This document shows, in pieces, positions 1-64,000 of a stretch of DNA of 64,000 bases; within the stretch, counting starts at the first letter, position 1, and the number at the start of each line of letters is the position of its first letter. The notes under the pieces are model-generated. The model was not told the origin of the DNA, searched no databases, and saw only the letters and a program-made list of their open reading frames with translations. The DNA is from Escherichia coli. Lineage in GTDB: Bacteria; Pseudomonadota; Gammaproteobacteria; Enterobacterales; Enterobacteriaceae. The DNA is taken from assembly GCF_030013205.1 (NCBI RefSeq), contig NZ_CP122649.1. The stretch is one strand, 5' to 3'. The position numbers were made by a program, and so were the translations under genes.

Positions 1-382
1 TTTGCAGGTCAGCGACCTCATCCTGAATGCCTTTGAGCTCCGACTGACGGATAATTTCATGGTCGGGCTGATATTCAAACAACGCGAGGAAATCGGCCGT
101 CAGAAACCGATGCTCATTCAGTCTCTTGTCTTTCGTTGATTTTGAACCGTTCTCAGCGACGATTTCAACGCTTACCCATTCCCCGTAATGCCGGGGGTGA
201 GCGCGAAGGATGACGGTATGCAGATTGTTATCCACGTACCGCAACGAGTTAATGAGGAGAGTGTCCCCGGCCACAATCGCCTCAGCCGGAATATCGACGA
301 GCGCAGACCAATACTGCCCTGCCAGCAGAGAATGAAATCGTTCAAGGCGATCGATATTATTTTTACTGACCAGGTCCCCCAT
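1..382 (-). CDS. hypothetical protein, partial (3' end beyond window edge)
   Basis: Own minus-strand translation: ATG at 382, open to position 1 with no stop (MGDLVSKNNIDRLERF...). Absent from the track because it has no in-window stop. Confidence 0.45.
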   Translation of the reverse strand, partial: MGDLVSKNNIDRLERFHSLLAGQYWSALVDIPAEAIVAGDTLLINSLRYVDNNLHTVILRAHPRHYGEWVSVEIVAENGSKSTKDKRLNEHRFLTADFLALFEYQPDHEIIRQSELKGIQDEVADLQ

Positions 383-657
383 AAACTATACCTTCCGAAT
401 TTGTTTGTTATAAACATCATACCATATTGGCTGTTCACCCAAATAACCTGGCATGCGGAAACAGGTGATTCATTTAAAACAGAGCCTGTCCATTTTAAAT
501 GGTGGAATCCAGCAAATTAAATACAGCCATTATCAAACGAGTTGAGGATTAAAGCATGTATTGCAGGAGTATGGATTTAATTGCCCATTAAGCCACGCGC
601 CTTTAAAGACATAGACCTAATGAGCGTTTTGTATTATAAATCTCACGCAAATTTATG

Positions 658-1011
658 TTATTTATTTGGCTGAACTATTTCCCAGTATCTTTCATAAACA
701 CTGAACTGGCATTTAGATATGTCATCTGAAGAGGATCTTGTTCGTGTAACAAATGCTTCTATTGTATCTTCTGATTGTTTAGATAGTTTATCACCTGGTT
801 GTTTGTGAAGAATCATTAGTAATGTTTCAGTAGCTTTCTTTCTCATCTCCACTGGATCAGTTAAACCACCAGCATCTATGCACATGTTTGAAGTAACTGC
901 GTCGTACCCTAAATAAGGTATTGGGTCCCTTTTTATATTCTGCTTATCGCTGGCATGAACAGAAAATACCAATGAAATTATTCCTGCCAATACAATGTTT
1001 TTAATTTTCAT
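658..1011 (-). CDS. small exported protein (signal peptide)
   Basis: Track ORF 658..1041; internal ATG at 1011 preferred (MKIKNIVLAGIISLVFSVHA, GGAG RBS upstream). Confidence 0.5.
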   Translation of the reverse strand: MKIKNIVLAGIISLVFSVHASDKQNIKRDPIPYLGYDAVTSNMCIDAGGLTDPVEMRKKATETLLMILHKQPGDKLSKQSEDTIEAFVTRTRSSSDDISKCQFSVYERYWEIVQPNK

Positions 1012-1158
1012 ATGTTTCTCCATTACTATCACCAAGTTCAAAACATAATTTTTATATCACAAATCTTTCTAAGCAATAAACAGCTAATTCCTGTTGTGAA
1101 GCATCATTTTTCATCCCGGCGTACAAATGACACCGGGAACAGAATCCGTCAGGAATTT

Positions 1159-1773
1159 TCAAGGCATAGATAAATTGTTATCACACCAATATTGATGCAG
1201 GCCTGCAATCCATACTTTCGAGACTGCCGACAGCGTCTGCGCCAGATCACGCATACATTCAGGTGTGAATAACCGGACTGGCTCCCCCATACCGTCACTC
1301 GCAGTGATGATGTGCTCCAGGATGTTCCCGTGACATAAATTGTGCCGAACCCTCACGATTTCCGCATAGGGTAGTTTCGGGGCGCCGTCCGCAATCTTGG
1401 TCAGCAGATCCTGCTCGTCGGGAAAGGCCAGCAGTGTCACCGGCATACCGGCCTGGTGAGCCCTTCTTAGCAGAGCATTACTGAGTGTGGCCATATCGCT
1501 TAAGTCCACCAGCGGTGTTGGTGCCTGCGGTTGTGCCTGCGACGCCTTCAGCTTCATCGTCACCCTCAGTGAGGTCTCAATCCCGTTCAGGAAAGTCGTA
1601 CAGGCGGCTAGCCACAACTCACCGTGAATGGCCCGGGTAGCCTGGTCAAAGAACCAGTCAATCGCAGCTGTCGTTCGGTACGCCCTGTATGCCTCCAGTT
1701 CCCGTAACTGTGCCAGGTACTTCTCGCACGCCTCTGCGTCTACCGGATCGTTATCGTCGGTATCGATAGCCAT
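1159..1773 (-). CDS. hypothetical protein (204 aa)
   Basis: Long ORF; no motif recognised. Confidence 0.55.
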   Translation of the reverse strand: MAIDTDDNDPVDAEACEKYLAQLRELEAYRAYRTTAAIDWFFDQATRAIHGELWLAACTTFLNGIETSLRVTMKLKASQAQPQAPTPLVDLSDMATLSNALLRRAHQAGMPVTLLAFPDEQDLLTKIADGAPKLPYAEIVRVRHNLCHGNILEHIITASDGMGEPVRLFTPECMRDLAQTLSAVSKVWIAGLHQYWCDNNLSMP

Positions 1774-1950
1774 AGGGAATTCCTGTTGTCATGTTCGTGA
1801 ATGAAAATCCGCTGAACCATATCATACCGTTACATAAATTACGGCTTAGTGCCGGGATATCTTTCCCGAATGCTGAGCCATTGAAATTTGATCTTTTCTC
1901 TTTATCTGGTAATACTGGTTAAATATCCAGTATTGAATCCGAGTGTGCTC

Positions 1951-2385
1951 ATGTCTGTATTCCCTGAACGTTTTGCATCCCCTCCTCGTGATACAACCCC
2001 TTTTTTCAGTGACCTACTGAGTTGCGGGGTGATGAGTCCGTGCGCCGGACACGAAGACAATGAGCTGAATTTACATGATTTTGTGGTTCGTAATCGCCCC
2101 GCGACTTTCTTTGTCAGGGCCTCAGGTCTCAGCATGGTAGACGCCGGAATAAACGACGGCGCCATACTGGTTGTGGATCGGTCACTGACTGCGGAGCACG
2201 GCTCAATCGTCGTTGCGCTGGTTGACGGCGAGTTTACCGTGAAGATTTTGCAGACCTTCCCGAAACTGATGTTGATGCCCTCCAACCCCGCCTTCAAGCC
2301 GATACCTGTTAACCCGGACACTCTTGAAATCTGGGGCGTTGTCACCTTTGCGTTGAATCAGTTTCCTCATGTACATGCACGTTGA
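1951..2385 (+). CDS. umuD: UmuD/MucA-like S24 peptidase, translesion polymerase accessory subunit
   Basis: LexA-like C-terminal domain (FFVRASGLSM ... FTVKIL); start placed at MSVFPERF; stop overlaps the umuC-like start as in umuDC operons. Confidence 0.85.
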   Translation: MSVFPERFASPPRDTTPFFSDLLSCGVMSPCAGHEDNELNLHDFVVRNRPATFFVRASGLSMVDAGINDGAILVVDRSLTAEHGSIVVALVDGEFTVKILQTFPKLMLMPSNPAFKPIPVNPDTLEIWGVVTFALNQFPHVHAR

Positions 2386-3628
2386 TATCAATGGAGCCTA
2401 CGCGGCATTTGAATGCGCCATGGACCCCAAACTTGCCAAATCCCCGCTCATCATCGCGAGCAACAACGATGCCACCATTATCGCCATGAACAGGCTCGCC
2501 AAAAATACAGGGCTCAAACGCGGGATGCCTATCTTCAAATGCCGGGATCTGATTGAGCAGCATCATATTGCGGTACGGAGCTCCAACTTTACGTTGTACG
2601 AAGATTATTCCAACCGGTTTCATGAAACGCTGGAGGGGTTTGCCGAGGATACCGATCGTTACAGCGTGGATGAAAGCTTCATGCTACTGAAAAACATGGA
2701 CAAAATAGTAGATTTTGAAGAGTACGGATGCCTGATCAGACGAACGCTGCTACACAATCTTTCGCTCACCTGCGGGATTGGAGTATCGACCACGAAAACG
2801 CTCGCAAAATTATGCACCTACGCCAGTAAGCGATGGGCAGCAACTGGTGGTGTGGTCGTCCTTACAGACCCATTCCGAATTAAAAAACTGCTGAGTCTCA
2901 TCAGTACCCGGGAAATCTGGGGCATTGGCCGCAAAATCAGTGAGCGGCTGGCTGCGTACGGGATCATCACGGCCTGCGACTTTTATGACAGCGATGTGCG
3001 GTTTTTACGAAAGGCATTCGGTGTTGAAATGGAACGTACCTGGCGGGAGCTGCATGGCGAGTCCTGTTTCCGGTTGCATGAATCCCCTCCTGTCAGACAA
3101 CAAATTATCGTCTCACGGAGCTTTGGCCAGCGCCTTAATACATTCAGCAAGATGCATGAGGCAGTGTCATTCTTTACCGGCCGTGCCGCTGAACAGCTTC
3201 GAAACGATGGCTCCTGGACTCGCCAAATCACCGTGTTTATCCAGAGCAGCCCGTTTGCCAGAGCTGAAACCCGGTACAGCAGCTGCGGTATTGAGCCGCT
3301 TACTGCGACGCAGGACACCCGCGACCTGGTCAGTGCGGCAGGCGCCATACTGACCCGAATCTACAAACCCGGCATAGATTATGCGAAGGCGGGCGTGATG
3401 CTTTCGTCAATGACCGATGGCACTGAGCAGCTATCCCTGTTCGATGAACGTCCCGCCAGGCGAGGCAGTGAAGCACTGATGAAGGTGATGGATCGGTTTA
3501 ACAAAGAGCATCGAGGTTCTCTGTTTCTGGCTTGCGAAGGGATTCATCAGGATTTCCGGGGGAAGCAGGCCATGCTGTCCCCACGGTATACCACTCGCTG
3601 GAATGAGTTACTTGTCGTCAAAGCCTGA
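2369..3628 (+). CDS. umuC: UmuC/MucB-like Y-family error-prone DNA polymerase
   Basis: 419 aa; N-terminal VDINGAYAAFE resembles the UmuC/ImpB family start; operon partner of the umuD-like gene. Confidence 0.88.
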   Translation: MYMHVDINGAYAAFECAMDPKLAKSPLIIASNNDATIIAMNRLAKNTGLKRGMPIFKCRDLIEQHHIAVRSSNFTLYEDYSNRFHETLEGFAEDTDRYSVDESFMLLKNMDKIVDFEEYGCLIRRTLLHNLSLTCGIGVSTTKTLAKLCTYASKRWAATGGVVVLTDPFRIKKLLSLISTREIWGIGRKISERLAAYGIITACDFYDSDVRFLRKAFGVEMERTWRELHGESCFRLHESPPVRQQIIVSRSFGQRLNTFSKMHEAVSFFTGRAAEQLRNDGSWTRQITVFIQSSPFARAETRYSSCGIEPLTATQDTRDLVSAAGAILTRIYKPGIDYAKAGVMLSSMTDGTEQLSLFDERPARRGSEALMKVMDRFNKEHRGSLFLACEGIHQDFRGKQAMLSPRYTTRWNELLVVKA

Positions 3629-3670
3629 CGTTCATGCCGGTGTTACCCGGCATGGCCAGTTTCGGAAGGA

Positions 3671-3681
3671 AAAGTAACTTT
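3671..3681. promoter_or_regulatory. AAAGTWACTTT palindrome site
   Basis: Exact match, between convergent umuC and dsbA-like 3' ends. Confidence 0.6.
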
Positions 3682-4510
3682 AGCCTCCACGGGCCTTCTG
3701 GATTGCGTATTTCAGGGTGGCCTCGTCAACAGCGCCCGGGATGAATGACGTCGTTGCAGCGTCGGGTTTTTGCATGTTCATAATAATGAACCCTGGCGTA
3801 CCGTTAATCCCGAGAGCTTCCCCCAGCTGCATGTTTCCGGAGATAACGTTCTCATAGCGGCTTTTCTCCCGATCGCCGAATGAGCTGTTGAACCCGGATT
3901 TGTTCACAACCATGTCTAAATCATTGAGTGTAAACGCACGCTGGTTGTTGAAGAATACATACGCACTGGTCATCAGATTGTTGTGATACTTACGATACGC
4001 TTCCGCACCGAATGTCTGATACACATGCAGGCCTGTCGCCGCCCCCATTGCGGAAACAGGTTTTGAGCCAGCGAAGATCGGAAATTCTTTAAAGAAGAAC
4101 TTTACATCAGTGCTTTGGCTCAACACAGATTCAACAACCGGCGCTACCTGCATACAGAAATGACACTGGTAGTCGAAAAACTCAATAACAGCGACGGCCG
4201 CATTATCAGGTCCGATATTGGGTGTCTCTTTGGTCTCGAAGAGTGCCGGTGCGTAGGGGATAATCCGCTCAAGGGAAGCGTTAGTATTTTCTTTTTCTAG
4301 CGCCTTACCTGCTTCGAGAAGATACTGGGGATTTTTTACCAGATAGGAAGCAGCTACTCGTCCTATTTCGTCGTTACCCGGTACATCGGGTTTTAGATAT
4401 TTCGACGTAATATACACAGAGCCAGCCGTCGCAATCACCGCAGAAATTAAAACAGACGCCACGGGTTTTAAATAATTTAATTTAATCATAGCCACCTTTA
4501 CGCATTTCAA
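3680..4510 (-). CDS. thioredoxin-fold thiol:disulfide oxidoreductase (DsbA-like)
   Basis: CHFC redox motif after an N-terminal membrane/signal segment. Confidence 0.65.
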   Translation of the reverse strand: MKCVKVAMIKLNYLKPVASVLISAVIATAGSVYITSKYLKPDVPGNDEIGRVAASYLVKNPQYLLEAGKALEKENTNASLERIIPYAPALFETKETPNIGPDNAAVAVIEFFDYQCHFCMQVAPVVESVLSQSTDVKFFFKEFPIFAGSKPVSAMGAATGLHVYQTFGAEAYRKYHNNLMTSAYVFFNNQRAFTLNDLDMVVNKSGFNSSFGDREKSRYENVISGNMQLGEALGINGTPGFIIMNMQKPDAATTSFIPGAVDEATLKYAIQKARGG

Positions 4511-4595
4511 CTTGTTAGTTATCAGCCTGCGTTCGATTATACTGGCACGGTATATCGGAATTATTCATTAAAGAACCCTTTTTGGAGGATTTAGA

Positions 4596-5207
4596 ATGTT
4601 ACGGCAATTTTTCTTACTAACAGCCACAACGTTCTTATGTGGATGCGGTTATCATTTTGGAAATGACGTTGATGCGTACGATTTACTGCCCCGCCCGGTA
4701 GGCAGCAAGAAATTTGAAATTGTTGCTCCGGATGACAGTATTCAGTCGCGAATGTTTGCAGCCCGGTTTGCGAGCGGATTAACGGGTAAGGGGTTTAATA
4801 TTTCCAGCCATCAGCCCGAATATATTCTCAGATTCAGTTACAGCAAGACCCAGGAGAATCTGCAATACAGTGAACTACCGGTGACGGGAATAACCGGATA
4901 TGTTATCGAGAAGAAAACAACGCGAAAAGATAAGCACGGGCAAACTGAGACGGACTATGACTATAAGCCGGTCAGTGGGATCGTAGGAACAGAGACGGTA
5001 TCACAAAGACATTTCTGGCGTCGTCTTGATGTGGAAGTCTACCCTGCGGGAAAAAATGCACAGCAGGTGCTAAAAGTCAGTATGCAGAGCAATGCGCCGA
5101 TCCCATCGGACAGCGTGGCGTATTCCGCAATGATTGACGCTTTGACCGGGAATCTGGATGCCCCGCTGCGCTCCGGAAACTACGTCGCCTCGGTCCCCTG
5201 GAACTGA
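4596..5207 (+). CDS. lipoprotein
   Basis: N-terminus LLTATTFLCGCG fits a lipobox. Confidence 0.55.
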   Translation: MLRQFFLLTATTFLCGCGYHFGNDVDAYDLLPRPVGSKKFEIVAPDDSIQSRMFAARFASGLTGKGFNISSHQPEYILRFSYSKTQENLQYSELPVTGITGYVIEKKTTRKDKHGQTETDYDYKPVSGIVGTETVSQRHFWRRLDVEVYPAGKNAQQVLKVSMQSNAPIPSDSVAYSAMIDALTGNLDAPLRSGNYVASVPWN

Positions 5208-5265
5208 TGACCGGCACTGTAACGACCAACCACAAATTAACTTTTCTCACCTGCATGCCACGTCT

Positions 5266-5688
5266 TTACCGGCCTCCTCTGTTGAAATCATAGAGTCGGT
5301 ACAGATCACCGATGGTCAGCTCATCCACTTTGGTCACGAAGAGATATTCAAACTGAGCTTTCTGAATATCTGAGACTGACGCATCGTCCAGCACCGTTTG
5401 GTAAAATTTGGCATTGATACATCTTTCCGGATGCATGAACTGGTACCGCCCCTGGAGCACCACCATCAGAAAGATCAATATCAGCAGAACGAGAAGTAAC
5501 ATCTGGTTGGAAAGATCCAGTCCCAGCGACACACCAATGGTTGCCATGAAACAGAGAGTCCATCCCACCAGGGCGTAAGGAGCCTTTTGGATCTTTTGTT
5601 GGTAATAACGGAGGATCACCGGATCATTTAAATACCGCTTATCCGGCAATCCCGTTGCCCGGGTGACAATGCTGAGCCAAAGCGACAT
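5266..5688 (-). CDS. inner-membrane protein
   Basis: Two hydrophobic helices (LVGWTLCFMATIGV, LLLVLLILIFLMVVL). Confidence 0.5.
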   Translation of the reverse strand: MSLWLSIVTRATGLPDKRYLNDPVILRYYQQKIQKAPYALVGWTLCFMATIGVSLGLDLSNQMLLLVLLILIFLMVVLQGRYQFMHPERCINAKFYQTVLDDASVSDIQKAQFEYLFVTKVDELTIGDLYRLYDFNRGGR

Positions 5689-5710
5689 CTTCTAACCCCC
5701 AGCGACGCAC

Positions 5711-6103
5711 TCAGGCCAGACGTTCATAGAACGCAACAATGGGCTGGAAGATGGGTGTTTGTACCAGCTCGGGGCGAATGGCTTTCAGCTGCCTTACCGG
5801 CGCCAACTCATCCCTCGGCTTAGCGATTTCATTGCTAGGGCCTTTCTTGGTACTGTCGGTGTTCACCTTTAACCTGTCATTGCTCAGATACGACTCAAAC
5901 CGTTTCGACATCACGTCGCTGCGGGATGTCGCATCATTGAGTTTTTTTAAAACTGCGTCTTTATCTGTCTGAGCAGCAGATACCAGACTCTCACTGCTGG
6001 CCACAGTGTCGGCGTCGCAGGCCCCGAACTGGCATTTGGCAGCAAAGACGGGTTGAGAACCAACCGCCACCAGCATTAACGTTGTCAGTATTGCAGATTT
6101 CAT
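5711..6103 (-). CDS. exported protein
   Basis: Start at MKSAILTTLMLVAV (AAGAGG RBS); signal peptide; Cys pair CQFGAC. Confidence 0.5.
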   Translation of the reverse strand: MKSAILTTLMLVAVGSQPVFAAKCQFGACDADTVASSESLVSAAQTDKDAVLKKLNDATSRSDVMSKRFESYLSNDRLKVNTDSTKKGPSNEIAKPRDELAPVRQLKAIRPELVQTPIFQPIVAFYERLA

Positions 6104-6128
6104 AAACACCTCTTGCAGTCGTGGAAAG

Positions 6129-6878
6129 TCACTTTTGTTCGGCACCCATGCGGGTCACCAGATTTTCCGGGCTCATCCAACCGGTGAATAGCTGAGGTTT
6201 CCCCGACAGCGTTACCATCGTTGGCGTACCCTGAAGCGGAATAGTTGAAGCTACCTGGAAATGCGATTTGATGGTATCGAGGCAGGCCTCGTCAGGCCGT
6301 CCTTCCGGAATGGTTGATGTCGGGCTCATTGCGGCATCCAGTGCATCATTAGGTTTTGCCGCACACCATATTTTTGCCATATTCCCCGCGACAACGGAGT
6401 TGAGACCTGCACGTGGAAAGGCGAGGAATTTGATTGAGATCCCGGCGTCGAGATAGGATTGAAGATCTTGATGCAATTTCTGGCAAAAGCCGCATGTAAT
6501 ATCCGTAAACACTGCCAGACGGTATTTTTCATTCGCCGACTTATATTCGATGGATTTTGTTTTAGTGGCGAACTCCCTGACACCTTTCAGAATAGCCTGC
6601 TCAGTTGTGTTCTCCACATCTTTCCCGTTCACATGAAACAAGCTCCCGGTGAAAATGTAATCGCCATCTTTGCTGACGTAGCTCACGCCCTCTCTTGAAA
6701 TGACGGTATAAATATCTTTTACCGGCGATGGTTCAATATGCTCGATAGACAAGCCCACTTCTCTTAATTTCTTCAGTGCAGCATCGGGAAGCACGTCAGT
6801 GTTCGCTGTCTGGGCATTCATACTCAAGGCCGTACAGGATGCCAGTAAAAATAATGATGCCTTGATAGTCTTATTCAT
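6129..6878 (-). CDS. DsbC-like disulfide isomerase
   Basis: Signal peptide, CGFC active site, DsbC-like length (249 aa). Confidence 0.72.
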   Translation of the reverse strand: MNKTIKASLFLLASCTALSMNAQTANTDVLPDAALKKLREVGLSIEHIEPSPVKDIYTVISREGVSYVSKDGDYIFTGSLFHVNGKDVENTTEQAILKGVREFATKTKSIEYKSANEKYRLAVFTDITCGFCQKLHQDLQSYLDAGISIKFLAFPRAGLNSVVAGNMAKIWCAAKPNDALDAAMSPTSTIPEGRPDEACLDTIKSHFQVASTIPLQGTPTMVTLSGKPQLFTGWMSPENLVTRMGAEQK

Positions 6879-6983
6879 TTCAGCTCCTTTAATGGAGTGT
6901 TAATACTATCATGCGAAAAAATCTGCCTAATTCGCTTAAGGGGAAAAATTCCCCCCTATAGCAAAAAAAATTTTGACGACGAT

Positions 6984-7541
6984 ATGGGAGAATATCCAGA
7001 ACGTAATTCCAGCGGAGATTATCTCGTGTTTATACCACCAGTAGACGATGTGAAACCTATTCCCGTTCCTGTTGAGATCTACACGCAGTGCATTACCGAT
7101 GCCTCCCGTTTTTTCGGGATTGATGCGGAGTTGGTCTTTACGCTTTTTGATAATGAGGGCGGAAAAGTCGGGACGTTCAGCCGTAATAAAAATGGCACTT
7201 ATGATATTGGGCCTATGCAGATCAATTCGTCCAACCTGCCGGAAATACGCGACCATTTTCCGTCTGTTACGTGGCGGGTGCTGGCCTATGACGCCTGTGC
7301 CAGTTTCTGGGTGGGCACCTGGTGGCTTTACCGGAAGATTGTTGACCGGAAGGGTAACGTATTTGAAGGGATTGCCGATTACAACAGCAAAACCCCTAAG
7401 GTCCGGGCGACGTATATCTTCAACTTCATGATCAAATACAATCGCCGGATTCAGCGCCGAAATGGAATGGACGAATTATATCAGTGGACGCAACCTAAGC
7501 CCCAGTACAACGGGCATATTGTAAAAAATCTTCCTGAATAA
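6984..7541 (+). CDS. lytic transglycosylase (SLT domain), conjugation-associated
   Basis: SLT-type motifs (GPMQIN, AYNAG-like region); internal ATG at 6984 preferred. Confidence 0.75.
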   Translation: MGEYPERNSSGDYLVFIPPVDDVKPIPVPVEIYTQCITDASRFFGIDAELVFTLFDNEGGKVGTFSRNKNGTYDIGPMQINSSNLPEIRDHFPSVTWRVLAYDACASFWVGTWWLYRKIVDRKGNVFEGIADYNSKTPKVRATYIFNFMIKYNRRIQRRNGMDELYQWTQPKPQYNGHIVKNLPE

Positions 7542-7592
7542 AATACGACCCTACTCTCCAATTTTTTATTAGTTGTTTCGTAGCCATAAACA

Positions 7593-8204
7593 ATGCGGCT
7601 CTTAGAGAATGAAAACGTCCTGAGAAAAAGGTTAACGATGCTCCAGTCAATTTATAAATTCCTGTTCAATTTATGCAGTTCACCGCAGCTGCCCAAAAAT
7701 AAAGACGTGGATGGGATATTGTCTCATGAAGAAATAACCGCTGGATTATGGGGTCCTTTGCCATCAATCCATGTTGTTCTTTTCCTGGATTTTGATGGTG
7801 TAGTCCACAAATGTCAGAATGAATCGTTCGAGAGGATGCATTTGATTGAGAGGTTACTTGACGCGAGTCCTTCAATGTTCATCGTTATATCAAGCTCATG
7901 GAGAGAGTGCGGCAGTATCACTTACCTAAAGTCACTTTTCCGCTCGCCATACAGAGACAGGGTAATTGGAGCAACCCCATCCCTGTATCTCCCCTCAGGA
8001 AGTATAGGAGTCCGTGCAGCTGAATGTGAGGACTTCGTCACCAGACACAAAGTAAAAGCCTTTATCTGCCTTGATGACGATGCGACCCTGTTTCCTCCAG
8101 AGTACCCGCACCTGTTTCGTACAGATTATTACACCGGGGTTAATGAAAAGGATCTAACGGACCTGATAGCCAGATATAATGTGCTGATGACCCGCTTTTA
8201 TTGA
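7593..8204 (+). CDS. HAD-superfamily hydrolase-like protein
   Basis: HAD motif I VVLFLDFDGVVH; start codon uncertain. Confidence 0.5.
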   Translation: MRLLENENVLRKRLTMLQSIYKFLFNLCSSPQLPKNKDVDGILSHEEITAGLWGPLPSIHVVLFLDFDGVVHKCQNESFERMHLIERLLDASPSMFIVISSSWRECGSITYLKSLFRSPYRDRVIGATPSLYLPSGSIGVRAAECEDFVTRHKVKAFICLDDDATLFPPEYPHLFRTDYYTGVNEKDLTDLIARYNVLMTRFY

Positions 8205-8205
8205 A

Positions 8206-8216
8206 AAAGTAACTTT
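8206..8216. promoter_or_regulatory. AAAGTWACTTT palindrome site
   Basis: Exact match immediately after the HAD-like stop. Confidence 0.6.
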
Positions 8217-8287
8217 TCCACACCCTCCATACAACCAAAGCCTCTGATGCGCTATAGCCTAGGCACTAAAGCATCAGTCGATTCAGA

Positions 8288-8298
8288 AAAGTTACTTT
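8288..8298. promoter_or_regulatory. AAAGTWACTTT palindrome site
   Basis: Exact match, downstream of trhG. Confidence 0.6.
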
Positions 8299-8450
8299 TC
8301 TCTCAATTTTCATTTTGAACAGAAGAAATGCACATTTTCTTAGTGTGCCGGGTGACCTGTATTTGGTGAGGAAATTTGAATCAGGGTGATGCAAGCAAAA
8401 AAAGACCGTACTCAAAAGAGAGTACGGCCTTTATCAGCTACTACTTACTT

Positions 8451-11400
8451 TTACTTCTTATTTTCATTCAGCCAGCTTTTAGCTTTCTCAATTCTCGACT
8501 GATATGGTTCATTTGTATTATTCAGGTTTGACTTCATAAAGCTCACGAATGCATCTGCTTTATCCGGCCCAAAACGTGGATCATCGGTCAGTTGCTGACG
8601 AATCGCACGTTCTGAGTTTTGTGATGCAGTCTCATACGCCTTGATCCCATCCCCCCCCATATCCTTATACCTGCTGGTCACCTCGCTAACACCATCTGAC
8701 ATTTGCAGGTGATTTCCAACCTTGCCCAATAGCGAGCTCGGCATATTTTGTGGATTCGAAGCATCGTTTGCCAAAGATGAAGGGGTGGTCAGGATACCCA
8801 TACCTGAGAGCATGTCGTTTACAGGTTTAGCTCCGATAACGTCAAGTCCTCTGGCAACACTCTCCTGCCCCGATAAAAGCGTACTACCAATAACACCACG
8901 TTCTGTATTGGACTCAATTTTATTACCAACAAGGAGATCCGTCGTGGTTTGGGTTCGTTGCCCAACGAGCCCGCCGCCAGAACCACCTTCCCCAAGATTC
9001 GCCCTCACAACTGAGTCAAGAGAACCTGAAGCCTTGTTATGCATGTTGAAACCTTCATGGATATTCTGGAGATCGTTCATCCCCCAGCGAACGTTATAGT
9101 GACTCAGTTCGGAGAGGATATTTTGAGTATCCGCTTTCAGTTGTTCTTTCTCAGCGCCGGTTGCCATTGTACTGGCGCCATAGGTAAACACAGCTTGTGC
9201 GGCCAGTTCCGCACGTTTGTCATCCGGCTTTTTGGTAGGATCATTTGCAATCCTGCCAAAATAATTCGGGAGGTTGCCTGATATACCGCGTATCTGGTTA
9301 TCTCCGTACATATTATTCAGTTTGTCGCTGATAGTACCCATGCCCGAAGTCGCATGCTTACCGCCCGAACCAGCCTGTAACTGGTCGAAAGTTTGGTTGG
9401 CGTGCTGAACGTCCACCCCAGCCCCCTGAACTCTTCCCACAGTTTCATTCGTCACAACAGGGGTATTCTTCTCCAATGACGAGAGCACATTCTGGTTCTC
9501 TTCGCTATAGGATTTATTTACATTACCTTGATGAATGCCCTGAATATCTTCTTTGCTGATCTTGTCCACATTGTACGGAGTTACACCAGACTCAGTTTGT
9601 CCACCAACATGCTGGTTAGCATTTTGTTGGTTTTGTACCAGCCCGGCTTTTGCCTGAGCATCCATACTTTGCCCCACGTCAGCAACACGATCAGCGCTCA
9701 TTACGCTGGACGTATTTACATGTTCTGGGGTGCGATCCTGCGCCTGTGCAATCGTGTTAATACCCGAGGCATCACCAGTGATTCGGTCAAGCTGATTAGT
9801 AATCGGCAGCATCTGTTGAGCGTTACCGCCAAAGTCAGCAACCAGCCCTTTAAGCAGGCTGGAAGTTTCACGCAGATCCTGTTTATTGCTCTCAGCCGTT
9901 TCACCTCGGGCAGTATCAATCGCTATTTTTTGCTCACTAAAGTCACGTGTCGTTGCCACCAGCGCATCTGTACGTTGGAGTTGTGAACCCAACTGAGTGC
10001 TGGCCTTAAATGTGTCATTATAGGAATTGAACTTCTCCATAAAGGCATTCTCATCAAGACCATTTTTCCGTGCAAAATTACGCACATCTTCATCGCTAAA
10101 GTTTTTATTACGGATAGAATCGGAGAATCTGTCCAGGTTGATAGCCTGTCTTGAGTCGAGTGTCATGCCAGTATTGGCGCTGGCGTTCGTTGAAAGTGAC
10201 GTCGACAAGTTTTCGGCCATTGTCTGTGTGGACTGGTTCATTTTTGTTGCAGCTTCTTTGAATGCATTGGTCTGTGCAAACTGATCACTGTTTATCTGAG
10301 CAGCCGCTTTAGTCATTTGGTCAGTCAGTCCTGAGTTTTCAGTCAATTGAGTCGTAATAGCTTTACTCAAATCAGTTAAGAGACTTTCATTCCCAGAATT
10401 ACTTTTCGTGATCCCTGATCCAACTTGCCCCCCCGCTTTTATTCCTAGGCTATCCATTACTTTCTGAGCGAGACCTCCTCCTCCTCCTTTTCCAAGTTTT
10501 TCTTCACCACCAAGTCCCAAACTGCCATTGAGCAGAAGATTTGACACCACGCCAGCTAATTGCTGCGAATTAATTCCATGCTTCGCCCCTACGCTATTCG
10601 CGATGTTTGCACCGGCCTGGTCAGTAAATGATTTCAAGCTTTGCAGGTTGGAGGTAAATTGCTGGCCTGATTGCCCCGTTCGGCCAACTTCACTCATCTG
10701 GTTGAAGGCCTGCTGGAATGTGTTACTTGCTGCGCTCATGGCTGAAGAGGTAAATGCTGCCCCTTGCCCCTGGCTTGACGCGATACTTGAACCGGCATTC
10801 CACGTACCGAGTCGGAAATTACTGGAGTCCATGGCCCCGCCACCACTGAATCCTTGGCCGGTGCTTGTCAGCGCGGTACGATTCACATCCCCAAACGATG
10901 ATTTTCCGCTGTTTGGCGCATCCCACACTTTCGGCGTGAGGTGGCTGGAGTCCACTGGCGCTGGTGGTGTGACTCCTTTCATCGCGTTCATCATTGGATG
11001 AATGGATTGCGTCATCAGGAACAGCGTCAATACAGGGATAAGAGCATAGAGTGCTGATGCTACTGATAAATAAGAGCTGTATGTTTCGGCAAGCCCTGGC
11101 AAACCCATCCATGTCACCGCGTTACTCTGACTATTCAATGTGCTCCATGTATCAAGATCTGCGGTCGCCACTTTCTTCACGTAGGCATTCACCATAACCG
11201 CAGTAATAGGCCACATATTTACGAAAAGAATAAGCTGGAGATATTTTGCAGCAGCGGCCACACCATTTCCCCCGAGAGCCAAAAGCATGAGCAATGCAAA
11301 TGGGGCAACCATGTACGCAAACATCTCAAGAAACGCGATGGCTGCACCGGACAATTGCAGCCAGAGCTGCCCCTGAGATGCCATGGTATTCGTACGCTTT

Positions 11401-41910: not shown

Positions 41911-42138
41911 TCATTTAAGCCACCCTTTTCCGGTTGTATAATTAATTTGACCTGCTTTACACAGCGCCAGCAAACGGCGATCAAGAATATGCGACGGTTG
42001 CGGATTGCTTTCCCCGGCTGCAATCCGGTGACACTCTGCTTTGATCTCTCCGGCAAATAATGTCGAGAACGGCGTAGGAACTGGGGTAAGAATTTCGTTG
42101 AGTGCCCTGTCCAGCGCCAGATACTTATCCATATTCAT
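41911..42138 (-). CDS. small hypothetical protein (75 aa)
   Basis: Start at MNMDKYLALDRALNE preferred. Confidence 0.4.
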   Translation of the reverse strand: MNMDKYLALDRALNEILTPVPTPFSTLFAGEIKAECHRIAAGESNPQPSHILDRRLLALCKAGQINYTTGKGWLK

Positions 42139-42307
42139 GTCCTTGCAGGTAATTGAATGGATGGGGTTTAAATTTATTATACTGAATCGAGTTACTAAAC
42201 TAATATCCTTCAGGATGAAGAAAGGAATCATCCACCTTCAGTATGTATTCGACATATAGGACACGTCTCTAAAATTTTTCGCGTTTTCGCGATTTACACC
42301 GACAGGC

Positions 42308-42661
42308 CTACCAGTCACCACCTTCGATATGAAGTTGCGTCGCAGAAACAGCCACCATTTCCTGCATTGGCTGGTCATGCTTGTTATGACTACTCCCAAG
42401 CAGTAGGCTCACCTTGCCGTTAGCGGAATAAAACATAGCATCAGGAAAATGCTCTCTGACTTCCCCCAGCAATGTGTGCATCGACTGAGTCAGTCGGTAG
42501 AATCGACGTGCGGCAGTCGGCATTGCATCATCAAGGAGATCTCCGGCGTCGCCGTCCCCGCTGTTTATGAAACTCAGTACCTTATCTTCGTCCATTCGAA
42601 CCTCTTTTTCAGTCATGTCATATATATCCATTGAGATATCTGTCAGCCTGAGCAACGACAT
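42308..42661 (-). CDS. hypothetical protein
   Basis: ORF; start uncertain. Confidence 0.45.
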   Translation of the reverse strand: MSLLRLTDISMDIYDMTEKEVRMDEDKVLSFINSGDGDAGDLLDDAMPTAARRFYRLTQSMHTLLGEVREHFPDAMFYSANGKVSLLLGSSHNKHDQPMQEMVAVSATQLHIEGGDW

Positions 42662-42676
42662 CAGGCTGACCTTCGC

Positions 42677-43285
42677 TCACCCGGTAATAACGATGGCCTG
42701 TTCCAATTGTGGCTGGCGATCCCCCCGCAGCGCTACCGACTCCTGGAGGCGTGCGGAAGGCATCGTCATTGCCTTAAACCCCTCATCCCGCGAACGCACC
42801 AGCATCCCCCACGAATGGGTTTCACAGACATCGTTCTCGAAATTGGGTTCGGTCGACAGCAGTGATTCCATCTTCGGTTCGATGTGTACCGGCGCAATGT
42901 TTTTATAAACAGGGTGAACACGACACTGTTCAGACGCTTGTGCTCGGTAGCTCCCTTGCGCCAGCAGCACGTCATGGGAAACCAGGTCATAATCTGTATC
43001 TTCGACAAAAGTCTTCAGGGTGTGCGTTATTTTGCCGAATCCTTCGATATTCCAGACGGACACCATCGTAAACTCTTCAAACGCACGGGGACTTTTGACC
43101 AAAAATCCATTCAGCGCCCTACGCCCCTTCAGCATCCCCACCAGGTATTGCTTGTTGGGATAAGGGCGCATCGCAACAAGGTCATTACCAGTCAGGCGTA
43201 GCGACAGTTCCGGGACGCTTACGGAATCCAGCGTGCAAAGATTTCCCATCGGATGCAGGATTTTTGGTACAAGGTGCAAAAACAT
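42677..43285 (-). CDS. hypothetical protein (202 aa)
   Basis: ORF, no motif recognised. Confidence 0.55.
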   Translation of the reverse strand: MFLHLVPKILHPMGNLCTLDSVSVPELSLRLTGNDLVAMRPYPNKQYLVGMLKGRRALNGFLVKSPRAFEEFTMVSVWNIEGFGKITHTLKTFVEDTDYDLVSHDVLLAQGSYRAQASEQCRVHPVYKNIAPVHIEPKMESLLSTEPNFENDVCETHSWGMLVRSRDEGFKAMTMPSARLQESVALRGDRQPQLEQAIVITG

Positions 43286-43315
43286 CGGTATTCTCCTCGT
43301 TTATTAAGCCTTCAA

Positions 43316-43852
43316 TTATTGTGCCGTCGCCTGATGTATTTCGAACCAGAAGACAACCGGCTTTTCCGTGACTTCAATTAACCCAAATCGCTCTGCGGTT
43401 CTGAAGTTGACGCTGTATGCCCTGGCGCGTTCTACCTGGCGGCTTATTTCTTTCCTCATGCCTTCAACACTTAATGCACCTTTAAAGAGATTGCAGGGGG
43501 CGCAAGCCGGAAAAAGATTTTCGATTGCATGCAGTTCAGGGTGCATGACCTTACCGGTACTTCGAGCCCGGTGTGTCACTCGACTTCCAGCGGGGGCTCT
43601 GACCATTTCAAAATCCCGCCTCACCGGTTCAACATGATCGGCATGCCAGCCTTTTTCCGGCAAAGGACAGCCGCAGTAGGCACACCGACCGCCAAATTTC
43701 AAACGCAGTTCGGCTCGTTGCTCTTTGGATATTTTATTTTTTGGTTTTGAAAATCGCCCATCATCAGATTCAACCTTCGGGAGGAGTTCTGAAAAATTGG
43801 GTAATTCGATTACTGCGCCTTTGTTATTTAGAACTTTCACCGGACCTCCCAA
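43316..43852 (-). CDS. HNH endonuclease
   Basis: CAYCGCPL ... HADHVEP ... NLFPACAPCN. Confidence 0.75.
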   Translation of the reverse strand: MGGPVKVLNNKGAVIELPNFSELLPKVESDDGRFSKPKNKISKEQRAELRLKFGGRCAYCGCPLPEKGWHADHVEPVRRDFEMVRAPAGSRVTHRARSTGKVMHPELHAIENLFPACAPCNLFKGALSVEGMRKEISRQVERARAYSVNFRTAERFGLIEVTEKPVVFWFEIHQATAQ

Positions 43853-43870
43853 CCATATTAAGACGATTTT

Positions 43871-44182
43871 TTATTTATTTTCCTGAATTAGTTTTCGAAT
43901 TTTAATCAGGTGTGGTCGGCTTAATTTGCATAGCTGTTCGGTCGCGGCATCCAGAGTGGGAAATACATGGGCCTCATTAATATCCAGTGTCCAGTATTTC
44001 GCTTTACCTTCTCCCAGATCAGATTCAAAGTAATTCCGCTTTACCCCAATCTGCTTTGGTCTTCCATTAATTCTGACGATTTCATGCCGCTCGTCGAAGA
44101 TAAAACCCTCTCCGACCAACGTCAGGAGGACAAAAGGGCCCTCGGCCTTTTGCGTACCCAGCGAACTCATCTCATTATTCAT
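43871..44182 (-). CDS. hypothetical protein (103 aa)
   Basis: Between the ASCH and HNH genes, 4-nt overlap with the ASCH stop. Confidence 0.5.
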   Translation of the reverse strand: MNNEMSSLGTQKAEGPFVLLTLVGEGFIFDERHEIVRINGRPKQIGVKRNYFESDLGEGKAKYWTLDINEAHVFPTLDAATEQLCKLSRPHLIKIRKLIQENK

Positions 44183-44862
44183 ACGACCTCCCCGGTAATA
44201 CGCTTAAAGTTGACGACCCAGACCCACGGGTTGGCCTGCCAACTGTCCTCGCCGTACGTGTTTTTCCAGAGGCTGCGGAAGCCAAGAAAGTGCTTATCGC
44301 CAAGAACACAACATTCTGTTGGTGCGCCTTCAGCTTTGGCATCTTCCTCGCTGATGGTATTTAACCGCTCTACCCGCAAATCGGTAATTTCCAGTGCAAT
44401 ACGGCTGGCCCAGCGAGGCATATGGATTGAAGGTGTCCACGCACCTTCGAACTTCATATTTTCGGTACGAGGCTTCCAGTCGGCCTCATCAGGGATCGAC
44501 CACAGCCCATAATCCCCCGACCGCTGTTCGCAGCTCGCCCGGTAAATGCGGGCTGCTTCAGTCCTGTCCATCACGATGTTGTCATTCCAGTCCACCGCGC
44601 ACGCATCTTCATTCCCGAGCAATGAAAACGCCTCACGGACCGTAATGCGGTCGCCAACTACGCCGTACGGACAAGGCCGAAGCGCCGAGTATGGCTGGGT
44701 CCCTGTTGGAAGCCACCAGTCATGCGTGTGCCCGCGATGTCGCGGTGTTTGCGCAGGCCTTATAGACCATTCATCCGAACTATATTGAGGCTTTATAATC
44801 CGCCGCGTCTGTGTTTTCTGATCTGCCAGAATTGCCCGGACCATTTCATCATTAAAAAGCAT
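44179..44862 (-). CDS. ASCH-domain protein
   Basis: N-terminus MLFNDEMVRAILADQKTQTRRII fits the ASCH signature; start at ATG 44862. Confidence 0.6.
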   Translation of the reverse strand: MLFNDEMVRAILADQKTQTRRIIKPQYSSDEWSIRPAQTPRHRGHTHDWWLPTGTQPYSALRPCPYGVVGDRITVREAFSLLGNEDACAVDWNDNIVMDRTEAARIYRASCEQRSGDYGLWSIPDEADWKPRTENMKFEGAWTPSIHMPRWASRIALEITDLRVERLNTISEEDAKAEGAPTECCVLGDKHFLGFRSLWKNTYGEDSWQANPWVWVVNFKRITGEVV

Positions 44863-45017
44863 TCCACGTGTCTTCACTGTGCTGACTCCTTTCACACATG
44901 GTTCACACATTGAGAGGCCTATCCCTCTTTATCAGCCAGGCATACCGAAACTGTCGGTAGTTTTACGGGAACGGGCAACTGCCCCCCTACCTGATAAAGT
45001 GGTGTTCTCCCCCAAAA

Positions 45018-45242
45018 TTAATCGTATTCCCCATCCACTACCGGCTCAGTCGTAATTTCATATTTCACTCCGCCGGGTACATCCAACGCTTTAGCGACGG
45101 ACTCACACAGCAATGACAAATCATTCAGGGTCATTGGGTATTCAACTTCCAGGCTGTGCAGTGCATTGGCGCTGGCAGCAGCAGCCTTGTCAGCATGACA
45201 GGCATTAAAAACGAAAACGGTGGTTTTTTCTTGAATAGGCAT
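45018..45242 (-). CDS. 74-aa protein, paralog of 38917..39141
   Basis: Shared block EYPMTLNDLSLLCESVAKA. Confidence 0.55.
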   Translation of the reverse strand: MPIQEKTTVFVFNACHADKAAAASANALHSLEVEYPMTLNDLSLLCESVAKALDVPGGVKYEITTEPVVDGEYD

Positions 45243-45328
45243 AGTGCAATCCTCTGAATAATTAGCCCTGTGATCAGGGCGGTTTTTGATTAAATTTAAA
45301 TGTTCGTTTTCAATAATTAGTGAATCTG

Positions 45329-45793
45329 TTAATCGGGTTGTGACTTATCATTTTCTCCAACCGAAGTGCTGTCGAGAAATGACCATTCTTGTTTGGGGCT
45401 TTTATATAATGCACTAGCCTCAGTACTCATCCATGACTCACAGGCTTTATAAGTCATGCCTTCCTCTCTAACGCGGTCCTTAAAATACGCCCAGGCTTGC
45501 AGATCAAGCGGCTGATACTCTTTCAGCGACTGGTCAAGCCTTTCCTTCCAGATTTTCTTCCGATGAGTAAAATGAGGAAAAGCCAGGAATGCATAACTAC
45601 CTGCAACAAAAAAAAAGAACAGGAGTCCGCCCCATAGAGAATGTTTGAAAAACACCAGTCCTGGGAAAATCCATGCCACAATGGCAACAAATAAAAGAAG
45701 GTGCTCCTTCCCAGTAGGTTTATTAAAATGCCAGGAAATTGCAATACACTTTAATTTACTAAAGTGATTTTGTTTCTCCTTAATATCGGTCAT
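45329..45793 (-). CDS. membrane protein (154 aa)
   Basis: Two TM helices; palindrome site about 50 bp upstream. Confidence 0.55.
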   Translation of the reverse strand: MTDIKEKQNHFSKLKCIAISWHFNKPTGKEHLLLFVAIVAWIFPGLVFFKHSLWGGLLFFFFVAGSYAFLAFPHFTHRKKIWKERLDQSLKEYQPLDLQAWAYFKDRVREEGMTYKACESWMSTEASALYKSPKQEWSFLDSTSVGENDKSQPD

Positions 45794-45840
45794 ATATCAG
45801 TCCTTACTTATAAAAAAATGGTTATTATTAGTCTGATGTA

Positions 45841-45851
45841 AAAGTTACTTT
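45841..45851. promoter_or_regulatory. AAAGTWACTTT palindrome site
   Basis: Exact match about 50 bp upstream of 45329..45793. Confidence 0.6.
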
Positions 45852-45975
45852 TCAAAACAGTCCCTTTAACGAATTCCGCACCTGCGCTCATTACAACACA
45901 CACCATTCGGCGCTTTTTCCGTTAACGGGGCTATTTTCACGTTTTTTGCACGTATGTCTGATTTTGCTGGTGGGC

Positions 45976-48405
45976 TCACGCCAGCACGCGGACCATACGT
46001 TTCAACAGAGGCCTTAACAACGCCGCCGTCCTCTCCCGGCATTCATCCACATGCCGGAACCCCGTCTTTTTCGAAGACTGGGGGCCGGATAACATCCGCA
46101 GCTCCCAGATGACTTCCCGTAAGGTTCCTTCGCGCTCCGGCGAAATACACCCGGCTAATGTCTCCAGAAAGCGTTTTCTTACGGCCCGGTAATACAGACG
46201 TTCTTCCGGTTGCTGTGACGAAATCCGCAGGTTACAGAGGGTCAGGACAGCGTCAAGAGTCCTTGCCTTCAGTTCGTCTCCCGTCCGGGCCAGATGTAGC
46301 TGTTGTTCTGTCTCCAGTTGCGTCGTTATCCACCCCCCCAGAGGGGTTTTGTTGTAGGTGTGCAGTGCCACACAGGCCGCAACACAGCACCAGAAGCGCA
46401 GTTTCTGCCGCTGCCCCCGCAGTTTGCGGGCTACGAGCAAGCGATAATCGCTGTCGGTCAGGATCTTGAAACGGCGGCTGGCGAGCAGAGACGGCAGCGG
46501 CGTCTGGTCGTTAATGCCAAGACGTGAATAGGCCTGCCCGCGTTGAGCGAGTCGATGGTACACCGCACCTTTCCCCCGCGAAATTCGGACGGCGCCGTAT
46601 CTAAGCAGGTACTGTGCCGCCGCCACAGGGGTAAACTCACCGTCAGACACACGCTGGCGTAATCCGTCATATTCATGCCAGATAATCCAGGATGCCGTGT
46701 CTTCATCGACCGTCAGCTCATCCTCTTCTTCGAATGCAACGATGTTCAGGCCTTCCCCGCTACTCATCAGACTGCGGGAAGCTCGCTCATCCTCCCGACC
46801 GTCAAAATAGGCTATTTCGGATGACGGATCGGACAGCCCGTCAAATGACGTCCCGATACGGCCTTCCGGCAACTTCATCCAGCGTGGTGCTGGCATCGGC
46901 GTGCGGGGTACTGGTTGCATAGCTGGCTCATCGTCGAGAAGATCCAGTGCCCCCCCTTCCCACACCTGGCGGTAAAGTTCAATGGCACGAAATGGGCGCG
47001 GGTTAAAGCAATGCAGTGACCAGAGAAAGTCGATATGCAGCACGTTAGCCTCCTGCACCAGTCGAAACTGCGGCTCCGACATGCGGCGGTTATGCGCGGT
47101 ATCTTCGATCTCGCCTGAAAGTAACTTTTCATGCACCGCTGCGGCCCGCTGAGCCTCCACGTAATCGAGGCTGCAACAGATATGGAACAGTCTTTCGGTC
47201 AGGGACGACGAGAACACATTGGGCTGAAGACGCACATACCCGCCCTCAAACACTTTGCGTCCGATATAATCCCGAAGGCTCCAGTCGTACTGAATTTTGG
47301 TCAGGAAACGCTGAAGGCGGTTGAGACCAGCCTGGTAGCCGTACTTCTCAGGGTCAGTGCGGAGTAAGGTTTCCATCGAGTGATCAATGCCGACGGCGCA
47401 GCATAGCGAGCATCCATAGCGAGCGCCGCAGGCAGAAGACCGGACAGTGGATTTCTCCGGCGTCCAGATACATTCCCCGGTCGCGTCTTTGTAAAGCGTG
47501 GCGAGGCTGAAGTTGTCCGGCAAAAAGCTTGGCAGCGGAAATCGCGCCAGAGAACCACAGGCCATCAGAAATGACCAGATATCCTGTGCCCGCCACTCTT
47601 TCACCGGGTACAGTTCGCCGCCGTGCTCCGTGAGCGAGACGCTGTCCGCCTGCCCGCCCATTCTTAGGATGTTGTCTGCCCGACGGGCGCTCTCATCATC
47701 GCGGGAACCCAGCATCAGGCACACTTTGTTGCGGACAGAAGCAGGTGCATTTTTCAGATAACGGGCTTTGGCCTGGCGCAGTGGAGAACGCTTTAGATCT
47801 GTAGCGCATTGACGCGTAGAAGAATTTGTCCAGGTTGGAAGTCCACGCCCGGTCAGAATGCGTCCGACCCAGCTCTGGGTCATGGACGGGCGGGCCACAA
47901 GGACGGTCAAAGGCAGTTCTTGTTCGGCAATAAAGGCTCTGAGCTGGCTGAGAACCTGCGTGGCCTGATGATGCATCTCAGGGTTTTCAATCAGGGTGTC
48001 AGACATCTGAATGAAGTGGTGCTGGCTGACGTTCGACCCGTTTCGTACTGCACGGATCAAGGCCATAAGGAACAAGTGCAGTAGCGAGTGAGAGTCTTTC
48101 CCGCCGCTGTAGCCGACGCACATGGTCCAGCCTTCGGTAATCGCATGATAAATGGCACTGGTTGCCGTCGTCACGCGCGAAGCGAGACTGACCGGCTCAC
48201 CGGCATCAGTATAATTCAGATCCGCATCGGTCTTCAGTGTCTGCCAGACATCGCCCCATTTATCCTGCGTCAGAATGGCAGCGTTAGCCGCCTCAGAAAA
48301 TTGAATTTCTGAGGGTAATTCAAGGAATGTTTCTTTCATTTCGATATACATATTATTTCCTGAATTTGGCTTTCGCTGTATTGTCGCGATATTTATTAAA
48401 TCCAT
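45976..48405 (-). CDS. PP-loop ATP pyrophosphatase-like protein (PAPS reductase/DndC-like N-terminal domain) with large C-terminal extension
   Basis: 809 aa; CVGYSGGKDSHSLLHL PP-loop; Cys cluster CGARYGCSLCC. Confidence 0.7.
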   Translation of the reverse strand: MDLINIATIQRKPNSGNNMYIEMKETFLELPSEIQFSEAANAAILTQDKWGDVWQTLKTDADLNYTDAGEPVSLASRVTTATSAIYHAITEGWTMCVGYSGGKDSHSLLHLFLMALIRAVRNGSNVSQHHFIQMSDTLIENPEMHHQATQVLSQLRAFIAEQELPLTVLVARPSMTQSWVGRILTGRGLPTWTNSSTRQCATDLKRSPLRQAKARYLKNAPASVRNKVCLMLGSRDDESARRADNILRMGGQADSVSLTEHGGELYPVKEWRAQDIWSFLMACGSLARFPLPSFLPDNFSLATLYKDATGECIWTPEKSTVRSSACGARYGCSLCCAVGIDHSMETLLRTDPEKYGYQAGLNRLQRFLTKIQYDWSLRDYIGRKVFEGGYVRLQPNVFSSSLTERLFHICCSLDYVEAQRAAAVHEKLLSGEIEDTAHNRRMSEPQFRLVQEANVLHIDFLWSLHCFNPRPFRAIELYRQVWEGGALDLLDDEPAMQPVPRTPMPAPRWMKLPEGRIGTSFDGLSDPSSEIAYFDGREDERASRSLMSSGEGLNIVAFEEEDELTVDEDTASWIIWHEYDGLRQRVSDGEFTPVAAAQYLLRYGAVRISRGKGAVYHRLAQRGQAYSRLGINDQTPLPSLLASRRFKILTDSDYRLLVARKLRGQRQKLRFWCCVAACVALHTYNKTPLGGWITTQLETEQQLHLARTGDELKARTLDAVLTLCNLRISSQQPEERLYYRAVRKRFLETLAGCISPEREGTLREVIWELRMLSGPQSSKKTGFRHVDECRERTAALLRPLLKRMVRVLA
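47118..47128. promoter_or_regulatory. AAAGTWACTTT palindrome site
   Basis: Exact match inside the PP-loop gene. Confidence 0.5.
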
Positions 48406-48527
48406 TTAATATCTTCAGCGCAATATGTGAAGCTAAAAATAGTTAAATTGAAATCATGCCAATTTAATTAAATAACACTGAACAAATAAAATTACGCGGC
48501 AATAAATATATTATGTTCTCCACGCTC

Positions 48528-48977
48528 TCACGAATACTGCTGGGTAATTAAAACCGTCGCATTTGATTCCAGCTCTGCCAACGGAATTAGGGGCGTATTG
48601 AGCATCATGTCATCGCCGCAATGACGGGGTACAGCCGTCAGATGAAATGATTCTTTCATGACCCGGATGGAAGTTGTTTCCGTGCGGCAGGAGGGCATTA
48701 CGTCCCGGAGCATCGTTTCCTGTCCGCTGCTGTCACTTTCAATAAACGCAGCCTGCGACATGAGAACCTCAATGTCCTCTTCCAATGTTTCGGACCAGTG
48801 GCAGTCATAGAAGAAAAACTCGGCGGCGTACAAATCATTTTCTTTCACGTATGCCGCCAGTTCACGGATACGCTTAGCCAGCGACGTATCAATGGAAAAG
48901 AAGACGCTTTGCGGGACATCACTCGCAAATTCATTGATGCAGCTAGCGGACAAAATCAGGATTTTATTGGTCATTTT
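48528..48977 (-). CDS. hypothetical protein (about 149 aa)
   Basis: Start at MTNKILILSAS preferred. Confidence 0.5.
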   Translation of the reverse strand, partial: KMTNKILILSASCINEFASDVPQSVFFSIDTSLAKRIRELAAYVKENDLYAAEFFFYDCHWSETLEEDIEVLMSQAAFIESDSSGQETMLRDVMPSCRTETTSIRVMKESFHLTAVPRHCGDDMMLNTPLIPLAELESNATVLITQQYS

Positions 48978-49021
48978 CAGCTCTCCATGCCACCGGCTGT
49001 TCCGGTGGCAATCAGGGATTA

Positions 49022-49828
49022 TCAGGCAGTCACGGGGCACAATTCGTCAAGTGAAGGCAGTAATTTGCTCAGGCTTTCGTACACGACGGGCATCAATTCA
49101 GTGACGCTGTGAAGCGCCATGCTGGTATTGTCTTCTTCGCTGAGAATGATAACTCCATCCTCACCAGGATTGTCGGGCGTGCTCTCGTCAGAGGCCAGGC
49201 GGTGGCGTGCAACGTCATAAGCCGATTCTGATTTTTTGCAGCTCATCAGATAGCATTGAGTGTATGTGTATTCGTGGTTGTACTGGTTCACTTTCACCAA
49301 CGCATACTGAACACCGGCATCATGAGCTTCGTTCATCAGGCGAGAAAAATTAAAGCCTTCTTCGTAGTGGTGTGTATCTTTAGTCACCACAATAGTCGCA
49401 CCGCCGAACTCGTTTTCGCGTGGTCGGTCGCAGACGAAAGCGGCATTGATTGTGACCATCTCAGGCAGGTTAAACACCGACAACACGGCAGTTGTTACCG
49501 CGATAGCGTGGTCGAGGTTAATGCTTTCATCATGGCAGATTGCCAGGCCTTTACCGGTGATTTCCGCTTTGAGTTCCAGCTCGTAATTGTTTTCTGGTGA
49601 CTCCGACTGACCAAAAGTCGGCTCAAACGGATCGCACTCCGGGTGGTTCTGAATAATACCCAGGACAAGCAATTCAGTGAGGGAACACTCTGAAACCGGT
49701 TTAGACAGCAAGTGTTCACCTTCCGCCACATCCGTGTCTGTAACATACGCAATCGCGTCCAGTGCCATCTGTGCCTGTTCCTGTGAACAGAGAATTGTGA
49801 AGGATGCCTGAGTGTAATTGTTCGCCAT
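49022..49828 (-). CDS. hypothetical acidic protein (268 aa)
   Basis: First gene of the PP-loop operon. Confidence 0.55.
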   Translation of the reverse strand: MANNYTQASFTILCSQEQAQMALDAIAYVTDTDVAEGEHLLSKPVSECSLTELLVLGIIQNHPECDPFEPTFGQSESPENNYELELKAEITGKGLAICHDESINLDHAIAVTTAVLSVFNLPEMVTINAAFVCDRPRENEFGGATIVVTKDTHHYEEGFNFSRLMNEAHDAGVQYALVKVNQYNHEYTYTQCYLMSCKKSESAYDVARHRLASDESTPDNPGEDGVIILSEEDNTSMALHSVTELMPVVYESLSKLLPSLDELCPVTA

Positions 49829-50375
49829 TGCATAACTCCTTATTTAATTAAATGTGATTGCTGTCTGTGAATAGATAATATCAAAACAGATACCTGCACC
49901 TAATAACCAATAATGAAATATGTTCGAAATTTTTATAGAGCAGACAGCGCCATATTTAATAATCCAACTTTTATTCTGGATACGGTGTAAAATAAATATA
50001 CGGGAAAACAAAAAACCGCCACAAGGGCGGAATTTATTAGACGGGAAAGATTTGGTTATACGGTATGTGTCAGGGAGGAAGCAATGAGCCTGTCTGGTAA
50101 CAGTGATTGTAGGGACGCAGACGAAATAACAAGCACCTGATCCAAGTGCGCTACACCTTCGTCGATATGTTGCTGGAATGCCGCTTCAGCTTCACCGCAG
50201 GAGTCCGCTTCGACCAGCATCACCTCTTCCTCATCATCAAACATCATGCGGCCTGAGATAATATACAGTCGGCTTAAGTCTGGGGTATTTACAGCGATGC
50301 CCTGTTAGTTAATCATCATTTTTCTCCGCCTTCAATTTTTAAATTTGTCAGTTCTGCTACGTGTAAAAAACAGCA

Positions 50376-50708
50376 TCAGCCCTGTAAACCCGGACAGGTA
50401 TCAACGTAGCTCATTGGTTTGCCGATCGCGGCGCTCAGGCGAAGGATTTCGCCGATGGAGACGTACCGAAGCATTTCCGAACGCCCGTGTTTCTGGTATT
50501 CATCCACCGACATAGTGCGCCAGTCCTTGTGCGGTGCGGTTTTGCACAACTGCCAGTTGTTGGCAGTGGTCGGGCGACGCAGGACATATACACCCAGCGA
50601 AGGCGTGAGGCCACTGCCGAATGCCTGCTCCACCACAATACGTACTTCAGAGCCGTCGGGGCGTTTCAGTGTCTGAGTAATTTTAGTAATGAGCTGTTCG
50701 GATTCCAT
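50376..50708 (-). CDS. hypothetical protein (110 aa)
   Basis: ORF, no motif recognised. Confidence 0.5.
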   Translation of the reverse strand: MESEQLITKITQTLKRPDGSEVRIVVEQAFGSGLTPSLGVYVLRRPTTANNWQLCKTAPHKDWRTMSVDEYQKHGRSEMLRYVSIGEILRLSAAIGKPMSYVDTCPGLQG

Positions 50709-51005
50709 ACTATTAACCTCGACCGTCAGTTGGGTTGCTGTAGGGATATTTTACCAAAGTCGGCTCTCTGGCTAATAAGTAAGAAGTGATTTTTTTCATT
50801 CATTGAAGTTTCTTTCATATGGAATGAATATTAATTATTTAAACTGACTCGGCCTATTTTAATTATTATTAATCAGGGTATTTAATGTGCAAATTGGCAG
50901 GGCGCTGAATTACCGGGCATCCATTGCCCGGACAGTTTATTAAAAAAACTGATAATGCCCCGCCGGAGAATTACGCCAATTCCTGTGAAGGCATGGTCTG
51001 GCTGA

Positions 51006-51016
51006 AAAGTTACTTT
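51006..51016. promoter_or_regulatory. AAAGTWACTTT palindrome site
   Basis: Exact match upstream of 50376..50708, followed by CCCGGTTGCC. Confidence 0.6.
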
Positions 51017-51206
51017 TCCCGGTTGCCCTGCCTTGATCCCGTATCGTTTATACCGGTCTGCTCTTACATCCTACCTGGGCAGCAGCTGGCTACGGTGATC
51101 GGGTATTAAAATAGAACCGGTCTGTTTTACCGCAGATTCAACGCCCCGCACCTAGCGTAAAATCGCCTTTCCCGGATGCCCTCCTTAGTCGTCCGGCACG
51201 ATGGCG

Positions 51207-52388
51207 CTACTCCCAGCGATAAGGGGTAAAATAGTCCTCGTTAACAGCAAGAAATTCGGTCAGGGAATGCATCGCCTTCGTGTCATATGCCGTCACAATA
51301 AAACGGTATCCGTCCACCGTTTCGATGTAGCTGATCCCCCGTGGCGTGCAACTGGATTTCACAACTTCCGCCGTCATCATAAACTGCCCTTGCGGAAATT
51401 CCGGTGACAGGTAGATAAAGCCAGTGGTGGCTGATGACGGGTTGGCATTCATCAGCACGCCGTTAAATTGCTTTCCGTGCCGCGCCGGAATCAACGCGCT
51501 CCCCGCTGTCGCCTGAGTCATCAACTGGCGGATCAGGGTTTCCTCTTTATCTGAGCTGTAGGCGCGAACATCATTTTCAGCCCCGGAGCGTGAGTAGACG
51601 CCGACATGAGCAAGACGTCGGTACTCGTTACGCATATAGGCATGACAGGATGCACCGGCTCGCCCCTGAAGAGTGACGCCAAAGTCTTCACATAACATCA
51701 GTACCTGGCGCAGGTTTTTGTCATAGACCGTGGCAGAGAGCGCCAGGTTATAGCTGATGAATGTCAGCTCAAAAACCCGGGTATGTGCGTCACTAAGGTG
51801 TGCCTCCATGCGGATCACTGGTTTCTCCGTCATTGGAAACGGCGTACCGGCCAAGCAGTACGAGGTAACATCGCTAAAACACTCGTCGATCACACTGGCA
51901 ATGACCGTATCGGCGTCAATGACAGCCGGAGCTGGAACATAAATCTGAAACTGTCCTTCAGTGCCCGGTTGGATCAGGACGGGGTATAGACGCGGGGAAT
52001 TGAGTTGTTCGCAGTCGGCATTGATCAGTTCTGTCCAACCGGGTTTTCCGGTGGGAGCATCAAGGCGAAGACCCAGGTTATCGCAGAAGTCGACGATCTG
52101 GCGGGAGTGCTCCACCATCACTGCCCCGGAGAGTGTCAGACCGTGCGTAACCATCTGCATCTCACTCGTCCGGGTCTGGGAGTTCTGGGACCAGGGCTGT
52201 AATGAAAGCGTCGTCCGACTTAAGGAGGGAATGATGGTTTCATTCAGAGGTTCAATAAGCTGGCAATGCGCATACAGCCGGGTGGCGAGGAAGTCAAATA
52301 TGAAGCTTGCCTGTTGTTTTGTGCTGGCCTGAATATAAAACATCGCATCCATGCCTGAATCCCGGGATGAAATACCGAAAAGTTTCAT
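51207..52388 (-). CDS. hypothetical protein (393 aa), in the antitoxin position after a HigB-like gene
   Basis: Starts 8 nt after the HigB-like stop; no HTH recognised. Confidence 0.6.
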   Translation of the reverse strand: MKLFGISSRDSGMDAMFYIQASTKQQASFIFDFLATRLYAHCQLIEPLNETIIPSLSRTTLSLQPWSQNSQTRTSEMQMVTHGLTLSGAVMVEHSRQIVDFCDNLGLRLDAPTGKPGWTELINADCEQLNSPRLYPVLIQPGTEGQFQIYVPAPAVIDADTVIASVIDECFSDVTSYCLAGTPFPMTEKPVIRMEAHLSDAHTRVFELTFISYNLALSATVYDKNLRQVLMLCEDFGVTLQGRAGASCHAYMRNEYRRLAHVGVYSRSGAENDVRAYSSDKEETLIRQLMTQATAGSALIPARHGKQFNGVLMNANPSSATTGFIYLSPEFPQGQFMMTAEVVKSSCTPRGISYIETVDGYRFIVTAYDTKAMHSLTEFLAVNEDYFTPYRWE

Positions 52389-52396
52389 TTTTTACC

Positions 52397-64000: not shown

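What the first reader, a model, noticed from the sequence alone, without database searches (positions are those of the whole stretch)
1951..8204. Translesion polymerase operon next to a periplasmic redox and cell-wall module
umuDC-like genes are followed by DsbA-like and DsbC-like oxidoreductases, a lipoprotein, exported proteins, a lytic transglycosylase and a HAD-like hydrolase. These are plausible support functions for pilus assembly. A perfect palindrome GGGGAAAAATTCCCC (6940-6956) lies in the divergent promoter region between the DsbC-like and transglycosylase genes.
Basis: partly seen in the sequence, partly recalled or inferred. Interest (0 to 1): 0.3.

Follow-up and report, generated by a model that had tools for sequence, protein, structure and literature searches.

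The report
Known R27 plasmid mucAB–Dsb backbone
This stretch is an already described part of the IncHI1 resistance plasmid R27: an SOS-controlled error-prone DNA polymerase operon sits beside a conserved set of disulfide-bond and cell-wall-cutting helper genes for the plasmid's mating machinery, and the reported "perfect palindrome" is a short imperfect inverted repeat that is no better than chance and is not conserved.

Summary
The gene content is confirmed. The window is an R27-type IncHI1 plasmid: 9 SNPs from R27 across 1951-8204, and ≥99% identical to 212 sequenced plasmids. The genes are R27 R0137-R0129: mucA, mucB, a BcfH/ScsC-like DsbA-fold protein, a lipoprotein, a two-helix membrane protein, a small exported protein, full-length DsbC, a TrbN/EtgA-like lytic transglycosylase and a HAD_SAK_2 phosphatase. 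They abut trhG of transfer region Tra1.

They form five transcription units, not one block. mucAB has its own LexA box (1913-1932) and, in published arrays, does not respond to HtdA. R0129-R0135 are derepressed 6-20-fold in an htdA mutant. This Dsb/transglycosylase module lies next to trhG in all five IncHI lineages examined, whereas mucAB comes and goes. A secondary source reports that deleting R27 dsbC lowers transfer about 10,000-fold, but only in dsbC-null hosts. The "support for the mating apparatus" reading is therefore supported, and already published.

The palindrome is at 6940-6954, not 6956. It is not perfect: 6-bp arms around an AAA spacer. Such repeats occur in 31% of shuffles of the same spacer. 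It falls in the least-conserved 5% of the spacer between IncHI1 and IncHI2. There is no evidence that it functions.

Side observation: the transglycosylase has no signal peptide.

The parts
1913..1932 (.). LexA (SOS) box TACTGGTTAAATATCCAGTA, 19 nt upstream of the mucA start
   Evidence: CTG-N10-CAG match and an 11-nt inverted repeat. A canonical box, TACTGTTTATACATACAGTA, sits at the same place in IncHI2.
1951..2385 (+). mucA / umuD-like gene (R27 R0137), the self-cleaving subunit of a Pol V-type polymerase
   Evidence: Peptidase_S24, E 2.5e-22. NCBIfam NF007621 scores 128.3 bits against a cut-off of 110. Annotated umuD in the plasmid records.
2369..3628 (+). mucB / umuC-like Y-family polymerase (R27 R0136); overlaps mucA by 17 nt
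   Evidence: IMS, IMS_C and DUF4113 domains. NCBIfam UmuC NF002955 scores 443.2 bits against a cut-off of 431.
3680..4489 (-). R0135 ('dsbA'): DsbA-fold oxidoreductase with a CHFC active site, an N-terminal hydrophobic anchor or signal, and a helical N-terminal extension (BcfH/ScsC class)
   Evidence: Pfam DSBA, E 2e-23; weak ScsC_N hit. Best solved relative is 7JVE (Salmonella BcfH, a trimeric DsbA-like protein), E 1.5e-35 over residues 39-268. CHFC at residue 109.
4596..5207 (+). R0134: lipoprotein of unknown function (leader MLRQFFLLTATTFLCGC)
   Evidence: ORF and annotation. 69% amino-acid identity to the IncHI2 orthologue. No family hit in Pfam, NCBIfam, PHROGs or PADLOC.
5266..5688 (-). 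R0133: small protein with two predicted membrane helices (about residues 38-85); unknown function
   Evidence: Hydropathy scan. 45% amino-acid identity to IncHI2, dN/dS 0.21. No family hit.
5711..6103 (-). R0132: small exported protein (signal peptide ...VFA|AK, CQFGAC motif); unknown function
   Evidence: 58% amino-acid identity to IncHI2, dN/dS 0.19. Faint similarity to the gene at the same position in Klebsiella pENVA, E 0.003.
6129..6878 (-). R0131 dsbC: full-length DsbC homologue (signal peptide, DsbC_N dimerisation domain, CGFC thioredoxin domain); first gene of the minus-strand unit dsbC-R0132-R0133
   Evidence: DsbC_N, E 9.5e-15, and Thioredoxin_2, E 3.6e-16. NCBIfam DsbC scores 179.6 bits, below the equivalog cut-off of 215. 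PDB DsbC chains match at E 1e-37 to 3e-42 over residues 32-248. CGFC at residue 129.
6879..7025 (.). 147-bp divergent spacer between dsbC and the transglycosylase gene; blocks conserved between IncHI1 and IncHI2 lie at 6879-6914 and 6980-6996
   Evidence: Alignment A1 and sliding identity. No consensus sigma-70 site was called inside it.
6940..6954 (.). The reported 'palindrome': an imperfect inverted repeat, GGGGAA-AAA-TTCCCC
   Evidence: 40% identity to IncHI2 against a spacer mean of 63%, placing it in the lowest 5% of 15-nt windows. Three of 15 nt differ in IncHI1B.
7026..7541 (+). R0130 ('bfpH, trbN-like'): specialised SLT-type lytic transglycosylase; GTG start; no signal peptide; catalytic Glu in NEGG
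   Evidence: SLT, E 1e-3, 19.1 bits, below the Pfam cut-off. NCBIfam TrbN, E 4.9e-21, and IagB, E 8e-13, both below their equivalog cut-offs. EtgA structure, E 3.5e-8. 90% amino-acid identity to IncHI2, dN/dS 0.03. Start and absent leader.
7638..8204 (+). R0129: HAD-superfamily phosphatase (HAD_SAK_2), DFDGV and DDD motifs; an alternative start at 7593 is used in the R27 RefSeq record
   Evidence: PF18143, E 2.2e-22, matching profile positions 1-138 of 139. Motifs. AF2 model with pLDDT 75.8 and weak fold matches to capless HAD phosphatases.
8394..8439 (.). Strong hairpin between the convergent HAD gene and trhG, probably a bidirectional terminator
   Evidence: Terminator-like site with a 13-pair stem. 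Inverted repeat with 20-nt arms.
8451..12440 (-). trhG (R0128), last gene of the Tra1 F operon; the anchor of the conserved neighbourhood
   Evidence: 1329-aa ORF. Annotated as a protein with a TraG N-terminal domain, followed by trhH and the thioredoxin-family gene in the position of trhF.

Best explanation
This is a known backbone segment of an R27-type IncHI1 conjugative plasmid. It holds two functionally separate things that happen to be neighbours.

(1) mucAB is a two-gene operon with overlapping reading frames, repressed by LexA. After DNA damage, MucA cleaves itself and, together with MucB, forms a Pol V-type translesion polymerase (UV protection and mutagenesis). It is not part of the transfer regulon.

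(2) Four short transcription units lie beside trhG: R0135; R0134; dsbC-R0132-R0133; and R0130-R0129. They form an accessory envelope module for the F-like type IV secretion and pilus apparatus. A dimeric DsbC-type isomerase and an N-terminally extended BcfH/ScsC-type DsbA-fold protein form and repair disulfide bonds in periplasmic Trh proteins. A specialised lytic transglycosylase opens the peptidoglycan locally for the apparatus. The HAD phosphatase, the lipoprotein and the two small proteins have no assigned role.

The module is expressed with the tra genes: low temperature, and the TrhR/TrhY-HtdA circuit. It is helpful rather than essential, because host Dsb enzymes overlap with it.

The GGGGAA-AAA-TTCCCC repeat in the dsbC/transglycosylase spacer is most likely a chance, lineage-specific sequence with no regulatory role.

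Shown here: gene identities, family assignments, synteny, purifying selection, the LexA box, and the statistics and non-conservation of the repeat. Taken from papers: regulation and the dsbC transfer phenotype. Inferred: the substrates, and the roles of R0135 and the transglycosylase in R27 itself.
For: Identity:
- 100% match of 6129-7541 to R27 NC_002305.1, and 9 SNPs over 1951-8204.
- 212 plasmids match at ≥99%; the records examined are typed MOBH / MPF_F.

mucAB:
- NCBIfam scores are above the curated cut-offs for both subunits.
- A LexA box sits 19 nt upstream and is conserved as a canonical box in IncHI2.
- Published fold changes in the htdA mutant are 1.27 and 1.47, against 6-20 for R0129-R0135. 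The authors list mucAB among the HtdA-independent genes.

Module:
- DsbC_N plus a CGFC thioredoxin domain; PDB DsbC matches at E ~1e-37 to 3e-42.
- R0135 matches BcfH (7JVE) at E 1.5e-35, including the N-terminal helix region.
- The transglycosylase matches TrbN, IagB and EtgA.
- The module lies next to trhG in IncHI1, IncHI1B, IncHI2 and two Klebsiella IncHI types, while mucAB is deleted or absent in three of these.
- All genes are under purifying selection between IncHI1 and IncHI2: dN 0.07-0.5 with synonymous sites saturated.
- R27 dsbC deletion lowers transfer about 10,000-fold in dsbC-null hosts. Rts1 Orf206 (related to R0135) and the Rts1 SLT protein Orf248 are needed for efficient transfer (PMC10838148).
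- In IncA/C plasmids the master activator AcaCD binds upstream of dsbC.
- TrhH has 8 cysteines and TrhF carries CQFC, so candidate substrates are encoded next door.

The repeat:
- Imperfect.
- 31% of shuffles contain an equal or better repeat.
- No second copy in 64 kb at ≤2 mismatches.
- In the lowest 5% of the spacer for IncHI1-IncHI2 identity.
- The hairpin energy is lost in IncHI1B and IncHI2.
Against: - HtdA dependence is not specific: 139 of 181 expressed R27 genes respond.
- R0131-R0134 change less than 2-fold with temperature.
- No mutant data for R0129, R0130 or R0132-R0135 in R27 were found. PMC10838148 states that the R27 SLT protein has not been analysed and that the function of R0135 is unknown.
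- The primary papers (Elton 2005; Lawley 2002) could not be read, so the dsbC phenotype is quoted second-hand.
- The transglycosylase has no signal peptide, so how it reaches the peptidoglycan is unexplained.
- On the minus strand of R27 the repeat extends into a 15-pair RNA hairpin (-18.1 kcal/mol, z -3.2). A lineage-specific role is therefore not strictly excluded.
Confidence: 0.85

Rival explanations
1. The GGGGAA-AAA-TTCCCC repeat is an operator for a dimeric plasmid regulator (for example TrhR/TrhY, HtdA or another R27 protein) that co-ordinates the divergent dsbC and transglycosylase promoters in the IncHI1 lineage.
For: It lies in the middle of a divergent spacer whose two flanking units are both strongly derepressed in an htdA mutant: 13-fold and 20-fold. 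The 9-mer AAAATTCCC inside it recurs twice in the region upstream of the F operon: 4 matches in the window against 0.91 expected, with 2 of 100 shuffles reaching 4.
Against: Imperfect and at chance level. No second copy at ≤2 mismatches in a 64-kb window that contains the R, F and H promoters. The 9-mer was chosen after seeing the data, and its F-operon copies are not conserved in IncHI2. The repeat is 40% identical in IncHI2, although PMC7366339 describes the TrhR/TrhY-HtdA circuit as highly conserved among IncHI plasmids. In IncHI1B three substitutions leave only a 5-bp repeat with a different spacing.
Confidence: 0.07
2. The Dsb/transglycosylase module is general envelope cargo that benefits the host (folding of fimbriae, toxins or other secreted proteins; copper or redox stress) and sits next to Tra1 only by ancestry, not to serve conjugation.
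For: The closest solved relative of R0135 is BcfH, encoded in a fimbrial operon, followed by the ScsC copper-stress proteins. According to the review text, the R27 dsbC deletion has no effect on transfer in wild-type hosts. R0131-R0134 are not thermoregulated more than 2-fold.
Against: The position next to trhG is kept in five IncHI lineages despite insertions and rearrangements around it. Related MOBH/MPF_F elements (Rts1, SXT, IncA/C) also carry dsbC-like and SLT genes that are required for, or regulated with, transfer. R0129, R0130 and R0135 are induced under every condition reported to favour R27 transfer.
Confidence: 0.1
3. mucAB and the periplasmic module form one functional island that couples translesion synthesis to conjugation, for example to process transferred single-stranded DNA.
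For: Adjacency in IncHI1 and IncHI2. From general knowledge, incoming single-stranded DNA can induce SOS in recipients.
Against: Separate transcription units on opposite strands. mucAB has its own LexA box and is HtdA-independent. mucAB is reduced to a 54-nt remnant in pP10159-4 and is absent from the Klebsiella IncHI loci that keep the module.
Confidence: 0.03

Closest known systems
R27 (IncHI1) ORFs R0129-R0137, beside the Tra1 F operon (trhF-trhH-trhG)
   Same: Essentially the same DNA: 9 SNPs in 6254 nt, with the same genes, order and spacing. The published names bfpH/trbN-like, dsbC, dsbA, mucB and mucA match the assignments made here.
   Different: Nothing material. The window matches an ETEC IncHI1 plasmid (NZ_CP122645.1) exactly.
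E. coli UmuDC / pKM101 MucAB (Pol V-type SOS translesion polymerases)
   Same: S24 self-cleaving subunit plus a Y-family polymerase, overlapping genes, and a LexA box upstream. NCBIfam scores are above the cut-offs.
   Different: The R27 box has CTGG...CCAG where the consensus has CTGT...ACAG. No activity was tested here.
E. coli DsbC (PDB 1EEJ); plasmid DsbP (4ML1); F TrbB
   Same: Signal peptide, N-terminal dimerisation domain and CXXC thioredoxin domain. Published redundancy with host DsbC in conjugation.
   Different: Scores below the NCBIfam DsbC equivalog cut-off (179.6 against 215), so it is a plasmid paralogue and not the housekeeping enzyme. Much closer to DsbC than to DsbP (E 1e-37 against 4e-10).
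Salmonella BcfH (PDB 7JVE) and the ScsC proteins: oligomeric DsbA-fold oxidase/isomerases
   Same: DsbA-type catalytic domain with CXXC plus a long N-terminal helical extension. The alignment covers residues 39-268, E 1.5e-35.
   Different: R0135 is plasmid-borne beside a T4SS rather than in a fimbrial or copper-stress operon. Its oligomeric state and activity are untested. Rts1 Orf206 is only about 23% identical to it.
Specialised lytic transglycosylases of secretion systems: TrbN (RP4), IagB, EtgA, VirB1/P19, Rts1 Orf248
   Same: Small SLT-type domain with a conserved catalytic Glu, encoded next to a secretion machine.
   Different: There is no Sec signal peptide in the IncHI1 and IncHI2 proteins or in 10 of 13 family members read, whereas the Klebsiella IncHI homologues have one. 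Scores are below the TrbN and IagB equivalog cut-offs. AtlA of the gonococcal F-like T4SS is a published leaderless transglycosylase, but of the lambda-endolysin type.
Pfam PF18143 HAD_SAK_2 (HAD domain of 'Swiss Army Knife' RNA-repair proteins)
   Same: Full-length profile match, E 2.2e-22, with the DxDGV and DD motifs. Capless HAD fold in the model.
   Different: Stand-alone protein co-transcribed with a transglycosylase, with no RNA-repair partners nearby. Fold matches are weak (E ≥ 2e-3, TM about 0.45).

Membership tests
UmuD/MucA (Pol V autoproteolytic subunit) | S24 peptidase domain scoring above the curated family threshold | tested here: met
   PF00717, E 2.5e-22. NF007621 scores 128.3 bits against a cut-off of 110.
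UmuD/MucA (Pol V autoproteolytic subunit) | Cleavage site and Ser/Lys dyad | tested here: inconclusive
   Reading the sequence shows SC|G, ASGLSM and FTVKIL where UmuD has QC|G, ASGDSM and FTVKKL. The UmuD sequence was recalled from memory, not aligned with a tool.
UmuC/MucB (Y-family polymerase, Pol V catalytic subunit) | IMS, IMS_C and DUF4113 architecture above the UmuC subfamily threshold | tested here: met
   NF002955 scores 443.2 bits against a cut-off of 431; DinB models score far below their cut-offs.
SOS regulon member | LexA box (CTG-N10-CAG palindrome) in the promoter | tested here: met
   TACTGGTTAAATATCCAGTA at 1913-1932. Canonical box at the same place in IncHI2. LexA binding itself is not testable here.
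DsbC-type disulfide isomerase | Signal peptide, N-terminal dimerisation domain and CXXC thioredoxin domain | tested here: met
   DsbC_N, E 9.5e-15; Thioredoxin_2, E 3.6e-16. CGFC and a hydrophobic leader. PDB DsbC matches over residues 32-248.
DsbC-type disulfide isomerase | Equivalog of housekeeping DsbC (NCBIfam cut-off) | tested here: not met
   179.6 bits against a cut-off of 215. It is a diverged plasmid paralogue.
DsbC-type disulfide isomerase | Isomerase activity; reduction by DsbD | not testable with these tools
   Activity of the R27 DsbC is reported in Elton 2005. That paper is not held, so it is known only through citation and from memory of the abstract.
BcfH/ScsC-class oligomeric DsbA-fold proteins | DsbA catalytic domain with CXXC | tested here: met
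   PF01323, E 2e-23. CHFC at residue 109.
BcfH/ScsC-class oligomeric DsbA-fold proteins | N-terminal helical oligomerisation extension | tested here: inconclusive
   The alignment to BcfH starts at residue 39 and covers its N-terminal region. ScsC_N scores 20.6 bits, below the cut-off of 25.8. The oligomeric state was not modelled.
Specialised (secretion-system) lytic transglycosylase | SLT-type fold with a catalytic Glu | tested here: met
   TrbN, E 4.9e-21; IagB, E 8e-13. EtgA, E 3.5e-8. The Glu of NEGG is invariant in 5 homologues. The Pfam SLT score (19.1) is below its cut-off of 21.3.
Specialised (secretion-system) lytic transglycosylase | Sec signal peptide or lipobox for export to the periplasm | tested here: not met
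   No hydrophobic N-terminus: maximum hydropathy 0.9, against 2.3-2.7 for exported neighbours and the Klebsiella homologue. No frame upstream encodes a leader, and IncHI2 and IncHI1B have in-frame stops upstream.
Specialised (secretion-system) lytic transglycosylase | Encoded with, and needed for, a secretion machine | tested here: inconclusive
   Kept near trhG in five lineages: adjacent in IncHI1/IncHI1B, and separated from trhG by inserted genes in IncHI2 and the Klebsiella types. No R27 mutant is reported.
HAD superfamily phosphatase (HAD_SAK_2) | Motif I DxDx(T/V), motif II S/T and motif IV acidic pair on a Rossmann-like core | tested here: met
   PF18143, E 2.2e-22. DFDGV at residue 51, SSS at about residue 85, and DDD at residue 146, invariant in 4 homologues. 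The model shows an alternating strand-helix core.
Operator / regulatory palindrome | Dyad symmetry beyond chance, recurrence at co-regulated promoters, and conservation in related plasmids | tested here: not met
   31% of shuffles match it. No other copy. Lowest 5% conservation.

The most novel reading that the evidence does not exclude
The most novel reading not excluded concerns the transglycosylase, not the palindrome. R0130 and most of its family have no export signal, yet they are among the most strongly conserved genes of the module (90% amino-acid identity between IncHI1 and IncHI2, dN/dS 0.03), and the Klebsiella IncHI relatives carry a classical Sec leader on the same mature protein. 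This would mean that the IncHI1/IncHI2 enzyme reaches the peptidoglycan by a Sec-independent route. It might be taken out by the T4SS itself or by a partner such as the small two-helix membrane protein R0133. Cell-wall cutting would then be coupled to machine assembly. Leaderless AtlA in the gonococcal F-like T4SS is a partial precedent. A weaker alternative is that the 6940 repeat is an IncHI1-specific operator or 5'-UTR hairpin.
Probability: 0.2. Interest if true: 0.4.

Novelty: already known. Interest (0 to 1): 0.1.

Why it matters
It matters little as a discovery. The segment is the published R27/IncHI1 backbone; its genes have been named since the R27 sequence, and their regulation and (for dsbC) transfer phenotype have been reported.

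IncHI plasmids do matter clinically: multidrug-resistant typhoid, and mcr and tet(X4) carriers. The accessory Dsb/transglycosylase module is a conserved but under-studied contributor to their transfer.

The useful outcomes here are negative or clarifying:
- The palindrome should not be pursued as a regulatory site.
- mucAB should be separated from the transfer module.
- R0135 is better described as a BcfH/ScsC-like protein than as a plain DsbA.
- The transglycosylase's missing signal peptide is a small open question that can be tested directly.

Tried and rejected
1. **Shared regulatory motif.** The 9-mer AAAATTCCC from the repeat also occurs at 15172 and 15469, upstream of the F operon (4 matches against 0.91 expected). 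With one mismatch there is no enrichment (26 against 24.7). The F-operon copies are not conserved in IncHI2. The pattern was chosen after seeing the data, so I rejected it as probable coincidence.

2. **Terminator or attenuator reading of the repeat.** No T-run follows the stem on either strand, and the genes diverge from it. On the minus strand an extended RNA hairpin is unusually stable in R27 (-18.1 kcal/mol, z -3.2). It collapses to -8.1 (z -0.5) in IncHI1B and -6.6 (z -1.0) in IncHI2. Rejected as a conserved structure.

3. **Consensus promoter scan.** It found nothing inside 6879-7025. Candidates picked by eye, such as an extended -10 TGATAGTAT on the minus strand at 6911-6903 inside a conserved block, remain guesses.

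4. **Rfam scan of the whole window.** It found only sok, at 33875-34036.

5. **PHROGs, PADLOC, NCBIfam and Pfam on R0132, R0133, R0134 and R0138.** No family hits. The Klebsiella genes in the same positions are not detectably related to R0133 or R0134.

6. **Structure of the HAD protein from a 4-sequence alignment.** It gave a usable core (pLDDT 75.8) but only weak PDB fold matches, so no substrate can be inferred.

7. **Primary papers.** Elton 2005, Lawley 2002, Sherburne 2000 and Hemmis 2013 are not held.

8. **Longer ORF for the transglycosylase, from GTG 6897.** Rejected: the extension is not conserved, is interrupted by stops in IncHI1B and IncHI2, and is not hydrophobic.

Full report
**What the window is**

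Region 1951-8204 matches 299 sequenced plasmids by megablast. Of these, 212 match at ≥99% identity over at least 80% of the query. They come mostly from Escherichia and Salmonella and are mostly conjugative. The stretch 6129-7541 is 100% identical to R27 (NC_002305.1, Salmonella Typhi). A direct comparison with R27 finds 9 single-base differences across 1951-8204.

The window therefore belongs to an R27-type IncHI1 plasmid. Downstream lie trhG, trhH, the thioredoxin-family gene in the position of trhF, two further genes, the oriT region, mobI, the MobH relaxase and the coupling protein. This is transfer region Tra1.

In R27 numbering (supplement of PMC7366339), the finding covers R0137 (mucA) to R0129.

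**Checking the genes**

- **mucA, 1951-2385.** It has a Peptidase_S24 domain and passes the NCBIfam threshold for the Pol V autoproteolytic subunit.
- **mucB, 2369-3628.** It overlaps mucA by 17 nt. It has the IMS, IMS_C and DUF4113 architecture and passes the UmuC threshold.
- **R0135, 3680-4489, minus strand.** It has a DsbA domain with CHFC. Its best solved relative is not classical DsbA but 7JVE, at E 1.5e-35 over residues 39-268. PMC11653150 identifies 7JVE as Salmonella BcfH, a trimeric DsbA-like protein that oligomerises through a long N-terminal helix. The ScsC proteins follow in the hit list, and Pfam gives a sub-threshold ScsC_N match. "DsbA-like" is right at the level of fold. "BcfH/ScsC-like" is more precise.
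- **R0134, 4596-5207.** A lipoprotein of unknown family.
- **R0133, 5266-5688, minus strand.** It has two predicted membrane helices, so it is a membrane protein rather than an exported one.
- **R0132, 5711-6103, minus strand.** It has a signal peptide.
- **R0131, 6129-6878, minus strand.** A full-length DsbC homologue with leader, DsbC_N dimerisation domain and CGFC. PDB DsbC chains match at E about 1e-37 to 3e-42. It scores below NCBI's equivalog cut-off, so it is a diverged plasmid paralogue.
- **R0130.** A small SLT-type transglycosylase related to TrbN, IagB and EtgA.
- **R0129.** It matches the HAD_SAK_2 profile end to end and has the DFDGV and DDD motifs. An AlphaFold model built from four homologues (pLDDT 75.8) gave only weak fold matches, to capless HAD phosphatases such as Tim50, Scp1, MDP-1 and T4 PNKP. 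No substrate can be named.

**Transcription units**

By strand and spacing there are five units:

- mucAB (+)
- R0135 (-)
- R0134 (+)
- dsbC-R0132-R0133 (-), with gaps of 25 and 22 nt
- R0130-R0129 (+)

The last unit ends at a strong hairpin (8394-8439) that faces the end of trhG.

**mucAB is separate from the rest**

A LexA-box palindrome, TACTGGTTAAATATCCAGTA, lies at 1913-1932, 19 nt before the mucA start. IncHI2 has the canonical TACTGTTTATACATACAGTA at the same place.

In the published R27 microarrays, mucA and mucB change 1.27- and 1.47-fold in an htdA mutant at 25 °C. The seven genes R0129-R0135 change 19.5-, 20.6-, 13.0-, 8.1-, 10.3-, 6.0- and 6.0-fold. The authors list mucAB among the few HtdA-independent genes that are "presumably independent of the conjugation process".

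Across lineages, mucAB is present in IncHI1 and IncHI2. It is reduced to a 54-nt remnant in the IncHI1B plasmid pP10159-4, and it is absent from the two Klebsiella IncHI loci. The DsbA-fold gene, dsbC and the transglycosylase gene stay together close to trhG in all five lineages. The adjacency in the title is therefore real but not functional.

**The module and conjugation**

Evidence that the periplasmic genes serve the mating apparatus:

- Synteny is conserved (above).
- Selection is purifying between IncHI1 and IncHI2. Synonymous sites are saturated, and dN ranges from 0.07 for the transglycosylase to 0.5 for R0133.
- R0129, R0130 and R0135 are 3.1-3.8-fold higher at the transfer-permissive 25 °C than at 37 °C. 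[quoted passage not shown]
- PMC10838148, citing Elton 2005, states that deleting R27 dsbC reduces transfer 10,000-fold, but only in dsbC-null hosts.
- In the related plasmid Rts1, a DsbG-domain protein with 23% identity to R0135 and an SLT-family protein are both required for efficient transfer.
- In IncA/C plasmids the master activator binds upstream of dsbC.
- Likely substrates are nearby. TrhH has 8 cysteines, and TrhF carries CQFC.

Caveats:

- HtdA affects 139 of 181 expressed R27 genes, so that response is not specific.
- R0131-R0134 are not thermoregulated more than 2-fold.
- PMC10838148 states that the R27 SLT protein has not been analysed and that the function of R0135 is unknown.
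- I could not read the primary papers.

**The palindrome**

The string GGGGAAAAATTCCCC is at 6940-6954, and two more C follow it. Its reverse complement is GGGGAATTTTTCCCC, so it is not a perfect palindrome. It has 6-bp arms around AAA.

In 5000 shuffles of the 147-bp spacer, 31% contain at least one inverted repeat with 6-bp arms and a loop of 0-10 nt. The window averages 0.69 such repeats per 147 bp. No other copy with two or fewer mismatches exists in the 64 kb, which includes the R, F and H promoter regions.

In an alignment of the spacer from five IncHI lineages:

- IncHI1B has GGGACAAAATTCCCT, which leaves only a 5-bp repeat with a different spacing.
- IncHI2 has ACGCTTAAATCAACG.
- The Klebsiella types have unrelated sequence.

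Against IncHI2, the 15-nt window is 40% identical where the spacer mean is 63%. That puts it in the lowest 5% of windows. The conserved blocks are 6879-6914 (the dsbC ribosome-binding site and TAATACTATCA) and 6980-6996 (GATATGGGAGAATA).

As RNA on the minus strand, the R27 sequence extends into a 15-pair hairpin (-18.1 kcal/mol, z -3.2). The IncHI1B and IncHI2 equivalents fold no better than shuffles.

A 9-mer shared with the region upstream of the F operon looked interesting. It did not survive a one-mismatch search or the comparison with IncHI2.

I conclude that the repeat is a chance, lineage-specific feature. I put about 7% on a lineage-specific regulatory role.

**The transglycosylase has no leader**

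The only start conserved across lineages is the GTG at 7026, preceded by GGAGA. It sits exactly where the mature protein of the Klebsiella IncHI homologues begins, after their canonical signal peptide MTRLFFGAVLFATLTVNANA|AFNPP.

No reading frame upstream in R27, IncHI1B or IncHI2 encodes a hydrophobic leader, and IncHI1B and IncHI2 have in-frame stops there. The N-terminal hydropathy maximum is 0.9. For the exported neighbours and the Klebsiella homologue it is 2.3-2.7.

Of 13 family members read from a large protein database, 10 start directly at the (F/L)xPP motif and 3 have leaders. One distant leaderless member sits among helicase and topoisomerase genes, consistent with a mobile element.

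The protein is nevertheless the best conserved of the module, with dN/dS 0.03. How it reaches the cell wall is open. A published parallel is AtlA of the gonococcal F-like T4SS, which is predicted cytoplasmic with no signal peptide yet is needed for DNA secretion (PMC6365954). This is a modest, testable question. It is not a new kind of system.

**Verdict**

The helper role of the module is plausible and already published, the link to mucAB is only adjacency, and there is no case for the palindrome. Novelty: already known. Interest: 0.1.

Noticed in passing
window 7026-7541 (+); L006 6627-7241; L005 6896-7435: The IncHI1/IncHI2 lytic transglycosylase R0130 has no signal peptide. The conserved GTG start sits at the mature N-terminus (FIPP). 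Klebsiella IncHI homologues carry a classical Sec leader on the same protein. Ten of 13 family members read from the large protein database are also leaderless.
   Followed up: partly
window 17158-17320: Four tandem copies of an inverted repeat of about 35 nt (CATAGGGTCACTTTTT...AAAAGTGRCCCTATG) lie in the spacer between the trhR-side genes and mobI. This is the oriT region of Tra1.
   Followed up: no
window 14579-14588 and 15180-15189: Two exact copies of TCGATAAATT flank the trhF start (14900). From memory (Lang et al. 2007), this 10-mer is the high-affinity H-NS nucleation consensus. With ≤1 mismatch it is not enriched (4 found against 6.4 expected), so only the exact pair is suggestive. 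It fits the published H-NS thermoregulation of R27 transfer.
   Followed up: partly
window 8394-8439: A strong hairpin (13-pair stem; 20-nt arms at 80% complementarity) lies between the convergent HAD gene and trhG. It is probably a bidirectional terminator.
   Followed up: no
window 33875-34036 (-): A full-length sok antisense RNA is the only Rfam match in the window (89.1 bits). It sits beside an annotated Hok toxin gene and forms a hok/sok post-segregational killing locus.
   Followed up: no
L005 8192-9481; L006 7509-10850; L007 7522-10872: The junction between the module and trhG is an insertion hotspot. IncHI2 carries an HNH endonuclease gene there. The Klebsiella IncHI plasmids carry a 3.3-kb AAA/helicase-like gene there.
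   Followed up: no
L006 1644-2258 (-), compared with window 7638-8204: The Klebsiella homologue of the HAD protein has an N-terminal transmembrane helix followed by KRRSK, which suggests a membrane-tethered cytoplasmic domain. It is encoded at the other end of the module. The R27 protein has no such helix.
   Followed up: partly
window 6980-6996 and 6900-6914: These are the best-conserved blocks of the dsbC/transglycosylase spacer between IncHI1 and IncHI2: GATATGGGAGAATA, and TAATACTATCA (which reads as an extended -10-like TGATAGTAT on the minus strand). They are better candidates for the real promoter or regulatory elements than the 6940 repeat.
   Followed up: partly
L004 1-3488: In the IncHI1B plasmid pP10159-4, mucAB is replaced by TerY-C, PP2C phosphatase and InaA-family kinase genes. 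Only a 54-nt DUF4113 remnant of mucB is left.
   Followed up: no

What the first reader, a model, noticed from the sequence alone, without database searches (positions are those of the whole stretch)
45018..49828. Five-gene operon around an 809-aa PP-loop (PAPS reductase/DndC-like) protein
The 809-aa protein carries an SGGKDS PP-loop and a Cys cluster (CGARYGCSLCC) as in DndC/PAPS-reductase-type enzymes, but is much longer and has a roughly 450-aa C-terminal region of no recognised family. It sits in a co-directional operon with a 268-aa acidic protein, a 149-aa protein, a membrane protein and a 74-aa protein, none of which I can assign. PP-loop enzymes of this type act in DNA phosphorothioation and related modification or defence systems and in leading-region IbrA-like modules, but this gene combination matches none I know. 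A palindrome site lies inside the gene (47118) and another just downstream (45841).
Basis: partly seen in the sequence, partly recalled or inferred. Interest (0 to 1): 0.75.

Follow-up and report, generated by a model that had tools for sequence, protein, structure and literature searches.

The report
Orphan DndC-like enzyme on IncHI1 plasmid
A large, conserved but uncharacterised relative of the DNA-sulfur-modification enzyme DndC sits, without the usual Dnd partners, in the backbone of IncHI1 and related IncHI2 and IncC multidrug-resistance plasmids; the proposed five-gene operon around it is not a conserved unit.

Summary
The window is IncHI1 plasmid backbone, 100% identical to pHCM1.

Corrections:
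- The conserved start is 48351, giving 791 aa rather than 809.
- DndC-like similarity runs to about residue 445-460, so the unassigned C-terminal part is about 350 aa.

The protein keeps the PP-loop and five invariant cysteines shared with true DndC. It scores far below NCBI's DndC cut-off. No dndA, dndD or dndE is annotated on the IncHI1 records I listed, which cover all but about 3.4 kb of the pHCM1 map. Its C-terminal region has no Pfam or PDB match and always follows a PP-loop domain.

Relatives occur in about 2,800 plasmids, mostly MOBH conjugative ones (IncHI1, IncHI2, IncC), and not in true phage records.

The "five-gene operon" is only partly supported. The 268-aa and 148-aa genes accompany the enzyme only in IncHI-type backbones. 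The membrane protein was found only in IncHI1. The 74-aa protein belongs to a multi-copy family. More distant relatives share no partner.

Best guess, with low-to-moderate confidence: an ATP- and iron-sulfur-dependent nucleic-acid modification enzyme that helps plasmid establishment or restriction evasion. The function is untested.

The parts
45976..48351 (-). DndC-family PP-loop ATP pyrophosphatase, 791 aa. The maximal ORF runs to 48405 (809 aa).
   Evidence: ORF. RefSeq start and name. Shine-Dalgarno and IncHI2 start alignment. PADLOC DndC 2e-37, NCBIfam DndC 113.9 bits against a cut-off of 290.4. AF2 model pLDDT 87.6. dN/dS 0.05.
48091..48108 (-). PP-loop motif SGGKDS, residues 82-87 of the 791-aa protein
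   Evidence: Sequence. S82, G84, K85, D86 and S87 are invariant across 38 family members and in true DndC.
47398..47472 (-). Cysteine cluster: C294 ... C308-G-A-R-Y-G-C314-S-L-C317-C318. With C182, it is the presumed Fe-S and sulfur-relay site.
   Evidence: C182, C294, C308, C314 and C317 are invariant in the family and in true DndC sequences.
45979..47019 (-). Family-specific C-terminal region, residues 445-791. It has a conserved middle module (about 445-645) and a basic helical tail (about 646-791, pI 9.8).
   Evidence: No Pfam hit. No PDB fold match. Only 67 representatives in 1.84 billion proteins, where full-length always after a PP-loop domain; the tail is found only in close relatives. 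pI.
49022..49828 (-). 268-aa acidic protein (pI 4.4), first gene of the probable unit
48528..48974 (-). 148-aa acidic protein
   Evidence: ORF. RefSeq. Conserved upstream of the enzyme in IncHI1, IncHI2 and L007 only. No family hit.
45329..45793 (-). 154-aa protein with two predicted membrane segments. Found only in IncHI1 among the loci compared; probably not part of the enzyme's unit.
   Evidence: ORF. Hydropathy. No homologue in IncHI2 or any other locus compared.
45018..45242 (-). 74-aa acidic protein, one member of a multi-copy small-protein family
   Evidence: ORF. Paralogues at window 38917-39141 and 38676-38882, and homologues after the enzyme gene in IncHI2 and L007.
45841..45851 (.). 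Palindrome AAAGTTACTTT, 48 nt upstream of the 154-aa gene, in the 182-nt gap after the enzyme gene. Candidate operator.
   Evidence: A site also lies in the equivalent gap of IncHI2 (L002 9492).
47118..47128 (.). Palindrome AAAGTAACTTT inside the enzyme gene, where it codes for ..EKLLS..
   Evidence: The orthologous IncHI2 position has one mismatch (L002 8221), so this copy may be incidental to coding.
50016..50030 (-). Terminator-like GC hairpin followed by a T-run, after the upstream 63-aa gene. Likely upstream boundary of the unit that begins with the 268-aa gene.

Best explanation
The centre of the finding is a plasmid-backbone member of the DndC branch of PP-loop ATP pyrophosphatases.

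Shown:
- It keeps the ATP-binding SGGKDS loop and the five cysteines that are invariant in true DndC.
- It carries about 350 extra C-terminal residues of unknown fold.
- No DndA, DndD or DndE is annotated on the IncHI1 plasmid records I listed.
- The family is nearly confined to large plasmids, mostly conjugative ones.

Inferred:
- It uses ATP to adenylate a nucleic-acid substrate and passes on sulfur from a cysteine persulfide, probably supplied by host IscS, through an Fe-S or cysteine site.
- Its own C-terminal modules take over substrate binding, which DndD and DndE provide in Dnd systems.
- The likely biological role is a modification-only function that marks plasmid DNA, or possibly host nucleic acid, to help the plasmid establish itself and escape restriction in new hosts. 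It would act alongside the orphan methyltransferases encoded nearby in related plasmids.

The 268-aa and 148-aa acidic proteins are probably co-transcribed, IncHI-specific accessory factors. The 154-aa and 74-aa genes are more likely a separate unit behind a palindromic operator.
For: Catalytic core:
- PADLOC DndC 2e-37, NCBIfam DndC 8e-33, Pfam PAPS_reduct 3e-5.
- The PP-loop and C182, C294, C308, C314 and C317 are invariant across the family and true DndC.
- A PADLOC "Type II methyltransferase" model contains the same domain (4.5e-23), linking it to DNA modification.

Plasmid specificity:
- 2,794 plasmid records match, 2,159 of them conjugative.
- Only 8 records in the phage collection match. 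The one long match is a Salmonella record identical in match statistics to the IncC hits, which I take to be an IncC plasmid.

Context:
- The gene lies in a co-directional array of about 25 kb next to Tra1/oriT. The array holds hok, a HigB/RelE toxin, DUF905, DUF957, DUF3085, an HNH endonuclease and a ParB-like protein.
- An orphan DNA methyltransferase lies a few genes upstream in IncHI2 and IncC.
- The 669-aa clade sits beside a DGQHR/DndB-like gene, an N6-methylase-like gene and an anti-restriction (PF03230) gene.
- Samuel et al. 2024 list a 73-member "PAPS reductase" family among "Other unknown leading families" (PMC11541004, supplementary file 3).

Selection: strong purifying selection, dN/dS 0.05.
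Against: - No biochemical or genetic test exists in the literature I could search.
- The protein fails the curated DndC threshold, and no DndD, DndE or desulfurase is annotated on the IncHI1 records listed. Phosphorothioation as such is therefore unproven.
- The gene is about 28 kb and about 40 ORFs from the presumed oriT, beyond the relaxase operon. The direction of transfer in IncHI1 is not established here, so "leading region" status is not shown.
- IS elements interrupt the locus in circulating plasmids. IS903B lies between the 148-aa gene and the enzyme gene. An IS5-family element in IncHI2 lies where the 148-aa gene and the PP-loop domain should be, leaving only fragments. The function is therefore dispensable for maintenance.
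Confidence: 0.4

Rival explanations
1. IbrA/IbrB-like regulatory module. The PP-loop protein works with a ParB-superfamily partner to control gene expression or DNA handling, rather than as a protective DNA-modification enzyme.
For: - The 669-aa clade is directly preceded by a DGQHR/DndB-like (ParB-superfamily) gene.
- In the Klebsiella and Moellerella plasmids a ParB-like gene lies 3-4 kb upstream in the same array.
- IncHI1 has a weakly ParB-like 401-aa gene in the same array.
- From my own knowledge, not tested here: IbrA is PAPS-reductase-like and IbrB is ParB-like.
Against: - No ParB- or DndB-like gene is adjacent in IncHI1, IncHI2 or IncC.
- The full DndC catalytic residue set is conserved under strong purifying selection, which argues for an enzyme.
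- I had no IbrA reference sequence to compare.
Confidence: 0.15
2. Plasmid-borne defence or exclusion function. A Dnd-like modification marks self DNA and is read by a restriction partner to exclude phages or rival plasmids.
For: - PADLOC DndC and weak BrxP hits.
- An HNH endonuclease and a DUF6012 gene lie about 2 kb downstream and are conserved in IncHI2.
- pHCM1 carries other defence genes, for example a Shedu nuclease family protein.
Against: - No DndFGH, SspE or BREX component, or other known effector, is annotated next to the gene in any context examined.
- No gene is consistently linked across the family.
- The neighbours are typical of plasmid establishment and maintenance arrays rather than defence islands.
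Confidence: 0.15
3. RNA-directed enzyme. It thiolates or otherwise modifies host tRNA or rRNA, in the manner of TtcA, TtuA or NcsA, to reprogramme the host for the plasmid.
For: - Weak NCBIfam hits to TtcA and TilS over the PP-loop.
Against: - Sequence similarity and the cysteine pattern are specifically DndC-like, not TtcA/TtuA-like.
- No tRNA-binding domain was recognised.
Confidence: 0.1
4. Ordinary sulfate-assimilation PAPS reductase (CysH), as the database name suggests.
For: - RefSeq name "phosphoadenosine phosphosulfate reductase family protein".
- Weak Pfam PF01507 hit.
Against: - The protein is 791 aa against about 245 aa for CysH.
- There is no C-terminal ECG[LIV]H catalytic motif.
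- It has the DndC-type cysteine cluster.
- It is found on plasmids with no cys genes nearby.
Confidence: 0.01

Closest known systems
DndC / DptC (DNA phosphorothioation sulfurtransferase, TIGR03183) and its Ssp counterpart SspD
   Same: PP-loop SGGKDS. Five cysteines at aligned positions. The conserved DT..E.P, LG.R..ES..R and DKS motifs. Similarity runs over residues about 60-445.
   Different: - Scores 113.9 bits against a cut-off of 290.4.
- Only 22-23% identity to true DndC.
- About 350 extra C-terminal residues of unknown fold.
- No dndA, dndB, dndD or dndE (or ssp) genes are annotated on the IncHI1 records listed.
- Confined to plasmid backbones.
IbrA/IbrB-type pairs (PAPS-reductase-like protein plus ParB-like protein)
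   Same: A DndC/PAPS-reductase-like PP-loop protein carried by mobile elements. One clade of this family (669 aa) is paired with a DGQHR/DndB-like ParB-superfamily protein.
   Different: There is no adjacent ParB- or DndB-like gene in IncHI1, IncHI2 or IncC. Direct comparison with IbrA was not possible; the resemblance rests on my own knowledge of IbrAB.
Leading-region anti-defence islands of conjugative plasmids (Samuel et al. 2024, PMC11541004)
   Same: A co-directional array of small unknown genes with hok, toxin-antitoxin genes, DUF905 and methyltransferases. A "PAPS reductase" family appears in that paper's list of unknown leading-region families.
   Different: Here the gene is about 40 ORFs from the presumed oriT and lies beyond the relaxase operon. 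The direction of transfer is not known. It is also not shown that the paper's family 645 is this clade.
CysH PAPS/APS reductases and FAD synthase PAPS-reductase-like domains
   Different: No CysH catalytic motif, a different cysteine set, much larger size, and plasmid context.

Membership tests
DndC (DNA phosphorothioation sulfurtransferase) | PP-loop ATP pyrophosphatase motif SGGKDS | tested here: met
   Residues 82-87. S82, G84, K85, D86 and S87 are invariant in alignments with family members and true DndC.
DndC (DNA phosphorothioation sulfurtransferase) | Conserved cysteines for the Fe-S cluster or sulfur relay | tested here: met
   C182, C294, C308, C314 and C317 align with invariant cysteines of six DndC sequences. 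Actual cluster binding was not tested.
DndC (DNA phosphorothioation sulfurtransferase) | Score above the curated family threshold (TIGR03183 equivalog) | tested here: not met
   113.9 bits against a cut-off of 290.4. PRK06850: 128.4 against 536.
DndC (DNA phosphorothioation sulfurtransferase) | Genomic linkage with dndD and dndE (and dndA or dndB) | tested here: not met
   No such product is named in the RefSeq annotation of pHCM1 positions 1-180,400, nor in the p30155-1 stretch that corresponds to the window. pHCM1 180.4-183.8 kb was not listed. The four neighbours have no PADLOC hit.
DndC (DNA phosphorothioation sulfurtransferase) | Produces phosphorothioate linkages in DNA | not testable with these tools
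   Needs LC-MS or iodine cleavage of plasmid DNA.
IbrA/IbrB-like module | Adjacent ParB-superfamily partner gene | tested here: not met
   Neighbours: no Pfam or NCBIfam hit. The 268-aa model has no ParB-like match. The feature is met only in the 669-aa clade, which has a DGQHR domain at 152 bits.
IbrA/IbrB-like module | Sequence membership with IbrA | not tested
   No IbrA reference sequence or model was available in the tools.
CysH PAPS reductase | C-terminal ECG[LIV]H catalytic cysteine motif and cys-operon context | tested here: not met
   Motif absent. Plasmid context with no cys genes.
BREX type 4 BrxP | PAPS-reductase-domain protein linked to other brx genes | tested here: not met
   Weak BrxP hit only (1.8e-5). 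No brx genes are annotated nearby.
Plasmid leading-region anti-defence island | Located among the first roughly 30 ORFs that enter the recipient, and encoded so that the transferred strand is the template | tested here: inconclusive
   The gene is about 28 kb and about 40 ORFs from the mobI-proximal intergenic region at window 16827-17585. The whole array is transcribed toward that region. The nick site and transfer polarity of IncHI1 were not found.
   Only the 268-aa, 148-aa and enzyme genes (plus a 74-aa-family gene) stay together, and only in IncHI-type backbones. The 154-aa gene was found only in IncHI1. No partner is shared in IncC or nine other contexts.

The most novel reading that the evidence does not exclude
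The protein is a self-sufficient, single-polypeptide nucleic-acid sulfur (or other adenylation-dependent) modification enzyme. Its unique C-terminal modules replace DndD and DndE. Large conjugative resistance plasmids (IncHI1, IncHI2, IncC) would use it to mark their own DNA on entering a new host and so evade restriction. This would be a new class of plasmid anti-defence enzyme.
Probability: 0.2. Interest if true: 0.8.

Novelty: new variant of a known kind. Interest (0 to 1): 0.55.

Why it matters
IncHI1, IncHI2 and IncC plasmids are major carriers of multidrug resistance in Salmonella, E. coli, Klebsiella and Vibrio. Relatives of this gene, under strong purifying selection between IncHI1 and IncHI2, are encoded on about 2,800 sequenced plasmids, yet databases call the protein only a "PAPS reductase family protein".

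If it modifies plasmid DNA or host nucleic acid to aid establishment, it would be a new anti-restriction strategy. It would also be the first DndC-type enzyme shown to work without DndD and DndE, and a possible target for limiting plasmid spread. If it has no such role, the finding is simply an uncharacterised backbone gene.

Tried and rejected
- Pfam, NCBIfam, PADLOC and PHROGs on the four neighbours: no hits.
- Sequence search of the PDB with the enzyme: only weak PP-loop matches to FAD synthase.
- Iterative searches for homologues of the neighbours in 13 other loci: none outside IncHI-type backbones, apart from a 110-aa protein shared with one Klebsiella plasmid.
- Ten literature searches for any functional study of the plasmid PAPS-reductase/DndC-like gene, and for the transfer polarity of IncHI or MOBH plasmids: nothing found. 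The IbrA/IbrB search returned mostly unrelated papers (reads 20, 21, 46, 47, 53, 75, 88, 103, 104). PMC2493277, on the SXT oriT, is not held.
- Gene coordinates taken from plasmid p30155-1 for the left part of the window turned out to be shifted by indels. I corrected them.
- CysH housekeeping function: rejected.
Full report
**1. What is in the sequence**

- 49022-49828: 268 aa
- 48528-48974: 148 aa from the ATG (a GTG extension reaches 49040)
- 45976-48405: 809 aa
- 45329-45793: 154 aa
- 45018-45242: 74 aa

The 809-aa translation contains SGGKDS and CGARYGCSLCC. The stretch 45000-49900 is 100% identical to IncHI1 conjugative plasmids. These include pHCM1 of Salmonella Typhi CT18, where RefSeq annotates the same five genes and calls the large one a "phosphoadenosine phosphosulfate reductase family protein". 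The window is therefore IncHI1 backbone.

The conserved start of the large gene is 48351, giving 791 aa. It is preceded by AGGA, it aligns with the start of the IncHI2 orthologue, and it is the RefSeq start. Residue numbers below use the 791-aa form.

The genes are real. Between IncHI1 and IncHI2 the synonymous sites are at or near saturation, and dN/dS is 0.05 (enzyme), 0.06 (268 aa), 0.25 (148 aa) and 0.31 (74 aa).

The 268-, 148- and 74-aa proteins are acidic, with pI about 4.4. The 154-aa protein has two hydrophobic segments. The enzyme gene is GC-richer (about 57%) than its flanks (42-46%).

**2. The enzyme**

Profile searches give:
- PADLOC DndC: 2e-37
- NCBIfam DndC (TIGR03183): 8e-33 and 113.9 bits, far below the curated cut-off of 290.4
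- PRK06850: 128 bits against a cut-off of 536
- Pfam PAPS_reduct: 3e-5

In an alignment with six true DndC proteins, several features are invariant. They are the PP-loop, five cysteines (C182, C294, C308, C314, C317) and several DndC motifs (DT..E.P, LG.R..ES..R, DKS). The CysH catalytic motif is absent. The catalytic core is therefore of DndC type, but the protein is a separate clade at 22-23% identity.

Residues 445-791 have no Pfam or PDB counterpart. In a library of 1.84 billion representatives only 67 proteins match them. In full-length proteins the matching part always follows a PP-loop domain. The last 150 or so residues, a basic helical tail with pI 9.8, occur only in close relatives.

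**3. Distribution**

tblastn finds relatives in 2,794 of 72,556 plasmid records, and 2,159 of those records are conjugative. Listed hits include IncHI1 at 99-100% identity, IncHI2 at about 75% and IncC at about 48%. More distant forms occur in Burkholderia, Pseudomonas, Shewanella and Vibrio replicons. The IncHI1, IncHI2, IncC and Klebsiella plasmids I inspected were all typed MOBH.

The phage collection holds no true phage copy of the long form. Its one long hit is a Salmonella record with the same match statistics as the IncC hits, which I take to be an IncC plasmid.

**4. Is it a five-gene operon?**

The five genes are co-directional. The gaps are 47, 176, 182 and 86 nt. No convincing terminator interrupts the stretch. 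A GC hairpin with a T-run lies just upstream, after the 63-aa gene.

Conservation does not support a five-gene unit.
- IncHI2 and a third IncHI-like backbone, where the enzyme is 54% identical, keep the 268-aa gene (duplicated in the latter), the 148-aa gene and the enzyme gene. A 74-aa-family gene follows, directly in IncHI2 and one small gene further on in the third backbone. In IncHI2 the wider region is collinear with IncHI1, so synteny may be simple inheritance.
- The 154-aa membrane protein was found only in IncHI1.
- The 74-aa protein has two further paralogues elsewhere in the array.
- None of these partners is found next to the enzyme in ten other contexts. These are IncC, plasmids or plasmid-like contigs from Klebsiella, Moellerella and Photorhabdus, the 669-aa clade, and Burkholderia, Shewanella, Pseudomonas and Vibrio.
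- The palindrome at 45841 lies 48 nt before the 154-aa gene. IncHI2 has a site in the equivalent gap, 143 nt before its 74-aa homologue. This points to a separately regulated downstream unit.

My reading is that the 268-aa, 148-aa and enzyme genes are probably one unit, and that the 154-aa and 74-aa genes are probably another. Neither has been verified experimentally.

**5. Context**

The gene lies in an array of about 25 kb (about 27.6-53.2 kb) in which every annotated gene is on the minus strand. The array points toward the Tra1 region. In window coordinates, mobI is at 17585-18070, the MobH relaxase at 18800-21835, and the presumed oriT-bearing intergenic region at 16827-17585. These positions are corrected for indels relative to plasmid p30155-1.

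The array holds hok, a HigB/RelE toxin, DUF905, DUF957, DUF3085, an HNH endonuclease with DUF6012, and a ParB-like protein.

In related plasmids the neighbourhood is similar:
- IncHI2 and IncC have an orphan DNA methyltransferase a few genes upstream.
- In the 669-aa clade the enzyme follows a DGQHR/DndB-like gene and lies near an N6-methylase-like gene and an anti-restriction (PF03230) gene.
- Other contexts hold ParB-like, DnaB, RadC, DUF4942 and PRTRC genes.

Samuel et al. 2024 list a 73-member "PAPS reductase" family under "Other unknown leading families" (PMC11541004, supplementary file 3). I could not show that it is this clade.

No DndA, DndD, DndE or cysteine desulfurase is annotated on pHCM1 positions 1-180,400, nor on the p30155-1 stretch corresponding to the window. 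About 3.4 kb of pHCM1 (180.4-183.8 kb) was not listed.

The locus is dispensable. IS903B sits between the 148-aa gene and the enzyme gene in one plasmid group. In an IncHI2 lineage an IS5-family element lies where the 148-aa gene and the PP-loop domain should be, and only fragments remain.

**6. Mechanism**

Shown:
- A DndC-type catalytic core.
- A unique C-terminal extension.
- Restriction to plasmids.
- No annotated Dnd partners.
- Strong purifying selection.

Inferred:
- ATP-dependent adenylation of a nucleic-acid substrate, with sulfur delivered through the cysteine or Fe-S site from host IscS.
- The C-terminal modules supply substrate binding.
- The biological role is a modification-only function that helps establishment or restriction evasion.

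I put this at about 0.4. The rivals are an IbrAB-like regulatory role (0.15), a defence or exclusion module (0.15), RNA thiolation (0.1) and CysH (about 0.01).

Whether the array is a leading region could not be decided. The gene is about 40 ORFs from the presumed oriT. Its orientation fits transcription from the transferred strand only if mobI enters first. I found no statement of IncHI or MOBH transfer polarity.

**7. Comparison with known systems, and novelty**

The closest known family is DndC (with SspD). The core motifs are shared. The curated threshold, the partner genes and the architecture are not. The protein should therefore not be filed as DndC.

It resembles IbrA-type proteins by context in one clade only. 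The gene itself has long been annotated, and the family name is already in databases. I found no functional study in ten literature searches.

I rate it a new variant of a known kind, of moderate interest. It is a widespread, conserved, uncharacterised enzyme on clinically important plasmids, with a clear set of experiments that would reveal its role.

Noticed in passing
window, 19 sites: 3671, 8206, 8288, 13825, 16463, 16903, 17388, 22124, 23854, 28543, 32959, 33077, 39603, 45841, 47118, 51006, 53940, 61087, 62425: The palindrome AAAGTWACTTT (often GAAAAGTWACTTTTC) occurs 19 times against 0.03 expected. Fourteen of the 19 sites are intergenic, although about 76% of the window is coding by an approximate gene list. 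Sites recur at equivalent places in IncHI2, upstream of the 110-aa homologue and in the gap after the enzyme gene. None was found in the IncC locus or in the distant loci. It looks like the operator set of a plasmid-wide regulator, in the manner of KorB sites on RK2 (that comparison is from my own knowledge).
   Followed up: partly
window 31659-32864 (-), with palindromes at 32959 and 33077: A 401-aa "DNA-binding protein" is weakly ParB-like (TIGR00180, 3e-5). It is distantly similar to the ParB-like gene found upstream of the enzyme in a Klebsiella plasmid (BLASTP 4e-6). Two palindrome copies lie about 95 and 213 nt upstream of its start. It is a candidate for the protein that binds the palindromes.
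   Followed up: partly
window about 27600-53200, minus strand: About 25 kb in which every annotated gene is on the minus strand, transcribed toward the Tra1/oriT region. Most are small proteins of unknown function, with hok, a HigB/RelE toxin, DUF905, DUF957, DUF3085 and HNH plus DUF6012. The part compared is collinear with IncHI2. The layout resembles plasmid establishment or leading regions, but the transfer polarity is unknown.
   Followed up: partly
window 45018-45242, 38917-39141, 38676-38882 (-): Three paralogues of a small acidic protein family of about 70 aa lie in the same array. Homologues are present in IncHI2 and in L007.
   Followed up: partly
window 50376-50708 (-); L004 6519-6884: A 110-aa protein lies two genes upstream of the 268-aa gene. 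Its homologue sits immediately upstream of the enzyme gene in a Klebsiella michiganensis plasmid where the enzyme is 45% identical, and elsewhere in the array in L007. Of the neighbouring proteins searched, it is the only one seen outside IncHI-type backbones. It has no family hit.
   Followed up: partly
window 52397-52693 and 51207-52388 (-): A 98-aa HigB/RelE-type toxin gene is followed, 8 nt later, by a 393-aa protein with no NCBIfam hit, rather than a small antitoxin. The same pairing (98 aa plus 391 aa) is conserved in L007.
   Followed up: no
L017 (NZ_CP081775.1) and L018 (NZ_CP118568.1): IS elements hit this locus repeatedly. IS903B lies between the 148-aa gene and the enzyme gene in a group of E. 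coli IncHI1 plasmids. An IS5-family element in Enterobacter IncHI2 plasmids lies where the 148-aa gene and the PP-loop domain should be, leaving only fragments, including a 470-aa C-terminal ORF.
   Followed up: partly
window 46000-48000 against its flanks: The enzyme gene has about 57-58% GC, while the neighbouring genes have 42-46%. This may reflect a different origin or compositional constraint.
   Followed up: no
window about 30600-38700 against p30155-1 (L009): The window lacks the ISEcp1-MBL insertion of p30155-1 and carries extra sequence of about 2.4 kb before 38.7 kb. pHCM1 has an IS1 transposase and corA at about the equivalent place, but I did not check that the extra sequence is the same. 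Gene coordinates borrowed from p30155-1 are shifted by +651, -1908 and -2442 in successive blocks.
   Followed up: yes
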